Both the position numbers and the translations under genes were made by a program. Below the pieces are notes generated by a model that was not told the DNA's origin, searched no databases, and was given only the letters and a program-made list of their open reading frames with translations. Shown in pieces: positions 1-64,000 of a DNA stretch of 64,000 nucleotides. Numbering within the stretch: position 1 is the stretch's first letter; every line of letters starts with the position of its first letter. Where the stretch lies: positions 31,800 to 95,799 of the IMG/VR virus record IMGVR_UViG_3300027741_000040. The stretch is one strand, 5' to 3'. The stretch is from a virus.

Positions 1-2
1 GA

Positions 3-3000
3 GACCCTCACGGGTCCATAATACATTCATTAAGCTATAGTGGTGATAGATATACTAAATTAGCCTATAACAACTCTTGGTATCATATTAAAGAGGACAA
101 GCAAAGTTCCTTCTCTACAGAATCATTTGATGAGAATACTTTTTCATCACAGGCTAATGCTACCGGAGATATTTATTCTTTCCAATATAATTCAGACGGT
201 ACTAATCTAGCCGGATCAAAAATGTATTGGAGTTCTGGGAATACGAATAAGCTACTATTAGGCTCTAGTTCGGAATCACTTGCCCATACTATTATTCCAA
301 CATCTGGTTCTGGTAATGTAATTTTTAATAATGACAGAACTAGTAGCGATTTTATTGTTCGTGGTAGCGGGAATAAAAACTTATGGTTCACCTATGACGG
401 CAGAATTGGTCTTAATATGCCTTCTGGTACCAGTCCCCAAACAATATTTCATATAGTAAACGATATTTGTCATGAAGGATTTAGAATAGAAAATAGAAGC
501 GCATGTCATGCTGCTAATATCACCTTATATCATAAACCTAGTGGTAATATATCTAATAATAGCATTGTTGGAGAGCTTACTCTAGCAGGAAAAAATAATG
601 CTAGTGGAAATAAAATAGATTATGTGAGAATTCTGTCTAGAGCAAAAGATCCTTCGGCTACTCCACAAGGAAGATTTGAATTGGTTGTAGAGTCTGCTGG
701 TAACGGAATATCCACTCTCGTTAGTGATCCTAGCGCTACTGTAGTAGGTTATTCTAATAATAGTTTAGTTGTTAGTGGTAATACTAGTAGTAAATTAGGT
801 TTTACTAATACTAATCTTAATCTAACTAACGCTACTGCTACACTAAAAGGCTCTACTATCAAGTTGGAGTCACAAAATATTGTTTTTGGCAGTGGTAATG
901 TTGGGACAGTCACTCTTCCGTCTTTAGTAGCCTCAAATATTCAAACAAATAATATTTATTTACCATCTATAGGTCCTAATACTGTCTTATCGACAGACTC
1001 AAACGGGAACGTATCCGCGGCATCTGCTACGGTAAGATTTCCATCTATTCCAGCTGACAGAATACTAACTACGGATGTTGGAGGTTCAGTTACTGGGGTA
1101 TATCGTACTGACTCGTTCTTCTATACTGATAGAGATATCACCTGGAATAAATATGCACAAAGAACGGCTAGTATATGCTTGAGACAAGTCATTTTAGATG
1201 CTGCTTGCCCAATAGAAGAATTTTCTGTTAATGATCAGATTGCGATAATTACAAATACACAAATATTTTATAGACAAATAACGTCACTAGATATTAGTGG
1301 TAATAATATTGTTGGTATGTTAGTCAATCAAAATTTGACAGCTAATACTGTGTCTAATGTTAGAATTATATCCATTACTAAAGGGGCATATCTAAACTTA
1401 GAGATGTACACAGAAAAGGGAACAGCAGCTGATGCAACATCTATTGTTCTTAGTTTAAGGCCCAATAAGAGCACAGTATTTAACGCTCAGCATAAAGATA
1501 TTGATTTTCTTGTTTATGGTCTGGATAATAGTCCCACCCTATCTATTAAAGCCAATAATGGAAGATCCTCTGCTCAATCTGGTGAATACTCTGTGTATGC
1601 CACACATCAAATGGGTAATCTATTCCCGGTTCCTGTTACTACACTAGGAGAGGGAGCAAATAATACTAATAATAGTGCTAATTATAATAGAACAGCCTCT
1701 GGTTTATTTAGCGGTATGGTTACGTCTGTTGGTACTAATGGATTACCAAGTTATTACGGAACATATGATCAAAACGGTAACGTAGCAGAATGGGTGGAGG
1801 ACCCAAGCACAGTTTCTACCTCGTCTTCTCAGTTTGCTGTTGGAGGATCATGGCTATCATCATCTGTTAATGCATTACGTAGTATCATACCGTATTCTGT
1901 TTCTAGTGGATATCAAGATGTTGGTTTTAGAGTTTCTAGCTCTTACGGCCTTGTAGACAGCTCCTATATTAGTAATGATCTTGGTTTTCGTTTTGTTTCT
2001 ATAGGTAATCTCAATAATAATGCTGATTTAAGTACCATATATACTAATAGTAGTAGTGGTACCCCAGTACCTTCTAGTATTAACAATTTGGGTGTGGTCA
2101 ACAAGAATTATCGTATAGGAATTACAGAAACCACCAACTCCCAATATGTTAAATTCTTAAATTCTGTAGCTTCTACCGACCCTTTTGGACTCTATGATTC
2201 TAATATGTCTGGCTCTTTAATCGGAGGCATTAGCAGATCAGGTATAGAGGGCTCATATAGCTATTATACCAAAACAAATATGGAAGCTAAGCCTGTAGTG
2301 TTTGTTGATTATTTATCTGCTATTAGATTCACAAACTGGCTACATAACGGTACCCCAACAGGCACTGGACTTAGTGATTTTGTTACCGAAGATGGAGCAT
2401 ATAGTCTATTTAGTTTAGGAAATAATACTTATCAGATCACCAAGAGTCCCTATCAAAAATATTCGTTACCCAGTCTGAATCAGTGGCATAAAGCAGCTTA
2501 TTTCGTTCCAGGAGAATCACTTGCTAGTAGCGGCACCTCTAGTGTATTAATTAGAAGAGATACTCCATATATAATAAACACAGGAGTTAGCGCTAGCGGT
2601 ACTTCATATATTAATTATGCTAGTTTAAGCGTTAGTGGATGGATATTTGCAGATAAATTAAAACTTGGAGATGGATCATTTAGTAGTAATATTGGTGACG
2701 ATAATAGCAGTCTATCATTATTAAATGGAACTCTTATATTACAATCTGGAGCTCAGTCTCAAAAAGCTCTTATTGGAAATCAAAATAATGTAATTATCAA
2801 TAATTCTGGTCCAGAATGGAATGGCACATACGGAAATGTAATATCTAATACTGGAATAGTACTATCTGCGAATGGAGATATGTCTCTTGTCTCAACTGGT
2901 GCGGTGAAAATATATTCCCCACAAAGCATTAGGATGAGTGGCCTTATTCTTGATTATCTGCAATATAAGAATTTAATAAAAGTAGACGTATCTGGATCCC

Positions 3001-4946
3001 CCATCGCGACATATAACGGAACACTCAGTGGCTTACTATTTAAAGAAAATACCTCGACTGCTACTGCCACCGATATAATGGTAATAGCAAATGGCAAAAT
3101 GACTATGCCTAGTGGGGGTATCAATAAGCCTTTATATCTTGATCAAAATCATGCAATCTCATCGTATTCCGGAATAGATCTGAATCAGGATGGAGTTACG
3201 GTCACCTCTTCGCTTACTGTTGACTCAATAAGAATTGGAAGCGGATTAGAATATTATAAAGGTAGTATTTTAACTCATAATGGAGCAGATCCGGCTACAT
3301 GGGAACCGGCAGAATATTTGAAAGCAGAAGGCATATTGTGGCACAGATATCCAAAACGTCCAGTAATGGTTTATCAAGATAAGTTGGTGTTCACAGATGC
3401 TTCTGCATCAACATTAGCAAGTGAATTTTCTTATAGTGATACTATTGCTGTTATCAACGCAGATACAAGAGAAACGAAGTATATTAAGGCTGCCTATGAG
3501 ACAAAAAATATAATCGATGGAGATCATCCAACGACTATCCCAACTGCAATATTCAGCAACGGCACCGAGCTTAGGTACTGTCCAAAAATCACTTGGTCTA
3601 GTGATGTTTGTTCTGGAGTATCCGGTTATGCATATTCTGTTACCAAAGGAGGATATTTATCAATACAGATTGAGCAAGAACATAATCAAGATATAAAGTC
3701 GTCATTTATATGTAGTCCTGATAGCACAGGGTATTATAAACCCAGTACATTAAATACTATTAGTACCAGACCAAATCAGCCCACTGCTTTTAATCTTTTG
3801 GGTGAGAATATTGATTTTGCAATTTATGGTGCCAAAAATACTCTCTATCATAGGTATGATGATGCATTATTCGGGCTAGGGGCCGACGGTTTGCCAGTAG
3901 GATTATCTCCAGCGCTAAAAATTAATGCTAGGGTCGATAATGCCGTTTATGGAGATGCCTCTTCTGGAGTATATTTTGCAGGATATACAGACGCTGGACG
4001 AACCATGCCTTCTGGATATGTAGTAGACGAAAGAGCCAAAATATCAATTAATACCAATAATAATTATCTAATATCGTCTATTCCAAGTGGAGCAAATAGT
4101 CTTGGTCTATATGCTGATCTATCAGTAAATGGATATACATATAGTAGTGGAATAATATCAAATAATATTTATTTAAGACCACTGCCTAATATTAGTGGTA
4201 CTGCTCAATATGTTATTAATGCTCCACTAACGATTAATCAATATGGACAAATTATTTCACAAGTTCCAGAAGCTGCCCCTACTATTCCTGGTAGTCCCAC
4301 TTCTATTATTGGAGAAGTAGGAAATAGTGCTGTTACATTGAACTGGGTAGAGCCAACCAATAACGGCGGAAGACGTATCATTAATTATTTGATAGAATAT
4401 TCTGTTAATCAAGGGGCTCTTTGGACAACATATACTAAACCAGTATCCTCATCAACAAGTCTATCTATAACTGGTTTAACTAATAATGTAGAATATTTAT
4501 TTAGAGTATCTGCAATCAATAGCATAGGCACTGGAGCTCCATCATTAGTATCTAGTTCATTTACTCCGCTTAGTAACAGACCATCACAACCCCGATCTCT
4601 CTCAGTAACCAGAGCATCCTTATCTGCTATATTAAGTTGGACAATACCAATCTATGGATCTCCCACAAACTATATAGTAGAATATTCAAGCGATAACGGA
4701 AATACATGGTCAACATATCCGGATCCAGACACGATTTCTACTAGCACCACAGTTACTGTGACCGGACTATCTGATTTTAATAGATATATATTTAGAGTTA
4801 AGGCAGAGAATGCTAATGGTTATGGAGCATATGCAGAGGTGATAAGTTTAGGAACAGATCCCTATGATCCTCCAACAGATCCGGTAAACGATAATACATC
4901 ATTATGGGATTTTGGTAAAATAACATTTACAGGAGTTTGTGTATGA
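3..4946 (+). CDS. Large tail-fibre/virion protein, 5'-partial; circularly permuted FGE-sulfatase-like domain and two C-terminal FN3 domains
   Basis: The frame of ORF 222..4946 is open back to position 3, so the true start lies outside the window. Motifs GTYDQNGNVAEW, GGSW, GFRV and KAAYF (FGE-sulfatase-like). Two FN3 repeats (LNWVEP...YLFRVSAINSIG; LSWTIP...YIFRVKAENANG). Confidence 0.75.
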   Translation, partial: DPHGSIIHSLSYSGDRYTKLAYNNSWYHIKEDKQSSFSTESFDENTFSSQANATGDIYSFQYNSDGTNLAGSKMYWSSGNTNKLLLGSSSESLAHTIIPTSGSGNVIFNNDRTSSDFIVRGSGNKNLWFTYDGRIGLNMPSGTSPQTIFHIVNDICHEGFRIENRSACHAANITLYHKPSGNISNNSIVGELTLAGKNNASGNKIDYVRILSRAKDPSATPQGRFELVVESAGNGISTLVSDPSATVVGYSNNSLVVSGNTSSKLGFTNTNLNLTNATATLKGSTIKLESQNIVFGSGNVGTVTLPSLVASNIQTNNIYLPSIGPNTVLSTDSNGNVSAASATVRFPSIPADRILTTDVGGSVTGVYRTDSFFYTDRDITWNKYAQRTASICLRQVILDAACPIEEFSVNDQIAIITNTQIFYRQITSLDISGNNIVGMLVNQNLTANTVSNVRIISITKGAYLNLEMYTEKGTAADATSIVLSLRPNKSTVFNAQHKDIDFLVYGLDNSPTLSIKANNGRSSAQSGEYSVYATHQMGNLFPVPVTTLGEGANNTNNSANYNRTASGLFSGMVTSVGTNGLPSYYGTYDQNGNVAEWVEDPSTVSTSSSQFAVGGSWLSSSVNALRSIIPYSVSSGYQDVGFRVSSSYGLVDSSYISNDLGFRFVSIGNLNNNADLSTIYTNSSSGTPVPSSINNLGVVNKNYRIGITETTNSQYVKFLNSVASTDPFGLYDSNMSGSLIGGISRSGIEGSYSYYTKTNMEAKPVVFVDYLSAIRFTNWLHNGTPTGTGLSDFVTEDGAYSLFSLGNNTYQITKSPYQKYSLPSLNQWHKAAYFVPGESLASSGTSSVLIRRDTPYIINTGVSASGTSYINYASLSVSGWIFADKLKLGDGSFSSNIGDDNSSLSLLNGTLILQSGAQSQKALIGNQNNVIINNSGPEWNGTYGNVISNTGIVLSANGDMSLVSTGAVKIYSPQSIRMSGLILDYLQYKNLIKVDVSGSPIATYNGTLSGLLFKENTSTATATDIMVIANGKMTMPSGGINKPLYLDQNHAISSYSGIDLNQDGVTVTSSLTVDSIRIGSGLEYYKGSILTHNGADPATWEPAEYLKAEGILWHRYPKRPVMVYQDKLVFTDASASTLASEFSYSDTIAVINADTRETKYIKAAYETKNIIDGDHPTTIPTAIFSNGTELRYCPKITWSSDVCSGVSGYAYSVTKGGYLSIQIEQEHNQDIKSSFICSPDSTGYYKPSTLNTISTRPNQPTAFNLLGENIDFAIYGAKNTLYHRYDDALFGLGADGLPVGLSPALKINARVDNAVYGDASSGVYFAGYTDAGRTMPSGYVVDERAKISINTNNNYLISSIPSGANSLGLYADLSVNGYTYSSGIISNNIYLRPLPNISGTAQYVINAPLTINQYGQIISQVPEAAPTIPGSPTSIIGEVGNSAVTLNWVEPTNNGGRRIINYLIEYSVNQGALWTTYTKPVSSSTSLSITGLTNNVEYLFRVSAINSIGTGAPSLVSSSFTPLSNRPSQPRSLSVTRASLSAILSWTIPIYGSPTNYIVEYSSDNGNTWSTYPDPDTISTSTTVTVTGLSDFNRYIFRVKAENANGYGAYAEVISLGTDPYDPPTDPVNDNTSLWDFGKITFTGVCV

Positions 4947-5461
4947 AACTTAAGTTCAAAAGAGATGAAACAAGTAACGGTATCCCTGACTTTGCTCAGG
5001 TAGATGTTGGCGAACTAGTAATGAATAGCGTAACTGGTAAACTTTACACAAAGCTCATTGATGGTAGCTTGGTTGAATTTAGTAGTCAAAAAGTATGCTA
5101 TGGTCCAATTCCATCAATCTCATATTCAGAGGTTAATAATTTTTGTTGTTTTGGAGATCTATTAACTGTTACGGTCAGTGATCTTTTACCAGAACCAAAA
5201 ATTTATAGTTTTGAATTCACAGAACTAACCAATAATAACTCTACGGTAGTTGTAAATTCCCCAAGCTACAGCAACTATGTTGTTTCTGGAACACAAGGAA
5301 TACCAAACGGACAATCGGTACATTTAAGACAAGCGACCATACCGATTAATCTTAGTATTAATGGCACCAATAATATTAGTATATTTAAATTAGGAGTAGT
5401 ATCAAGTAATATTACAGTAACAGAAAAAACTATAGCCATATCGTGCAATACATGCTCATGA
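4943..5461 (+). CDS. Tail-fibre-associated protein
   Basis: ATG at 4943 overlaps the upstream TGA (ATGA) with AGGAG 7 nt upstream. The N-terminus KLKFKRD...P....GELVMN...GKLY resembles a common phage fibre N-terminal motif. Cys-capped C-terminal domain. Confidence 0.6.
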   Translation: MKLKFKRDETSNGIPDFAQVDVGELVMNSVTGKLYTKLIDGSLVEFSSQKVCYGPIPSISYSEVNNFCCFGDLLTVTVSDLLPEPKIYSFEFTELTNNNSTVVVNSPSYSNYVVSGTQGIPNGQSVHLRQATIPINLSINGTNNISIFKLGVVSSNITVTEKTIAISCNTCS

Positions 5462-5488
5462 GAATACTATAGAACATAGGAAACTAAT

Positions 5489-8400
5489 ATGATTAATATT
5501 TACGAACATAGTAGTCTAGAATGTGATTGTGGAATACTGGTTAATTTTAACCCAGTATTTTCTATTGTACCCCCGATAGGGAACGGTATTGCTCCAACAG
5601 GAGCCACCCCTAATCTACCATTAGAAGATACTTATGTTCTACACTTTAGCGTTAATTCTGTGTCACCATCCGGATCCTTGGTAACATTATCTCCAGATAC
5701 GTATACTATCAATAACAGTAGAATTTTCATACCTACCACTACTGTAAAAATTAACTCAAAATATAAAGTTAATACTCAAGCTTTATTAAAATTAGTTATT
5801 ACTGATGTTTATAATCAAGAGCTACATACTGAATATACTGAGGTAGTTTGTTTACCTGATGTTATTATTCGTCAAGGTACATCAGGACAAAACTCCATAG
5901 ATGAATCTGGACAAACTATTTCTTTAGATACTACAGATCTTGAAGTTGGAATGGATGTGACAGGTACCAATATTGATGGAACAGCTGTGGTTTCCAGAAT
6001 TATTGATAGAAGAACAATTAAAATAACAGGAAAAACCAAATCACTAGCTGGTATTTATACCTATAAATTTGCCAAAGCTTCTTGTGGAACAGTTGTTGAT
6101 GGTTTGCCAAGCTATATTTATTTGAACAAAGACAACAACTGGTCATATACATATAATGGTCAATTAATAGTAAAATTTGTACCAACAGATACTAATGCTA
6201 ATATAAGGGTGGTTCTTCCAGCAACAAACACCAAATTACCATCAAAAAATTCATATTATCAAATTCCTAATACAAGCTTATTTAAGCTAGTTGGTTTGGC
6301 AGTCCCTGGGAATTCTTCCATATGTAGTAAAGAAATTTGTCCATCAATATTAGGACAACTTATTTATGATGGAGACAGTTATGCTAATGGAGATAGCGTT
6401 ACGGTCGAATATAATGGATTCACCGTTTCTGGATCACTTAAAAGCCTACTAACCACATTATCTGAATCTCCATATGTTACTCCCACACTTACTCCTTCAG
6501 TAACTCCTTCTATTACTCCATCAATAACAATAACCCGCACCCCTACAGTTACGCCCACTGTTACTAGAACACCAACGGTAACTCCCACAGTAACGCCTAG
6601 TATAACACCGACGATCACCGTAACAAACACGATTACTCCTAGCATTACAGTTACTCCAACCATTACTATAACTCCTACAGTAAGCATTACGGCTACTCCC
6701 ACAATAACGCCAACCATTAGTATTACGCCGACAATTACTGTTACTTCCACAATTTCTCCAACCCCCACAATAACCATCACTCCGTCTAGATCAGCATCTC
6801 CAGCATATTATGTTTATGCTTGGGGAGATGATACTAATGGAGAGTATGGAACCGGGAATACAACAGCTTCAACGACTCCATTACTCACAGACACTAATAG
6901 TAGTTTTGTTAAGTTTGCATGTGGAGATAATCATACGGTAGCTATTAATAGTTATGGTGAATTATATTCTTGGGGAAGTAATGCTCTTGGTCAATTAGGA
7001 GACGGAACAACCAATGACACCTTGACACCCATCAGGATAGGAACTTCTAATGATTGGGTTGATATTCAAGCTAGTATTAATTATACTTTTGCACTTAATA
7101 GTAGTGGTAAAATATATGCATGGGGAAGTTCTTATGGATCATCTCCGACACTTATGTTTGGAACATGGAAAAAGATGAGTGCTGGCGGAACAAGTATGGC
7201 TATGATATCTATGGATAATAAACTATATACATTTGATTATGGTAATGGATTAGATATTAGCGCTAATAAAATCCAGGTTGGAACTAATAGTAATTGGGTC
7301 TCTATTTCAATGGGCAATACTAGCTTAGCAGCTATCAATAGTTTGGGTCAGCTATATGTAACCTCCTCTGCCGATTACCAGTATTCATCGAGCTATGGGT
7401 GGGCTTATATTTATACTTTAATTAAATATGGATCTGATACTAATTGGTCTTCTGTTGTATGTCTTGGAGGCATACCTCCCGGAGACGGATATTCTGAGGC
7501 TAGTATAATATTTGCTCTTAAAACTACTGGCGAAATTTATTATTACGGTAGGGACTGGTATGCTGCTTATAATGGCGTTTATTATGGTTATTCTAATTTT
7601 GGTTATATTGATCCTATGACTAAAATTGGAACATCTAGTAATTGGACACAAATTTTTGGAGTTATGAATAATACCGCTAGTAATCGTGGAATATTTAGAT
7701 TATATGCTATTAATAGTTCTAATCAGTTATATGGATTTGGAAATAGCAATAATTTAGGAACCGGACTGAGTGGAGGCTTTCTATCATCTCCAACGGCTAT
7801 CGGAGAACCAAACTGGGCATGGATAACAATGAATCCGGGGCGCCAACATGCTCTTGGTATTGTTTCTGCTAATTTAAGCTCTACTCCTACTCCAACAGTA
7901 ACACCAACTATCACCCCTACTCCAACAATTACTGTTACTTCTACTGTTACTCCAACGCTATCGTCCTGTCCTATAGACAATACTGATCCATATAGTGACA
8001 ATGTTTCATTATTATTACATTTTAATGGAGCTAATAATTCAACTTCGTTTGTTGATAGTAGTAAATACTCTAGTACAAATACCATTACTAGTGCTGGAAA
8101 TGCTAAAATATCCACAGACGATTATAAATTTGATAATAGTAGTTTGTATATAGATGGTGTTGGAGATTATTTGCAGATACCGGCTAATAGTTCTTTGTTT
8201 GGTTTTGGAACAGGCGATTTTACTGTTGAAGCGTGGATTAAAATTATTACTTATGGAAGTTATGATACTCAAATCCTTTCAACTGCTGGAAACTATTCGA
8301 ATTTTAGTTTTTCAGTTAAAAATAATGGAGTTTTGAATTTTTGGAATGGATCAGGCTCTACTTCATTCGGAGGAGCCAACACTGTTCCATTAAACCAATG

Positions 8401-10678
8401 GACCCATGTTGCATTTTCAAGAGCTAGTGGTACTCTCAGAGCATATGTAAATGGCAATATGGTAGGAAGCGCATCTGTTACAACCTCATTGGTCAATACA
8501 TTGCCAATTTGTATAGGTGCTACGCCAAGCTACCCAAATAGTAATACTTGTTATATCGACGAACTTAGGGTAACTAAGGGAGTTGGCAGGTATACCACTC
8601 AAAATTTCCCCTATCACTGCCCAAGTCCTGATCCTTCGCCTACTCCAACCATTACAGCAACACCAACCATTACTCAAACTATTAGCGTCACGCCTAGTAT
8701 TACCCCAACCATTAGCATAACTCCAACCATTACCCCGACTATTAGCATAACCCCAACCATTACAATAACTCCCACAGTGAGCATCTCGGCTACTCCTACA
8801 ATAACACCAACCATTAGCATTACTCCAACCATTAGCATAACTCCCTCCATCACCCCAACTATAACTTTAACAAAAAGCCTTACCCCCACCCCTACCGCTA
8901 CTCCTGGGCCAACTCCGTTCGTATCAACATGGGATACTAGACTAACTAGTACCGGGAGTTCTAATAATTATCAAATTACCCTACCTCTTCTTTTGAATGG
9001 AACGTATAATTTTACTGTTAATTGGGGAGACGGTAGTGTTCAAAATATAACAACTTGGGATAGTCCTCTTAAAACTCACACATATTCATATACTGGAAAT
9101 TATACCATAACTATTAGTGGAACTATTAAAGGATGGGAATTTCTATCTTCAGGAGATTGTAAAAAAATCAAATCTATTAGTTCTTGGGGACCGTTGGACC
9201 TTAATGTAACTGGATCATCTGGTAATTTTTCAGGATGTTCTAATCTTACTACTTTGCCAAGTAGTGCTGGTCCAGTATTACCTATTAATTGTTCTAGTCT
9301 TTTTGAAGGATGCTCTGCTCTCACCGGAGGAGTCTGGTACGCCCCATATGCTTTTGCTAATTTTGATACGTCCTCGGTAACTAATATGAGTTATATGTTT
9401 TCTGGATGTTCGTCATTAACCGACGGAAGCATGAGCTACTGGAACACTAGCTCGGTCACAAATATGACTGGCATGTTTCAGAATGCATCTTTGTTTAATA
9501 GTAATATCTCCAGTTGGAATGTTAGCAATGTAACTAATATGAGCTACATGTTTGCTGGGGCAACGTCTTTTAATCAGCCGTTATGGAGCACAACATCCAA
9601 AGTAGCTAATATGAATAGCATGTTTGCTGTTGCCTCATCATTCAATCAAAATTTAGCCTCTCTTAATATTTCAGCTATTACTAATATGAGTCGAATGTTA
9701 TATTTGAGCGGAATGAGTCAAGATAATTATCATAATTTATTAATTGGTTGGGGTACGGGCTCTGGACGAACAACAAGAACTAATGTTCCTTTTGGTATTA
9801 GTCAAGAATTCCTTAGTACAAATAGTAGTGCCGTTACTGGAAGAAGTTATTTACAAGGTTTAGGATGGACCATGACCGATCATGGTAATGAAAAAACTAC
9901 CATTTTAAAGCTTGAAGGAGCTAACTCCGTTGAACTAGGATATCTGTTAAGATATCTTAATGCTCCTGGTTATACCCAAAATAAAACCAATAATGTTTAT
10001 CTTGATATTAATTGGGGAGATGGCAGTGGAACCAGAGTAGTTGGAAATAACTCTTCTGCTATCAATCATACATATTCTGCTTCTGGATCTTATCTTGTAA
10101 GAATAACATTCGTAAGCTCCAGCTTTGGTTCATATTTTCAGTTTGGTAACGGATCTGTTCCTAGTATTGGTATCGACTATTATGATATTTATACTGATGT
10201 TATTAGATTTGGAGCATATATGAGACTAGTAGATGTGGGGTTCTCTGATTTTAGTAATTTAGAGATTAGCGCAACTGATCAGCCATTGATGCCATTAAAT
10301 AATAAACTTGATTTTATATTCTACAATACTAGTTTAGCTTTGACCTCTTCTAAAAACAATTTAAGCAATTGGAATACTAGTGGTATTATTAGTATGAATC
10401 ATCTATTTGAGGCCTCTCAATTTAATGGAGATGTTCGTAATTGGAATTTTAGTTCTATTAATAATACTGGAGGTAATGGATTGAGTAACTTTGTTAGTAC
10501 TCCTTTTTCGGTAGCTAATTATAGTAATTTATTAGTTGCTTTGGATGCTAATACCACAGCCTCTAATATTGTTTTAGGAGTAGGCTCGTCACAATATGTA
10601 TATCAATCATCAGTAATTAATGCTAGGGCTTCACTAATAAGCAGAGGATGGACTATCTCTGATGGAGGAAGACAATAA
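5489..10678 (+). CDS. Multidomain adhesin/receptor-binding protein (Pro/Thr linkers, RCC1 repeats, LamG-like domain, BspA/DUF285-like repeats)
   Basis: RCC1: YAWGDDTNGEYG, ACGDNHTVAI, YSWGSNALGQLGDG. LamG: SLLLHFNG, GTGDFTVEAWI, NQWTHVA, YIDELRVTKG. BspA-like: WNTSSVTNMTGMF, WNVSNVTNMSYMF. Two NWGDGS PKD-like motifs. Confidence 0.8.
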   Translation: MINIYEHSSLECDCGILVNFNPVFSIVPPIGNGIAPTGATPNLPLEDTYVLHFSVNSVSPSGSLVTLSPDTYTINNSRIFIPTTTVKINSKYKVNTQALLKLVITDVYNQELHTEYTEVVCLPDVIIRQGTSGQNSIDESGQTISLDTTDLEVGMDVTGTNIDGTAVVSRIIDRRTIKITGKTKSLAGIYTYKFAKASCGTVVDGLPSYIYLNKDNNWSYTYNGQLIVKFVPTDTNANIRVVLPATNTKLPSKNSYYQIPNTSLFKLVGLAVPGNSSICSKEICPSILGQLIYDGDSYANGDSVTVEYNGFTVSGSLKSLLTTLSESPYVTPTLTPSVTPSITPSITITRTPTVTPTVTRTPTVTPTVTPSITPTITVTNTITPSITVTPTITITPTVSITATPTITPTISITPTITVTSTISPTPTITITPSRSASPAYYVYAWGDDTNGEYGTGNTTASTTPLLTDTNSSFVKFACGDNHTVAINSYGELYSWGSNALGQLGDGTTNDTLTPIRIGTSNDWVDIQASINYTFALNSSGKIYAWGSSYGSSPTLMFGTWKKMSAGGTSMAMISMDNKLYTFDYGNGLDISANKIQVGTNSNWVSISMGNTSLAAINSLGQLYVTSSADYQYSSSYGWAYIYTLIKYGSDTNWSSVVCLGGIPPGDGYSEASIIFALKTTGEIYYYGRDWYAAYNGVYYGYSNFGYIDPMTKIGTSSNWTQIFGVMNNTASNRGIFRLYAINSSNQLYGFGNSNNLGTGLSGGFLSSPTAIGEPNWAWITMNPGRQHALGIVSANLSSTPTPTVTPTITPTPTITVTSTVTPTLSSCPIDNTDPYSDNVSLLLHFNGANNSTSFVDSSKYSSTNTITSAGNAKISTDDYKFDNSSLYIDGVGDYLQIPANSSLFGFGTGDFTVEAWIKIITYGSYDTQILSTAGNYSNFSFSVKNNGVLNFWNGSGSTSFGGANTVPLNQWTHVAFSRASGTLRAYVNGNMVGSASVTTSLVNTLPICIGATPSYPNSNTCYIDELRVTKGVGRYTTQNFPYHCPSPDPSPTPTITATPTITQTISVTPSITPTISITPTITPTISITPTITITPTVSISATPTITPTISITPTISITPSITPTITLTKSLTPTPTATPGPTPFVSTWDTRLTSTGSSNNYQITLPLLLNGTYNFTVNWGDGSVQNITTWDSPLKTHTYSYTGNYTITISGTIKGWEFLSSGDCKKIKSISSWGPLDLNVTGSSGNFSGCSNLTTLPSSAGPVLPINCSSLFEGCSALTGGVWYAPYAFANFDTSSVTNMSYMFSGCSSLTDGSMSYWNTSSVTNMTGMFQNASLFNSNISSWNVSNVTNMSYMFAGATSFNQPLWSTTSKVANMNSMFAVASSFNQNLASLNISAITNMSRMLYLSGMSQDNYHNLLIGWGTGSGRTTRTNVPFGISQEFLSTNSSAVTGRSYLQGLGWTMTDHGNEKTTILKLEGANSVELGYLLRYLNAPGYTQNKTNNVYLDINWGDGSGTRVVGNNSSAINHTYSASGSYLVRITFVSSSFGSYFQFGNGSVPSIGIDYYDIYTDVIRFGAYMRLVDVGFSDFSNLEISATDQPLMPLNNKLDFIFYNTSLALTSSKNNLSNWNTSGIISMNHLFEASQFNGDVRNWNFSSINNTGGNGLSNFVSTPFSVANYSNLLVALDANTTASNIVLGVGSSQYVYQSSVINARASLISRGWTISDGGRQ
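6475..6790 (+). repeat. Low-complexity Thr/Pro coding repeat (TPT[I/V]) linker 1
   Basis: About 100 codons of TPSI/TPTV/TPTI repeats. Confidence 0.9.
7880..7958 (+). repeat. Thr/Pro coding repeat linker 2
   Basis: STPTPTVTPTITPTPTITVTSTVTPT between the RCC1 and LamG modules. Confidence 0.85.
8620..8915 (+). repeat. Thr/Pro coding repeat linker 3
   Basis: TPTISITPTI repeats; recurrent DNA unit (c)caaccattagcat. Confidence 0.9.
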
Positions 10679-11193
10679 TGAAAGTTTGTAATTATACTAG
10701 TATTTTAAAGTGGTATGCTATTGAGAAAGAAGACACTATTCTGTATGGACAATTGAACTTTTGTCAAGAACTAGAGAGTTCTTCATCGATCATATTATTA
10801 GATAATGAAACTGATTTGTCGAATTATCTTAATAACTTCTATAAAGAATCTGATTGGTATGAAAAGAATAAATCTCAATTTCCAACTATGAAATATTCAG
10901 AAGAAGCTCTTTCTGAGCTAATTAATAGGGGGCCTCCTACTAAATATGGTTGGAGACTAAGCATGGATGACGACACCTCAAACAAACTCAATGTTTTACT
11001 ATTAGGTTCTTCATCAAAAGACAAAAATCAACCAGATCCAACGATCAATATAACAGATTCTAGCGGAGATCTTCATAGTGTTCCATTGTTGGATTTTATT
11101 CAATTAGTTTTTGAATACCAACAAACCCGCCCACTATTTATGAATGTGATCAAACAGCTGAGAGAATTGTCATCAAATACTGCTAATCCATAA
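10678..11193 (+). CDS. Hypothetical protein, possible fibre assembly chaperone
   Basis: TAATG coupling to the adhesin gene; function inferred from position only. Confidence 0.5.
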   Translation: MKVCNYTSILKWYAIEKEDTILYGQLNFCQELESSSSIILLDNETDLSNYLNNFYKESDWYEKNKSQFPTMKYSEEALSELINRGPPTKYGWRLSMDDDTSNKLNVLLLGSSSKDKNQPDPTINITDSSGDLHSVPLLDFIQLVFEYQQTRPLFMNVIKQLRELSSNTANP

Positions 11194-11213
11194 TAAATTC
11201 ATGCATAACTCAT

Positions 11214-11225
11214 TAGGTGTATAAT
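11214..11225 (+). promoter_or_regulatory. GGTGTAT motif (candidate phage promoter)
   Basis: TAGGTGTATAAT in a 55-nt intergenic gap, about 25 nt before ATG 11249; the motif recurs in four other intergenic gaps in sense orientation. Confidence 0.6.
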
Positions 11226-11248
11226 TTAATATCAAAAAGGTAACATTT

Positions 11249-12829
11249 ATGAATATAACTAGTCAATTTTTTTTATTACATTATATCGGCCATGATGCAT
11301 TAGACCTTATGCATATGCCTGCTAGTTTTGCTAATGATATTCAACTATCATCAGATTATTATAGTTTTATAAACGGAATTTCCACAATTTATGGTAGTCA
11401 AAATTCAGAAGGATCAGTTCCAGTATTTTGGACAGAATTATCTGGCTATAATAGACTACCAAGTCCTGATAGTACTCTTAGATCATTAATGCCCGATCAA
11501 AACTATTATGTTATTAGTCTCAACAATAATGTTCTGCCTTTAACTGTTCCTCCGGTCAATGGTAATCTTGAATGTATAGCTGATCCAAATAAAATAAAAC
11601 CATCTCCAACAATAGTATTTCCTAATTACGATAAACTATCAGCTGATATAATACTAGATGGAAGAAATAATAATTACGCTTATTTCTCTACTACTATTAC
11701 TGGTTTAATTCCAAAAGAAACCTATAAGTATGTTTTTACTGGAGTCGATTCAAATTGGCCATCATTCATCAGCCCAGTATCTGGTCTTTTAAAACCAAGT
11801 AAAACATCAGTAGATGTAGAGTCTGTTTTAACATTCTGTGCCACAAGCGGAGGATGCAACTCACAGGATGGACTGCTACCATACAGCTTAGATACTTCAG
11901 CAAACTATCAAAAGAATAATTATTTTTCAATTTTGTCTTTATCTGTTGAGCCCATATCATATACCGGAACTCAGCCCGTCTCAGAACAATTAACAGTAAG
12001 ATGCAAAGACTGCTTACCACAACCTCCAAGTTTACCAGTAATAACTATGCCATTATCGTCTTCGTCAAACGGTAACGGATCAGACATAACACTAACCGGC
12101 ATAAACAATAACTATTGCTATCTTAGTCCAAGAATTAGTGGATTAATCCCAGGAGAAAGCTATACATATACTGTTGATAGCTTAGCTGGTAATTGGCCTG
12201 TTGTTATTTATCCTAGTAGCGGAAGCATTAATCCTACCAAAGACTATTCTGATATAGAGATCGTAGCAGCATTTTGTGCCTCAACCGGAACCTGCCCGTC
12301 TGGAACAGATGGTTTATCGACCTATAAATTAGCATCGGATTTTAGTAGAGCATACGCCCATAATAATTATTTTACTTTGCTCAACGTTACAGTTCATCAA
12401 AATAGTTATCCATATAACACAATCAAAAGTGATCAAATTTCTATAAGATGCAGTAATTGCTTACCTAGTAATGCTGTGCTTTTAAGTTATCCAAACATTA
12501 GTTTTCCAACAGCATATCTTGAGTACGGATTGTCTTGCTGTTCCGGAAGTAAGTCTTTGGTGGTTAGTGTTGCTAACGCTGTTCCTGGAGACAAATACGC
12601 CTACTCATTTAATGCTCCAACCAATAAGATTACTTTTAGTCCTTCTAGTGGAGTAGCATATTTTGGTAGTAATGGAGCCGGTAATCTTAATACTATTATG
12701 ACCACTTCATTACAAGACGGGGATCAGTATGTGATCCAATGCTCATTGAATAATACAGTTTATGATATTCCAACAAATGACTTTTTAACAATTAAGTGCG
12801 GATCAGGATGTAATATTTACATTACTTAA
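11249..12829 (+). CDS. Cys-rich virion-type protein with internally repeated beta-rich domain
   Basis: Two clear copies (NNNY...GLIP.E.Y.Y....NWP..I.P.SG...FCA..G.C...NNYF..L...RC..CLP) plus a diverged third copy. Confidence 0.7.
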   Translation: MNITSQFFLLHYIGHDALDLMHMPASFANDIQLSSDYYSFINGISTIYGSQNSEGSVPVFWTELSGYNRLPSPDSTLRSLMPDQNYYVISLNNNVLPLTVPPVNGNLECIADPNKIKPSPTIVFPNYDKLSADIILDGRNNNYAYFSTTITGLIPKETYKYVFTGVDSNWPSFISPVSGLLKPSKTSVDVESVLTFCATSGGCNSQDGLLPYSLDTSANYQKNNYFSILSLSVEPISYTGTQPVSEQLTVRCKDCLPQPPSLPVITMPLSSSSNGNGSDITLTGINNNYCYLSPRISGLIPGESYTYTVDSLAGNWPVVIYPSSGSINPTKDYSDIEIVAAFCASTGTCPSGTDGLSTYKLASDFSRAYAHNNYFTLLNVTVHQNSYPYNTIKSDQISIRCSNCLPSNAVLLSYPNISFPTAYLEYGLSCCSGSKSLVVSVANAVPGDKYAYSFNAPTNKITFSPSSGVAYFGSNGAGNLNTIMTTSLQDGDQYVIQCSLNNTVYDIPTNDFLTIKCGSGCNIYIT

Positions 12830-12844
12830 GGACATATATGAAAT

Positions 12845-12985
12845 ATGATATCATTTCCATCAGGATCAATATCTGGAACTATTAATGGTAGTGTCTATAT
12901 AAACTGTTGTGGGTCTAATATAGATCTTAATCAACAATCTTATATTAATATTAATATGTCATCAGAAATAAAAGAACTTAAATAA
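12845..12985 (+). CDS. Small hypothetical protein (46 aa), below the ORF-track cutoff
   Basis: MISFPSGSISGTINGSVYINCCGSNIDLNQQSYININMSSEIKELK; fills the gap and ends 2 nt before ATG 12988. Confidence 0.5.
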   Translation: MISFPSGSISGTINGSVYINCCGSNIDLNQQSYININMSSEIKELK

Positions 12986-12987
12986 AT

Positions 12988-14928
12988 ATGGTATATTCTG
13001 ATCCATCCAATGATATACAGTTTTCTGCTTTGTCAGATACCGATAATCCAAGAGTAATTATATACTATAATAATAGTGGAATACATAAAATAGCTGGCCC
13101 AGTACCATTTATTAAATTTTCTGAATCTGCTAACTCATCAGAAAATGGTGAACTTTTTAGTTCAAAATTATCTATTACACTAGAAGGAAAAGTGGTTGAG
13201 ACAGGAATAAAAGGTGGGGTCAGTGGGATCATGGATAGACTTTCATCTCTTAGAAATTTATTTTATGGATCCGGCTATAGTAGTAGAAAATACTACAATA
13301 ATGCTCTTAAGATTACTTGTGATGGAGCCAACACTTTTGAGGTTAGTGGTTTAAAAATACTAAGCTTTAACGCTTCTCAGACTCCAGATAACTGGACATT
13401 ATCAGCAGGATATTCTGTTGATCTAGAAGCTCATATTCCCAGATTAAGTGGCAACCCATATATTAAATCAGCAAGTGAAGATTGGACAATAGAGCCTTTA
13501 GAAAATAGAGCATATTATCTTAATAATAAAGACGATAAAATAGAAGTTAGTGGTCGTCCAGAATACCATAACCCTAAGCTAGGAAATAGGGCTCCTCCAG
13601 GAACCAGCGGAGAACTAATAAGAGTATCATTGGTTGATTTACCACAATATAAAATTTCGCGTACGCTAAAGGCTGTGGGTTTTAGTAGTGGGATAGGCGA
13701 AGATTCCTCATTTCCTGCTTACGAGATGGCGCTATACTGGATTAAGTCACGAATTAATCTGGCTTATTCTGGGGCTGATACTGGTTATCCTCGCATGGAT
13801 TTTACTTATTTAAATGATACAAAATCGCCAAATAAATATTATCTATATAATCATCTGAGAAATACAAATTTTAGTGTTGATGCAGGGTCATATGAGGTAA
13901 ATGATACATGGTTGGCTCTTCCAACAGGAATACCATTTGTAGAAGACTATACTGTGGATTGTTCTACCGATAATAAAAATATTAAAACTGTACGAGTACA
14001 AGGAACAATCAAAGGATTAACATTAGCTGACACAAATTTTGAACAGGCAAGAGAACCAAAATACTTAAATCCAACTAGTGGTACTAATAATATTTCTTTA
14101 TATTCTGGAATGATAGTTGAGCCAAAAGGAATATATGGTTCTACAAATGGAATTGACACGATACAAAGGCTAAATGATTTTGATTATACATCTAGTTTGC
14201 ATGATATTAATAAACATAAATATTTAAATGCTTTAAGTGGATGGTTATATGATGTTAAGCCTTATTTATATCGTAGAGCTTGTATAGTTGTTGATTCTAT
14301 AGACCGAAATGAAAGCAATTATCCATACAATAAATATACTACTCCATATACAATTAGTAAGCCAAACCCAATATTTTCTCATGAAAGACTTCTAAATATT
14401 AATCCTGTAAGATATAATGAAGATCATGATCCAAGAAAAGGTTACATAAGCTATACTTGCGAATTTAGTAATAAATTTACATATTTAAGCGGAGTATTAT
14501 CAGAAACCATTAGAATAAATGATAATGGACCAGCAGATGTTATTAATGAAGCATTCGTTTTGGGAAGAAGACTAGGTCCAGCACTACAAAATTTAGGATC
14601 AAGAACATCGTCTAAAAAAGATCTTACTATCGAAGTAACAGTTATGCCTCCAATGACCATAGCAGGATTCGTTTTAAATAATAAAGAATGCCCACTATAT
14701 ACAGGAGGAACAATATATAGTGGAATTACTGGATTAATTGGTGAATTTAAACCTTTTTCATCAACAAGATCTAATAATTTATTTGGAGGAGCATCTGTTA
14801 ATACTAGCGGAACAGCATACTTATCGGCCGATTCATCTACCTGGGATCCTATACAAGGTAAATATACTCGAAATGTATCGTGGATTTATCAGCATTGTAA
14901 ATTGGTCTATAATAATTTAGATAGTTAA
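12988..14928 (+). CDS. Putative tail/baseplate structural protein, paralog A
   Basis: 646 aa; collinear similarity with the next gene (YNHLR, EDYT, KPYL.RRA, VINEAFVLGRRLGP, CPLY.GG, YQHC). Confidence 0.65.
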   Translation: MVYSDPSNDIQFSALSDTDNPRVIIYYNNSGIHKIAGPVPFIKFSESANSSENGELFSSKLSITLEGKVVETGIKGGVSGIMDRLSSLRNLFYGSGYSSRKYYNNALKITCDGANTFEVSGLKILSFNASQTPDNWTLSAGYSVDLEAHIPRLSGNPYIKSASEDWTIEPLENRAYYLNNKDDKIEVSGRPEYHNPKLGNRAPPGTSGELIRVSLVDLPQYKISRTLKAVGFSSGIGEDSSFPAYEMALYWIKSRINLAYSGADTGYPRMDFTYLNDTKSPNKYYLYNHLRNTNFSVDAGSYEVNDTWLALPTGIPFVEDYTVDCSTDNKNIKTVRVQGTIKGLTLADTNFEQAREPKYLNPTSGTNNISLYSGMIVEPKGIYGSTNGIDTIQRLNDFDYTSSLHDINKHKYLNALSGWLYDVKPYLYRRACIVVDSIDRNESNYPYNKYTTPYTISKPNPIFSHERLLNINPVRYNEDHDPRKGYISYTCEFSNKFTYLSGVLSETIRINDNGPADVINEAFVLGRRLGPALQNLGSRTSSKKDLTIEVTVMPPMTIAGFVLNNKECPLYTGGTIYSGITGLIGEFKPFSSTRSNNLFGGASVNTSGTAYLSADSSTWDPIQGKYTRNVSWIYQHCKLVYNNLDS

Positions 14929-14940
14929 TAGGTGTATGTA
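14929..14940 (+). promoter_or_regulatory. GGTGTAT motif (candidate phage promoter)
   Basis: TAGGTGTATGTA in the 44-nt gap between the two paralogs. Confidence 0.55.
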
Positions 14941-14972
14941 CTAGTATCTCAGGACCACTATATGGATAATCT

Positions 14973-16979
14973 ATGGTATATATTGACCCAAATATAGATA
15001 ATAATTTTACAATACTAAATGAGAATCCACTAGACAGGAATGTTAGAATATCATACAATGGAAAAGATATTCATGATATTACTTCTGGAAATGTTCCATT
15101 AATTAGTATTAAGGAAAACTCTAACACTACAGCTAACGGCTATTTGTATAGTTCAACTGTTGGAATAACATTAAATGGTAAAATATTAACACCATTTGCC
15201 GGAACTACCGGAATTTTAGGATGTATTAAAGCATTGAGGAATTTATTTTTGGGAACAGGCAATAATGATATGAATAACCAATATAATGGATATCTTAAAA
15301 TATCTTGTGGCAATGCAATAGGAGAAAGCAACCCTGGTATATTCAACGCTACTGGAGTAAGATTAATTAATTTATCTATAGATGAAAGTGGAGATAATTG
15401 GACTCAAGGAGCTGATTATACTGTTGATTTGGAATATAATGTTGCCAGAAGTTTTGATAAAAATGGCAAAGAGTATTATGTCAAATCAACTGTTGATAGT
15501 TGGACTATCGAACCTTTAGAAGACTATGCTTATTATTCCATGACCGGTATTAAAGCCCCCTACTCCTCTAGTGTTTCAGATATAAATATGGCTCAAGAAT
15601 ATCATAATCCAAGACTTGCGCCAGATGCAGCTAATGAGTCTAGTCCCCAACCTGGTACAAATATACTACCTAATCTATATTTAAAAATAGAGAATATTCC
15701 ACAATACAGAGTCGCTAGAAAGTTAAGTGCAATAGGACTACCAAGTAATAGTGGATTAAGTGGAACATTTCCGGCCTATCAGAATGCTCAAAAATGGGTA
15801 CTAGATAGAATAAATCTTGCGCAAGATAGTGGGGGTTTTCCAATTCATATTAGTTTAGAGGAATCAAGCAACGACCCAAAAAATTTCCTATATAATCATT
15901 TGAGAACTATAAATTTTAGTATTTATGATGGGTCTTATGAAATTAATGAATCTTGGTTAGCTATGCCAATTAATATCGGATATATTGAGGATTATACGAT
16001 ATCTGTAGGTACCGAAGAAGGACATACCAAAACAGTAAAAGTACAAGGAGAAATTAAAGGACTTATAAAAGCAAATAATCATTTTACATCTGGAGTATCG
16101 GGAACCGTTCCATTAAGTGGAACTAACAGCATTCAGCTTAATGAAATCATGACATTAAAACCAGAAAAGAGCGGCGTTAGCTATATAATACCAGATGCTT
16201 CTAAGACCGATGGAAGTTTAAATACCGGCATGTCAGGATCCATTAATACTAAACTATATGATGTTAAATATTATAATGCTAGAGACGCTTGGCTAAATGA
16301 TATTAAACCATATCTCTTTAGAAGAGCAAATATAGTTATGAACTCTATTGATAGAGACAGAAAATACGTAGACTATAGACCAATTCCTAGACCCATACCA
16401 AACAATCCTCTTTATTGTTATGATAGACCACTAAATGTTAATCCAATATCAACATCAGAGACTCATGATGCAAGAAAGGGGACAATAAATTATAGTTGTG
16501 AATATAGTAATAGATTTAAGTATTTCCCAAATACTCTTCATGAAAATATTGTCATATCAGATACTAATCCTGTTAGTGTTATTAATGAGGCGTTTGTTTT
16601 AGGAAGAAGGCTTGGTCCAGTACTACAGGATCTTGGCACAGTAACTACTTCTAGAAAAGAAATTAGTTTGGAAGTTTTTGTTGTTCCTCCAACATCTATT
16701 CAGGGATTTTTTATGAGTCATCCTGATTGTCCATTATATATTGGAGGAGAATTATATACTGGTATTAGTGGTATATTTAATCAGCTAAAGCCCTTTGGAG
16801 ATAGACCAACTGATATTTTTGGATCATTGGGAGAAAGATCCCCTTTAATTGGAGATGAAGGAAATATATATGTTGCTAATGATACTCATTCTTGGGAGCC
16901 TACTGATGGAGTATATAGAAGAAATATGACGTGGACCTATCAGCACTGTCTCCCTATAACCAAGACACTGGATCAATAA
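14973..16979 (+). CDS. Putative tail/baseplate structural protein, paralog B
   Basis: 668 aa; shares the motifs listed for 12988..14928. Confidence 0.65.
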   Translation: MVYIDPNIDNNFTILNENPLDRNVRISYNGKDIHDITSGNVPLISIKENSNTTANGYLYSSTVGITLNGKILTPFAGTTGILGCIKALRNLFLGTGNNDMNNQYNGYLKISCGNAIGESNPGIFNATGVRLINLSIDESGDNWTQGADYTVDLEYNVARSFDKNGKEYYVKSTVDSWTIEPLEDYAYYSMTGIKAPYSSSVSDINMAQEYHNPRLAPDAANESSPQPGTNILPNLYLKIENIPQYRVARKLSAIGLPSNSGLSGTFPAYQNAQKWVLDRINLAQDSGGFPIHISLEESSNDPKNFLYNHLRTINFSIYDGSYEINESWLAMPINIGYIEDYTISVGTEEGHTKTVKVQGEIKGLIKANNHFTSGVSGTVPLSGTNSIQLNEIMTLKPEKSGVSYIIPDASKTDGSLNTGMSGSINTKLYDVKYYNARDAWLNDIKPYLFRRANIVMNSIDRDRKYVDYRPIPRPIPNNPLYCYDRPLNVNPISTSETHDARKGTINYSCEYSNRFKYFPNTLHENIVISDTNPVSVINEAFVLGRRLGPVLQDLGTVTTSRKEISLEVFVVPPTSIQGFFMSHPDCPLYIGGELYTGISGIFNQLKPFGDRPTDIFGSLGERSPLIGDEGNIYVANDTHSWEPTDGVYRRNMTWTYQHCLPITKTLDQ

Positions 16980-16981
16980 TT

Positions 16982-19900
16982 ATGCCATCAAAATCTTGTT
17001 CTGAGAATCAACAAAAAATTATCGGACAAACACTATTCTTAGGAGCTAGTGTTGCTAATTTTAATAATAGTATAGGCTGGGGATCTTCGCCTTCTCAGTT
17101 AACGATTAATCTTGTCGATGACAGTCCGGTACTAGGCAGCGATACAGCCAAAGCTTGTGGTGGTACCATGGTAAAAATGTATCCTGATTTAGTTGAAGGA
17201 TTTGATACTAATAATCACTACTATACTACTACTGGAAATGCTTTGTATGAAGCCTTACAACCAGACGGAAGTGCCTTACAGTACGATCCTAATAAACATG
17301 ACGTATCCGAAAGAATGGTCGCAGGTAAAATTTACCATAGATTAAGTAATACTAGTGATTTGTTTTATTCTAAGTATTGGCTATATAGCGATCCTGGTTT
17401 TTTTGGAGAAAAGACCATACTAACACCAGCTTGGGCAAATCAGGCTATGGGAGTAAATAGTTCTGGTAATTTTAATCAATATGGAACAACAGGATTTGTT
17501 ACTGATGCTAGTAAATTTGTAAAATATGATATTATTGATACCCCGGTATATTTTAAAATGGGAGATTTTAGTTTTTGTGGATTAGTTCAGTCTTGGCAAA
17601 CTAGCTTATCAAATAGTGGAAAAGGATACTCTGTCACAATCAATAGTATGCAGTCTTTGCTTAATTCCTGTTATATTATTCTAGATAAATTTGCAGGATC
17701 AATATTTGCAAAAAAAACAGAAAGTACTTATGGAGGATCTCCAAAAAACTATTTAGGAATATCAAATGTTAATTATACTGGAACAATATCAGAAGGAAAT
17801 ATTCCAAATGTATTTAATGTATATGGATTTTTAGAATCATTTGGTTTTGATAATTTCGGTGTTGCTCGAAGAAATGAAAGAGGTGTTCAGGTAAATAAAA
17901 TTTTAGATGCTTTATCGGTTTTAACATCTAGTATCAATGATATTACTGGTTTTAATAATCTGAACAATACACAAGGAGCAGTTAAACCATGGAATGATTT
18001 TGCACATAAGCACATATTCTCTCCATATGGTCGCATTATTGCTAAACATATGCAAGTTGATAGGAGCGATGATTCTGGAATAAACCCATATGATGGTATT
18101 AATCCAAACTTTGATTCTTTTGGAGTTATACCTCCAACAGTATCAATGTTTAATAGCAACGACTATAAGTGTCAATTTACTCTTGATCTTAGTGAAATTC
18201 CAAAACTTCCGGACTCTTTTAGAGTGTCAGAACCTGTAATGAGTATTATGTCTCTATTAAATTTGATTGGGGAGCAAATTGGACACGACATATTTATTGA
18301 GGCCGGTCCCGTCTACTATGAAGAAGCCCGTAAGTACTTTAATGTTATTAAGGTTAAAACCATATCTAGATTAGGTCAACCAAGAAATAATATAATAGAA
18401 AATACTATTAATAAATTAGCTTGTAAAAAATTTAGTATTTCGAATTATACTTTGGGCAAAGAAAAAAATGATAGTCCAAATAGAAGTATGATTATTGGAG
18501 CTAATCAACAAAGACTTTATCAGGCTAAGAGTTATAGACTAGGATATACACAAAGTAATTTTATACTAAATCCTAGCAATGGAGAAATAATTAATTATCA
18601 GCACCTTGGACGTATCTCCTCAAGCAATAACAACATAGTAGTTGGTACTAAATATTATCATCATGGAAAAATTAAATTCCCTAATTTTTTGAGTACCAGA
18701 AATCCTAAACTTATTACGTATTATGGAGTAAGGCCAGAAGGAAGCGGCTATGTTCCGACCGGTATACTAGCCGAAGAGCAAGAGATAGTTGGGAGTTTTG
18801 ATGGTTACGATCCTAGTTGGGACGACACTAACGAAACTTCTCCTAGTCTCGTTACAAATGCCTCTAGACCATCTGGAAATTATTTAGAAACCGAGATAAT
18901 TAAACAGACAGGAATAGAACAGAACGCAACATGGAATAATGAAACAAATCAAAGATGGATACCAATATATGCTGATGTTATCTGTCCCTTTTTTGGTTAT
19001 GTCTATGATGAGGAATTAACTATCAAGCCTAGTGATAATAATGACTTTAGACAAATTCGACCAGTATGGTTCGATAGCTGGACAGGGCAGTCGTGTGTAG
19101 TAGTCAGAATTTCTGAACTTCCAGAAGTATCTGTCGAACTATCCACTGGATATTACGTTACAAGTAGCCAAAGATGTGCTACTAGTGGTTCTACTTCCAA
19201 TCCCACAACTCCTATAATCCCCACTTGGTCTCCCGCAACAGGAAAACAAACCATTTTTATAGGAGGAGGGCTAACAGGAGTAAGTCCCATACCAAAAACC
19301 CAATGCTATACAGAATTTGGTGACCCAACAAGCTATGAGATTAAATATATAATAATATCTGAATCAGAAATAAGGGCAGCATTAGCTGGTTTTGATAATT
19401 TTTTAGTATATGAATTAGCAAAATATTATAAGCCAGATTTAATTGAAACTTTAAGACTATCTTACTTTAGTAAAATTAGAGATCGATTGATAGCTTTAGG
19501 ACATAGCGAAACGGAGGCTAATGATGGAGCAACCCAAAAAACTAATTGGTATTGGAATATTACTTCTTCAAATATTGCTAATGATGAATTAAAACCAGGA
19601 TTTATGGCCCCAGATAAAAATCAAGGAAGCTCTTATATACCAGAAGATGCTTTAAAAGATTTACAAATTTTGCATAAGTTTGTTGCTGAAATTGGAAAAT
19701 ATTATGGTAAAAAATATATGGTCACAGCTCCAAAATTAGCTTCGTATAAAGATGATGAAGCCGATTTAATTCTTCCAACGGTTGCTGGTAATGCGTACGT
19801 ATTTCAAGGAGACGGCAATTTTTACTATAATTATGAGCCAACTAATGATGGTGCCTGGGAAGAATATGGAAATTTTATTGATGATAGTATTGTTGTAGGA

Positions 19901-22900
19901 GGTACTCATTGGTATGCTTTGAGCGACAACGGAGGAAAAATCAAACCCATTATAGGATATAATGCCAGCTCATACTTTGACTATTTAAGATTTAGTATGT
20001 GTCAATTGAGCCAAAGTGGTCTAGAGAATATTCGTAGGGGAGGTAGATTCGAACCCATGTGGGATTGGGAAGGCTATTTATTGTTAATGGAAAAATATAG
20101 TATAACTTGTAATCATAAAGACTTTATCTTCCCAAGTTTAGATTACTCAACGTTAGCGTCTGATCAATATGTATTAGCAACAGGCTATGAGAGACTAGGA
20201 ACCGTTCCCGCAGTTCAGTCAATAAATGATGTTTGGACTAGTCTTTCTCCTCCTACAAAAATTCCGGCATATAATGCTTTTGGGTATCCTATCACGGATC
20301 AGACTGGAACTAAAATGCCTCCCTCAGGATCTGCTTCCGTAGCATATAAGCAAAAGCTATATTTAAATACGTCAGTTGAAGACAAATTTATTTATTTGAA
20401 TCCAGAAAAATTAGCTTCTCCAAAATTTTTAATAGATTCTCCGGGAGTTTATCTTAATCATTCATCTTCGGAATATGCTCAAGATCCTAATAGAACCGTA
20501 ATAGCCAATGTTACTATAGAAGATTTATTAGTATATATGAAGACAACTCCCCCATCAGAAAGAGATACTGATTGGATGAGATATATGCTTAATTATACTA
20601 TGCCAATCAATAAATTTACTGAAACATCATCAACGGATGCTCTTGGATCATACGGATCGTCTAACAATCAATCTTCATTAAGAATAGAGATAGCACCAAA
20701 AGCAGCCCATCCAATGTTTGCTGGTATTCCTATCAAATCCAATCAGTTTTGTTATGGTCCCTGGATTAATAATCCTTACTCAGAATATCTAAATTTTCCA
20801 GATACACTATTCCCTAGTGGACACTATTTTAGTTGCTCAGGAGATCCTGTTACTGGTGACACTACTCTTGTTAGTGGAGATTTTAATATAGATCTTAATC
20901 ACGCCAAGAGTGGATGTAATAATTGGATAGGAACAACAGAAGTAGAGGTTATAGAAGAGATGGCTCCGTGGATATACGGAGGAGCATCTCAGTTAGATAA
21001 TGCTGCGTTTAGGCATATAGCCACCAAAATTAATTATCAGTCAATTATAGAAACTGCACAAGTAGATATGCCGGGACTTCCGTTATTTAGCTTAGGAGGA
21101 GTTTTTAATGAAGAAAATGCCGGTGTTGGATCATCTGGATATTATAAAGCAACAGGAATAGACTATCAATATAGTGATATTAAATATAAAAACGATCTTG
21201 TTTTTAATATGAGTGGCTTTACACGTCCTAGTGTTATTATTAATCCAATTAGTAATACAGGAATAAATACGTCAAAATTTAAAATCTTAAATGCCATTTC
21301 TCCATATGCTGTTACTAAGGGACCCATTATTACTAATATTCAAACTAGTGTTGGTCAAGGAGGTATCACTACCACATATACTTTTAGAACATATAGCAGA
21401 AAGCTGGGTTTATTTAATAAAGAACAAAACGATATTATTAAGAAAAATACTTTGGCTCGTTTTAAAATGAATAAGCAGATGTCAGATATTGGTCGTCAAT
21501 CTGCCAATAATCTTATTCAACAACGAGACTTTATGGATAAACAACGACTAGAACAGAGTATGAATTTTAATACTGAGGGATTTAGATCTAAATTATTTGG
21601 TACTAGTCCATCAACAGTATTCATAGGAAGATCGATGCCTTTTATTGAAGAGCCCAAAAGAACTCCTAAAATATTAGTAGATTATACAAAATACAGTAAC
21701 CCAGGAGATTTAGCGACCAAACCAGGAACTGTTTCAGGATGGTCCGGAGTACTCGGTCCAGACCCCGCGTCTACAGAAAGGATAACAGCCACCCCAGAGA
21801 CTGATACAGAAGCTATTAATAAATTAAGTTTACAAGGACGATACAAGACATCGGTTGGTCTATATGAAAGAAAAGAAGCAGACTCTGAATTAAATAAGCA
21901 ATTTGGTCTTAATTCTGCTATGAGTTTGGACGGTCTTTTATCTCCAATATCTTTCTATCCAACTCTTAGAAATTCTACTTTTGCCTATTCTTTATATGAT
22001 ATTTCAACTTGTCCATTTTGTAATGGAACTAAAAAAAGATCAATAGAATACAAACAGTATCAAAAAGATGGGACGCGCACTACAGTAAAGAAAGATATTT
22101 TTTGTGATAAGTGCTCAACGCTTAATAATAAACTTAATGCTACATTAACAGCAAAAAAAGATAGCAAGAGTATAGAGAAAGTGCCGCCATATATAATATC
22201 TAGTGGTACTGATATGAATACCTTATTAAACATGGACTCCAACTCTGTTCCAATGGCGTCGTCAATACCTCCTATTAATTTAATTACTCTTAATCCTATT
22301 GTTATTAGTTATGGAGAATTTAAAAATTCTAATTCTCAAAATTATTGTGGTGCTCATCCTGATGGTGTTCATGATGATCTTACATCACAATCTGATGGAT
22401 TTAAAACGGTTCAAGGTAGTGGACGACCATTCATAGACAGACTTCGTCATTCTATTGAGATAGTTGGAAGAGGGGCGATACCTCCAGGATCATACGATTA
22501 TGCTTTAGAGAGCAGTAAAAATTTTACTAAATTTAATAAACATCCAACAGGATTAGATAAAAATAATTTAGACTATTATAATAAAGATATTATGGTAAAG
22601 TTTTATAGAGATAAACTTGAACCAAGTACGACTGGAATTATTCCAGAAATGAACTATCGATTTTTTGCTTTACGAGGACCGTTAACTATGCATGGTTGGG
22701 GATATGATACCGAAGGATATCCTGTTCCTAATGCTGCGGACGAACCATATGCTGTTGATGAGTACGGAAGACCAAAAAGATTCAAACAAAAAATTATTAA
22801 CTTAGGTTCTATAAAATATGGTAGACTATTAGAAGGAGATCCATTTAAACTTATTGGCGGCACAGATGACAATTTTTATACTAAAACTTTTAATAAAGAA

Positions 22901-23632
22901 CTAGTACCGAAACTAAATTCTGATAATTCAAAGTTTACTGACGATACCAAAGTTACAAAATATAAAATTATTGATGACTATAGCGATGCTGGTGGTTATG
23001 ATCCGGTGACCTATAAAGGAAGTATTATTAGTAAAACTCAAAAGTACAATAATAATGCATGGTCTGAAAAGGTTAAAATGAAGCAGTTTTATTTAAATTG
23101 GGCAGAAAGACAGGACTTATGGCCGGTCGGTCCTGTTGATATGAGATGGGATGAGACCAGAAGGCTATGGACTTGCAAAGAAGATCCTAAAATCTATAAG
23201 TTTGTTTATGTTACTTTGGAAGAAGATTTAGTAAAAGAACCAGACTATGATGAAACATATCCGACCAAAGCCTTCCTCGATGATATAGAGTATAGTCAAG
23301 AGCCATTGCCAAATGGATATAGAAGATTAGTATATGTTAAAGACAAAGCAGGATATACTGCTCCTAAAGGAACCAAATTATTATGTCGATATAATATTGA
23401 TAGTGGTTTTTATGAGCCTATGAGTAAGCCAATTTTGGTAGTAAAAGGAATAATAGCATCATCCAGTACTGCAACAATAGACATGCATTATATACAAGGA
23501 AGAAAATCAGGAACAATACCTACAGCTTTAGTAACTTTTGATAATCCCTTGTCATTTAGTACAGCGGTAAACGATACAGGAATTTTTACATATATCAATG
23601 GACTATGGACATTAACGGCTAAAAAACAATGA
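16982..23632 (+). CDS. Very large putative tail/baseplate protein
   Basis: About 2216 aa from ATG 16982 (2 nt after the upstream stop). N-terminal GWGSSPSQLTINL and FSFCGLVQSW suggest a hub-like beta fold; contains CPFC...CDKC. Function inferred from context. Confidence 0.6.
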   Translation: MPSKSCSENQQKIIGQTLFLGASVANFNNSIGWGSSPSQLTINLVDDSPVLGSDTAKACGGTMVKMYPDLVEGFDTNNHYYTTTGNALYEALQPDGSALQYDPNKHDVSERMVAGKIYHRLSNTSDLFYSKYWLYSDPGFFGEKTILTPAWANQAMGVNSSGNFNQYGTTGFVTDASKFVKYDIIDTPVYFKMGDFSFCGLVQSWQTSLSNSGKGYSVTINSMQSLLNSCYIILDKFAGSIFAKKTESTYGGSPKNYLGISNVNYTGTISEGNIPNVFNVYGFLESFGFDNFGVARRNERGVQVNKILDALSVLTSSINDITGFNNLNNTQGAVKPWNDFAHKHIFSPYGRIIAKHMQVDRSDDSGINPYDGINPNFDSFGVIPPTVSMFNSNDYKCQFTLDLSEIPKLPDSFRVSEPVMSIMSLLNLIGEQIGHDIFIEAGPVYYEEARKYFNVIKVKTISRLGQPRNNIIENTINKLACKKFSISNYTLGKEKNDSPNRSMIIGANQQRLYQAKSYRLGYTQSNFILNPSNGEIINYQHLGRISSSNNNIVVGTKYYHHGKIKFPNFLSTRNPKLITYYGVRPEGSGYVPTGILAEEQEIVGSFDGYDPSWDDTNETSPSLVTNASRPSGNYLETEIIKQTGIEQNATWNNETNQRWIPIYADVICPFFGYVYDEELTIKPSDNNDFRQIRPVWFDSWTGQSCVVVRISELPEVSVELSTGYYVTSSQRCATSGSTSNPTTPIIPTWSPATGKQTIFIGGGLTGVSPIPKTQCYTEFGDPTSYEIKYIIISESEIRAALAGFDNFLVYELAKYYKPDLIETLRLSYFSKIRDRLIALGHSETEANDGATQKTNWYWNITSSNIANDELKPGFMAPDKNQGSSYIPEDALKDLQILHKFVAEIGKYYGKKYMVTAPKLASYKDDEADLILPTVAGNAYVFQGDGNFYYNYEPTNDGAWEEYGNFIDDSIVVGGTHWYALSDNGGKIKPIIGYNASSYFDYLRFSMCQLSQSGLENIRRGGRFEPMWDWEGYLLLMEKYSITCNHKDFIFPSLDYSTLASDQYVLATGYERLGTVPAVQSINDVWTSLSPPTKIPAYNAFGYPITDQTGTKMPPSGSASVAYKQKLYLNTSVEDKFIYLNPEKLASPKFLIDSPGVYLNHSSSEYAQDPNRTVIANVTIEDLLVYMKTTPPSERDTDWMRYMLNYTMPINKFTETSSTDALGSYGSSNNQSSLRIEIAPKAAHPMFAGIPIKSNQFCYGPWINNPYSEYLNFPDTLFPSGHYFSCSGDPVTGDTTLVSGDFNIDLNHAKSGCNNWIGTTEVEVIEEMAPWIYGGASQLDNAAFRHIATKINYQSIIETAQVDMPGLPLFSLGGVFNEENAGVGSSGYYKATGIDYQYSDIKYKNDLVFNMSGFTRPSVIINPISNTGINTSKFKILNAISPYAVTKGPIITNIQTSVGQGGITTTYTFRTYSRKLGLFNKEQNDIIKKNTLARFKMNKQMSDIGRQSANNLIQQRDFMDKQRLEQSMNFNTEGFRSKLFGTSPSTVFIGRSMPFIEEPKRTPKILVDYTKYSNPGDLATKPGTVSGWSGVLGPDPASTERITATPETDTEAINKLSLQGRYKTSVGLYERKEADSELNKQFGLNSAMSLDGLLSPISFYPTLRNSTFAYSLYDISTCPFCNGTKKRSIEYKQYQKDGTRTTVKKDIFCDKCSTLNNKLNATLTAKKDSKSIEKVPPYIISSGTDMNTLLNMDSNSVPMASSIPPINLITLNPIVISYGEFKNSNSQNYCGAHPDGVHDDLTSQSDGFKTVQGSGRPFIDRLRHSIEIVGRGAIPPGSYDYALESSKNFTKFNKHPTGLDKNNLDYYNKDIMVKFYRDKLEPSTTGIIPEMNYRFFALRGPLTMHGWGYDTEGYPVPNAADEPYAVDEYGRPKRFKQKIINLGSIKYGRLLEGDPFKLIGGTDDNFYTKTFNKELVPKLNSDNSKFTDDTKVTKYKIIDDYSDAGGYDPVTYKGSIISKTQKYNNNAWSEKVKMKQFYLNWAERQDLWPVGPVDMRWDETRRLWTCKEDPKIYKFVYVTLEEDLVKEPDYDETYPTKAFLDDIEYSQEPLPNGYRRLVYVKDKAGYTAPKGTKLLCRYNIDSGFYEPMSKPILVVKGIIASSSTATIDMHYIQGRKSGTIPTALVTFDNPLSFSTAVNDTGIFTYINGLWTLTAKKQ

Positions 23633-26600
23633 ATCTGATAGATGAATGTATAATATATAATAAATCATTCAAGGATGACTTAAGAAATTATGTTGTTAAG
23701 GATACCGGTATAGAATATGATAATGGAGTATCTAAAAGATATACTATTAATTTAAATAAATTTCGACCTCTATTAGATGCTGCAGATAAGAATTATGGGA
23801 GTGGATGGTTTCCAGTATATGTGTCGGATGACACTGCTATAGATAATAAAATCCTATCTAGTAAAGGGTCATTATTAAATAGTAATAGCGGCTTGTTGAG
23901 TGGAAGAATAGGAATTGAAAATTTTATTACATTTGTTCCGGAATTCCAAAACTGGACCGTTACTCCAGAATGTAAAATGACAAGTGATTGGGTTTTGAAT
24001 AGATCTCCAGTACCGCACTATTTAAATAGCGGAATATTATGTTGGGCTCAACAACTTGCTCCAACAACATACAGTGGTAATATATCGAGTTTTCCACTAA
24101 GTAGCAGAGTAAGAGAGATGAATGATGATACGACTAAAATTCATTATAGAGATAGAAAATTATTTGATACGACAAAAGATGGCAGTCTATTCAATAGTCA
24201 GAGCTCAATATCTGTAACCGGAGATATAACTTTTAGTGAAATAACAGGAATAAGCATGGTCTCTGGTACAGGGTGGGCTGATTTTGATTCTGCTGTTAGA
24301 CCAGCAATAAGCATAATAGATGAGTTTAGAAGAACAAATGTACCGACAACAGGCAGTATCGATTTATTTACTGCATCTACAGCAGACAATTTAAGGCCTA
24401 ATGCTCCAAAATATATATTGTGGATTCCAAATGGAGATTATTTTTCATACTATACGGATAAGACCGAGGCACTATCTGGCAATATCACTAAGTCTTATAT
24501 TTCTCCGAGTTTATGGTCTACATATAATCAGATTTATCACATGCTGTCTATCAAACAAATCAAAACAACAAATGGTAAAAATATTAGAAAATCAAGACTA
24601 TTAAAAAAAATAGCTTCTGTTCTTAGTACTAGTCCATACATAACAGATGAGTGTATTAATGCTCTGGGCTCGCCTAAAGTACAGACTCTTATAAAAAAAT
24701 GTTTGGATGCTACGGCTATAGATAATAGTGGGAATACTGTTGCTGTAGATATTTCTGACAATACAATCAAAGATATAGTAAAATTATTACATAATAAATT
24801 TGGATTATTACAAAAAATTTATGGCTATAATAATCACAATACTTTAAAAAATAATATTATTACTAATAATAGATCACTTTTTATTAAATTGATAGATAAA
24901 TATGGTTGTAAACTTAAAATCGATCAAAATAATGAAATTTTATTAAACTATCAAAAAACATTAGACCATGGAGATAGCATAAATATAATTCAAAGTCTAT
25001 ATACTCTATGTCCTAAAGAAACACAAGATACTGACGTCATTAACAATCAAACAATTAAGCTAAATCAAGTTAAGGCAAAAACAGATCTAACATCTCTCAG
25101 CACATCGATTAAGCTGACTGCTACCGACAGCTCATTAAGAAATAAAACTACCTCTATCCCATTATATGATATCGCAGAGGTTAATCCTGGAAAAATTACT
25201 CTGAATGTATTAATGCATAGCACAACAGATGGCCAAGGCAACGACACTTCAGATAATCCAAATAATCACATATTTAAACTGACCAAAGGAGATTCAGGGA
25301 ATGAGATAGAAATACCATTCAGATGCTTGCAAAAGGTAGAAAATCCTGATGCATTAAAAAGTATTGTGTTATTTCAAAAAACAGTATCTTGTTTATGGCA
25401 AAAAATAAAAGGGGCATGTTTAAAATTTAGTGATGAAAATAAAAGCTCTAGTGCTGTTGGTTCTAGTCAATCTGATACTGATCGTACTAGATTTGATACC
25501 TCTACTTTCATAGAGCCAATAGTGTTTGTATATAAGACTGGTGAATATCAAATACAGTGTTCTTTTATTACTCCATATGGAACATTTATTAAAAGAAAAA
25601 CATTTTTTGTTGTTGATGGTAGGGAAACAATATTTGATAGTATAGCAAACAAGCAAGTGGCCAATCCGGGCTATAATAAATATTATGATGATGCTACCAA
25701 CACTTGGCAAGATCCTCCTCCTGTGAGTCCTTTAGAAATTGAACCAATTATTGTTAATTCAGATAAATTAAAAAATAAAATAGCTAGTTTTAAAAATGTA
25801 ATACTACATAAGCATGGAATTTTTTGGCCAATACAAACTGATCATAATATAGAAAGAGTTTTCAATGGTTCCACTGTTAAAGAAGGACTAAAAGAAAAAT
25901 ATAAATTCATATTTGAACCATATTCACCAGCTAATTTTCTTCCAGTAGACTCAGGGTCTTCGCTAATAATTCAATATAACAGCCAGGACACTATTCTAAA
26001 ATTAGATAGTATAATTCTACAGAATATTCGAGATAATACTAAAGAATGCAAAACTTGCTTGAGTGTATGTCAACCAAAATTTGATGCAATTCCATCCGTA
26101 TCTTATAGCGTAACATCTGACGGATCACAATCAATACAAACTCCAATAGAAGCGTACGTTAGAACGAATAAAGCACCAGATAGTTTTGTATTAAAAGAAT
26201 ATAGAAAGATATCAGGCGACCTCCCCGCCACATCTAGTGGGGTTATAAAATTTTCTTTTCCAGAAATTTCTTTAGATTTTGCTCCTCCATTAAAAGCTTA
26301 TGGAGGATATGGTGGCGAACTTTTTTCTGGTATAGGTCTGTCTATGAGCGGTCATCCTGTGAGAGGAGCTGTTCTTCCGTCTGTGACAGGCTATCCTTTG
26401 AACTATCCTTCCGACCGTGATCGTGCAAACACCAATAAAGCTTGCTATCAAATACCAATAAGTGCCACAGGATATATTCCTTTTAGGAAAGGACTTTTCC
26501 ACCCAGCCTCTGGATTTATAATGGATACAGGTACTATCATACCAAGTGGATTTAAAAATAAGACCAGCGTATTAAAGTTTAATCCTGGAGCAAGAGATAC

Positions 26601-29600
26601 TTATAGTTTTATAGGTCCTGGAATATTTAATTTCAATAATGGTCTTTCTGGTAGTGGTACTGGTTTATCTGTTAGTCCGATAACATACCAGAGTTCCATA
26701 TCATTATCAATATCTAAAAATATTCTTCCAGAAACAGCTTGTGCAGAGCCTGGTAGGAGTGAACAAGAAACAGACACGTTAAATAAACTCCATAAAGAAT
26801 TCATGGATCAACAAATATATGGAAGTACAGTTCAACTAACTGGAACAAAAGCCAAATATAAAGGGTCTTTTCACGGATACCGTATACTTGAAGGAGGACA
26901 AGAAAAAAAATCAGAGCTGTCTGTATATTCTCAAGCAACCCCAGTAAATGATGAATTTGGTTTCAGTATCGATAAATCTTCCTGCTCAATAATTAGTCCA
27001 GATAAAGATAAATCTACTTTTAATTATAGATTTGCTACTAATGGCCCTAATTATAAGATTGATAATAGTGGGCTTGATCTTAAAATTAAAGATTTAACTA
27101 TACAAGATATAGAGATAAAACTTAATTTTTTAAATTATGTCAATCCAAAAAACTTAGTAGTCTGGTTGGATTTTTCTCCTTGTTCAGATGATATGCAAGG
27201 GATGAGTAATCCGATAGACCTAGACAATCCCGACAGGGATCCAGGACCAGCTTGTCCATTAAAAACGCCCAAAGAATTTATGGATCAAACATTTCCCGCT
27301 TCAACATATAGCGACTATTGTTCTCCTCCATCTGTTTCTGGAACAGGTCTTCAAAAATATATCACTAATCTTCATAGTTTTAATTCTGTAGACCCTCGTT
27401 ATGAACCATTAAAATTATTATTATTTAATCAAGAATACATTCAAAATAATAAATATAATATGTCTTTGACGTTCTCTGATCATGCTTCTAAATATAGTGT
27501 ATTATTTGACGAAAACAAAATTAATGCAAGTGGGTTGGATACTCGTCAAGAGATAGTTAGAGATAACCATATTATACCACCGTCAATCAGCGCAACCGGA
27601 TTCGATGATACTGAAGCAGTAATGTATAAAAATATTATACGTACTAACAAATTAAATATTAGTAATAATAGTTTTTCTAAATTTAGGGGTTTTTCTTTAT
27701 TCAAAAAAGCGCTACCCAGACTAGACCCTACTGTAAAAAACCAAACACCGTCATATGATTCTGGTGTTACATTTACATTAAATCTTATGGTATTAGATGA
27801 GCCCGAAGAGATGATGGTTTATGATAATGTTATCAACAATGAATTCATAACAAATTTTACATCATTATCTAATACTAAAACATCTTCTAATATTTATAAC
27901 TCATTATGCAGTTGGGAGTTAATTCTACATACGGGGAAAAAAAACCAGTTCAAAGCCCCAATGACCAATGACCTATTTAGTTTTGGTACTTCTGATATTC
28001 TAGGGTTGTTAGACTATACAAATAAGCCCAGAATACCAGGCTATAATTTTATCTCTTACTTTCCATCAGGAGAGATAGAGAGCAATCCGTACATTAGTTA
28101 TTTTGATACATATCCTAGTGGCACATCTCTAATTCCTAGGGTTAATCAAAATGCTCCGTATGTTTATATCAATGATAGCACACTATGTCAGTCTGCCGAA
28201 AGTATCATCAGTGGAGCATCGGCTAGATTACAGCCCACAAGATTTCCAGTAGAGAGTGTTTTGATGATATTGGCAGGTATTTTGGGTGGTACGATGACGG
28301 CAAACTTAGTAGGCTTAATGGTTGCTTTAACTGCTGGATTTAATGCTGGCTATCAAGGATTATTTGATTTTTTTGCTGCTTTACGAGATGTTCAAGAAAG
28401 AGAAGGAAGATTAAGAGAGGTATATGCTCCAGATTATGATCATTTTTCTTTTGGTTCTCCAGAAAAAGTATTGTTGAATGTGAGCAAAGACGGGGGTATG
28501 TGGTATAAACTTGAAGCATCAATTTTTAAATACAAAAATACTCCGGCTTTATATGGGAATAGCTATAAGTTTATTAGATTAAAAAGAGGGAATATTCCTT
28601 TTTTTAGTGAATTTAATTTCAATACTGTTTATGGGATTAATCAGTTGGTCGATGATAGTATGCTCTCGACTCCTTATCCTATTACTCCGACTCCCAGCAA
28701 AACCTCCAGTAATACTCCTGAGCCAAGCGGACCACCACCGTCTCCTACGCCAAGTTCAAGTCCCCTTAGTCATGCACAAATTGTTGAACGTCTTTTGTCT
28801 TATCAAACCAAAATATCACAACTTAATGCCACGCTTGGACATAAAACCTGTTTATTTACAGATGATCTTGCTACCAAAATTAGTAATAAAAAAATTATAA
28901 TCATAAAAGGATCTTTAGCATATAATCTATTTCATATAGACGACACTATTCCATACTATAATACCACACAGAGAGATTCAACAACAGAGCCTTCTACTAC
29001 TAAGATAATAAATAAAGCATTAATTTTTAAAAACAATCAACAATATTCAGTATTTGAATTAAAAGACGATATTTCGTTATATGAAGTAATAGCATGTAAT
29101 GGGGACACTCTTTTGGTATTTAAGAATCATATTAGTAATTTAAGCGAAGATCCATTTGGAGTTTGGGGGTTAGAAAAATCTCCAATAGTTAGTGAGCCAC
29201 CAGAGATTAAACATTCTGCTATGGGACTAGGCTCTTACGGAGACGGTTCACCATTTGCGCAAAAGTCTTTCTTAAGCTATAAACTCCAATATAATAAGCT
29301 TTATACGATACATGAAATTTTTAATAATCGTGAAAATGATAAGATTAAACAAATGCTTGTTAATTTAAAATTATCCGATAATACTGTTAGAACGGTAGGA
29401 AATGATAATGGCATCTATGGTTACGGATATACTAATAGAGAAATAAAAGAAATTTTTGAAGATAAATACAATAATATTATTAATAAGGGATCAGATTTAG
29501 ACACCCAAGATAGCATCAACTATCTACTATATCAACTGACTAATAGTACCAGTAATATAAATGTTAATGGATATACATTTATGTTTCTAAAATCTGAGGC

Positions 29601-31215
29601 TTTTACAGACGAGGTTTTCCAAAAATCTGTGACAGAACCCGGTTCTAATGGACAAGGTCAAACAACAACCATAGACCATAAATTTGGTGATATAATTGTA
29701 CCGGAAGATTTAGTAAGAAGACCATTAATTAAGAAAATATCTGAAAGCAAGTCAACACTTATTAAAGACAGAATAGATAAAATTGAATCAAAAGAATATG
29801 TTCAATCGATAGAAGAAAATCTTGGAAATTCAGACCAAACACAAACAGATGCAATAATTGACCATGCATCATTATACTATCTAGAAAAACATTTACATGC
29901 TCTCCCATATGATCCTATAGATTGCTATAAAAAGAAGACTGTGACCGCCAGTGGGACATATACCCCAACTGAACCAGAATCTAATTGTCCAAAAAAGAAA
30001 ACAAATAAAGCTCTCAACGATCTTTATACCGAAAGAAGCACACTATTACAGGTATTAGAAATTAATAATTTGTCAATGAGCGGAATAGTGCCACTTCAAC
30101 AATTTAGTGTTAGTGGAGAACCAAATGGGGGGCCAATTTTTATTAAATTGAGTGGAATTAATGATAATTTATTTTGGATTAATATCGATCCGAAACAGTC
30201 TTGTAGTATAGCTGAAGAAATGTGTCCTAAAGTATTAAAATCATTAATATATAATTGTCTGCCATTAACTGAAACTACTTTATTTAATAATCCTAATAAC
30301 AATATTTGTCCAGGTTTCTTGCTGCGTAATCTAGAAGGAGGAGGCGTGGTTAATCTCGATTATGATAGAGACAATGTATTTAATAATCGATTTACGTCAT
30401 ATCATTACACTATCCCATCAGGTACCATACAGGCCCAAAAACAAGCACTAGAAGAACAATATCCAAGTATAAATGCCTGGGCTGAATTTACTAGATATAG
30501 AACATTTAATATTAATAGTGATCAAAATTTTGATAAAGTATGGAATGGTCCACGAGATCTACTGGTCAAAGTTCAGGAGATCTATGATATCGGTTTGCCA
30601 GAACATATGACATCGATACAAGGATTTACTCCTTCCGTTAACGACGGATCTGCGGATTATGTAGAAGCCACTGGACTTGAACTGTGTCCTCCACTAGGCC
30701 CCGGAGCTATTCGCGGAAGCGGACTACTCACTGCTCAAGGCAAGAGAGTTCCTTTGACCAGAGTTTATAATATATTCAATTTAGATGATACAACATCGTT
30801 AAAGGTACAATTTCGTAAAATCCCAAGACAATTAAGAGGTGTAGACTTATCTAACACTGTATACCGATATGGTAGGGCCGGCGTATTTAGACAAACCAAT
30901 CCTGCAAACCCCCCCGGACCAACAGAAACAGATATAGTAAGCGGAGAAGGAAGTTTAAATAATCAGTTTTATGTTTGGCAATGTATAGAAAAGAATGCAG
31001 CAACCAAAAAAGCAGATATTTCGACATTACCTAATTTTTTTAAGTTACAGAATGAAATGGCATATAGGGCATTTTATGGTAGTGTAGACGGAATAGAGAA
31101 TAAATCCAGAATGCTTGAAAGTCTGTATTCTTGGGAATTAATACCATACGAATATTTTACCAAGGAGTCTTTTCAAAAACCTCCTCCCACACCAACTCCC
31201 AGTCCTAGGCCATAA
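23629..31215 (+). CDS. Very large putative virion protein with P-domain-like region and an internal hydrophobic segment
   Basis: 2528 aa, overlaps the upstream stop. IQDIEIKLNF...NLVVWL...FSD...SFSKFRG...FTLNL...SWELIL pattern; Pro/Thr/Ser linkers. Confidence 0.6.
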   Translation: MNLIDECIIYNKSFKDDLRNYVVKDTGIEYDNGVSKRYTINLNKFRPLLDAADKNYGSGWFPVYVSDDTAIDNKILSSKGSLLNSNSGLLSGRIGIENFITFVPEFQNWTVTPECKMTSDWVLNRSPVPHYLNSGILCWAQQLAPTTYSGNISSFPLSSRVREMNDDTTKIHYRDRKLFDTTKDGSLFNSQSSISVTGDITFSEITGISMVSGTGWADFDSAVRPAISIIDEFRRTNVPTTGSIDLFTASTADNLRPNAPKYILWIPNGDYFSYYTDKTEALSGNITKSYISPSLWSTYNQIYHMLSIKQIKTTNGKNIRKSRLLKKIASVLSTSPYITDECINALGSPKVQTLIKKCLDATAIDNSGNTVAVDISDNTIKDIVKLLHNKFGLLQKIYGYNNHNTLKNNIITNNRSLFIKLIDKYGCKLKIDQNNEILLNYQKTLDHGDSINIIQSLYTLCPKETQDTDVINNQTIKLNQVKAKTDLTSLSTSIKLTATDSSLRNKTTSIPLYDIAEVNPGKITLNVLMHSTTDGQGNDTSDNPNNHIFKLTKGDSGNEIEIPFRCLQKVENPDALKSIVLFQKTVSCLWQKIKGACLKFSDENKSSSAVGSSQSDTDRTRFDTSTFIEPIVFVYKTGEYQIQCSFITPYGTFIKRKTFFVVDGRETIFDSIANKQVANPGYNKYYDDATNTWQDPPPVSPLEIEPIIVNSDKLKNKIASFKNVILHKHGIFWPIQTDHNIERVFNGSTVKEGLKEKYKFIFEPYSPANFLPVDSGSSLIIQYNSQDTILKLDSIILQNIRDNTKECKTCLSVCQPKFDAIPSVSYSVTSDGSQSIQTPIEAYVRTNKAPDSFVLKEYRKISGDLPATSSGVIKFSFPEISLDFAPPLKAYGGYGGELFSGIGLSMSGHPVRGAVLPSVTGYPLNYPSDRDRANTNKACYQIPISATGYIPFRKGLFHPASGFIMDTGTIIPSGFKNKTSVLKFNPGARDTYSFIGPGIFNFNNGLSGSGTGLSVSPITYQSSISLSISKNILPETACAEPGRSEQETDTLNKLHKEFMDQQIYGSTVQLTGTKAKYKGSFHGYRILEGGQEKKSELSVYSQATPVNDEFGFSIDKSSCSIISPDKDKSTFNYRFATNGPNYKIDNSGLDLKIKDLTIQDIEIKLNFLNYVNPKNLVVWLDFSPCSDDMQGMSNPIDLDNPDRDPGPACPLKTPKEFMDQTFPASTYSDYCSPPSVSGTGLQKYITNLHSFNSVDPRYEPLKLLLFNQEYIQNNKYNMSLTFSDHASKYSVLFDENKINASGLDTRQEIVRDNHIIPPSISATGFDDTEAVMYKNIIRTNKLNISNNSFSKFRGFSLFKKALPRLDPTVKNQTPSYDSGVTFTLNLMVLDEPEEMMVYDNVINNEFITNFTSLSNTKTSSNIYNSLCSWELILHTGKKNQFKAPMTNDLFSFGTSDILGLLDYTNKPRIPGYNFISYFPSGEIESNPYISYFDTYPSGTSLIPRVNQNAPYVYINDSTLCQSAESIISGASARLQPTRFPVESVLMILAGILGGTMTANLVGLMVALTAGFNAGYQGLFDFFAALRDVQEREGRLREVYAPDYDHFSFGSPEKVLLNVSKDGGMWYKLEASIFKYKNTPALYGNSYKFIRLKRGNIPFFSEFNFNTVYGINQLVDDSMLSTPYPITPTPSKTSSNTPEPSGPPPSPTPSSSPLSHAQIVERLLSYQTKISQLNATLGHKTCLFTDDLATKISNKKIIIIKGSLAYNLFHIDDTIPYYNTTQRDSTTEPSTTKIINKALIFKNNQQYSVFELKDDISLYEVIACNGDTLLVFKNHISNLSEDPFGVWGLEKSPIVSEPPEIKHSAMGLGSYGDGSPFAQKSFLSYKLQYNKLYTIHEIFNNRENDKIKQMLVNLKLSDNTVRTVGNDNGIYGYGYTNREIKEIFEDKYNNIINKGSDLDTQDSINYLLYQLTNSTSNINVNGYTFMFLKSEAFTDEVFQKSVTEPGSNGQGQTTTIDHKFGDIIVPEDLVRRPLIKKISESKSTLIKDRIDKIESKEYVQSIEENLGNSDQTQTDAIIDHASLYYLEKHLHALPYDPIDCYKKKTVTASGTYTPTEPESNCPKKKTNKALNDLYTERSTLLQVLEINNLSMSGIVPLQQFSVSGEPNGGPIFIKLSGINDNLFWINIDPKQSCSIAEEMCPKVLKSLIYNCLPLTETTLFNNPNNNICPGFLLRNLEGGGVVNLDYDRDNVFNNRFTSYHYTIPSGTIQAQKQALEEQYPSINAWAEFTRYRTFNINSDQNFDKVWNGPRDLLVKVQEIYDIGLPEHMTSIQGFTPSVNDGSADYVEATGLELCPPLGPGAIRGSGLLTAQGKRVPLTRVYNIFNLDDTTSLKVQFRKIPRQLRGVDLSNTVYRYGRAGVFRQTNPANPPGPTETDIVSGEGSLNNQFYVWQCIEKNAATKKADISTLPNFFKLQNEMAYRAFYGSVDGIENKSRMLESLYSWELIPYEYFTKESFQKPPPTPTPSPRP

Positions 31216-31218
31216 TAT

Positions 31219-31572
31219 ATGTTTTGTAATTTTATAGCTATAGATATAGGTATTTTTAAATGCACTAATTGTGATACTATTATTAGTACTAACGATGGTA
31301 TCGAAGATATTCCAGTGTTCCCTTGTAGAGCATCTTTGGTAAGACAAGATGATAACGTATTTCTTGAATCAATAAAAACTCTTAGTTTTGAATCAGAAAA
31401 ACAAAAATGCAGCGACCTAGAAATTCTAAATCGCCACAATATTTGTATGATATGTCCAGAATTTAAAGACGACGCTTGTTCTCAGTGCGGATGCAGGATC
31501 ACTAGAAACAAAGAGTTTGCTAATAAATTATTATGGAAAGATGAAAAATGTCCACTAGACAAATGGACTTAG
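31219..31572 (+). CDS. Small Cys-rich protein (DUF6171-like)
   Basis: R..IC..CP.F....C..CGC...K......CP..KW pattern. Confidence 0.6.
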   Translation: MFCNFIAIDIGIFKCTNCDTIISTNDGIEDIPVFPCRASLVRQDDNVFLESIKTLSFESEKQKCSDLEILNRHNICMICPEFKDDACSQCGCRITRNKEFANKLLWKDEKCPLDKWT

Positions 31573-31905
31573 TCATTTATCTTTAGAGTCTTTACCCGAC
31601 CACTTATACCATCCTCTATTTGGAAGATATGTTCCATCATCATCTTTTCTCTTTGGAAAGAGAGTCCCTCCCTTTTTGTGTTGTCCAAAAGAAAGTACGG
31701 CTCCACAATCATTACATTTTAATTCATAATAATCGTTGCCTTCCACATTTCTGCAAACATACTTTATGCTGGTCTTATTGCACAAACCACATTTGTCCTC
31801 ACTAAAGATTTCTTGAATTGTAGCGAGTTCTTTAAAGACTTCTTTTTGTCCTGTTCCTTCTAATTCAAACTGTAATTTATCATTAGCTCTGTATAGAATT
31901 TTCAT
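31573..31905 (-). CDS. Zinc-ribbon hypothetical protein
   Basis: CGLC...CNDC; ATG 31905 lies 2 nt after the upstream stop and is preferred over 31917. Confidence 0.65.
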   Translation of the reverse strand: MKILYRANDKLQFELEGTGQKEVFKELATIQEIFSEDKCGLCNKTSIKYVCRNVEGNDYYELKCNDCGAVLSFGQHKKGGTLFPKRKDDDGTYLPNRGWYKWSGKDSKDK

Positions 31906-31907
31906 AA

Positions 31908-32645
31908 TTATTTCCATTCGTTAGTATAGCCTAATAAATCTTCGGATATGCCACTCATATCCTGTTGATATTTAGACAGCTGCCTAATTATTCCAATGGC
32001 ATCTTCATGATTTAGGCCGTAAACATTATTTTTATCCAAATTGCCTATCTCCAAGAGTTTGCTTACATTAATATTAAGTCTTTTACTCATAACGTCAATG
32101 AAATTAATCTGATTATTGCTAATTTTAGATACGGTATTCTGATCTGGATGATCATCCACTTCAGCCGCAATTTCTTCAGCAGCAACAACTTTTCTAAGCT
32201 TAAGAGCTCTTCTTAAAGCTCTCCCTTCAGCTCTGGTTTCTGCCACGGCTACCGGATAGTTACGATATACCTTGTCGCAGTTACCCCAAAAAACGTCCGC
32301 AGCGCCATTTATGGTCACTGTATTTAATTCTGGCTGGTCCCGAGCACCATCGTTTAAAAAATAGGTTATGGAGTGAACCACGGTGGCTCTTTTTTCATTA
32401 TTTGGTTCCGGAGTTTGTACAACATTGCTCACAGACGCTAAAACTCTACAATTTAAAGCTTTTTCAAAAATTCTCCTTAATCCGTCTGTAGTAGGATTAC
32501 CGCTTATTTTTTCGTCTTCGCTCAATAGTCCCAAAACATGATCCGTCCAATCTAGATCATTAGGTGTTACAGCCTTTTGCTGTTCTGTTGTTTCCAAAAT
32601 CTTTTCTTCGATCATCTCTTTGGTATCCTTTTTGTTCTTGACCAT
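31908..32645 (-). CDS. Putative Rad52/Sak-like single-strand annealing protein
   Basis: G.AD...AVAETRAEGRALRRAL resembles the conserved helix of Rad52-like phage proteins; followed by a short ISNNQINFI helical domain. Confidence 0.5.
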   Translation of the reverse strand: MVKNKKDTKEMIEEKILETTEQQKAVTPNDLDWTDHVLGLLSEDEKISGNPTTDGLRRIFEKALNCRVLASVSNVVQTPEPNNEKRATVVHSITYFLNDGARDQPELNTVTINGAADVFWGNCDKVYRNYPVAVAETRAEGRALRRALKLRKVVAAEEIAAEVDDHPDQNTVSKISNNQINFIDVMSKRLNINVSKLLEIGNLDKNNVYGLNHEDAIGIIRQLSKYQQDMSGISEDLLGYTNEWK

Positions 32646-32647
32646 AA

Positions 32648-33454
32648 TTAATCCTCTATTATAAATAATCTGTCCTGTGGTCCTGGAAATTGTTTGTTAA
32701 TATTTTCTAAATGATTTATTAGTTCCAATAATATTTTTTGAGATCTTGTTTTTGAAAAATCCCTAGTCTGTTTAATTCTTACAAGAACCAAGCCTTTTCC
32801 TAAAATTAATCCCTGCTTTTTATTATCGTATGATATATTTTTTTGTAAAGCATCATCTCCCCAAACTGGAGAAAAGTGAGACGGACCATCAACTTCTATG
32901 GCCGTATTTATGGTAGGAAGAAATAGATCTATCTGCAACTTTGTTGTTACAAGACTTTGTTCTTTATGAAAGTCTACTTTAAAACCATGTTTTAGTAACC
33001 CGTCCAATAAGAATTTTTCTAGCTTCGACCCTAGTTTACTAGCAGCCCTTACTGCATCAGTTGCCATTTTTTGCATATGTTTTTTTTCGTCTTCAGGTAA
33101 CTGACCCCAACGATCTCTGCATTTCTGTTTTCTTTTTTCTATAGAGTCATCGTCCATACTATCCCATATATCTACTATGGCTTTTCCTATTTTCTCTTTG
33201 GTCTCATCTGATCTTTGAGTTCCTTTTGTGGGATGTTTATGAGAGCCTGTTTTAAGAGCATTTTTTTGCGCTTCTGATTTATCTCTAATTTGTATATTTA
33301 GTGATTTTGCGTCTCTGCGAATTTTATTAGCATATGTTCCGTATAGCTCAGCTATATCAGCAAAGCTCTTACCCTGATTAGTATACAGATCATCTATAAT
33401 TATTTGTTTTTCAGCTTTTGACAAATTATTGTATGATTTTTGTGAGTTCTTCAT
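32648..33454 (-). CDS. Homing-endonuclease-like protein (HTH + NUMOD3-like + Vsr/DUF559-like nuclease)
   Basis: SFADIAELYG (HTH); KGTQRSDETKEKIG (NUMOD3-like); IDLFLP...AIEVDGPSH (nuclease). Confidence 0.65.
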   Translation of the reverse strand: MKNSQKSYNNLSKAEKQIIIDDLYTNQGKSFADIAELYGTYANKIRRDAKSLNIQIRDKSEAQKNALKTGSHKHPTKGTQRSDETKEKIGKAIVDIWDSMDDDSIEKRKQKCRDRWGQLPEDEKKHMQKMATDAVRAASKLGSKLEKFLLDGLLKHGFKVDFHKEQSLVTTKLQIDLFLPTINTAIEVDGPSHFSPVWGDDALQKNISYDNKKQGLILGKGLVLVRIKQTRDFSKTRSQKILLELINHLENINKQFPGPQDRLFIIED

Positions 33455-33887
33455 AACTAAACTTCTCCGACATTCCTATAGGTTTTTTCCAGCATATATT
33501 ATAGATATCATCAACATATTGATTGCTTGAGATAACATTTAGATGGTCAAGATCAAAAATCTTTCTCCAATTTTCATAATAGGTTTCCCCAGATGATGAC
33601 CAAGGAAGATTTTGTGCATAATAGTATAGTTTTGAAATATTTGGAAAATGAGAAGCTATAACTAATGATATAAAGTCAAAAACGAACAGATCGCCATAAA
33701 AAAACTTCGCATGGCTAAGATGTAGTATTGGAATATTATACGTTTCTATTTTGTCGTAGAAACTATTAAATAATACATATTGGTTATATGGATGATTATC
33801 TATGAATTCTCTAACCGTTTTTAGTACAGTGTCATGTTGTTGAATATTTGACAGTTTGGGAATAAAGAATCCTATATCTTTAGTCAT
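33426..33887 (-). CDS. Hypothetical protein in glycosyltransferase cluster
   Basis: 153-aa ORF overlapping both neighbours; alpha/beta pattern like a GT-B N-terminal half. Confidence 0.55.
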   Translation of the reverse strand: MTKDIGFFIPKLSNIQQHDTVLKTVREFIDNHPYNQYVLFNSFYDKIETYNIPILHLSHAKFFYGDLFVFDFISLVIASHFPNISKLYYYAQNLPWSSSGETYYENWRKIFDLDHLNVISSNQYVDDIYNICWKKPIGMSEKFSYEELTKIIQ

Positions 33888-34590
33888 TAATTAATTCCTT
33901 TACAAAAGAAGCATAGGTTTGATGCGATAGTAGGTCGATATCCATATCTTTGATTTGTAGATTTAAATTATTCAGAATAGAGCAGCCACAGGCTACAGCC
34001 TCAGCAATGTACTCGTCACTATCGTCTACTGGAAGATAATATTTAGATAATTGTAGTATATCGGCTTTTTCTGATTCGCTAATAAGCCCTAGATTTTGTA
34101 CATGTTTAATATATGGACTATTAAATAGTTTAATGTGATGTTTGGCTTTAGGATACAATAAATCGTTTAAGGTTGGGGGTATTTCATTCCTATATTCTAA
34201 AAAACATACTATATCATCATTTTTAGCAAGCTCTTTGTTTAGAAATAACTGATCATTAATTAGCCTAGGAAGCTGTATGGTATTGCTGATTATCTTGTCA
34301 TTATTGACTATATGTTTGGCTGCTGATTTGTAGCTATTAATCAAATCAAGATTTGGTTTTCTATCATGGTATATAAAAATTTTAATGGTTTGGAAAAATT
34401 CAGCAATAAATTGTTGTATTTCATTATCTATCATAGATTCTATAAACATTATATGAGTAAAAGGCTTTGCGTAATGAGCTTTATACAGAATATTCTTAGT
34501 ATTGATCGGAACAATATTGATATCTTCTAATTTAAGACATAATAGGTTGTTATTAAGTTTGTTATTTGCTTGTTGTATAGTAAAATTCAT
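33880..34590 (-). CDS. Divergent glycosyltransferase-like protein
   Basis: C-terminal EKADILQLSKYY...EYIAEAVACGC resembles the GT-B EAxAxG motif. Confidence 0.55.
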   Translation of the reverse strand: MNFTIQQANNKLNNNLLCLKLEDINIVPINTKNILYKAHYAKPFTHIMFIESMIDNEIQQFIAEFFQTIKIFIYHDRKPNLDLINSYKSAAKHIVNNDKIISNTIQLPRLINDQLFLNKELAKNDDIVCFLEYRNEIPPTLNDLLYPKAKHHIKLFNSPYIKHVQNLGLISESEKADILQLSKYYLPVDDSDEYIAEAVACGCSILNNLNLQIKDMDIDLLSHQTYASFVKELIND

Positions 34591-35258
34591 ATAAATTGTC
34601 TGGCTTTCGTTAGATCTTTTGTATGATTGATTTTGAATATGTTTTTCTTGTCTATTGTCACATTCTCAAAAATAATATTTTGCAATATCAAAGCATTAAT
34701 CATTTCAAATAAATAAAATTGATCAGTATTTTGCATCTTAATAATATTTCTAAGTGCAAGTATTGCTTCTTTATTTAAGTAAACACACTCAGACCAAATG
34801 TTCGGTAGGTCATAGAAGAGATATTCTGCGGAGGCACCTAGGGAACATCCTATATTAAAATTGGTTCGAGGCTTATTCAATAAATAAATTTTGCTAGTTC
34901 CGGATAGTGTTGATAATGAAATATTTTTATTTTTTAATAAGATACCACTACTAATTATAAGTAAATTTTCACAAATATTGTTTTCTAAGAATAGTGCAAG
35001 AGCTTTGGTTTGATTGGTTGTTTCATACGAATCATTATAGACAAAATTAATATTATCATATTTAGTGCTGATATGTTTAGATATTTTATCGTGATCGAAT
35101 CCGGTTGCTATATTTAGTTTAATATTCTTATTGATATTTAGTATCTCATTTATTTGATGTTCGAGTATGGGAATATTTTTTATCCTAAGTAGACTTTTGG
35201 ACCCGATAGACTTCATTCCTTTGGTAATTTCTGGTATTAGTATTAGACTATTTATCAT
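34587..35258 (-). CDS. Divergent nucleotidyltransferase-fold protein (LicC/sugar-phosphate NTase-like)
   Basis: KGMKSIGSKSLLRI...ILEHQI...IATGF...VYNDSYETTNQ; the canonical LAAGxGxR and GD motifs are degenerate. Confidence 0.6.
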   Translation of the reverse strand: MINSLILIPEITKGMKSIGSKSLLRIKNIPILEHQINEILNINKNIKLNIATGFDHDKISKHISTKYDNINFVYNDSYETTNQTKALALFLENNICENLLIISSGILLKNKNISLSTLSGTSKIYLLNKPRTNFNIGCSLGASAEYLFYDLPNIWSECVYLNKEAILALRNIIKMQNTDQFYLFEMINALILQNIIFENVTIDKKNIFKINHTKDLTKARQFI

Positions 35259-35674
35259 CTCTGTGGTGTTCTTTGTGACATAATAGTAAAATAGTTTTCA
35301 TTTTGATCCATTTTTAAAATCATAAAACCATTTTGATTTAAAATATTAATAACTTTGTCTGGACAAAGCATATTCTTTTTATTTCTTAGATATTGGAATA
35401 CCTTAGCACTAGATATTTGCTGATTAATATATTCAATAAAGAGCTTTTTAAAATTAACAAACTTAATAATGATATTCCCTTCATTTCTCATTTTCTCTAG
35501 TAATGATGTTACAAAAAGCTCACATTCATTATCTTCTATATATTCTAGCACACCACAAATAATCGAATCTACCGAATAGTTGACTAAATTATCGATATTA
35601 GATATATCAACCGATGAAGTATTTGGGATGGTATCTTTGACAAACTCGTTAGTTATATTAATATTTCTTTTCAT
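35255..35674 (-). CDS. Methyltransferase-like fragment/hypothetical protein
   Basis: SVDSIICGVLEYI...LLEKMRNEGNIII resembles post-motif-I class I MTase strands. ATG 35674 overlaps the upstream stop (ATGA). Confidence 0.45.
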   Translation of the reverse strand: MKRNINITNEFVKDTIPNTSSVDISNIDNLVNYSVDSIICGVLEYIEDNECELFVTSLLEKMRNEGNIIIKFVNFKKLFIEYINQQISSAKVFQYLRNKKNMLCPDKVINILNQNGFMILKMDQNENYFTIMSQRTPQR

Positions 35675-36528
35675 AGTAACGGAGGTACTTTCTTGATTTG
35701 TTTGAGGCATTTGATGAACTGTAATGAAAACCTATCAAAAGAATATTTGTCCAATAATGTTTGTTTATCTGATATTTTAATATTAGAAGAAAGAAGATAT
35801 TTAATTTGATCTATAATTTGAGTATAATCAACAATATTGAAAAGACCATTAATATCTTCAATAGTTGGTAGAGTAGATACAATATAACATCCAGCATATG
35901 CTGCTATTAAGCAATTTATCATACTATCATTTTCTAGACAAATATAAAATCCTGATAACTTATCTATTAGCTCTTGATAGCTGAAAGAAGAGACATCCGT
36001 TATCATTTCTGCATCTTTGAATATGTTTTTAATAAATTGATATAATGTATTTAAATTATTGTTATTGTTAAGATTGAGTATAACTACAGACTTTTTATGA
36101 ATTACAGATTCGACAGGAGCATTCGGGATTCCATACAATATGTTAAAAGACAATTTGTCTTTGATAGACCAGCTATGCTGGATAGTGTTATGGAAGAAGA
36201 TTTTATGATTTAGTGCTGAAGATTTTTTGAGTATATAAAGATCTTCTTTTTTAAATTTACTGGGCAAAAAATTGTGAAAGCATAGAACATCAGGAATCCC
36301 ATAATTTAAGAGGATTTGATTTCTAGTATTACTGTGCTCTATAATGCTAGATGTCAAGTATGCATCATAATAATGATCGGTATCACGACCCACAGAACTA
36401 TAAATATTTATGTCTAATAAAGAAAGAATAAGATCAAAACAAGTATTGCTAGGTTTGTATAATAGATTCAAATTTTCTGAATCAAGAATTTTATAAATAG
36501 CATTATATGCCTTAAGTCTATTACTCAT
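35671..36528 (-). CDS. Divergent glycosyltransferase-like protein
   Basis: SYQELIDKLSGFYICL...LIAAYAGCYIVST...KYSFDRF follows the GT-B C-terminal pattern, without the usual glutamates. Confidence 0.5.
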   Translation of the reverse strand: MSNRLKAYNAIYKILDSENLNLLYKPSNTCFDLILSLLDINIYSSVGRDTDHYYDAYLTSSIIEHSNTRNQILLNYGIPDVLCFHNFLPSKFKKEDLYILKKSSALNHKIFFHNTIQHSWSIKDKLSFNILYGIPNAPVESVIHKKSVVILNLNNNNNLNTLYQFIKNIFKDAEMITDVSSFSYQELIDKLSGFYICLENDSMINCLIAAYAGCYIVSTLPTIEDINGLFNIVDYTQIIDQIKYLLSSNIKISDKQTLLDKYSFDRFSLQFIKCLKQIKKVPPLL

Positions 36529-37493
36529 ATTATGTTTTCTAGATAATTGTTAGTAGGTATACTATTCTTGGCTTCTATTTGCCCAGTAGTTATATTCTTT
36601 AGAAACTGTTTATCAAAGACTATATGTCCATTAAAAGAAAATAAGCCATCACGAATATTAGTAAATTGGGTATTAGAATTTGTTTGAGAAAAAATTGCAT
36701 TATTATAAGTACTAGCGATATAGTTATTAAGACTATTTTTTGGATAGTCTTGTAAATCAAGAAACACGTCACCTGCTTTATGAGCCAAGCATAGATCAGA
36801 ATAGGATAATGATATTGGAGCAGCGATGACCTTCGATAAATTTTCTTTATCTATATTACAAATTTTTTGTATACCTAAAATATGCTGTTGAATTTGATTA
36901 ACATCAGTAGAATTAGCATTGATTAAATACAATACTAGACATATATTTTCTTGATTAAGAGTAACAGAAATAAATTCTGAGATCAAATCAAAAACATACT
37001 CATTATTATGATCATAGTCTACAACGGTATAAAATTTCTTCATCTGATTATATGATGGGAAAGAAATTACCTGATCTGTTTTTTGAATTAGGTCTTGATA
37101 TTTTAGACTATATAATATAGATGGTTTTTTTAATACTATATCTAGTGTTTGTTTAGCAAATGTATCGTCAACCAAAACTTCATCAAATAAATTGAGATAG
37201 TCTATATCACTTTCTGATAAAAGTTCACTTTCTAGTATTGGTATAACAATGTTTCTTTTTATTTTCTGAGTATAACACAAGCTATTTATAGGTAAATTTT
37301 GTATCAATATATCGTACTGTTCACTAGCTTTGCTTTCTGTAAATACTGTCTTATTATTATAAGACTTACAGCTACCAGATAGAATATGTCTACTTGTAAT
37401 ATTACCTAATTTAGTTAGATTATTTAATATGGCCTCAGAATGTAACCCATTAATAGACGAGTCTCTGTATTGTCCAAGATATAATATGTTCAT
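36525..37493 (-). CDS. Divergent GT4-like glycosyltransferase
   Basis: MNILYLGQYRD..., E......YLNLFDEVLV, AHKAGDVFL. Confidence 0.55.
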   Translation of the reverse strand: MNILYLGQYRDSSINGLHSEAILNNLTKLGNITSRHILSGSCKSYNNKTVFTESKASEQYDILIQNLPINSLCYTQKIKRNIVIPILESELLSESDIDYLNLFDEVLVDDTFAKQTLDIVLKKPSILYSLKYQDLIQKTDQVISFPSYNQMKKFYTVVDYDHNNEYVFDLISEFISVTLNQENICLVLYLINANSTDVNQIQQHILGIQKICNIDKENLSKVIAAPISLSYSDLCLAHKAGDVFLDLQDYPKNSLNNYIASTYNNAIFSQTNSNTQFTNIRDGLFSFNGHIVFDKQFLKNITTGQIEAKNSIPTNNYLENII

Positions 37494-39166
37494 GATGATG
37501 CTTTCATTTTAGCGTATGCGATAAAGTCATCTTGGAATGTCGTATTGTTTTTCAAAACAGCATTAGCTTGTTTCTGATTATCTAATACCGTATACATATA
37601 ATCAGTGATGGATTTGAAATTGGATGGTTTAATATTAAGATGCCCACTACTAGTAAATCCATAATCAATATCTTTTAAAAGATTAAGCAATTCCAGATTT
37701 TCCATTTTCTCTAGATTACCGAAATATTTATTACATAACGATAAACAAGCGTCGAGGCTCTGGTGGACACCAACATTCAAATTAAAGTCCTCAAATGGTA
37801 TAATTTGTTCAATTAGTTGGTTCCAGTTAGATCTATATCCGCTATCATCTAGCTTATCTAAATATTTTTCCCATTTTTTAGCAATATTATCCCAACAATA
37901 GTGCTGTTCTGTTAGTTTTCTAACTTTAATTCTTTTCTGATTTCTCATTGGGGCGGGAAGACTGACGTGTTCGATTACATGCTTAATAAAATCGTCGTTA
38001 TCTGGATAAACTCTGTATGCTTTGGTTTCAAGTTCTTTAAATTTACTCTTAACCTTAATTGGATACGCATCTAGCTTATTAACTATATCGCACATAGCGC
38101 TATAATTTACTGTAGCTATAGGAATTCCACACGCTCCGGCTTCAACTTGTGGCATACCGAAGCCTTCGCATATAGCGTATTGTACATACAAGTCAAAGAG
38201 ATTATAGATTTCGCTTAATTTTTGTGTCGTTAATCCATCGGCTACCGAAGGAAAAACAGAGGCTTTATTAACACAATGTTTGCAAATTCTTTGCGGCCCT
38301 CCAAATGTTTCACAAGAAATATTTCTACAATTTCTACAAACATAGGTAAACAAAACTTTATTTGTAATCCTATTGTCTTTAAGAATCTCCGGAATATCCC
38401 AGCCCATATCGGGATAACTAGTATGAAGATATAGATATAACCTTTTGCCAAGTTCTGGATCTGTTTTTTCTACTTGGTCCAGAATTTTTCTAAAAGACAA
38501 ACATAGCTCTGGAATAAGCTTTCTTTTTTGATTACGCATAACAGAACCGATAATAATTGCATTATTGGGAATGTTATATTTTGCCCTAAGTTGATTTTGA
38601 TCTAATATTTTGAATGTGTCTAGATCAACACCAGGAGAAGTAGTGTCTATATAGTTTATCTTACCAGAACTTTGTGTTTTTAAAACATTAGCACCCCAAT
38701 CAGAATAAGTAAATACAGCATCAGCCGATAGAAAGGTTTCTATCCATTCTTCTTGTTGTGGCTCAGAATCAACGGTGGGCATCAATGCCCAATGAAAATA
38801 AGGCCTCAAAGGAGAGGCGGCTTGATATGCTGTCATCCAATAGTCCCTAACATCAATAACAACATCTGGCTTAAAATCTAATAGTACTTTCTCAAATCTC
38901 CATCTGCCAAATTGGTTGTCTCCTCTTGACGTATACTCTTTATGTCGAGGATCATTGTCTTTGACAGCGTTCGCATAGTAAATCCAGTCTATACTAGTAT
39001 CTCTTGGATCATTTACGAAACCATAAGAAGCAAATTCAGCAATTACATACTTACCAGTTTTATGCAGTCTAGATAAAATTTCTTTTGCATAAGTTCCGAA
39101 GCCGGAACTTAAAAAACTGGCTTCTGAACACATTAAGATTCTAAGTTTATTTTTTGGGTTATTCAT
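37490..39166 (-). CDS. GT4-family (GT-B) glycosyltransferase
   Basis: PGVD, RNQKRKLI, IYNLFDLYVQ..EGFGMPQVEAGACGIP (intact EX7E); CRNC...CKHC insertion. Confidence 0.85.
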   Translation of the reverse strand: MNNPKNKLRILMCSEASFLSSGFGTYAKEILSRLHKTGKYVIAEFASYGFVNDPRDTSIDWIYYANAVKDNDPRHKEYTSRGDNQFGRWRFEKVLLDFKPDVVIDVRDYWMTAYQAASPLRPYFHWALMPTVDSEPQQEEWIETFLSADAVFTYSDWGANVLKTQSSGKINYIDTTSPGVDLDTFKILDQNQLRAKYNIPNNAIIIGSVMRNQKRKLIPELCLSFRKILDQVEKTDPELGKRLYLYLHTSYPDMGWDIPEILKDNRITNKVLFTYVCRNCRNISCETFGGPQRICKHCVNKASVFPSVADGLTTQKLSEIYNLFDLYVQYAICEGFGMPQVEAGACGIPIATVNYSAMCDIVNKLDAYPIKVKSKFKELETKAYRVYPDNDDFIKHVIEHVSLPAPMRNQKRIKVRKLTEQHYCWDNIAKKWEKYLDKLDDSGYRSNWNQLIEQIIPFEDFNLNVGVHQSLDACLSLCNKYFGNLEKMENLELLNLLKDIDYGFTSSGHLNIKPSNFKSITDYMYTVLDNQKQANAVLKNNTTFQDDFIAYAKMKASS

Positions 39167-39173
39167 TAGATAT

Positions 39174-39200
39174 AAAACAGGGGGCTTTCGCCCCCATGTT
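39174..39200 (-). terminator. Intrinsic terminator-like hairpin after ssb
   Basis: Minus strand GGGGGC-GAAA-GCCCCC-TGTTTTAT: 6-bp GC stem, GNRA loop, short U tract. Confidence 0.75.
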
Positions 39201-39223
39201 CTACTTTAGGTTTGAGGAGGTTA

Positions 39224-39595
39224 TCAAAAAGCTACCGGTTCTGTTTCCTGAGTCTTATTCGATCTTGTAAGCTTAGTAATCTTGGAGAAGTTATTAACTC
39301 TGACCTTTAGACTACTGTGCTTAACTCCATCCTTTTCCCATGTGTCATTCCTTAAAGATCCCTCGATCATTACTAGATCACCCTTCTTAAAGGACTCCCC
39401 GATAATTTCTGCACCAGTATCCCAAGCTTCACAATTAATAAAAGAAGTGATCTTATCCTTCTCTCCGCTTGCCTTAGTATACTCTCTTGAAGTGGCAACT
39501 GTAAAATTAACAACAGCAGTTTGCTTCCCACCAGTACTGACAGACCTAACTTCTGGATCGCGAGCAAGATTGCCTCTAATCAATGTAATATTCAT
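39224..39595 (-). CDS. ssb: Single-stranded DNA-binding protein
   Basis: LIRGNLARDPEVR, NFTVAT, FINCEAW, KKGDLVMIEGSL, C-terminal EPVAF; GGAG 10 nt upstream of ATG 39595. Confidence 0.92.
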   Translation of the reverse strand: MNITLIRGNLARDPEVRSVSTGGKQTAVVNFTVATSREYTKASGEKDKITSFINCEAWDTGAEIIGESFKKGDLVMIEGSLRNDTWEKDGVKHSSLKVRVNNFSKITKLTRSNKTQETEPVAF

Positions 39596-39638
39596 ATTCA
39601 AAAAACTCCATAAAAGTAAAAAGTGAACCGACAGTAGT

Positions 39639-39666
39639 ATTATAGCTCAGTGAGCACCCGTGTCAA
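39639..39666 (-). promoter_or_regulatory. Consensus sigma70-type promoter for ssb, with palindrome in the spacer
   Basis: TTGACA (39666-39661), 16-nt spacer, TATAAT (39644-39639); spacer contains GCTCA-C-TGAGC. Confidence 0.8.
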
Positions 39667-41288
39667 GAAACGGGCAGAAAACATTTTTCTACAACAAAGC
39701 TATCTTTTGCCTTGCTTCTGCTACCTAAAAAAACCAGAATATTACCATTAAATAGATGGTCTTTATATTTAGCAAATTGGTCAGGAAAGAAGATCACGGA
39801 GTCTAGCATTCCAAATTGATCTTCTAAAGTTATGAATGCCATTTCTTGACCAGGATTTTTGCCTGTTTTAGTTTTTGTTATACTAATATTTGAGATTTCT
39901 GCTGCCATAATAATATTACTAGATAAACTAGAACTTTTAAATTCTTTGCAATTAGTATTAGACATAGTTATGTCATACGAGTCTAATCTAGAACATGTGA
40001 TGGCTACTCCTAGGAGAGAACTCTCAGAATCCGATAACCATTCGATCTTATCTAGTAAGGAATACGGGGGCTTATCTAATGAGCCAATTAGGCCTTGGAT
40101 TACAGTCTTCCTATTTTTGTTTATCTTTTCAGATAATAATAACGAAAAAATATCTCTAATTTTTTTGGAAGGAAATGTTTTAGCTAAATTTGTAAAGTGT
40201 TCTGATTCTTTATTGCTTAAACTGCTCACTACTCCATATTCAAATAACATTTCTGTTCTTGTTTTTTTAAAATAGTCTAATGCCCCACAAGATATTAGAG
40301 CTTTGCTTGCAGTGGAATTGATCTTTAATAAGATTTGAGACAGAGTTTGCGACCATGATAGTGTTTTTAAGTCTAATGTTTCTGATATTGACAGTATTTT
40401 ATTATATACTGACTTTCCAACCCCCTTAATATCTGTTAATCCAAAATAGATCGCTTTATCTTTGAGAATAAATAATTCATTCAAATTTCTTAAATCGGGA
40501 ATATGAACAATAATATCCATCTCTGTAGCATTTCGTACTAATTCTTTAATTTCCTGCTGTGGATCTATTTTATCCTTTGCGTACCTTAAGTATGATGCAA
40601 AGAAGATCTTTGGAAAATGGGCCTTTGTGTATGCAGATAAGTAGGCGTTCATTGCATATGAAACACCATGGGACTTATTAAAAGAATATCTCTGAGACTT
40701 TTCAATCCAACTAAAAATAGCCTCAGCTTCTTCTCTCGTTACAATTTTAAATTTATCTGTGCCTTCTAGAAATTTTTGTTTTATTTTAGCCATTTCTTCT
40801 GGTTTCTTTTTCCCAATAGCCTTTCTTAAAGCGTCTGCTTCTTGCAGATTAAATCCCGCTAGATCTTTGGCTATCGACATGGCCTGTTCTTGATAAATCA
40901 TTTCTCCATATGTGGACCCTAAACATTTTTCTAAAGAGGGATGGAAATAATCTACAGATTCCAACCCATTCTTTTTGTCTATATAGTGATTAGATACGCT
41001 TTTCCCTTCTCTAAAAGCTTCAAGACAACCCGGCCTAAGAATACTAATCAATCCAGATAGCTGCTCAATATTTTCTGGCTTAAGTTTTTTAGACATAGTT
41101 TGTCCAAGTCTTGACTCAAGTTGAAAACATCCTTTGGTATTACCAGAAGAAATCAGATCCCAAGTTCTTGAGCATTCAAGATTCAAGCTCTCTAACTTTG
41201 GAGAGAATAATATTTTGGGAAATTGAATATCTTGTTTATCCAAAACTGGAAATTTACAACCACAATCAAATGTATAATATTCAGACAT
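39663..41288 (-). CDS. dnaE: DNA polymerase III alpha, C-terminal part (fingers, HhH, OB)
   Basis: GCFQLES, RPG, YQEQ, ADALRKAIGKK, YSFNKSH, FGLTDIKGVG, MAFITLED. Confidence 0.9.
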   Translation of the reverse strand: MSEYYTFDCGCKFPVLDKQDIQFPKILFSPKLESLNLECSRTWDLISSGNTKGCFQLESRLGQTMSKKLKPENIEQLSGLISILRPGCLEAFREGKSVSNHYIDKKNGLESVDYFHPSLEKCLGSTYGEMIYQEQAMSIAKDLAGFNLQEADALRKAIGKKKPEEMAKIKQKFLEGTDKFKIVTREEAEAIFSWIEKSQRYSFNKSHGVSYAMNAYLSAYTKAHFPKIFFASYLRYAKDKIDPQQEIKELVRNATEMDIIVHIPDLRNLNELFILKDKAIYFGLTDIKGVGKSVYNKILSISETLDLKTLSWSQTLSQILLKINSTASKALISCGALDYFKKTRTEMLFEYGVVSSLSNKESEHFTNLAKTFPSKKIRDIFSLLLSEKINKNRKTVIQGLIGSLDKPPYSLLDKIEWLSDSESSLLGVAITCSRLDSYDITMSNTNCKEFKSSSLSSNIIMAAEISNISITKTKTGKNPGQEMAFITLEDQFGMLDSVIFFPDQFAKYKDHLFNGNILVFLGSRSKAKDSFVVEKCFLPVS

Positions 41289-41982
41289 TGGCTTTGTTAA
41301 AAGATCCTTTGAATTTTACTTTTGAGCTAACATTGCGATGGAGCTTCATAAATCTTATTAGTATTTCTGCTGTGTCTCTAACATCCTTTAAAGCATCATG
41401 AGACCCTTCCGTGGAAATACCAAAATATCCTCTTAGGTTATCTAATGTATAATTCTTAAGTTCGTTATTTCCTTCGAACCAGTAGAAGATCATATTCATT
41501 AAATCTATGACATCTCTTGGATAGAATAAGCTACTTCTTTTTTCTTTATTGAGATTATTGTATTTAACACTTAATCTTTCTATGATTCTCATATCGTATC
41601 TGTTGATATTGTACCCTGCAGCAATAGGTGCTGTAAAACAAGATTTCTTATCAGACCTAATATGATACATTTCTAAATAAGAGACAAACATTTTCCATCC
41701 CTGGTCTTGCTTTTGGTGTCCTTTCCATTGGTCTAAAATATCTTGTTTAGAGCAACCTCTAACCTTGGAATGAAAATCCAGAACATCACTATCTGCATAG
41801 GCATATTCAGAATCCTTTTCTAAAAGTTCTGGTCTCATATTAATGTTAAATTCAGAATCTTGCACTATCTCAAGCCTAAAGGGGTCAATGATAAGTGCGG
41901 CAATTTGTACGGGACTACAGATATCGGGATTAATTCCATCTGTCTCGAAATCAAACACACAAATTTTTTGAGAATTAGCCAT
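41281..41982 (-). CDS. DEDDh 3'-5' exonuclease (DnaQ/epsilon-like)
   Basis: ExoI FDFETDG, ExoII GYNINRYD, ExoIII HDALKD. Confidence 0.88.
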   Translation of the reverse strand: MANSQKICVFDFETDGINPDICSPVQIAALIIDPFRLEIVQDSEFNINMRPELLEKDSEYAYADSDVLDFHSKVRGCSKQDILDQWKGHQKQDQGWKMFVSYLEMYHIRSDKKSCFTAPIAAGYNINRYDMRIIERLSVKYNNLNKEKRSSLFYPRDVIDLMNMIFYWFEGNNELKNYTLDNLRGYFGISTEGSHDALKDVRDTAEILIRFMKLHRNVSSKVKFKGSFNKANV

Positions 41983-42154
41983 TTACCTCTACCAGAGTAT
42001 TGCCGGGGAAAAAAGTTTTATTACTAGCGTTGCCAGCAGTCTCGGCATTAATAGACCTGCAACAGCTTACCTTGACCTCATCAACCTTCTTATATTCAAC
42101 ACCATTCACTACAAATGTGGCATTGACAGGAACATCGCTTAATAGTTTTTGCAT
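41975..42154 (-). CDS. Small hypothetical protein (59 aa), below the ORF-track cutoff
   Basis: MQKLLSDVPVNATFVVNGVEYKKVDEVKVSCCRSINAETAGNASNKTFFPGNTLVEVNG; AAGGAG SD; fills the gap between dnaE-N and the exonuclease. Confidence 0.75.
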   Translation of the reverse strand: MQKLLSDVPVNATFVVNGVEYKKVDEVKVSCCRSINAETAGNASNKTFFPGNTLVEVNG

Positions 42155-42155
42155 A

Positions 42156-44041
42156 TTATTCTCCTTTTTCTAAAATGTCTGTTATGGTCATAATCTTATC
42201 TAACATTGCAACACCCAAAATATCAAATTTTATTACACCCAAATCCTCAAGATCCTGCATCTCCATTCCGGCGATAAGTTGATCGTTTTTTGTATCGTAA
42301 ATCATCGGACAAACATCGGATAAGTCCTGAATACTAATAGCAATTCCTGCTGCATGTTTTGATTGATTAGACTTTACTCCCTCTAAACGTATTGCCTGTT
42401 CAAATCTTTTAGCTAGAGGACCAGACAGCTCATTATCATCATTAATATAGCACCAGTCTTTGAGTTTGTCAACATTGTTTTCTAACGCCCACCTGATAAT
42501 CGATGCTTCACCGGTTTCTTCTTTCATTTCTTGAAGTTCATCTGCTATTTTGGCTTCATCTGGTATAAACTTTGTGATTTTATTCATCTCGTCAAATGAT
42601 ATATTACCATATACTCTTAAGACTTCTTTAAGTGCGCCTCTGCCTTTCATCGTATTATACGTAATCATTTGTGATACTTTATTGTATCCGTATTTATCCT
42701 TAATATACTTGATAATCTCTTCTCTTTTATTTATTGGCACATCGACATCAATATCTGGCATGGAAATTCTATCAGACGTATTGCGTCCAGTATTATAGAA
42801 TCTCTCAAATATTAAATCATATTTTATAGGATCTATAGAAGTGATCCCAATTAAATACGAAACCAGACATCCTGCCGCACTTCCTCTCCCTGGACCAGGA
42901 AGCCAATTATTCTCTCTAACATAACGCAGAATATCTTGGACAATTAAAAAATAGCTAGAAAGACCAGCGCCTTGTAACACTTCTAGTTCATGTTTGATCC
43001 TTTCTGTGTATTGTGGCTGTTTGTCTTCTGGTATATGGTTCTTGATCTTTTCTCTCCATCCACGACGACATAGTTCTCTTAAGTATTCATCTGGATTAAG
43101 ATTATTTGGACATTCAAACTTAGGTAACATGGGCTTGTGTAGAATATCATAACTTTCACACATACTATCAACCAAATTAGTATTATCTATTTCTTCTTCT
43201 GTGTGAAGTTCTCTAATTTCTTGTGGAGACAAGATGTAATATTTATCAGATCTGAAGAAACAATCCATCATTATATCTTCATTATTTAGAATCTTTTTAT
43301 TAATATCGACTAAAGTTGTCTTTAGATTGTTGCATAATAGTATCCTTTGATCAACAGCGTCTTCTTGAGCACAATAATGTGCATCTGGGGTACATATGAC
43401 TTTGGTGTGGGTATTCTGGCCCAAGTCTCTTATAATCTTAGTCAAAGCTATTTGTTGTGGCAGATATTCTTGGTCCATAAGCTGGGCCTCTAGAAAGAAA
43501 TTATCCTTACCAAATATATCTTTCATATGAGAGATAAATTCTGTGCCAATCTTATTGGCGTTATCTGGATCTTCCATAAGCTTATAAGCCAGTGTGGATC
43601 CTAAATGTCCACAGAATCCTAAAATATTACCATCTAAATATCGAGCTAATTTATCAAAACTTAATCTTGGTTTATGATAAAAGTTGTCTTTATTATTAGA
43701 TTCTGAAACTAAACTAACTAGGTTATGCCAACCTTGTTTATTCTTAGCCAGGACTATGAAGTGTGTTAGTTTTGCATTTTCCTTAGTCTTAATTGTTGAA
43801 TCATCATTACTAATATATAGCTCGCAACCCAGAATAGGCTTAATATTCTTAGCTTTGAGTGATTTATAAAACTGCACTGCTCCAGAAATTGATCCATGAT
43901 CTGTTATTGCACAAGATCTTAGTCCTAAAGCTTGACATCTAGCAGCTATTTGAGCTGGCTTACTTAGTCCATCCAAAAGTGAATAATGAGATTCACCTAA
44001 GAATGGACATGCAGAGGAGTATATACCTTTGTCATGTCCAT
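42156..44041 (-). CDS. dnaE: DNA polymerase III alpha, N-terminal part (PHP, palm, thumb); reading frame interrupted after codon 14
   Basis: TDHG, GCE, DAHY, GRGSAAG, PDIDVD, HAAG, KFDILG. The missing N-terminus MDMTKVYTPLHVHS is encoded at 44041-44000 behind AAGGAG and joins HYSLLDG if 43999-43989 is skipped (624 aa). Confidence 0.88.
43989..44041 (-). other. Candidate translational bypass element in dnaE (5' hairpin, UCU take-off, UAG, UCU landing)
   Basis: mRNA CAU GUC CAU UCU UAG GUGAA UCU CAU UAU UCA; 9-bp inverted repeat 44041-44033/44011-44003. Confidence 0.65.
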
Positions 44042-44054
44042 CTATTTTGTCTCC

Positions 44055-45095
44055 TTATGTTGTGCCTGGGGCTTTGTACTTACCGAATGTATGACCAGAG
44101 TGCTTATATAGGTCTACGACATTATTGATCCCATAAAGTTCTACATCGTGCTTAACCTGTTCGCACTTACTCATTATTGATCCGTTGGAACATGTCTGAT
44201 TATCCCTGTATTCTACTATAGCTGGTATTGATGAATTTTCAAATGTGGTTTTACCAAAATGACACAATTTATTACACATCCAGCTTTTGTGTAGTTTTGG
44301 CCTCTTGGTGTTCTTAATAATTTCAAATTTATCTCTAAGCATATCTTCTGTTTTACTTAAATCAGAATCATCAAAACAAATCGAAAATGGACCACCATCA
44401 TTGATAAAGTATATCGAAAAAATTATGTGCTGAATATGTGGAAACAAATGCTTAATAGCGTAATGATATATTCTAAGTTGCGGATCACTCTCTAGTTTCT
44501 CTTGCGTTTTTTCTTTTCCCGTAGCCCAATCTAGCCTTCGTCCCGTTTTCCAGTCGATGACTTCTATGGTATTATCGTCAACAAGAGTGATCAAGTCAAT
44601 AGTGCCTTTTAAAGCTAAATTTCCGCTCAGCTTACCTTCTGATGTATCAAAAGAATATTTTGCCCAATTTTTCTTTATTTCAAAATCAAAGTGCTGTTCT
44701 GGACACAATATATTTCTATTGCGAGGATCAAACATACCATTATTAAATTCTATTGCTTTATATACCCAACTATGACAGTCTTTATAGTCTTTTGGCGACC
44801 ATTTATGATGACTGGAGCTATTAGAGTAGTATGTATATACTTGTTCAATAATTGTATTTAGATTATATTGATTGATGTCTAGTTTGCCAACAATATCGTC
44901 TACAATAGTATCTTGTTTATTCTGTTGGGCCTGTTTGATAACGGCTAGTATTTCTAATACTTTATGAACTATTGTTCCTTTGTCTGCCTTTTGTCCAGAC
45001 GGCCCTCTCCATCCGAGTACGTACTCAAGGAAATATTGTTGTTCACAAAGAGAATGGGTATTAAAAGAACTGCTACGAAAATAAGTTATGATAAT
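44055..45095 (-). CDS. Cas4/AddB-like PD-(D/E)XK nuclease with probable Fe-S cluster; probable ATT start
   Basis: Frame open from 45095 through ATG 44735 without stops, adding (M)IITYFRSSSFNTHSLCEQQYFLEYVLG...KGTIVHKVLE. Core GTIDL...VIDWKTG, QLRIY, C-terminal CNKLC; GAGGAG 8 nt before ATT. Confidence 0.8.
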   Translation of the reverse strand: MIITYFRSSSFNTHSLCEQQYFLEYVLGWRGPSGQKADKGTIVHKVLEILAVIKQAQQNKQDTIVDDIVGKLDINQYNLNTIIEQVYTYYSNSSSHHKWSPKDYKDCHSWVYKAIEFNNGMFDPRNRNILCPEQHFDFEIKKNWAKYSFDTSEGKLSGNLALKGTIDLITLVDDNTIEVIDWKTGRRLDWATGKEKTQEKLESDPQLRIYHYAIKHLFPHIQHIIFSIYFINDGGPFSICFDDSDLSKTEDMLRDKFEIIKNTKRPKLHKSWMCNKLCHFGKTTFENSSIPAIVEYRDNQTCSNGSIMSKCEQVKHDVELYGINNVVDLYKHSGHTFGKYKAPGTT

Positions 45096-45811
45096 TTTAG
45101 TATCTCCTCTATGATTTTTTTAATGTGTGCGGACTGCTCATAAAGAGAATATTCAGAATTATCTATAACATAGTCAAAATTTGACCAGTCGTATTTGTCT
45201 TTATCTAGAATAGACTCACTAATATGATCTGAGTGGAATGGGTCCCTAGTCAGTCTGATTACTTTTCCTCCATTAGACTTTATTGCCTCGATTTCGTTTG
45301 GAAATCTACAATCTGTTACTATCGATACTGGAACGTTTTCTCTAACAATTTTCTTTAAAGTAGAGTCTACCCAAACATTCATATGCATGGATCTAAAAAT
45401 ATCAGTACCGATAAATTGCATCACTTCTCTGGCGCTCAAATTTTTATTTTCCCATTTTAGATGAGTGGTTTGATTTTTATCTTCATCAGAACCATAACAT
45501 TGTTTATAGTCTAATCCTAGTATATTTATACATATGTCTTTCTTAAGAGTGTCTGCAAAATTATAGATCTTAATAGACTTATTTAGCGTGTCGAAACACC
45601 TGGACATTATGAAATCATTTGATAGTGTATTATGTGGATCAAAAATTCCCTCATACTCTTTTTCTCCATATAAGTCTGAGACAATAATTTCTCCAGATTC
45701 GCTAAGAAAAATCTTTTCTGCAATATCAAGCTGAGACATGAAGAATGAGTAGATTAAATTCCCAACAGTACTTTTGCCAGACTGTTTTCTCCCAGAGACA
45801 CCAATAATCAT
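45086..45811 (-). CDS. Deoxynucleoside monophosphate kinase
   Basis: IIGVSGRKQSGKST, FADTLK, REVMQFIGTD, TDCRFPNE, HISE, IDN. Confidence 0.88.
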   Translation of the reverse strand: MIIGVSGRKQSGKSTVGNLIYSFFMSQLDIAEKIFLSESGEIIVSDLYGEKEYEGIFDPHNTLSNDFIMSRCFDTLNKSIKIYNFADTLKKDICINILGLDYKQCYGSDEDKNQTTHLKWENKNLSAREVMQFIGTDIFRSMHMNVWVDSTLKKIVRENVPVSIVTDCRFPNEIEAIKSNGGKVIRLTRDPFHSDHISESILDKDKYDWSNFDYVIDNSEYSLYEQSAHIKKIIEEILKLS

Positions 45812-46902
45812 ATAGTATACCTTTCAATGGTAGGAAGAATATTTTGCTTAATAGACTCTGAACTCATTTCTGCGACATCGGGATAGTCTATGGTTAAATT
45901 GATCACATTATATGTTTTATTGCATTTAGCCTGAATTTGTTCGGCCGCTTTCTTGCCTGCTTCATCACTATCCATGATAGTAATTATAGTCATGGCTCCG
46001 GAAATATCCAGCAAGGTCTTTTGCTTATCTTTTAGTGACGAACCAAACAGTGCTACAGAGCTATGGATGCCCGACTCCTCCAATCTCCATACATTCCCTG
46101 GGCTTTCTACCAATACAACAACAGATGTTTTTTTAATATGCTCTTTAGCATACCAGTAGTTGTACAAACACTCCTCTGCCTTAAAACCATCGCTATGTTT
46201 CCATTTTGGTAGCATTCCACTGGTTGATCTGCCGCTGCATCCTATCATAAATTTATGGTCATGATCATATATAGGAACAACGGCCCTACCCGACATTTCC
46301 TTACCTTCTGTCACACAATCTCCAACATCATACTTGATCAGGATTTCAGAAGAAAAATTCCTATTCAAAAAATATGTTGAAGGAATTTTCAGTGCTTTTA
46401 CTATTGTGCCTCTGGTAATTTCTCTAATAGGCTTTTGATCTTGTGTCGCCAATACTTTAATAGTACTTACGAAAGCATCTTTCTCTTTTTGTTTCTTAGA
46501 AACCTTAATGTCTTTCAAGTCGTGCTCTGTAAATTTGACGATAAAATCAACAGACTCAGCAAAAGTAGCAATCTTATCTCCTGGTTGTTTCCAGCCATAT
46601 CTATTATGAGATAAGCACCCTCTTACGAATCCTATTAGGGATGATCTAAATGTAGATTCACATTGTTGTGTTCTGCATTTCCAGTTTCCTCTATAGTCAT
46701 CTCCTTGATGATATAAATTAAATGCTGACTCATTATCTCCACCATGTATTGGACATGTTAATGTTATCATTCTATCCATTAAACGATAATCATAAATATC
46801 CAAAGCCTTTAATAGATCTTCTATTCTATCACAAGCCAGGTTTGATATAGCATTTAATTGGAACTGATCATATGAATGATATTTCTTGGTCATTATTTTC
46901 AT
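45808..46902 (-). CDS. dnaG: DNA primase (Zn finger + TOPRIM)
   Basis: CPIHGGDN...CRTQQC zinc finger; RAVVPI, SGR, LYN, LVES, DSDEAG; adjacent to the helicase. Start could be 46893. Confidence 0.82.
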   Translation of the reverse strand: MKIMTKKYHSYDQFQLNAISNLACDRIEDLLKALDIYDYRLMDRMITLTCPIHGGDNESAFNLYHQGDDYRGNWKCRTQQCESTFRSSLIGFVRGCLSHNRYGWKQPGDKIATFAESVDFIVKFTEHDLKDIKVSKKQKEKDAFVSTIKVLATQDQKPIREITRGTIVKALKIPSTYFLNRNFSSEILIKYDVGDCVTEGKEMSGRAVVPIYDHDHKFMIGCSGRSTSGMLPKWKHSDGFKAEECLYNYWYAKEHIKKTSVVVLVESPGNVWRLEESGIHSSVALFGSSLKDKQKTLLDISGAMTIITIMDSDEAGKKAAEQIQAKCNKTYNVINLTIDYPDVAEMSSESIKQNILPTIERYTI

Positions 46903-48328
46903 TAACTATGAATCCGTCTTTAGTGCTTTTAGTATTATGTGCCAATTCTAATTTAGTTTTACCTTCTGTGATTTTTGCACACCAACCCTTCATGTGACAA
47001 TTGATATAATCGTTGTCATCTAGTCCTCCTCCATGACGACTAATAATAGGTATTAATTTACGATTTCCCCCATCTGGACCGTCTTCTGCTAATTCTTCAT
47101 CTGATTTTCTCTTGAATATAGTAAAGTTACTACACAACCAAATGATTCTATCTGAACCACTTGCGGTATCTGTTCCTTCTTTGGAAATACCATCTCTATT
47201 TAACTGAACAAATCCTACAATTGGTACTCTGTATTTAACAGCAAAATTATGTAATGCGGTCATCATAAAACCAAGAACCTGGTATTCTTTGAGATCCTGA
47301 GACATTCCAGAAGAATCCATCAACTTTAGATAATCATAAAATATAACACAGTCTTTTGCTGTTCCGTCATCATTCAGACCAACCTCTTTAACGAGCCATC
47401 TTCTCATAATAGAAAGCTGCTCCTCAAATGGCTTGCCAGCGATACTCTTGTGGTACAGAGGGCTTTGTTTAAGTTCTTCGGATGCTTCCTGTATCTTCTT
47501 TAAGAGGTTCGGGGATTCTGCGAATTTCCCTGTTTCGATCTTGGATAACTCTATTTCTGTAATCATGGCCAATAATCTATGAATATGGTCTTCTTTGGTC
47601 ATTTCTGTATCCATATTTAATACTGGAATTTTCAATTTATTTGCAATATGAAAACCCATATTATCTACCATCAAGCTCTTGCCGATTTTGGGTCTGGCAG
47701 CAATCATATTGATAGTGCCTCTTCTTAAGCCTCCCCCAATAGCCTGATCATATACAGGAAAGCCAGTAGAAATACCAACTTGATCAATCTTGTTCTCTTG
47801 TAGAAATTGGACATACTCACTTAATCCTTCCCCCATTGTGGAAGGAGAAGATTCAGAGTCAGAGGATAGTGATGCAGAGAAGTCGAAGATTGCGTCCTCT
47901 GCCACCCCTAGAATAGACGATACGTTTTCTGTACCGGTTATATCTAGCAATTTGTCTTTGATCGTATCTAATTGCTTATGTAATTGTCTTGTGATCTCTA
48001 GTTTGCGTATTTTGGCCGCAAACTTTCTTGAATTCTCCAGATTAACCGGGAAATCAAATATAGCCTTAAGATGCTGTGCTTCTGACTTTTGATTTAAGAT
48101 ATGAGAAACATCAAGCTCCTGTGCTGAAGCATATATTAGGGCTATATCGATGTTTGGTTTTGGATATTTTTCACAAATATTTTTTAAGCATCTATATAGA
48201 ATTTGATTACTATCTACCGTGAATGTGGTTTCAGTAATAAGATCTGAGATATCTAGAAACGCATCCTCTCCATATTTTAAAATGGAGGCAAGGACGGCCC
48301 TTTCTGACGACGGATCACAAAGAATCAT
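46868..48328 (-). CDS. dnaB: Replicative DNA helicase
   Basis: ERAVL, STGF..YD, AARPKIGKS, TEM, DYLKLM, QLNR, SRHG. Confidence 0.92.
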   Translation of the reverse strand: MILCDPSSERAVLASILKYGEDAFLDISDLITETTFTVDSNQILYRCLKNICEKYPKPNIDIALIYASAQELDVSHILNQKSEAQHLKAIFDFPVNLENSRKFAAKIRKLEITRQLHKQLDTIKDKLLDITGTENVSSILGVAEDAIFDFSASLSSDSESSPSTMGEGLSEYVQFLQENKIDQVGISTGFPVYDQAIGGGLRRGTINMIAARPKIGKSLMVDNMGFHIANKLKIPVLNMDTEMTKEDHIHRLLAMITEIELSKIETGKFAESPNLLKKIQEASEELKQSPLYHKSIAGKPFEEQLSIMRRWLVKEVGLNDDGTAKDCVIFYDYLKLMDSSGMSQDLKEYQVLGFMMTALHNFAVKYRVPIVGFVQLNRDGISKEGTDTASGSDRIIWLCSNFTIFKRKSDEELAEDGPDGGNRKLIPIISRHGGGLDDNDYINCHMKGWCAKITEGKTKLELAHNTKSTKDGFIVNENNDQEISFI

Positions 48329-48331
48329 AAA

Positions 48332-48736
48332 TTAGCCTGATTGGGTTGAACAATTATTACATTTATAACGAGAAGGAGCTTCAAATAGTAAGGCGGGACT
48401 AATCGTTTCTTTTTTCCCACAAACTCTACAACTAACTTCTATCATTTCAAATTCCCTTGTTCTAGCAACTGGAGGGGATTTGCTAAGAGCTTTATCTATG
48501 GCTATGTCTTCTTTGTGCATTGAGAATTCTGACATCTTCTCAAACTTATTTGGAATTCCAGAAGACTCCCTAGATCTTTTTTTACTCTTTGTTTTCATTA
48601 TGGATTCTGGTCTGTATTCTTCTTCTTCTTCTGTCACTACCGGCTTTTGCTCCGACCCCTTTGGCAATAGTGCCTGTAGTATTTGAATAAGACTTTGTAT
48701 TTGTTCTGGATTTTTCATTAATTCATTAAGATCCAT
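48332..48736 (-). CDS. Hypothetical protein with C-terminal zinc ribbon
   Basis: CRVCG...CNNC. Confidence 0.65.
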   Translation of the reverse strand: MDLNELMKNPEQIQSLIQILQALLPKGSEQKPVVTEEEEEYRPESIMKTKSKKRSRESSGIPNKFEKMSEFSMHKEDIAIDKALSKSPPVARTREFEMIEVSCRVCGKKETISPALLFEAPSRYKCNNCSTQSG

Positions 48737-49208
48737 GTTTCACCTTTGTCCTTTGAATAGATAACATAATATCCGATAAATGCTTAATACTATTTGCCAA
48801 ATATTGTAATCTATCGCTTCGTTGTTTAGCGTATTTTTTAATTTTGTTTAGAGCTTCTGCCTTATCATTATGCTTGATAGCCTGTAATGATTTTTCAATA
48901 TAGCCGTACCCCTTGTAATTATTGATTTCGTCAGCTATAGTCTCTTTGATAGTTTCATCTGCCCAATTCAATCTCGACAGCTCTCTATTTATAGATCGCT
49001 GAACATGAAATGCGAACTGCCCTAATCTATAGGCTATTTCTCCACAAACTTCAGGCGTTGTTTTTTCTAGTTCGTCTCTACTCATTTGAAAATAAGTATT
49101 GAGCTCTTCTTCTGGAAAAGTATCTGCTCTGTATGTTCCTAGTCCGATACCCTTTTCGTATTCATCAAGAACCTTATCCCATTCATTAACTTGTTCTTTA
49201 GTATTCAT
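48726..49208 (-). CDS. Helical/coiled-coil hypothetical protein (possibly UvsY-like)
   Basis: All-helical pattern, located between recA and dnaB; ATGA overlap at 49208. The UvsY label is inference from context only. Confidence 0.5.
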   Translation of the reverse strand: MNTKEQVNEWDKVLDEYEKGIGLGTYRADTFPEEELNTYFQMSRDELEKTTPEVCGEIAYRLGQFAFHVQRSINRELSRLNWADETIKETIADEINNYKGYGYIEKSLQAIKHNDKAEALNKIKKYAKQRSDRLQYLANSIKHLSDIMLSIQRTKVKHGS

Positions 49209-49606
49209 TTTTTTATCCTTGATGCCCATTGGTCTATTTGATCAAATGGTAATTCTATATATTCAATGCCATTTAATTCACACCAATCTTTCTTCTCTTG
49301 ATCTCTTTTCTTGTGTCTAATAAATCCTAGTGGACTATTATGGAAAAATCTACTAAATTTATAGTGTTGTTCACCATGTACTTCTATACATTTCTTAACC
49401 AGAGGCAAATAGAAGTCTAAATAAAGGATTTCTGATCTTCTGATATTGATTGGTATTTCTTCTAAAACCTGTAGGGTAGGAAAACAAGCGTGAATTAAAT
49501 TTCTGGCCTGCAAATGTAGACTAGACTTATTTTGAACTGACCCATGGGCAATATTTCCAATCAATTGCCAATTACAAGAATTGCCATCTAAGTCTTTTAC
49601 TTGCAT
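49205..49606 (-). CDS. Vsr/DUF559-like endonuclease
   Basis: LDFYLP...IEVHGEQHY...RDQEK..WC..NGI. Confidence 0.7.
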   Translation of the reverse strand: MQVKDLDGNSCNWQLIGNIAHGSVQNKSSLHLQARNLIHACFPTLQVLEEIPINIRRSEILYLDFYLPLVKKCIEVHGEQHYKFSRFFHNSPLGFIRHKKRDQEKKDWCELNGIEYIELPFDQIDQWASRIKK

Positions 49607-51645
49607 TTGATTCCCATAGTATCCTTGACCTTTATCCATAAATCATCATAAACTTTAGGATGATCAACCAAATACTGTCTCGTTTTCTCAAGACCTTGAA
49701 ATTTGGGTTTGTCCTCGACAGATGATATAGTATACCACGCACCGCCCTTTGACACAAGTCCTAAATCTACAGCGAGCGTAAGTAATTCCATCTGCTTATC
49801 AATTCCCTGACCATATCTAATATAGCTTGTAATTTTACCGCCAGGAGCACCTAAAGCAGAACACATTACTTGCCAATGTACCTCTTGACCGATTTGAGGA
49901 CTATCTGTACTTAAATTCCAAGGACTAAAATAGTTAGCTTTGATTTTGATATCTGTTTGATAAGCAATAGCTTGGCCGCTCTTTTCTTTCCACTCGCTAT
50001 GACCCATACCCGGATTACCCATTTGATGAGTAATACCTATAACCACATTCCTGTTAACAGGAATAACATTCGATACTTTCCTGCAAAACTTAGCCAATAG
50101 TTTAGCTCCGTCTGCTCTTTGCATCTTATCCATATCGCTAGTAATTTCTGCTTCTGTACACAGAGCAGAATACGAGTCAATAATAACTATCGACCCTGGA
50201 ATTTCATTAATGATTCTTTCACCAATTTGTAAGTATTCTTCTGCATGTAGAATCTTGCCTTCTTGAGATCCTATAATATTGAACTTATCTAGATTTAATC
50301 CTGGTATGCCTTCTAGATCTCTTTTCTTTAAGCGACCTTCTATATTAAGATAGTAAACTTCTCTCCCCTCTTTGAATGATCCGTGAGCATATTCTTTTTT
50401 TTGTGCTGTTGCACAGAAATCTAAGGAGGTAGTTGTATTATGAGTAACAATAAAATGATCGGTTAGGTAGAGTCCATCCTTATGGTCTATCTCTATACAT
50501 TGAGCTTCTTCATGAGAAATCTTTTGGATGTCTACAATTTTTCTGCACAAATCAGGTTTAATTCTTTTGTGCTTGGTCTGTTTCCTAGGTAAACTAAATA
50601 GTTGATTAATATTATTCCCATGAATACAGAGCCTATATGAAAGAAAAGTCTTATTATTACACTTAGTATTTCTTGGTGTCAATACAACAGAATAGCCTAG
50701 TCCCTCTAAGAGTTCTCTAATATCAGAAGCTAATTTTGGTGATACTGTTGAATATTCTGCTCTTTTCCCTTTGCTATTATAACCATCAGTATCCATTAAT
50801 CCACGGATTAATGCCAGCCTATTACTTAATGATACATATTTATAGGAGTTTGGTATAAACTTATTATGAGAATTACAACCCATTAGACCTAATCTTTTCA
50901 GATCTCTGGTTAAGGTATTTTTTACTAGAATATTTGAATCAATTTTTCCGCTAATAGTATAATCATATTTATCAATATGTTTAAAAGATAGTCCTTTTTG
51001 TTGACAAAATGATCTGAATTTATTTGCGATGAACTTGTCAGAGGTTGTAAATCTTGGAGTTTTTTGTGTCAATCCTCCGTCTCCTATCAAGCACCCTAAA
51101 ATATATGGATCAAGAATAAGTTTATTCTTCTGCTTAAAGTAAACAGGTTCCGTTAATGGAATCTTCCACTTCCAACGATCATTGTATCTCAATCCTTCTT
51201 TAAGGATCTGTTCTAGAGTTATTGTTACATAATCACTTCGACGATTATTTTTAGCTACAGTCCAATTATGTTCCAATCCACATTCTGTTGAAGAGCCATC
51301 GTTAAATATAACCTTATAAATATCCTTCTTCCCTTGTGGATATACTCCGATAACTTTTCCGGTACTGCCATCAGGAGTACAGACTACTGTTCCAATTTTC
51401 ATTTCTCCCATTGTGCTTGGTCCATCGGGGGTGTATATTAGACTATCTAACGGCATTTCTTTGCCGCATTTAGGCTGACCAGTAAAAATAACGAATGATC
51501 CTTCTGGGATACCTCCATTCAAAACGACATCTAATGCTGGACTAACGGGAATAGTAACTAACGACTTATCAATAACGGCATTTGCCGTTAGCATGACATT
51601 ATCGCCAAAATTCTTTTTTACATCTTCTTTAAGACTACTCATCAT
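49597..51645 (-). CDS. recA: RecA/UvsX-like recombinase with intein in Walker A
   Basis: LDVVLNGGIPEG, GQPKCGK|TT, IVIIDS, GGAWY; removing the intein leaves 341 aa. Confidence 0.9.
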   Translation of the reverse strand: MMSSLKEDVKKNFGDNVMLTANAVIDKSLVTIPVSPALDVVLNGGIPEGSFVIFTGQPKCGKEMPLDSLIYTPDGPSTMGEMKIGTVVCTPDGSTGKVIGVYPQGKKDIYKVIFNDGSSTECGLEHNWTVAKNNRRSDYVTITLEQILKEGLRYNDRWKWKIPLTEPVYFKQKNKLILDPYILGCLIGDGGLTQKTPRFTTSDKFIANKFRSFCQQKGLSFKHIDKYDYTISGKIDSNILVKNTLTRDLKRLGLMGCNSHNKFIPNSYKYVSLSNRLALIRGLMDTDGYNSKGKRAEYSTVSPKLASDIRELLEGLGYSVVLTPRNTKCNNKTFLSYRLCIHGNNINQLFSLPRKQTKHKRIKPDLCRKIVDIQKISHEEAQCIEIDHKDGLYLTDHFIVTHNTTTSLDFCATAQKKEYAHGSFKEGREVYYLNIEGRLKKRDLEGIPGLNLDKFNIIGSQEGKILHAEEYLQIGERIINEIPGSIVIIDSYSALCTEAEITSDMDKMQRADGAKLLAKFCRKVSNVIPVNRNVVIGITHQMGNPGMGHSEWKEKSGQAIAYQTDIKIKANYFSPWNLSTDSPQIGQEVHWQVMCSALGAPGGKITSYIRYGQGIDKQMELLTLAVDLGLVSKGGAWYTISSVEDKPKFQGLEKTRQYLVDHPKVYDDLWIKVKDTMGIKCK
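50437..51459 (-). mobile_element. Class 3 intein (341 aa) with LAGLIDADG homing endonuclease
   Basis: Begins EMPLDSLIYTPDG and ends VTHN|T; block B EHNW, block F QCIEID; LAGLIDADG motifs ILGCLIGDGG and LIRGLMDTDG. Confidence 0.9.
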
Positions 51646-52054
51646 CTAATTCCTTTAGTTTTGATATGATGTTGCGCTTTTTTACTGGTTGTCTGAATGA
51701 CTGTCTATCATTTCTATTTATCTCAAGGGTGAAATCAGTGTTCTCTGACTCTATGAGATTCTTGTACTTTTCTATGATAGGTATAAGGAATGGAGCGCGC
51801 AAAGAATAAATATTTTTCCCTTTGTCGTCCTGCAATGCCTTTATTATAGGTTTTGGTCCATATTGCTTAACTAGTTTATTAGCAGAAGCAATTTGGTTTC
51901 TATAGAACTTGGCCCACGTTGAATGTGTCCAAAATCTATAGTGTAAATCTAATTTATCTTTTCTTGCCTTATTTTCACATATTATCTCAGTGATAAACTG
52001 TGCTGCGGATACAGTTTTACCATTTGAGTATTTAGACGGATATGTATTGCTCAT
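51635..52054 (-). CDS. Hypothetical protein
   Basis: 139-aa ORF overlapping both neighbours. Confidence 0.7.
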   Translation of the reverse strand: MSNTYPSKYSNGKTVSAAQFITEIICENKARKDKLDLHYRFWTHSTWAKFYRNQIASANKLVKQYGPKPIIKALQDDKGKNIYSLRAPFLIPIIEKYKNLIESENTDFTLEINRNDRQSFRQPVKKRNIISKLKELDDE

Positions 52055-52365
52055 TACTTTTTAGGTTTAAAAATTGACTTGTTCAGATCTCTTCCTTGAG
52101 TTCCTTTTGCTCTTGTTGTATCGTTCATTTCAGAAGCTTCTCTCGTCATGATAGATACAGAATTTAATCCTTTTGAGGATGTATGCCTAATCATTAGGTC
52201 TGGGGATGCAATCTTTTTGGGTGGGTTTTCCGCTATAATCTGATCCACCACAGACTGAACACTACTTTCTGGTAAGCTAACCTTTTTTGCTATAGAACCA
52301 ATATCGTGCTGTTGACTAAATAGCCATCTAATAGCGTATTCTTTGACTGTTGGTATTTTTGCCAT
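52054..52365 (-). CDS. Hypothetical protein, possible N-terminal HTH
   Basis: DIGSIAKKVSLPESSV; TAATG coupling on both sides. Confidence 0.65.
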   Translation of the reverse strand: MAKIPTVKEYAIRWLFSQQHDIGSIAKKVSLPESSVQSVVDQIIAENPPKKIASPDLMIRHTSSKGLNSVSIMTREASEMNDTTRAKGTQGRDLNKSIFKPKK

Positions 52366-52772
52366 TATCCTAGCTCTCTTTCTGCGTTATGTAAATAAGA
52401 TAGGTTTTTAGTATTCAAAAAATTGACATATAAATCAAATGCTTTAGCATTTACATCTCTAAATTTAGATTCAGTTTTACAAACCTTATCTAGAAAAGTA
52501 TTTGTTTTTTCTTGTCCATAAATAGATACTGGATTATATAGTTTACCAGTATTATTGATCTTTACAAGATACCTGATAGATCCATCTTCTCTAACTATTT
52601 TTTTAGCTAAGGACTTATGGATATTTTGTTCTAAAACTCTACTATTTTTATTAGTATCTACAAAGTCTCCAGTGTCCACTAAAGAATAGTATTCGTTTTC
52701 TTCAGAATCCCTGGTTTTGGGATTCATAATAAAATCATTTTCATTAAATTCAGTTATTTTTTGCGTCTTCAT
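52365..52772 (-). CDS. Hypothetical protein, paralog of 53431..53847
   Basis: Shared DF.D...R, NP, F....CK...KF..V....F..Y.NFL.T.N...L..A.RE. Confidence 0.7.
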   Translation of the reverse strand: MKTQKITEFNENDFIMNPKTRDSEENEYYSLVDTGDFVDTNKNSRVLEQNIHKSLAKKIVREDGSIRYLVKINNTGKLYNPVSIYGQEKTNTFLDKVCKTESKFRDVNAKAFDLYVNFLNTKNLSYLHNAERELG

Positions 52773-53082
52773 AAGATTTGCTCATAGATTTTTCTAAATG
52801 ATTAAAAAAGGCTTTCAAGAATACATTATAGTCTTTATTTGACGGGATAGGGATTCTATAGTTTTGTTTACAGATTTCTTTTGTTCCAATCTGTTCGCCA
52901 GATTCATCCTCTTCCATTACGCTTGCCATAACATTAATAACTATTTCATGTCTACATGCTATTAATTTTTTGTCTTCTAAAAAAAGAGCATCATGTATTG
53001 AGTCATGATTAATACCTTCGTATAGCCTATAAACTAATTTCTCTATCTCATCTGCTTTTGCGTCTTTTGGTAGCTGATCCAT
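52750..53082 (-). CDS. Hypothetical protein
   Basis: 110-aa ORF in a tightly packed operon. Confidence 0.6.
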   Translation of the reverse strand: MDQLPKDAKADEIEKLVYRLYEGINHDSIHDALFLEDKKLIACRHEIVINVMASVMEEDESGEQIGTKEICKQNYRIPIPSNKDYNVFLKAFFNHLEKSMSKSYEDAKNN

Positions 53083-53431
53083 TGTCTGTCCATTTCATTT
53101 TAGATTTTGGTTTATCTATTCTACTCATTCCAGTCGGCAACGATTTGGTCTTATCAAAACCTTCTTTATATGAATTGTGTTTTGCATACAGGTGATGTTT
53201 TTGATCGTCACTAAATCTATCATTATTTCTTTTAGCTAAATGATCCAGCGTTTTTACTTCGGAATCAGCTAATTTAATAGAGGTATTAATTGAGCTTAAA
53301 TCATCCTCGTAGGATCTGCTTGCAGTAGATCCGCATTGGTCACATGATTGCTGATCTTGATAGGCTTTGATGGTAAAAAATAATTCAAATTTGTGGTTAC
53401 ACTTGTTGCAGTGAAAGGTGTATGTGGGCAT
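53048..53431 (-). CDS. FmdB-family zinc-ribbon protein
   Basis: MPTYTFHCNKCNHKFE...CDQCGS; ATG 53431 coupled to the upstream TAA. Confidence 0.82.
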   Translation of the reverse strand: MPTYTFHCNKCNHKFELFFTIKAYQDQQSCDQCGSTASRSYEDDLSSINTSIKLADSEVKTLDHLAKRNNDRFSDDQKHHLYAKHNSYKEGFDKTKSLPTGMSRIDKPKSKMKWTDNGSATKRRKSR

Positions 53432-53847
53432 TACTTGATCTCTCTTTGAGCATGATTTAACCACTGAGTATTTTCTGTTGATAAAAAATTGAGATATTTA
53501 TTGAATACAGATTCTGAAACTTCTGTAAATTTGAGATTTGACTTGCATGTCTGGTTAATAAATGACTTTTTTATCTTTGGTTCTATCGAATGAAGCTCAA
53601 TAGGATTGTGTATAATTTTATTTGGGTCGGTCATAATATAATAACCGTATCTCCTAACAGTACTATCCTTAAAGTGTTTTGATTTTTTGTCTTTAGTACA
53701 TTTAGCGTAAACATTCTTATTACTCTCTAGATTACATCTAGGGTATCCAGAATCATCCATAAAATCTTCGAGTCCTATCTTCGTATAAAATTTTGGACTA
53801 AAATCATTATCATGATTAATTACGAAGGAATCTCTATCTATTCTCAT
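53431..53847 (-). CDS. Hypothetical protein, paralog of 52365..52772
   Basis: Shares the motifs listed for 52365..52772. Confidence 0.7.
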   Translation of the reverse strand: MRIDRDSFVINHDNDFSPKFYTKIGLEDFMDDSGYPRCNLESNKNVYAKCTKDKKSKHFKDSTVRRYGYYIMTDPNKIIHNPIELHSIEPKIKKSFINQTCKSNLKFTEVSESVFNKYLNFLSTENTQWLNHAQREIK

Positions 53848-54428
53848 AAACTATATGACCTCGGTAAATACGATATCCATTCTGTCGGTATCTTGTCCTT
53901 TATTGTAAGTAGACGATGTGTCATTGGCAAGAATTTTAAATTTTTCTTTGGTGCAATAGGCAGGTTTTGTAATGGCATATTTGCTTGTTTGGGCGTTTTA
54001 TTACCCTTTTTCCTATTGCAAGATACGCAAGCCGTTACAATATTGGTCCAGCATGTTGGGGATCCTTGTTCGTAGTCCCATTGAGATTTTGGCACAACAT
54101 GATCATATGTTAAGACCGCTATCTCTTTTTGTTTATTACAATATTGACAGGTATAATCATCTCTTAAAAAGATATTTTTACGAGAAAAATTAACTTGCTC
54201 ATTATGAATGCGAAAATATTTAGCGGTTTTTACTACTGCTGGAATAGGATATCTTTTATTATGGGTTCCCATAATATAATCATCTTTATAGAAGTCTATA
54301 ACCTCTACTCCAATAGAAGTATCTGTTTCATGTCTCATGGACCATATTAGTGCTCTTTTCCAACTAATAATGCCCATTGGACTATAATCAGCATTTAATA
54401 CTAAAGATCTTTTATGATTTTCTTTCAT
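53844..54428 (-). CDS. HNH endonuclease (McrA-like)
   Basis: LVLNADY.P, SRKNIFLRDDYTCQYC, DHVVPKS, WTNIVTACVSCNRKKG. Confidence 0.9.
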   Translation of the reverse strand: MKENHKRSLVLNADYSPMGIISWKRALIWSMRHETDTSIGVEVIDFYKDDYIMGTHNKRYPIPAVVKTAKYFRIHNEQVNFSRKNIFLRDDYTCQYCNKQKEIAVLTYDHVVPKSQWDYEQGSPTCWTNIVTACVSCNRKKGNKTPKQANMPLQNLPIAPKKNLKFLPMTHRLLTIKDKIPTEWISYLPRSYSL

Positions 54429-55140
54429 CTTTTTCGTAATTATCTAGTCTTCCGATTATTTTACCAATGATGGGATTTCTGACAATATCAGCGTGCTCTA
54501 ACCTTGATACTCCTATATCCTCTACTCCATCTAGGGCATGAATCATATCATAAAAACCTCCTTGCATGTGTCTATGTAGGTCAGATTGACTAACGTCTCC
54601 AGTTAGAATCATTTTGCTATTCATTCCGATTCTGGTTAATAACATTTTAAGTTGATCATATGAAGCATTTTGGCACTCATCGGCAACAATAAAAGCGTTA
54701 TGAAAATTACGACCTCTCATAAGACCTAGTGGCACTATTTCAATTTTATTATTTGTTTTTAGGTTTACAAATTGAGCATTTGATATGAAGTAATTAACCT
54801 CGTCAAGTAATGGTAATAAATATGGATGTAATTTTTCTTCTGCTGTTCCTGGTAAATATCCAATCTTCTCTCCGGATTCTACTACTGGTCTAGTAATAAT
54901 AATTTTTTTGACCTTTTCATCAAGAAGATATTCTAGTGCCATGCCGATAGCGATATGGGTTTTACCACTCCCTGCTACGCCCTGACAAAAAGTAATAACA
55001 TTTTCTGCAGCATTTCTTATATATTCTTTTTGATTATCTGTTCTGGGCTTTAATCTATTTCGGTAAACGGCTCCTTGTTGAATAATATTGTTTGTTGCAT
55101 CAATCACCTTGGACCTTTTCTTTGTGTTTTTTTTTCTCAA
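54412..55140 (-). CDS. phoH: PhoH-family ATPase
   Basis: GVAGSGKT, ITRPVVE, GYLPG, MRGRNF, DECQN, LTRIG, TGDVSQSD; TTG start. Confidence 0.93.
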   Translation of the reverse strand: MRKKNTKKRSKVIDATNNIIQQGAVYRNRLKPRTDNQKEYIRNAAENVITFCQGVAGSGKTHIAIGMALEYLLDEKVKKIIITRPVVESGEKIGYLPGTAEEKLHPYLLPLLDEVNYFISNAQFVNLKTNNKIEIVPLGLMRGRNFHNAFIVADECQNASYDQLKMLLTRIGMNSKMILTGDVSQSDLHRHMQGGFYDMIHALDGVEDIGVSRLEHADIVRNPIIGKIIGRLDNYEKDERKS

Positions 55141-55180
55141 GGCTTACCCTTTACTATGAGAGAGAGATGTACCAATATAT

Positions 55181-55198
55181 GTGTATAATACACCGCTA
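55181..55198 (-). promoter_or_regulatory. GGTGTAT motif (candidate phage promoter) upstream of phoH
   Basis: TAGCGGTGTATTATACAC, with a GTGTA/TACAC inverted repeat. Confidence 0.55.
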
Positions 55199-55253
55199 TC
55201 TATAGCTTATTAAATTATTCTAATTAAATTAATCAGTTTAATTTGATCATCTT

Positions 55254-57446
55254 TTACAATAAACACGCTCCTCCAGCACAACTTATTTCTTCTATACCTG
55301 CAGTATTATCTTCGGTTTCTGATAGCTGGGTGTAGTCTACTTTTTGAAAACTATCAAATAAATCGCAATAGATTTTCCAATTATAGACATCCTTCATGCA
55401 ATATGTAAGTCTCTTGACATCTCCTTCAAAATATTTGCCAGCAAAGTTTTTCATTTTTGTTACAAATTTAATTTTGTGTTCATCATCAGTATCTTTGGCT
55501 TGATTCATTGATACATAATCGCAAGCAGCCCAAAGATTATTATTAAAGGAATTGAGACCGAGCTCTATTAAACCAGAACACCATAAAGCGGCATCCCCAT
55601 ATTCTTTAACAATTTCTCTACTAGTGTAAACAGTAGTAAATGGGGCTTGAGGATAGTCCTTATCTCCGCTTTGTGGAATCAGGGATATTCCTGCAAAATA
55701 TTTTCGATTATCATAAATATATTTAGTTACAGAATCCCACTCGTCTTGTTTAACTGTGACAGTATTACTTACGTTATGACTTAAATATTCCTGAGTACAT
55801 AATGATCTATTTTTACCAGATTGTACCCAGTTCTTTTGAGTCTCTTTTACAACAGATAGCATGTCTACTGCCGGTAATTGATTTCTTAACTTTGCACCAT
55901 CTGGAACCTCTATTGGAAATTTAATAACTTCATCAGTATTATTTGCTGACCATGAAGATTTTTGACAGGCTTGTGGGTTTAGTTTTTTAAAGTGTTGATA
56001 TGGTGCTTCTAAAATGTTAGCTTGTACATGACGTATATATCGTTTGGCATGGTGAGGATGAATACCGGAACTAGTCCCCAACATACTTGACGAAGTACCT
56101 TCTGGCTTCAAACAGGTTACTCTGGCAGCTTGATTAATATTGATCTTCTTAGCAATTTGCTTATTAGTCTCAACAGCAATCTTTGCTCCCTTAGTTAATG
56201 TTTTTTCTGATAATACCAGATCATGCTTTTCCATAGTGCCAGTTAATGAAACTCCAAGCAAGGCTTCTCTTTCAAATATCTTTTCACTAGTCTGTCCGAG
56301 ATATTCCATTTTGGTAAAGCCAGCCTGTAAAGTGCCTATAATTGCTGCTGCTCTACATCTCTCATAAAAATCTTCTTCGTCTTCTACACTAGAGCAATTT
56401 ATGGTAGAGAGATTACATCCTTGCCATCCAGTTTTTCCGGAGGCTTCTTCTATAGGCCACATTCCAATTTCGACACAAGGATTAAAAATCATTTCTGTTG
56501 ATTCGCTCCAAATAAATCCCGGTTCTCCAAACTCTTTTACTGATTGCATTAAGATAGCAAATTGCTCAAAAGTAGTTTCGTTCTTTAGGAGTAGTGCAGA
56601 ATTGTTGCTACGCGCTCTTTGTGGATTTTCTACATACCAATTGCCTGTTTTTGCTTTAGCCATCTCTTCATCGTCGGGACTAAATAGGGCTAGAGAAGCA
56701 CTTCTTCTGACACCACCAGACAGAACAGCATCGCTGCTATGCATAACAATGTCATAAGCGTCAATTGGTCTTAGTTTTTTTTGGCCGTTACTAATACATC
56801 TATCCAGCAAAGCTCTGATCTTCTCAAGTCCGTTAGCCAACGGTTCGTATCCGGGGGCTTTGCCAACACCAGATGCTAATGACGATCCCTTGGGTCTGAT
56901 ATTAGAATAATCAAATACGATATGACTATTTTTGTATTGTTTGAATTCTTCAACTGGCTTACTAAAATAAGAACTTAATAATACCCCCAGAGCATTGGCC
57001 CATCCTTCAATACTGTCATCAATTACATATTTGATAGCTTGATCATTTTCTATTTCATGTTCTAGTATTGGCAATTTTGCAACGTGATGTTTCTGTACAC
57101 TAAATCCTGTACCAGAACCACATAATAGCAACCAAAAACACTCTTGGAAGAATCTTAAGCGATCACAATAACTTGCTGTGCAATTATAAATTTTTGCATG
57201 TCTCTTTAGAATAGGATCTCCACCGAACTGCAATGCTCTTTGACTACCAAGAACCTTCTTTTTATACATAATATCATATGCCCAATCGATATCTTCTGCT
57301 ATACCAAAAGAGTCATATTGAGTATGCATCATTGTTCGTACTCTGTCAACAGCCTCTTTCCAAGTTTCTCTGCGATTCTTATCCTCTAACCAACGAGCAT
57401 ATTTACTAACGAATGTATAATTTTGTAGTTCTTGAAGAGCCGACAT
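55254..57446 (-). CDS. nrdJ: Class II (B12-dependent) ribonucleotide reductase
   Basis: YNC, GGVRRSA, NPCVEI, GCNL, KPEGT, C-terminal CAGGAC; no small subunit gene adjacent. Confidence 0.88.
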   Translation of the reverse strand: MSALQELQNYTFVSKYARWLEDKNRRETWKEAVDRVRTMMHTQYDSFGIAEDIDWAYDIMYKKKVLGSQRALQFGGDPILKRHAKIYNCTASYCDRLRFFQECFWLLLCGSGTGFSVQKHHVAKLPILEHEIENDQAIKYVIDDSIEGWANALGVLLSSYFSKPVEEFKQYKNSHIVFDYSNIRPKGSSLASGVGKAPGYEPLANGLEKIRALLDRCISNGQKKLRPIDAYDIVMHSSDAVLSGGVRRSASLALFSPDDEEMAKAKTGNWYVENPQRARSNNSALLLKNETTFEQFAILMQSVKEFGEPGFIWSESTEMIFNPCVEIGMWPIEEASGKTGWQGCNLSTINCSSVEDEEDFYERCRAAAIIGTLQAGFTKMEYLGQTSEKIFEREALLGVSLTGTMEKHDLVLSEKTLTKGAKIAVETNKQIAKKININQAARVTCLKPEGTSSSMLGTSSGIHPHHAKRYIRHVQANILEAPYQHFKKLNPQACQKSSWSANNTDEVIKFPIEVPDGAKLRNQLPAVDMLSVVKETQKNWVQSGKNRSLCTQEYLSHNVSNTVTVKQDEWDSVTKYIYDNRKYFAGISLIPQSGDKDYPQAPFTTVYTSREIVKEYGDAALWCSGLIELGLNSFNNNLWAACDYVSMNQAKDTDDEHKIKFVTKMKNFAGKYFEGDVKRLTYCMKDVYNWKIYCDLFDSFQKVDYTQLSETEDNTAGIEEISCAGGACLL

Positions 57447-57447
57447 G

Positions 57448-57585
57448 TTATCTCCTATTAAGTAGTGCGATGAGTCCTAGAATGATGGTGACAGCAAATT
57501 GTCTATTTATACCTGGGTCACCAATATATTCTAGATATGATAAATAAAATATTGAAATATAGAAAATGAAAATTGATATATTCAT
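57448..57585 (-). CDS. Small membrane protein (45 aa), below the ORF-track cutoff
   Basis: MNISIFIFYISIFYLSYLEYIGDPGINRQFAVTIILGLIALLNRR; ATGA overlap upstream, ends 1 nt before the nrdJ ATG. Confidence 0.6.
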   Translation of the reverse strand: MNISIFIFYISIFYLSYLEYIGDPGINRQFAVTIILGLIALLNRR

Positions 57586-58049
57586 ATTACACCACATAAA
57601 TTCTTGAGCCAAGATAGATCTGGTGTTACTTTCACTATCTTGATTCCGCTCATATTAACAAAAGTGTCAAATATTTTTTGTGCATTTTCATCAAACAGAT
57701 GAGTTCCGTGATCATCGACCATATAAACTGTTTGAATGCCTTCTTGCCACAGAGCCATTATGCAGTCATTGCAGCATTGGCCTGTTACATACGCTATTCC
57801 ATTATCTGGTCTAACCACACAGTTGGATAATGCATTTCTTTCTGAATGAACCATCCATACGTATTTATCTGGGCGATTCTTTGGAAGTTTACTGTCGTCT
57901 AGTCCTCGTGGATAGCCATTATATCCCACTCCCAGTATCCTATTATTTTGATCTGTTATCACACATCCGTGCTGAGTATGAATATCGTGGCTTCTTTGGG
58001 AAACAACTTTTGCTAGTCCCAAGAAATAGTCTGTCCAGATTGGTCTCAT
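57582..58049 (-). CDS. dCMP deaminase (ComEB-like)
   Basis: W..YF, GYNG.PRG, HSERNA, CCNDC. Confidence 0.88.
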   Translation of the reverse strand: MRPIWTDYFLGLAKVVSQRSHDIHTQHGCVITDQNNRILGVGYNGYPRGLDDSKLPKNRPDKYVWMVHSERNALSNCVVRPDNGIAYVTGQCCNDCIMALWQEGIQTVYMVDDHGTHLFDENAQKIFDTFVNMSGIKIVKVTPDLSWLKNLCGVI

Positions 58050-58061
58050 TTTAAGAGTTGA

Positions 58062-58307
58062 TTATTTTTCTAATAGCTTTTTATAAAATACTAGGGAAGT
58101 AACTGCTCCGGCTACTCCCATTATTACCCCTGCGGGCTGTAATGGAGTCATACCCAATAGATAGGTTATTATACCTCCGCAGTACGATCCCGCAACCCCT
58201 AGAGCTATAGTTTTCCAAAAGCCAAAATTTTCTTCTCCTGGCACTACACTCTTAGCTATAGACCCTACAAACAAACCATAAACACACCAGATCATTATAT
58301 TAAACAT
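58062..58307 (-). CDS. GlsB/YeaQ/YmgE-family membrane protein
   Basis: W...GL.VG.IAK...PG...TIALGVAGS..GG...GVAGA. Confidence 0.82.
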   Translation of the reverse strand: MFNIMIWCVYGLFVGSIAKSVVPGEENFGFWKTIALGVAGSYCGGIITYLLGMTPLQPAGVIMGVAGAVTSLVFYKKLLEK

Positions 58308-58698
58308 TTGCTGCCTCCACTAAAGTTGTTACTTCATCATCCGTGAGAATTTCTCCTGTTTCTAACAAAGCATTCAATATTGCTAAAGAATATTTTTCAT
58401 AATCTTCTTTTTTCATTTCTCTACGAAGAATTTTTTTAATTCTCATTTTGGTAAACCAGCCTCTGCGTTCACTAAAAGTATGAAGTTGCTCACCATACAT
58501 TGAATACTTATCTTCTGCTGTAGATTGAGCGGTTAGTTTATTTTTATTGCACTCTTGGAGTATTCTTACGCAGGTTAGGATGATGCTGATGATCATTAAT
58601 ATGGTTACTATAGCAAAACCATAATTGTCTGTTTTGGGAACGGTGGACTTCTCTAAAACTTTGATTGCGATAGTCTTCAGTTTTTCATTATTAACCAT
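58300..58698 (-). CDS. Hypothetical single-pass membrane protein
   Basis: Hydrophobic segment FAIVTILMIISIILTCV. Confidence 0.65.
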   Translation of the reverse strand: MVNNEKLKTIAIKVLEKSTVPKTDNYGFAIVTILMIISIILTCVRILQECNKNKLTAQSTAEDKYSMYGEQLHTFSERRGWFTKMRIKKILRREMKKEDYEKYSLAILNALLETGEILTDDEVTTLVEAANV

Positions 58699-58700
58699 AA

Positions 58701-59048
58701 CTATCTCCTAATCATTGGTGGATTTGGACATTTGCCGTCTGGGCAATTAACTGCTTTTGGAATAGATGGAGTTATTGATTTAATGGGCCCAAGAGACACA
58801 GAACCCTTATCTGCTTCACAATATGTACAATCAATTTTTAATATACCATCACCACTCATGTACCATCCCTTACCTTTGCAAACAGGACAGTCTTTTCTTT
58901 TGTACTTTTGTGATGTCTCTTGGGTATGCTTTGCTTTAATAATACCTCCAGCAAGAGTTACCGGGGCCGTTGTAGACCCATAGTAATGAGACTGGGTGAA
59001 TAACAAACTAACACAGAATAGACCAACAAATAATTTATTCATTTTCAT
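58701..59048 (-). CDS. Secreted/membrane-anchored Cys-rich protein
   Basis: Signal-like N-terminus; CPVCKGKG...CTYC; CPDGKCP tail. Confidence 0.65.
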   Translation of the reverse strand: MKMNKLFVGLFCVSLLFTQSHYYGSTTAPVTLAGGIIKAKHTQETSQKYKRKDCPVCKGKGWYMSGDGILKIDCTYCEADKGSVSLGPIKSITPSIPKAVNCPDGKCPNPPMIRR

Positions 59049-59262
59049 CTTTCCATGGAAGAGGTATAATATTGTCGATAGTATCTATAACCCTTTTTAA
59101 TGGACGAGGTCTATTGGGTTTCACTGGAGTATTAGGGTTGTCTACTTTCGGTTTAGGTGTAAGTTTTTCTTGTGCCTTACTAAACAACCTTGATAGTGTT
59201 TCTATAACACGAATAATCATATTGATGATGGCTCTAATCTCTAATCTTTCTCTTAGATTCAT
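59035..59262 (-). CDS. Hypothetical protein
   Basis: 75 aa; amphipathic helix plus Pro/Lys-rich region. Confidence 0.6.
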   Translation of the reverse strand: MNLRERLEIRAIINMIIRVIETLSRLFSKAQEKLTPKPKVDNPNTPVKPNRPRPLKRVIDTIDNIIPLPWKDENE

Positions 59263-59282
59263 AAAAGATTCCTAGTAAGAAT

Positions 59283-59308
59283 TTAGGTATGTATTAATAT
59301 ACACCTAA
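59283..59308 (-). promoter_or_regulatory. GGTGTAT motif within an imperfect inverted repeat
   Basis: TTAGGTGTATAT-TA-ATACATACCTAA, in the gap upstream of ATG 59262. Confidence 0.55.
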
Positions 59309-59343
59309 TAAGAGATGATCAATTAAATTAGCAAATTGCTATT

Positions 59344-60270
59344 TTAGAGATAGTCATCAAATCCATAGCTTGGTAGTTTTTGTAGGGGGAACCCATCAAA
59401 ACCACTGAAAGCATACGAACCATTCATGGCTAACATTCCGGCAGCAACATCAGCACGAATTAAGAAAGACCCGTCTGGAATTGGACCCCAATCAGGATGA
59501 CCCCCATCATTCCACTTACCCCAACTATTTTGGACTAAAAATGCGGGCTCACTACCAGTATCGTCACAAGCTATCCAAGCCATGCAATGTCCCCAATTAC
59601 CAGATGTTTTAGCAAATCCCTTTTTATCTCTCGTATTACTAAAACCATAATTAGAACATACAGCCAAACCGTATCCGTTAGCAAGGGCATCTCGTGCTTC
59701 TTCTACTGTTCGTATTAGTGAAGCAGTCTTAATTTGGTGGTCATTTGCAGTATCTATTACTTTGTCGGGTAGTCCACGACCTCCCCAGCCAGCACCAAGA
59801 TTACCGTTGTATTTGCTGAAGTCAGCAACTCCAGGGTAATTTTTCCTTACTACTATTCCACCGATTTTACTAACAAATTCTGCAGCCCTAGAGCAACTCA
59901 TCCCTTCACCAGAAAAGCCTCTTGCTCCATAGATAGCTTCTGTTGCTCCTTTTGCTATCCAGTCTTCTCTCTCATTTCCTATATCTATTTCTACGGCTCG
60001 CGTAACATCACAAGCATTTCGTGTTCCATGACTTACACAATCCCCAGTGGTTTGTCTTTCGTTATAAGGGTTTTTATCAAATTTTAACACACTCTTATAT
60101 GGTGTTGAGAGCTTACCCTTACCACTGCCACTAATTTTTTTACTAGCATCGCCAAATAATGGATACTTGGAAGTTTCCATCAAATGATCATATACGTGCT
60201 GCTCCCATAAGCATCCACTAAATCCTTTGCGATAATTATCGTATAGTTCTTTTGGCGTATATCGTGGCAT
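59344..60270 (-). CDS. Papain-like (C1/clan CA) cysteine peptidase
   Basis: Q-TTGD-C (oxyanion Gln, catalytic Cys), GHCM (His), QNSWG (Asn). Confidence 0.85.
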   Translation of the reverse strand: MPRYTPKELYDNYRKGFSGCLWEQHVYDHLMETSKYPLFGDASKKISGSGKGKLSTPYKSVLKFDKNPYNERQTTGDCVSHGTRNACDVTRAVEIDIGNEREDWIAKGATEAIYGARGFSGEGMSCSRAAEFVSKIGGIVVRKNYPGVADFSKYNGNLGAGWGGRGLPDKVIDTANDHQIKTASLIRTVEEARDALANGYGLAVCSNYGFSNTRDKKGFAKTSGNWGHCMAWIACDDTGSEPAFLVQNSWGKWNDGGHPDWGPIPDGSFLIRADVAAGMLAMNGSYAFSGFDGFPLQKLPSYGFDDYL

Positions 60271-60761
60271 TATTTTGATCCCGTGTTACAAGCCCAGGCT
60301 AAAGCATTAAGACCTTCTACAGCTTTAACTCTAAGCTCTTTGGATAAGAGAATTTGATCATCGCCAATAGCAGTAACTACTACTTCTTTTGCTTCTTTAG
60401 CTAGATTTGGATACTTACCTTTCATATCTAGTCTAAGCATAACTCCGGCTAAACTATTTGCTTGACGAATTTCTTCAGTACTTTTAATTACTTGATCTTC
60501 ACCATCAAGCTCTACCAGTTTTGCTAGGTCAATATACAAGTCTCTTAATCTTTTAGCATCACTTTTAGCCCCAGCTTCTTTTAGTAGTAAAACTACGTCA
60601 TCGGCTTCTTTTTTTAAAGCTTGGTCTGTTGGTTCCGGTAGTTCCAAAACATCAATAGATACTGGTTTATTTGGACCAAGAAAATTTGAAAACTCTGGTT
60701 TAAGTAGACCAACAACAATCAATAGAGCAGCTAATCCTAGTAATATATTTTTTTGATTCAT
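60270..60761 (-). CDS. Membrane-anchored helical protein
   Basis: N-terminal anchor ILLGLAALLIVVGLL. Confidence 0.7.
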   Translation of the reverse strand: MNQKNILLGLAALLIVVGLLKPEFSNFLGPNKPVSIDVLELPEPTDQALKKEADDVVLLLKEAGAKSDAKRLRDLYIDLAKLVELDGEDQVIKSTEEIRQANSLAGVMLRLDMKGKYPNLAKEAKEVVVTAIGDDQILLSKELRVKAVEGLNALAWACNTGSK

Positions 60762-61147
60762 GATACCTTATCCTCATTTTGTTGACATACATTTGGACTT
60801 AAGTAAGGAAACATTTGGTCAGCAACCTTGACTGCTTCTGAACATCCGCTCTGAACAGCAAGGTCACGAGTTTGTTTCCATGAGACCACTAGCTTAAAAA
60901 AAGTATCTTCGGGATCATTTTTCTTTGGTACAACCACCGGCGAAATTGATGGAACACTAACAACTGGTAGAGATGTATTGGATGGAACCCCTTTAATTTT
61001 TTCAACTAAACCAGTCAATAGTTTTTGTACTGGACTAAGTTTATCCTTAAACATAACCCATAGTACAAGACCAACACCAGCATAAAGAGCCAAATCCGTT
61101 GTGCTCAAACGACTACTAAATTCTTGAAAGCTTTCTGTAAAATTCAT
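60758..61147 (-). CDS. Single-pass membrane protein
   Basis: AAGGA before ATG 61147; LALYAGVGLVLWVMF. Confidence 0.7.
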   Translation of the reverse strand: MNFTESFQEFSSRLSTTDLALYAGVGLVLWVMFKDKLSPVQKLLTGLVEKIKGVPSNTSLPVVSVPSISPVVVPKKNDPEDTFFKLVVSWKQTRDLAVQSGCSEAVKVADQMFPYLSPNVCQQNEDKVS

Positions 61148-61157
61148 TTTATTTTCC

Positions 61158-61583
61158 TTATTTGTCTGAAACGGGAGGCGTATTATCAACGACAGGATCA
61201 ACCTTAGTATTGGGATCAACAAAAATTCCACTATTTCTGAAAGTGGTAACCAAAGCATCAATAGTTGCACTAACTAACAGCATGAGAATTTGTTTCACGT
61301 ACTTCTGTATAATAGGTTGAAAAAGTTGTGGAACAAATGGAAAATTTATTATTGTAAATACTTGATCATAAAAGTTAGAGATCATAGTCATAGCAAGTGT
61401 TTTTTTATCAGCCCCCTTAAGAGAGGGACTATTATCTTCTATACTTTGAATAACTTCTGCTGTAGCTAACTGTAAAACATTCCATGCTTGTGGTACAGCT
61501 ACTGCTTTTGCATTTTTAAGTATCTCTTTAGCTTTAACTACTAGATCACCAAGATCATTTACTGACAGGTTTTGGGTTTGCAT
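61158..61583 (-). CDS. Hypothetical protein (holin-neighbour type)
   Basis: 141 aa; amphipathic helices with a KGADKK motif. Confidence 0.6.
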   Translation of the reverse strand: MQTQNLSVNDLGDLVVKAKEILKNAKAVAVPQAWNVLQLATAEVIQSIEDNSPSLKGADKKTLAMTMISNFYDQVFTIINFPFVPQLFQPIIQKYVKQILMLLVSATIDALVTTFRNSGIFVDPNTKVDPVVDNTPPVSDK

Positions 61584-61881
61584 TTTTCTTTCTCTTTTTT
61601 CTTAATGGTTCAGAATTTTTCCTATTAGCTTCTTTTCTTTCTTCTGGAGTGGCTGTGCTCCACCAGGTTTTCTTTAAATCTGTTCTTCCTTTGATATATT
61701 TAAATAATACTGTTAGTTGTCCAATAATAAGAATTGTAGCTTCTAGGCCTCTACTAGTTTCTTGAATCAAATCTTCTTTTTGAGAGTTTTCTCCAATAAT
61801 TCCCATTAGATATAGTCCACTAAAAATGAAACTAACGGCTGTAAACCAAAATTCTGAACTTTTCCAACCTGGTTTAATCAT
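61555..61881 (-). CDS. Putative holin
   Basis: MIKPGWKSSEFW start, two hydrophobic segments, highly basic C-terminus; AGGAG SD. Confidence 0.6.
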   Translation of the reverse strand: MIKPGWKSSEFWFTAVSFIFSGLYLMGIIGENSQKEDLIQETSRGLEATILIIGQLTVLFKYIKGRTDLKKTWWSTATPEERKEANRKNSEPLRKKRKKNANPKPVSK

Positions 61882-61914
61882 AATAGTTTATCTCCTATTT
61901 TAAAGACTTCTATT

Positions 61915-61934
61915 ATATATTATATACACCGCTA
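61915..61934 (-). promoter_or_regulatory. GGTGTAT motif (candidate phage promoter) upstream of the holin-like gene
   Basis: TAGCGGTGTATATAATATAT directly at and after the HNH gene stop codon. Confidence 0.6.
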
Positions 61935-62618
61935 CAAGATCTTATCTGATTTAGCAATATTCAAATCCCACCACAGCGGCTGCATATTAGTATAGTGAAA
62001 ACAAATTTTTTGCTGTTCTGGATCAGAAAGGTCAAAACTGGCGCATGGAATTATGTGGTCAATATGCCATCCTTTGGGGCCATAGGTTTCCCAGTTCAGT
62101 CTAGGGTCTTTATAAAATTGTGATTCTAGATGTTGTTTAAACTCTTCGATAGAACAACCCAATAATTCTGTTGTGGTTTGAGACTTATAGTATCCTTTAA
62201 TACTAGCTACTATTCTTTTTTGTAAGATACTTCTTAACCTATAAGAAAGATCAGTATAATATTTTTTATGCTGCCACTTATTTGCGCTTTGTCTAATTTT
62301 TTCTTTATTATTAATCCTATAATCTTTCATATATTCCGGCTTATTTAGTCTTTGTTCTTTCTGATAGGCTAGTTTGGTTTCTCTTTGTCTTGAGTATCTT
62401 TGTTTATCTATTATCTTAATATGTTCTTTATTTTGAATTTTATAGTCTTTGGATTTTTTTATTCTGTCTTCTCTATTTTTAATATATCTATTGTGCTGAT
62501 TAATTTTATCGCAATATTTACACTGAGCTAGCTTACCGTATTTACCAGTTTTACTATTTGGAAAATCATTAAGTTGTTTTTCAATATTGCATTGATTACA
62601 TGTTTTTGTTTGAGTCAT
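61932..62618 (-). CDS. Free-standing HNH homing-endonuclease-like protein
   Basis: N-terminal CNQC...CKYC, basic helical repeats, WHIDHIIPC...HYTNMQPLW...NIAK. Confidence 0.85.
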   Translation of the reverse strand: MTQTKTCNQCNIEKQLNDFPNSKTGKYGKLAQCKYCDKINQHNRYIKNREDRIKKSKDYKIQNKEHIKIIDKQRYSRQRETKLAYQKEQRLNKPEYMKDYRINNKEKIRQSANKWQHKKYYTDLSYRLRSILQKRIVASIKGYYKSQTTTELLGCSIEEFKQHLESQFYKDPRLNWETYGPKGWHIDHIIPCASFDLSDPEQQKICFHYTNMQPLWWDLNIAKSDKIL

Positions 62619-62636
62619 AATAAAGATAGTTTAGTA

Positions 62637-63617
62637 TTATACGTTTTGATCAACAAATCCGAAGCAAACTGTGCAGTAATATTCTGCCGAACCGTAGTTG
62701 AACGTCACACTGCTCATTGTTCCATCGATTCGTATAATATTATATCCTTCTTCTCCAATAAATTGTGTGTATTGAGTTGGACTTACTTGATTTAGATATG
62801 TTGTTTGTGTTCCAGGAATAATACCATTTGATGACCAAATTGGAGTAAAAGGTTTTGGTGCAGAATTTTCATCGAGTACCATTACAGGAACTTGTAGTCC
62901 TGCTTGACCGACACTTGCAAATGCAACTAGAGCATCTGTGACTGGAGAACTAAATATTGCAGTAAACACTCCAGGCTGAGTATTTGCAATTTGATTACCG
63001 TCAGTTGGTACTCCGTATTCTATTGGAAAATTGGTGGCTCCTACAGCGCCGTTATGTAAAAACATACCACCACCATTTTGGGTAACATTTATTGTTATAT
63101 TATTTTGACCAATTCCTGATGCTGTAGATTCTGTAATAGAATTCATTGTCATCCACTGAAATCCTGAGCTACCAAAAGAGGGGGGTGTGGGACTAGGAGT
63201 AGGTGTGGGAGTAGGAGTAGAAACTGGAGAACCACAACTCGTACCGTCTTGACGAACTTTCTCAGCAGCATATGGGGACGGCCACTCTACTAGCCAAGGC
63301 CGGTCAGCATAACTATATGCCCTAACAATCTCTCCTCCAGTATTAGTATAAATCCATACTCCTGTTTCATATCGCACAGCTTCATCCCCATAAATATAAG
63401 TTTCTCTTCCATACGGAGCATATCCAATAGGAGCAAGAATTCGATCACCAACAAACCACCCAGTCATTTTAACGCTAGATGTTGAGTCTGGACAGCTTTC
63501 TATAGTTTCAAATACTATACTATTTCCTAAAAATACTTTAGAGATACTAGTATTTCCTAATTTAATAGAAGTTATATTAGAGTTATTTAAAAATATATCA
63601 CTATTTACTGTTGGCAT
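62637..63617 (-). CDS. Putative fibre/receptor-binding protein with Pro/Thr linker
   Basis: N-terminal IKLGNTSISKVFLGNSIVF motif typical of fibre proteins; STPTPTPTPSPTPP linker; beta-rich C-terminal domain. Confidence 0.6.
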   Translation of the reverse strand: MPTVNSDIFLNNSNITSIKLGNTSISKVFLGNSIVFETIESCPDSTSSVKMTGWFVGDRILAPIGYAPYGRETYIYGDEAVRYETGVWIYTNTGGEIVRAYSYADRPWLVEWPSPYAAEKVRQDGTSCGSPVSTPTPTPTPSPTPPSFGSSGFQWMTMNSITESTASGIGQNNITINVTQNGGGMFLHNGAVGATNFPIEYGVPTDGNQIANTQPGVFTAIFSSPVTDALVAFASVGQAGLQVPVMVLDENSAPKPFTPIWSSNGIIPGTQTTYLNQVSPTQYTQFIGEEGYNIIRIDGTMSSVTFNYGSAEYYCTVCFGFVDQNV

Positions 63618-63629
63618 ACAAATTGGTCC

Positions 63630-63890
63630 TTAACCATTAACTATGTATAGAGTATTAGGATCTTTTGTAGCAAGAGCGTCATAGTTACTCTGAGAAATAC
63701 TAATCATATTTGTTATACGGCTAGAATTATTAACTAAATTAGTATTGCTTTGAACCAAACCAGAATGAAGAACAGATAATGGAACTTTTTTGGTTAAAGC
63801 AGACCCTGATGGATCATCCATAATTAAAAATATATCATCGCTAGTCAATCCACTAGCTGCTGGAAATTCATTTATTCTTTGAATGCTCAT
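63630..63890 (-). CDS. Small tail-fibre-like protein
   Basis: RINEFPAA...DDIFLI...TKKV and SQSNYDALATKDPNTLYIV, both motifs common in phage fibre proteins. Confidence 0.65.
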   Translation of the reverse strand: MSIQRINEFPAASGLTSDDIFLIMDDPSGSALTKKVPLSVLHSGLVQSNTNLVNNSSRITNMISISQSNYDALATKDPNTLYIVNG

Positions 63891-64000
63891 TATCCACCTA
63901 TTACTGTTTGATCGCCTACTAATTGTACAAAAATACCATTATAGAATCTATTTCCATATTTACTAGCTATATCTCCTGATGCTGGAGTATTTAGAACATA
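63890..64000 (-). CDS. 3' end of a CDS continuing beyond the window
   Basis: Open frame YVLNTPASGDIASKYGNRFYNGIFVQLVGDQTVIGG*, coupled by TAATG to the next gene. Confidence 0.6.
   Translation of the reverse strand, partial: YVLNTPASGDIASKYGNRFYNGIFVQLVGDQTVIGG

Follow-up and report, generated by a model that had tools for sequence, protein, structure and literature searches.

How does a phage make an intact DnaE polymerase when its coding sequence is broken by a stop codon and a change of frame inside the PHP metal-binding motif? We encountered this arrangement in a 64,000-nt stretch of viral DNA (the window), where a 14-codon mini-ORF precedes the dnaE reading frame and the two are separated by 11 nt. 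By comparison with relatives of this phage, we propose that ribosomes probably cross the interruption in a short hop, as a programmed translational bypass. The proposal is drawn from sequence comparison; no protein, RNA or reporter data are available.

Anatomy of an interrupted dnaE gene

All features described here lie on the minus strand of the window. The Shine-Dalgarno (SD) sequence AAGGAG (44051–44056), whose first two bases are shared with the TAA stop (44057–44055) of an upstream PD-(D/E)XK nuclease gene, is followed 9 nt downstream by the ATG start codon (44041–44039) of the mini-ORF. This ORF (44000–44041; MDMTKVYTPLHVHS) spans 14 codons, contains the HxH metal-ligand motif of the PHP domain and ends in UCU for Ser14 (44000–44002), the putative take-off codon. 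The stop UAG (43997–43999) stands directly 3’ of it and opens a coding gap of 11 nt (43989–43999; UAGGUGAAUCU) that is predicted to remain untranslated; GTGAA (43996–43992) comes next, and the final gap triplet, UCU (43989–43991), is the putative landing codon. The resumed frame (42156–43988; 610 codons plus stop) encodes the N-terminal part of DnaE (PHP and DNA_pol3_alpha), begins with CAT TAT TCA (HYSLLDGLSK...) and is open until the stop at 42158–42156. The earlier note on this DNA had described the same arrangement of SD, 14 codons, UCU-UAG, an 11-nt gap ending in UCU, and HYSLLDG, and the sequence confirms it.

Pfam matches in the resumed frame are strong for both PF02811 (PHP; 1.3e-34) and PF07733 (8.1e-74). 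In the window, the PF02811 match enters at profile position 7, on the first residue of the downstream frame; in gapless relatives it enters at position 2, on LHVHS, which corresponds to positions 2–6. The profile is continuous only when the gap is skipped, and gapless relatives read HVHSHYSLLDG. Because the profile starts at 7 in the window and at 2 in gapless relatives, skipping exactly 11 nt restores the motif with no residue added or lost, which upholds the claim to this effect in the earlier note. The 95.8-kb phage genome contains no tRNA genes and hence no Ser-tRNA of its own, and a search of it for further copies of the gap motif returned chance in-frame matches only.

Recurrence of the gap among relatives

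Scans of IMG/VR and metagenomes recovered 45 distinct cassettes with 31 distinct take-off-plus-gap types, all located at exactly this codon junction. The interruption is present at 49 IMG/VR loci, in additional metagenome contigs, and in 12 of 38 relatives found via distant protein words; repeated interruption of one junction is far beyond chance. Gaps measure 8, 9, 10, 11, 12 or 14 nt and represent all three frame offsets, so the stop is in frame with the resumed ORF only in the 9- and 12-nt variants and not in the window. Whatever its length, skipping the gap always joins HVHS to HYSLLDG, exactly as in the gapless relatives. With all frame offsets at one junction, no single frameshift or readthrough event serves every variant, and a -1 frameshift, kept as an alternative in the earlier note, is ruled out as the common mechanism. 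Since homologous gaps vary in length, single-nucleotide indels are tolerated at the gap and nowhere else in the gene.

The composition of the gap is constrained at both ends. Every insert at the IMG/VR loci opens with a stop codon (49/49), in a scan that imposed no stop requirement, and the stops are interchangeable among the 31 types (17 TAG, 11 TAA, 3 TGA). At take-off, 45/45 cassettes use UCU or UCC; gapless relatives also use TCA, TCG and AGT at this Ser position. The final gap triplet is UCN in 26 of the 31 types, including that of the window, and its second base is always C. None of the gaps has a UCN triplet at an earlier position. The earlier note had asked whether inserts with a stop and co-varying matched codons recur in related phages; inserts, stop and UCY take-off do recur, but the landing match does not extend to the 5 of 31 types that end in ACU.

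Against a full codon match, these ACU triplets, together with GCU in one contig-end case, fit just 2 of the 3 positions of a Ser anticodon.

Purifying selection is evident on both flanks of the gap. Conserved residues of the mini-ORF and of the first 7 downstream codons show synonymous change only, which excludes the one-off inactivating insertion that the earlier note had considered. Over the 45 cassettes, Y.PLHxHS before the gap and His-Tyr-Ser after it are constrained at the protein level: Leu(-5) is Leu throughout, via 5 synonymous codons, and the His, His and Ser preceding the gap are residue-invariant. The 610-codon downstream frame is unbroken in every full-length locus. Upstream, gap-bearing relatives retain an AGGAG-type SD and spacer, in place of which gapless relatives have an ATGA overlap with the preceding gene.

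A mobile origin is proposed for the gap. A gene of about 240 aa for an HNH/EndoVII-like protein overlaps the start of the mini-ORF in at least five different gap types (loci L010, L058, L086, L087, L098 and L166), and a 34-aa remnant of such a gene occurs at L097, in another gap type. No HNH homing-endonuclease gene was found in the window or its genome. On a DnaE tree, the gap is patchy, with at least seven gap/no-gap changes and at least 15 changes of gap length, and an AU test rejects a single split (p = 4e-5); all tree statements come from a quick IQ-TREE search. Sliding-window identity downstream of the gap, where a co-conversion tract was sought, was uninformative at 60–80%. In this proposal, the gap marks the place where an HNH homing-endonuclease cassette inserted itself into DNA coding for the conserved motif, and the lineage of the window later lost the nuclease; any protection that the gap confers from the nuclease is inferred.

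Neither a cultured relative nor a host could be identified, since a nucleotide search of isolated phages gave no match and a protein search of them gave only relatives below 35% identity over the full length. Likewise, a cassette scan of 185,579 bacterial and archaeal genomes returned 0 matches and therefore no prophage or host clue.

Co-varying hairpins and the inferred hop

Two helices enclose the junction, and co-variation is observed in both. Helix 1 pairs AUGGACAUG (44033–44041), comprising the start codon and codons 2–3, with CAUGUCCAU (44003–44011), comprising codons 11–13 (His-Val-His) and adjoining the take-off codon. It is paired in all 45–48 gapped variants and missing from 16/16 distinct gapless relatives. 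In total, 98% of cells are paired and 3 of 9 pairs have changed on both sides, with compensatory changes from AUG/CAU to GUG/CAC and from GAC/GUC to GCA/UGC, GUU/AAC and GUA/UGC. As to a nascent-peptide signal in the exit tunnel, the 14-residue chain is conserved, but PHP function and helix 1 constrain it as well.

Helix 2 pairs AGGUGAAU (43991–43998), made up of the AG of the stop and the gap, with AUUCACUU (43977–43984), which lies within the Tyr-Ser-Leu codons. Its apical loop, CUCAUU (43985–43990), consists of the last two bases of the landing triplet, the first resumed codon (CAU) and U; the loop is 6–10 nt in most types and, by a contiguous-helix measure, 3 or 11 nt in a few, and it nearly always holds the end of the landing triplet plus CAY. 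In a MAFFT alignment that was not fitted to the helix, pairing extends to 93.4% of cells, compared with 34–53% for slid partners, and double-sided changes number 39, compared with 11.9 +/- 2.5 in shuffles (0/500). Native pairs of gap and downstream sequence fold at a mean of -7.8 kcal/mol and swapped pairs at -5.1 (0/1000 permutations reach the native mean), so that a partner swap costs 2.7 kcal/mol and the gap changes in concert with synonymous sites, UAU/UAC and UCA/UCG/UCU among them. All of these sequences are related, and the shuffle statistics overstate their independence.

At the base of helix 2, UCY pairs with GGA (43972–43974; the last base of UUG plus the GA of GAU) in the minimum free energy structures of nearly all variants. 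This GGA is the complement of the take-off codon and has the same three letters as a Ser anticodon, GGA; it is invariant, and co-variation of the pair is therefore untestable. At the top of the helix, the first base of the final gap triplet is always paired, so RNA structure could account for part of the matched-codon signal. The window element folds into exactly helices 1 and 2 (-26.4 kcal/mol, z = -2.5). A weak AUUC/GAAU hairpin with the stop in its loop, suggested in the earlier note, is not the one conserved among relatives: it is beyond the reach of 8- and 9-nt variants, and co-variation favours the pairing of AGGUGAAU with AUUCACUU.

Under the bypass that we propose, ribosomes would start at AUG 44041, translate 14 codons and pause with UAG in the A site and peptidyl-tRNA-Ser on the P-site codon, UCU 44002–44000. 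Helix 2, whose 5’ arm would here include the take-off codon and stop, would re-form and should hinder release-factor access; since the downstream GGA pairs with UCY, it should also draw the take-off codon away from the anticodon. On leaving the exit channel behind the ribosome, the 9 nt upstream of take-off would pair with the start-codon region, forming helix 1. Exposing these 9 nt requires a shift of the mRNA by about the length of the gap, so this folding could draw the mRNA onward and keep it from slipping back. The peptidyl-tRNA would then re-pair with UCU 43991–43989 at the tip of helix 2, and decoding would restart at CAU 43988. The predicted product is a single polypeptide with an intact LHVHS-HYSLLDG PHP motif and the junction peptide VYTPLHVHSHYSLLDGLSK. 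The hop, its efficiency, its exact landing register and the roles of both helices are all inferred.

Weighing against a bypass are the nascent peptide, which at merely 14 residues is far below the signal of T4 gene 60, and the placement of take-off and landing codons in the same hairpin, an arrangement without tested precedent. An internal SD in the gap is not claimed: purine-rich gaps are common (AGGUGA, AGGGGA, AAGGAA), with a spacing of 0–3 nt to the landing triplet, but CGACU-type gaps are not purine-rich.

Other explanations would leave different products. A hop in another register, in which peptidyl-tRNA-Ser lands non-cognately on the penultimate triplet and the final triplet is decoded in the A site, would add one residue (HVHS-[S/T/A]-HYS; junction peptide VYTPLHVHSSHYSLLDGLSK). 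The final triplet does encode Ser, Thr or Ala, all small residues, and its first base is paired in helix 2, so that selection for an anticodon match is not required. We nonetheless regard this register as unlikely: the extra residue is absent from all gapless relatives and from the Pfam PHP profile, the penultimate triplet (GAA, GGG, GAG, GUG, CGA, ACG) cannot pair with the Ser anticodon, and 26 of 31 types match the take-off codon. A separate recoding event for each length class (-1/+2 frameshifting for 8, 11 and 14 nt, +1 for 10 nt, readthrough for 9 and 12 nt) would in each case insert 2–4 residues into the PHP motif (LGES for the window) and is very unlikely. Three unrelated mechanisms would have to arise repeatedly in close relatives, across the at least 15 length changes on the tree; every 1-nt indel in the gap would demand a new mechanism; and a motif that never varies in gapless relatives would have to accept insertions of differing length and residue type. 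The -1 frame is open across the window’s gap (TTA GGT GAA TCT), and the hairpin that follows the shift site looks like a frameshift stimulator, but neither an X XXY YYZ nor a CUU U-type slippery site occurs at CAU UCU UAG, where a Ser-tRNA on UCU could re-pair with neither UUC nor CUU.

The gap could also be removed from the mRNA as a micro-intron, excised by an unknown endonuclease and ligase acting on both hairpins. The conserved RNA structure on its flanks is consistent with excision, as is the usual company of homing endonucleases with introns or inteins, and the 3-nt direct repeat (UCY...UCN) of most variants leaves the excision boundary ambiguous. An intron would not need a stop as its first triplet, yet one is kept in every gap through changes among TAG, TAA and TGA; helix 1 contains the start codon, which better suits a device acting in translation; and 8–14 nt is far shorter than any known self-splicing intron. 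We consider RNA-level excision highly improbable, although a micro-intron is not formally excluded. Alternatively, there may be no fusion at all, the gap being merely a tolerated homing-endonuclease scar, the 14-residue micro-peptide ending at the stop, and DnaE re-initiating without its HxH ligands. UUG 43976, which begins the longest conventional ORF, would be one such start, and GUG is in frame with dnaE in the 8- and 9-nt GUGACU variants. CUG replaces the UUG in two lineages, however, most variants have no in-frame start between the gap and LLDG, and constraint on the flanking residues over 45 cassettes would be pointless if they were cut off from the enzyme, all of which makes re-initiation hard to credit. 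Beyond the broken frame itself, nothing speaks for an artefact of sequencing or assembly or for a dead gene, and both are refuted by sequence-distinct versions in dozens of independent assemblies and by the 610-codon frame kept at full-length loci; those assemblies also exclude the assembly error listed in the earlier note. Overall, comparison among relatives supports a Ser-to-Ser ribosomal hop better than it does the alternatives of the earlier note, the hop itself remaining an inference.

Self-splicing and bulge-helix-bulge (BHB) introns were each considered and rejected, as the element has no recognisable core or bulge-helix-bulge and 8–14 nt is too short. A comparison of the element with Rfam gave no family match at E <= 1.

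Comparison with known bypassing systems

Reading a gene by a ribosome hop, inferred here from sequence alone, is very rare. To our knowledge, T4 gene 60 is essentially the sole well-studied bacterial example of efficient programmed bypassing, to which the mitochondrial byps may be added. We found no publication on a dnaE bypass in the literature. If our reading is true, this independent family in a second essential gene would make bypassing a recurrent answer to homing-endonuclease invasion of invariant coding motifs rather than a curiosity of T4. The dozens of natural variants, which differ in gap length (8–14 nt), stop, landing triplet and hairpins, form a ready-made mutational series that could separate the contributions of exit-side mRNA folding, A-site hairpins and landing-site pairing, and at about 80 nt the element is small enough for reporters, PURE-system translation and cryo-EM. 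Annotation pipelines should learn the pattern, since automated gene calling leaves the replicase of these phages in two pieces or too short.

We further suggest, tentatively and with more doubt than confidence, that the dnaE element is the smallest natural bypass module (about 80 nt, with a 14-residue chain), one in which RNA geometry sets the resumption site. Two hairpins would replace the long peptide signal, 50-nt gap and mini-SD of gene 60: the exit-side hairpin, with the start codon in it, would push the mRNA onward by roughly the length of its own arm, and the take-off hairpin would display the resumption site in its apical loop. Geometry in place of a full anticodon match would explain the ACU and GCU variants. 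Such a portable module would allow homing endonucleases to interrupt an invariant coding motif while the gene survives.

Short hops over stop codons have reportedly been seen in E. coli as non-programmed or synthetic ‘stop-hopping’. There, as proposed for dnaE, peptidyl-tRNA crosses a stop and a few more nucleotides and settles on a codon that matches fully or in part, and minimal landing-site pairing can be enough. The E. coli events are, in contrast, of low efficiency or arise with engineered or mutant tRNAs, and have no dedicated RNA structure, whereas dnaE is an essential phage gene that would depend on the hop and carries two co-varying hairpins. Mitochondria of Magnusiomyces capitatus are said to contain ‘byp’ elements, which resemble the dnaE gaps in being short untranslated inserts in coding sequence: take-off and landing codons match, imperfect matches are tolerated, and the codon in the A site is one that is hard to decode. 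Unlike the single site in one bacteriophage gene described here, byps are 27–55 nt long, number dozens per mitochondrial genome, belong to a eukaryotic organelle and have no homing-endonuclease link. Candidate UUA-to-UUA bypassing has been put forward in Streptomyces phages (RNA Biol 2023, PMC10732093). It is reportedly likewise a phage bypass proposed from comparative sequence with no bench test, but gene, codon and host group all differ.

We best read the dnaE cassette, its hop being inferred, as a short element that corresponds to the T4 gene 60/MobA cassette without being homologous to it. Gene 60 is reportedly bypassed in association with a MobA homing-endonuclease cassette. The two are unrelated in sequence and occupy different domains, the PHP domain of dnaE and the Toprim domain of the topoisomerase II large subunit. 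The dnaE gap is 8–14 nt rather than about 50 nt, the tRNA is Ser (UCY) rather than Gly or Asp, and the nascent chain has 14 residues rather than 46. In dnaE, the landing codon lies in the apical loop of the take-off hairpin, not well beyond it as in gene 60, and there is no clear mini-SD 6 nt before landing. The 5’ stem-loop, which includes the start codon and is strongly conserved in dnaE, is poorly conserved in gene 60 homologues (Manning & Atkins, bioRxiv 10.1101/2022.08.31.505936). The likenesses are nevertheless extensive: a stop directly after take-off, with both within a stem-loop; a landing codon that, in most dnaE types (UCN in 26/31), matches or wobble-matches the take-off codon; a 5’ stem-loop able to form behind the ribosome; and a gap that splits an essential replication enzyme within an invariant motif, one that is catalytic and binds metal. 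Finally, as with MobA, a free-standing HNH-type homing-endonuclease gene lies beside the gap in some dnaE relatives, although not in the window’s genome; such genes are often lost while the gap stays, the distribution among relatives is patchy, and in this association and patchiness dnaE parallels the MobA/gene 60 cassette (Manning & Atkins, bioRxiv 10.1101/2022.08.31.505936).

A stop-initiated gap near the start of dnaE

The polymerase gene on the minus strand is interrupted after 14 codons. A Shine-Dalgarno sequence (AAGGAG, 44056-44051) and a 9-nt spacer precede the ATG at 44041, from which a mini-ORF reads ATG GAC ATG ACA AAG GTA TAT ACT CCT CTG CAT GTC CAT and then TCT (44002-44000), the proposed take-off codon. 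Sequence reading places TAG (43999-43997), GTGAA and TCT (43991-43989) next, before the frame resumes at 43988 with CAT TAT TCA CTT TTG GAT GGA. The first frame translates as MDMTKVYTPLHVHS and stops; the second stays open for 610 codons and encodes the N-part of a DnaE-type polymerase (profile search: PF02811 PHP, 1.3e-34; PF07733, 8.1e-74). Re-reading thus bears out the minus-strand sequence described in the earlier note, including a first frame that ends at the stop. Likewise upheld is its claim that an 11-nt skip restores the PHP motif with no residue gained or lost: the PHP match begins at profile position 7 in the window, on the first residue of the resumed frame, versus position 2, on LHVHS, in relatives without the gap, so that skipping exactly 11 nt restores the motif residue for residue.

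Relatives were fetched with protein words far downstream in DnaE (n=38 IMG/VR loci). The interruption occurs at the identical codon junction in 12 of the 38; the remaining 26 are unbroken, reading M..Y.PLHVHSHYSLLDG, with a start that overlaps the stop of the upstream gene (ATGA). A pattern scan that required a stop found 47 loci. With 3-29 nt of any sequence permitted behind the Ser codon, the count rose to 49, with a stop first in all 49; both added loci have TGA. A metagenome scan contributed more divergent lineages, with mini-ORFs such as MAANFISLHCHS and MVMWIPLHNHS. The pattern is absent from the bacterial and archaeal genomes of a 185,579-species collection, and a search including the INPHARED collection found no close isolated phage. 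The question of whether dnaE 5' ends of relatives carry such inserts is therefore answered: they recur at the same junction, always stop-initiated, in 45 cassettes that remain distinct once duplicates are taken out.

These cassettes comprise 31 distinct take-off-plus-gap types. Gap length is 8 nt in two types, 9 in eight, 10 in seven, 11 in nine, 12 in four and 14 in one; the first triplet is TAG (17), TAA (11) or TGA (3), and the take-off codon TCT (22) or TCC (9). The last triplet is TCT in 17 types, TCA in seven, TCC in two and ACT in five, with GCT in one further case at a contig end. The match of take-off and landing codons that the earlier note described in the window holds only in part across relatives: 26 of 31 types end in UCN and five in ACU.

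Close relatives can differ in gap length by a single nucleotide, and the DnaE tree carries at least 15 changes of length. The two ORFs occur in each of the three possible frame relations. To judge from this variation, the gap itself is not read as codons. Counting residues back from the gap, Leu(-5) is constant but uses five codons and His(-4) is CAT or CAC; downstream, nothing but synonymous change is seen at His, Tyr/Phe, Ser, Leu and Leu. Each flank is, by the same kind of evidence, translated in its own frame. The stop is constantly the first triplet despite exchange among TAG, TAA and TGA, and is by this evidence under selection. The take-off codon is limited to UCY in gapped genes, whereas gapless relatives also have TCA, TCG and AGT. 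Because gap length changes, the flanks are translated, the stop is kept and take-off is UCY only, the sole mechanism that would fit all of the variation is a frame-blind one that discards the gap.

Predicted hairpins and a proposed ribosomal hop

Two hairpins are predicted on either side of the take-off codon. Helix 1 pairs the mini-ORF's opening nine bases (AUGGACAUG, 44041-44033, minus strand) with the three codons directly before take-off (CAUGUCCAU, 44011-44003). Every gapped variant has it, and 16 distinct gapless relatives all lack it. Among the compensatory changes are AUG/CAU to GUG/CAC, GAC/GUC to GCA/UGC, GUU/AAC and GUA/UGC; these exchanges even fix the identity of residues 2-3 and of the residue between the two His of HxH (V, C or N).

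Helix 2 pairs the stop plus gap (AGGUGAAU, 43998-43991, minus strand) with AUUCACUU (43984-43977), a 3' arm inside the Tyr-Ser-Leu codons. Its loop, CUCAUU, contains the final bases of the landing triplet together with the codon at which decoding would resume, and in nearly all variants the UCY take-off codon can add three pairs to GGA (43974-43972). Longer gaps have a longer stem (5-6 bp for 8-9 nt, 11 bp for 14 nt), so that the last gap triplet always straddles the stem top. The gap co-varies with downstream synonymous sites (GUGAAU/AUUCAC, GUGGGU/ACUCAC, GCGAAU/AUUCGC, UAACGA/UCGUUA, UAGAGAAU/AUUCUCUA), and the mean fold energy of gap and downstream partner is -7.8 kcal/mol for native versus -5.1 kcal/mol for swapped pairs (0/1000 permutations). 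In a plain MAFFT alignment, not fitted to structure, 93.4% of cells are paired versus 34-53% for slid partners, and 39 cells change on both sides versus 11.9 +/- 2.5 in shuffles (0/500). The 99-nt element of the window folds into these two hairpins alone (-26.4 kcal/mol, z = -2.5) and matches no Rfam family.

The most likely reading is programmed translational bypass by a short Ser-to-Ser hop; the whole mechanism is inferred and the hop is without bench evidence. Peptidyl-tRNA-Ser would pause on UCY with the stop in the A site. Helix 2, re-forming around the A site, would hinder release-factor binding, and its GGA would rival the anticodon for the take-off codon. Helix 1 could form only once the nine pre-take-off bases have left the exit channel, and exposing them would require the mRNA to move by about the gap length, so that its folding could drive and ratchet a forward slide, an idea already proposed for gene 60 (bioRxiv 10.1101/2024.12.09.627546). 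The tRNA would re-pair at the helix 2 tip and His-tRNA would read CAY, giving the expected junction peptide VYTPLHVHSHYSLLDGLSK. Helix 1 would also bury the start codon. The AUG follows the stop of the upstream gene by 14 nt, a spacing that hints, speculatively, at translational coupling.

Frameshifting and readthrough would each serve only some of the gap classes. The -1 frameshift entertained in the earlier note, which would insert LGES in the window (HVHSLGESHYS), could serve the 8-, 11- and 14-nt classes; it finds no slippery site and leaves the 9-, 10- and 12-nt classes unserved. Stop readthrough could serve the 9- and 12-nt classes only. Re-initiation lacks a conserved in-frame start, UUG 43976 being CUG in two lineages. 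An alternative register, in which the last triplet is read as one more residue (HVHSSHYS in the window), cannot be excluded, since Ser, Thr and Ala alike are small. The first base of that triplet is always paired in helix 2, as U-A, A-U or G-C. For the Ser-to-Ser hop, ACU (five gap types) and GCU (one) match the Ser anticodon at two of three positions, and these xCU variants have UCA out of frame, 2 nt further on; short gaps seem to trade hairpin stability against a cognate landing codon. Separately, two loci with an ordinary-looking dnaE (L143, L151) carry an in-frame His-Ser duplication, HLHSHSHYSLLDG, so a two-residue insertion at the same junction can exist in some DnaE.

Genomic setting and mobile nucleases

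The source genome is a single 95.8-kb contig (95,799 nt, 35% G+C) in which a whole-genome search found no tRNA genes and an exact-match test detected no terminal repeat. A further break divides the polymerase (39663-43988, minus strand) into two genes, in the window as in every relative seen: DnaE-N, with PHP and palm (42156-43988), and DnaE-C, with fingers, HhH and OB (39663-41288). The stretch between the two contains a DnaQ/RNase T-like exonuclease gene (41281-41982) and a 59-aa ORF (41975-42154) that matches no family. For a split intein, the ends are not long enough. Upstream of dnaE, a PD-(D/E)XK nuclease gene (44055-45095, minus strand) apparently starts with ATT rather than ATG (45095-45093), 8 nt downstream of GAGGAG (45109-45104). 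ATT also occurs in L001, L002 and L024 and ATA in L007, and relatives have ATG (M-I-I/V-T-Y-F-R-S-S). Owing to the non-ATG start, ORF finders give just 226 of its ~347 codons.

In six related loci (L010, also filed as L068 and L193; L058; L086; L087, also L138; L098; L166), dnaE is separated from this nuclease gene by a gene of ~240 aa whose final codons overlap the start of the mini-ORF. Its matches are phage families of the HNH and endonuclease VII kind (phrog_3322, 7e-22; phrog_374, 7e-17). Only a 34-aa remnant persists in L097 and L106, and no trace exists anywhere in the window's 95.8-kb contig, which retains the SD-spacer-AUG leader despite the missing gene. Gapped and gapless genes interleave on the DnaE-N tree, with at least seven gap/no-gap changes; a single clean split is rejected (AU test, p = 4e-5), for a group named after seeing the tree.

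Further nuclease genes occur in relatives. The TAAGTGGGTCA lineage has a more distant HNH-like gene (28-32% identity with the L010 nuclease), placed 1.2-1.7 kb upstream of the gap, among replication-module genes and not adjoining dnaE (L004:1302-1808 and L005/L006:1246-1794, contigs that also appear under further ids). DnaE-N of L083 has a second interruption ~1.27 kb past the HYS codon, at the catalytic PDIDVD region (also L083:1274-3328); the insert encodes a LAGLIDADG-type protein and is probably an intron or similar. The upstream PD-(D/E)XK gene of that locus, of 684 aa, has a LAGLIDADG_3 domain. Mobile nucleases seem often to target the conserved motifs of this replication module.

Relation to gene 60

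Full-text literature searches turned up no account of bypassing in dnaE. In the MobA/gene 60 element, the nuclease is often lost and the bypass kept, and the insert breaks the nuclease's own target (bioRxiv 10.1101/2022.08.31.505936). The context of the dnaE gap resembles this pattern of nuclease loss with bypass retention, and we infer that the gap may shield dnaE from cleavage. Overall, with the hop untested at the bench, the dnaE element works like gene 60 yet stands outside that family. Sequence homology is absent, the gene and the tRNA are different, and gap length is smaller by a factor of four to six; unlike in gene 60, the nascent chain has 14 residues and the landing site lies within the take-off hairpin.

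Follow-up and report, generated by a model that had tools for sequence, protein, structure and literature searches.

A hairpin over the start codon of an interrupted phage dnaE gene is kept by compensating mutations and is probably part of a miniature ribosome-hopping signal

Introduction

The window, i.e. the whole stretch of DNA analysed here, forms the right-hand 64 kb of an IMG/VR phage contig of 95.8 kb derived from freshwater metagenomes, and on its minus strand it carries a dnaE-like gene that is not contiguous in any single reading frame. The first 14 codons of this gene, MDMTKVYTPLHVHS, begin with the ATG at 44041 and end with TCT, the next codon being TAG (43999-97), and the remainder of the gene lies in the -1 frame from 43991 (TCT CAT TAT TCA…) and reads (S)HYSLLDG. 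Skipping the eight bases TAGGTGAA, from UCU to UCU, would give a product with PLHVHS-HYSLLDG, and exactly the same residues are encoded by uninterrupted relatives. The initial annotation of the locus had described a hairpin which covers the start codons and ends at the putative take-off codon, and had suggested, by analogy with bacteriophage T4 gene 60, that it could both limit initiation and push a stalled ribosome forward. The locus raises the question of whether this hairpin is a selected RNA structure or a chance repeat, and what part it may play in the decoding of an interrupted polymerase gene.

Results

Layout of the interrupted dnaE start

The features of the locus are listed in Table 1. 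In the Pfam PHP profile, L-H-V-H corresponds to positions 2-5 and the next Ser to position 6, and the PHP match of the window's downstream frame starts from position 6, at the Ser encoded by the putative landing codon.

Table 1 Features around the dnaE start in the window; arms and codons are given in window coordinates.
Feature	Position	Strand	Remarks
Stop codon TAA of the upstream nuclease gene	44057-55	-	Overlaps the Shine-Dalgarno sequence AAGGAG
Strong Shine-Dalgarno sequence AAGGAG	44056-51	-	9 nt 5' of the ATG; kept in interrupted relatives (alignment A1)
Hairpin 1, 5' arm: start and two extra codons (Met-Asp-Met)	44033..44041	-	In 60/60 interrupted and 0/16 uninterrupted relatives
Hairpin 1, apical part	44012..44032	-	Inner helix: 44031-30 with 44013-12, 44028-26 with 44017-15
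Hairpin 1, 3' arm: His-Val-His codons of PHP motif I	44003..44011	-	From sequence and RNA folding
Putative take-off codon UCU (Ser)	44000..44002	-	Directly 3' of the stem; codon 14 of ORF1; PHP profile position 6
Non-coding gap: UAG stop and GUGAA, 8 nt	43992..43999	-	Relatives: stop and 1-6 nt
Putative landing codon UCU	43989..43991	-	11 nt past the take-off codon
Resume codon CAU	43988-86	-	Directly after the putative landing codon
Hairpin 2	43977..43998	-	5' arm 43998-91, loop 43990-85, 3' arm 43984-77
dnaE-N body, PHP and Pol III alpha palm	42156..43991	-	-1 frame relative to the start codon

Positions 43988-44048 are spanned, with no letter inserted or deleted, by contigs of four independent public runs, and the same architecture is present in many independent IMG/VR and JGI contigs. 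None of the public runs listed for the stretch is an RNA run. Since the four runs carry the window version without any indel, an assembly or sequencing artefact is ruled out; together with the 60 distinct variants described below, they exclude the random insertion or sequencing error that the initial annotation had already considered less likely. A blastn search of the region against deposited phage genomes gave no match, and scanning the 64-kb window for a special tRNA-Ser revealed no tRNA gene.

Hairpin 1 in the window

On the minus strand, the 5' arm ATGGACATG is the exact reverse complement of the 3' arm CATGTCCAT, with 21 nt between the two. The predicted fold contains the nine outer pairs, an additional G-U pair (44042/44002) and the inner pairs CA/UG and AGG/CCU, with an energy of -19.2 kcal/mol compared to -7.3 ± 2.4 kcal/mol for 200 dinucleotide shuffles (z -4.9), none of which folded as well. 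When the minus strand was refolded in a 91-nt context, hairpin 1 was recovered and hairpin 2 was found right after it. The perfect nine-base complement, the inner pairs and the stem end one base before UCU-UAG, all of which had been read from the letters in the initial annotation, are thus borne out by the sequence and the folding. As the AT-rich window contains 110 inverted repeats with 9-nt seeds within 40 nt, mostly AT-rich palindromes, the single-sequence observation is true but not decisive, and it is the position of hairpin 1 and its conservation with covariation in relatives that place it above chance.

Interrupted and uninterrupted relatives

A protein-guided scan yielded 38 related viral loci falling into two classes, interrupted and uninterrupted, and pattern scans of viral and metagenome contigs brought the interrupted dnaE starts to 60 distinct sequences with 124 contig occurrences, from freshwater phage metagenomes. 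The covariation, codon and energy figures given below refer to 49 distinct interrupted elements (alignment A1), and the uninterrupted set comprises 16 distinct sequences.

Uninterrupted genes begin with M-x-x-Y-x-P-L-H-V-H-S-H-Y-S, and their ATG overlaps the upstream stop codon as ATGA. The interrupted genes, by comparison, have a strong Shine-Dalgarno sequence, carry two to three additional codons at the N-terminus (M-D/G-M/V) and are broken after HVHS by a gap that holds a stop codon. A 9-bp stem directly adjoining the Ser codon is found in every one of the 60 distinct interrupted elements, with a stem-to-take-off spacing of zero throughout, while the loop (15-21 nt) and the gap vary. The region from the start to the Ser codon folds with -19.2 ± 1.9 kcal/mol (n=49, mean z -5.4) in interrupted genes and with only -2.8 ± 2.0 kcal/mol (n=16, mean z -0.1) in uninterrupted ones. 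All 16 uninterrupted homologues lack the stem, and a scan of 2.9 million viral contigs for the two stem arms combined with an uninterrupted HVHS-x-Y/F-S gave zero matches, so an equal presence of the stem in uninterrupted homologues, which would have spoken against a link between hairpin and interruption, was not observed.

The suggestion that the Met-Asp-Met start exists to build the stem is supported by the same comparison: the uninterrupted homologues start two to three codons later and have no stem, and at residues 2-3 the interrupted genes have only Asp/Gly and Met/Val, precisely the amino acids with codons able to pair with GUC and CAU/CAC.

On the DnaE-N tree the two classes are intermixed, with six changes between them and an interrupted deepest clade, and the stem and the gap always co-occur across the tree. 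The two lie 40 nt apart, and being linked within a single recombining cassette could account for part of their co-occurrence; linkage could explain a joint transfer of stem and gap but not the covariation kept in the stem.

Covariation in hairpin 1

The nine outer pairs are paired at 98.2% in the 49 distinct elements. Pair 7 is G-C in 29 elements, A-U in 17, G-U in three and A-C in none, one strand switching between Met and Val and the other between synonymous His codons. This pair has changed at least six times on the DnaE-N tree, and all five phylogenetically independent contrasts are compensated in the same direction, with p 0.0625 being the lowest value possible with five pairs. Over the whole stem, G-U is tolerated in 19 cells and A-C never occurs, an indication that the pairing takes place in the sense-strand RNA rather than in DNA. 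The 3' arm is correspondingly uniform in its codons: the Val codon is GTC in 48/49 and the second His codon CAT in 49/49 interrupted elements, whereas uninterrupted genes freely use GTA, GTG, GTT, TGT and CAC at the Val and His positions.

The inner helix covaries as well, with CCUCUN facing AGAGG, CCUUUR facing AAAGG or AAGG, and CCGCUN facing AGCG. Its 3' strand, coding for Pro-Leu, shows synonymous changes only, using four Pro and five Leu codons, and changes in its 5' strand alter amino acids. The purely synonymous variation of the Pro-Leu strand indicates that the leader is translated and that its sequence matters. An extension of the stem into the take-off codon was also considered as a conserved feature and was dropped, the three positions of the codon being paired in 33/49, 11/49 and 32/49 elements, respectively. 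The compensatory changes which the initial annotation had proposed to look for in homologues are thus found both in the outer stem, at pair 7, and in the inner helix, and on these sequence comparisons hairpin 1 is supported as a selected RNA structure and not a chance repeat.

The gap, the putative take-off and landing codons and hairpin 2

The putative take-off codon is TCT, TCC or TCA in all 60 elements and is invariably followed by a stop codon: TAA in 29, TAG in 28 and TGA in three. Defined as the distance from the take-off codon to the codon preceding the resume codon, the hop length is 7 nt (n=1), 8 nt (n=3), 9 nt (n=14), 10 nt (n=22), 11 nt (n=19) or 12 nt (n=1), so all three frame relations occur, and 12 length changes can be counted on the tree. 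Reassignment of the stop codon was rejected, as all three stops are used at the site and the frames differ.

The leader Y-x-P-L-H-V-H-S, which is kept through synonymous changes, is the first PHP motif, and ORF2 continues the PHP profile at position 6-7, both sides matching the profile contiguously. The nascent chain at take-off would have 13-15 residues, the conserved part of which, YxPLHVHS, doubles as this motif. The putative landing codon encodes Ser in 35 of the 60 elements (identical to the take-off codon in 15, a synonymous Ser codon in 20), as in the UCU/UCU match of the window, and is only near-cognate (ACU, GCU, GCC, UUU or UGA) in the other 25. Given the non-Ser landing codons, re-pairing must tolerate a first- or second-position mismatch, or else the landing place is set in another way. 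A His-to-His hop, from CAU to CAU/CAC, was also considered; it fits the window but not the variants with ATG or GAA as the resume codon, and it would also remove two conserved residues.

In the window, the last two bases of the stop codon and the rest of the gap pair with the Tyr-Ser-Leu codons to form hairpin 2, and this arrangement is general: the gap is always the 5' arm, each of its bases pairing with the Tyr-Ser-Leu codons with the occasional exception of the stop U, the landing codon is always found where the 5' arm passes into the loop, and the loop holds the resume codon. Hairpin 2 is 97.7% paired, with compensatory changes; its core occurs as GUG/CAC, AGA/UCU, CGA/UCG, GGA/UCU or UGA/UCA, and two TGA-GTG elements have the Leu codon CTC in place of CTT. 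As the AGA, CGA, GGA and TG variants have compensating changes in the Ser-Leu codons, the GTG of the window is to be regarded as part of a stem, and these variants rule it out as a start codon or a Shine-Dalgarno-like landing element. At the level of sequence, these comparisons establish that the gap is not translatable and that hairpin 1, with its structure and covariation, is strictly associated with it.

Discussion

Proposed role of hairpin 1

On the sequence comparisons, the hairpin is real, kept by compensating mutations and tied to the gap, and it is probably part of a miniature ribosome-hopping signal. A probability of roughly 0.6 may be given to the reading that a compact programmed translational-bypass (hop) module has hairpin 1 as its 5' element, which refolds behind the sliding ribosome. 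We infer that bypass, a push or ratchet role and initiation control by hairpin 1 may all operate here, in the following way.

The ribosome would start at the AUG, translate the 14 codons and reach the UCU take-off codon with UAG in the A site. Instead of terminating, it would slide 11 nt with peptidyl-tRNA-Ser retained, re-pair at the second UCU and resume at CAU, by which the PHP motif PLHVHS-HYSLLDG would be restored. At take-off, the nine bases of the 3' arm would lie within the ribosome, at positions -9 to -1 relative to the P-site codon; the hairpin would then be open, and the 5' arm with the start codon as well as the apical helix would already be outside. During sliding, the emerging bases of the 3' arm could zip with the start-codon arm, which would bias the movement forward and block a return to the take-off codon, the stem being complete only after about 9-12 nt of movement, near the 7-12 nt hops of the family. 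Since the 5' arm is the start codon itself, the closed hairpin would delay the next initiation, and the arm would in this way stay clear of a trailing ribosome. An AUG-sequestering hairpin could also be selected without any bypass function, which is a counterpoint to the bypass role.

Neither the extent to which the stem reaches into the take-off codon (rho -0.12, p 0.38) nor the size of the loop (rho 0.07) correlated with hop length, and the constant stem length leaves little variation for testing stem against hop length; the idea that the length of the zipper sets the length of the hop was rejected on these values. A further, tentative possibility is that the element is a self-contained minimal bypass signal in which two hairpins move the ribosome by 7-12 nt, refolding giving the direction and the 5' arm of hairpin 2 the distance, with no long nascent-peptide signal, cognate landing codon or nuclease cassette being involved.

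Alternative explanations

It is rather unlikely that bypass is real and hairpin 1 merely controls initiation or ribosome spacing by hiding the AUG, with no mechanical part in the sliding, so that few ribosomes would enter a gene with inefficient decoding. Such control agrees with the identity of the 5' arm and the start codon, located behind a strong and exposed Shine-Dalgarno sequence, with the reduced initiation expected from a stem of -17 to -19 kcal/mol that covers the AUG, with the independence of hop length from stem geometry and with the lack of conservation of the 5' stem-loop in gene 60 homologues, but it does not account for a 3' arm set at zero spacing from the take-off codon in 60/60 elements with variable loop and gap, nor for the fact that the HVH codons of uninterrupted homologues could pair with an AUG and never do. 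It is improbable that no bypass occurs at all and that the 14 codons are a leader peptide, with DnaE made by termination-reinitiation or by independent downstream initiation and the hairpins providing translational coupling. Many variants with hops of 8, 9, 10 and 12 nt do have an in-frame GTG or ATG adjoining the gap, and in several the resume codon is ATG; in the hop-11 class, however, ORF2 has no in-frame start before the TTG coding for the second Leu of SLLDG (15/18) or, in one case, before codon 44, and the H-Y-S-L codons ahead of it stay coding via synonymous change, which makes reinitiation unlikely. A leader peptide would also leave unexplained why Y-x-P-L-H-V-H-S, the first PHP motif, is kept through four Pro and five Leu synonymous codons and why the GTG after the stop can be swapped for AGA, CGA or GGA with compensation, as expected of a stem base.

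Lineage-specific recoding stimulated by the hairpin, namely a -1 frameshift for hops of 8 and 11 nt, a +1 frameshift for 7 and 10 nt and readthrough for 9 and 12 nt, seems very improbable. The -1 frame is open across the gap of the window and the in-frame variants require readthrough only, but CAU-UCU-UAG contains no slippery heptamer, each of the three frame relations is represented, and a TGA closes the +1 frame in some 10-nt variants (L048, L057 and L071), in which a simple +1 shift is thereby excluded. Besides, indels of 1-2 nt in the gap separate close relatives (the 12 length changes mentioned above), which would not be tolerable in decoded sequence, two to four extra residues would enter a motif that is contiguous in all uninterrupted homologues, and known frameshift stimulators are located 3' of the shift site, not 5' of it. 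A single short-hop mechanism covers all the variants, and a combination of frameshifting and readthrough would need three. Practically negligible, finally, is the probability of a pseudogene, an assembly error or a DNA-level inverted repeat left as a scar of recombination or of a mobile element and having no RNA function: common as 9-nt inverted repeats are in the AT-rich window, the four independent runs have identical letters with no indels, 40 interrupted loci retain an intact frame of 606-613 aa with Pfam domains, the occurrence of G-U but never A-C marks the structure as sense-strand RNA, and no nuclease gene is consistently adjacent.

Comparison with known bypass systems

A full-text literature search retrieved bypassing in T4 gene 60 and topoisomerase homologues, in the phiHau3 terminase and in yeast mitochondria, and none for dnaE or with a start-codon hairpin. 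As in T4 gene 60, one protein would be made here from two frames, a stop codon comes right after the take-off codon, a stop-containing stem-loop is located at take-off and a further stem-loop lies 5' of it; hairpin 2 resembles the A-site take-off stem-loop of gene 60, which is passed over without the anticodon scanning its bases. The differences are nevertheless considerable: the hop would be 7-12 nt here and is 50 nt there, the 5' stem is 0 nt from the take-off codon and includes the start codon here and is 9 nt away there, and ORF1 has 46 codons there and 13-15 here, too few for a long nascent-peptide signal in the dnaE family. In addition, the landing codon is often near-cognate only, the 3' arm of the stop-containing hairpin is coding, and the gene is dnaE and not a topoisomerase gene, with no sequence homology seen between the two modules.

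According to PMC7026636 (citing Samatova 2014 and Chen 2015), refolding of the upstream mRNA prevents back-sliding, and pairing of the exiting mRNA has been proposed by Wills, Parsawar and Atkins as a driver of forward bypassing (bioRxiv 10.1101/2024.12.09.627546), in which work gene 60 is also described to need ribosome spacing for its 5' stem-loop to form. The role proposed here for hairpin 1 agrees with both the refolding and the forward-pairing idea. The analogy with gene 60 drawn in the initial annotation is weaker than was implied, given that the 5' stem-loop is poorly conserved in gene 60 homologues, whereas the 5' stem is the best-conserved element in the dnaE family.

No homing-endonuclease cassette was consistently found beside the gap, and interrupted and uninterrupted loci share one gene order. 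The upstream gene in most interrupted loci is the same nuclease, ending with YKAPG, as judged by this C-terminal motif, and among the interrupted loci an extra HTH ORF is present at L011 only. Having no adjacent homing-endonuclease gene, the module does not belong with the mobile cassettes of the MobA / gene 60 type.

The Streptomyces phage phiHau3 offers a likeness in the form of inserts of about 10 nt in an essential phage gene, flanked by sequences that are contiguous in relatives. As described in PMC10732093, its terminase gene holds two 10-nt inserts that disrupt the frame and for which bypassing has been proposed (Smith 2013), with a nearby stem-loop and an internal Shine-Dalgarno sequence proposed as stimulators and with the junction peptide detected by mass spectrometry in E. 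coli for a UAA variant. The trigger there is UUA, a rare sense codon linked to the development of the host, whereas the A-site codon here is always a stop, only about three genes are known compared to the 60 distinct variants here, the site is not at the gene start and no covariation-backed structure has been reported. Unprogrammed stop-hopping in E. coli, in which 9 nt specify one amino acid, is similar in that the peptidyl-tRNA detaches before a stop and re-pairs a few bases on; it is a low-level event with no stimulatory structures, unlike the present module with its two conserved hairpins and an essential replication gene depending on the putative event. The mitochondrial 'byp' elements of Magnusiomyces (Lang 2014), as cited in PMC7026636, share with the dnaE module take-off and landing codons and a take-off stem-loop in natural genes, and differ in being mitochondrial, 27-55 nt long, mobile and present in several copies per gene and in involving no start-codon hairpin.

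Significance

From the comparisons made here, the dnaE module is best read as programmed bypassing in a new, short-hop form. T4 gene 60 is almost the only model for efficient programmed bypassing, the part played there by the 5' stem-loop is still under debate, and the dnaE family would offer a cassette of about 100 nt for direct tests of the proposal that pairing of the exiting mRNA drives the ribosome forward, separating refolding from nascent-peptide effects and from long-range scanning. There is also a consequence for annotation, as these essential polymerase genes get called truncated or frameshifted, and their true N-terminus, with two metal-binding histidines of the PHP domain, is missed.

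Organization of the dnaE locus

The dnaE gene of the window is present in separate parts on the minus strand (39663-44041), and the five-gene order at this locus is identical in relatives with an interrupted dnaE, in which a stop-containing, putatively bypassed gap follows the His-Val-His-Ser codons of the start, and in those with an uninterrupted one. The PD-(D/E)XK nuclease encoded upstream would have only 226 aa if counted from the first ATG (44735), whereas its frame is open for 354 codons and the nuclease ORFs of relatives, which share the C-terminal YKAPG motif with it, are 347-372 aa long, so the gene probably starts at a non-standard codon upstream of this ATG. L011, an interrupted relative, carries an additional 240-aa ORF with weak HTH matches immediately upstream of the dnaE start and a LAGLIDADG ORF within dnaE-C, possibly reflecting mobile-element traffic at the locus; no such ORFs were seen in the window.

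Features of the dnaE locus and related viral loci
Feature	Position	Strand	Remark
PD-(D/E)XK nuclease frame	44055-45109	minus	upstream of dnaE
dnaE N part (PHP + palm)	end at 42156	minus	
59-aa ORF	41975-42154	minus	after dnaE N part
DEDDh/RNase_T exonuclease	41281-41982	minus	between 59-aa ORF and dnaE C part
dnaE C part (fingers, HhH, OB)	39663-41288	minus	after exonuclease
Deepest-branching interrupted clade	L075:3724-3819, L115:13883-13980, L146:4423-4521		
L011 extra ORFs (HTH-like; LAGLIDADG)	L011:2245-2967, L011:6657-7574		

Hairpin 1 and the origin of the gap

Hairpin 1, which pairs the start codons with the His-Val-His codons, is retained in the deepest-branching interrupted clade (-13 to -17 kcal/mol), where the resume residue is Glu and the landing triplets are unusual (UGA, UUU and GCU at distances of 7, 9 and 10 nt, respectively). 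With a population variant at 44018 (coding-strand T to G; ACT to ACG, synonymous for Thr), present in public runs and in related loci L002 and L003, the inner helix of this hairpin gains a G-C pair (-20.5 vs -19.2 kcal/mol).

In all interrupted elements, including the 49 distinct ones of alignment A1, the extra start codons are the reverse complement of the adjoining, pre-existing His-Val-His codons, and the gap is that of the adjoining, pre-existing Ser-Leu codons. Since both new pieces thus reverse-complement neighbouring older coding sequence, they look like products of two small inverted duplications, which may have arisen, for example, by template switching.
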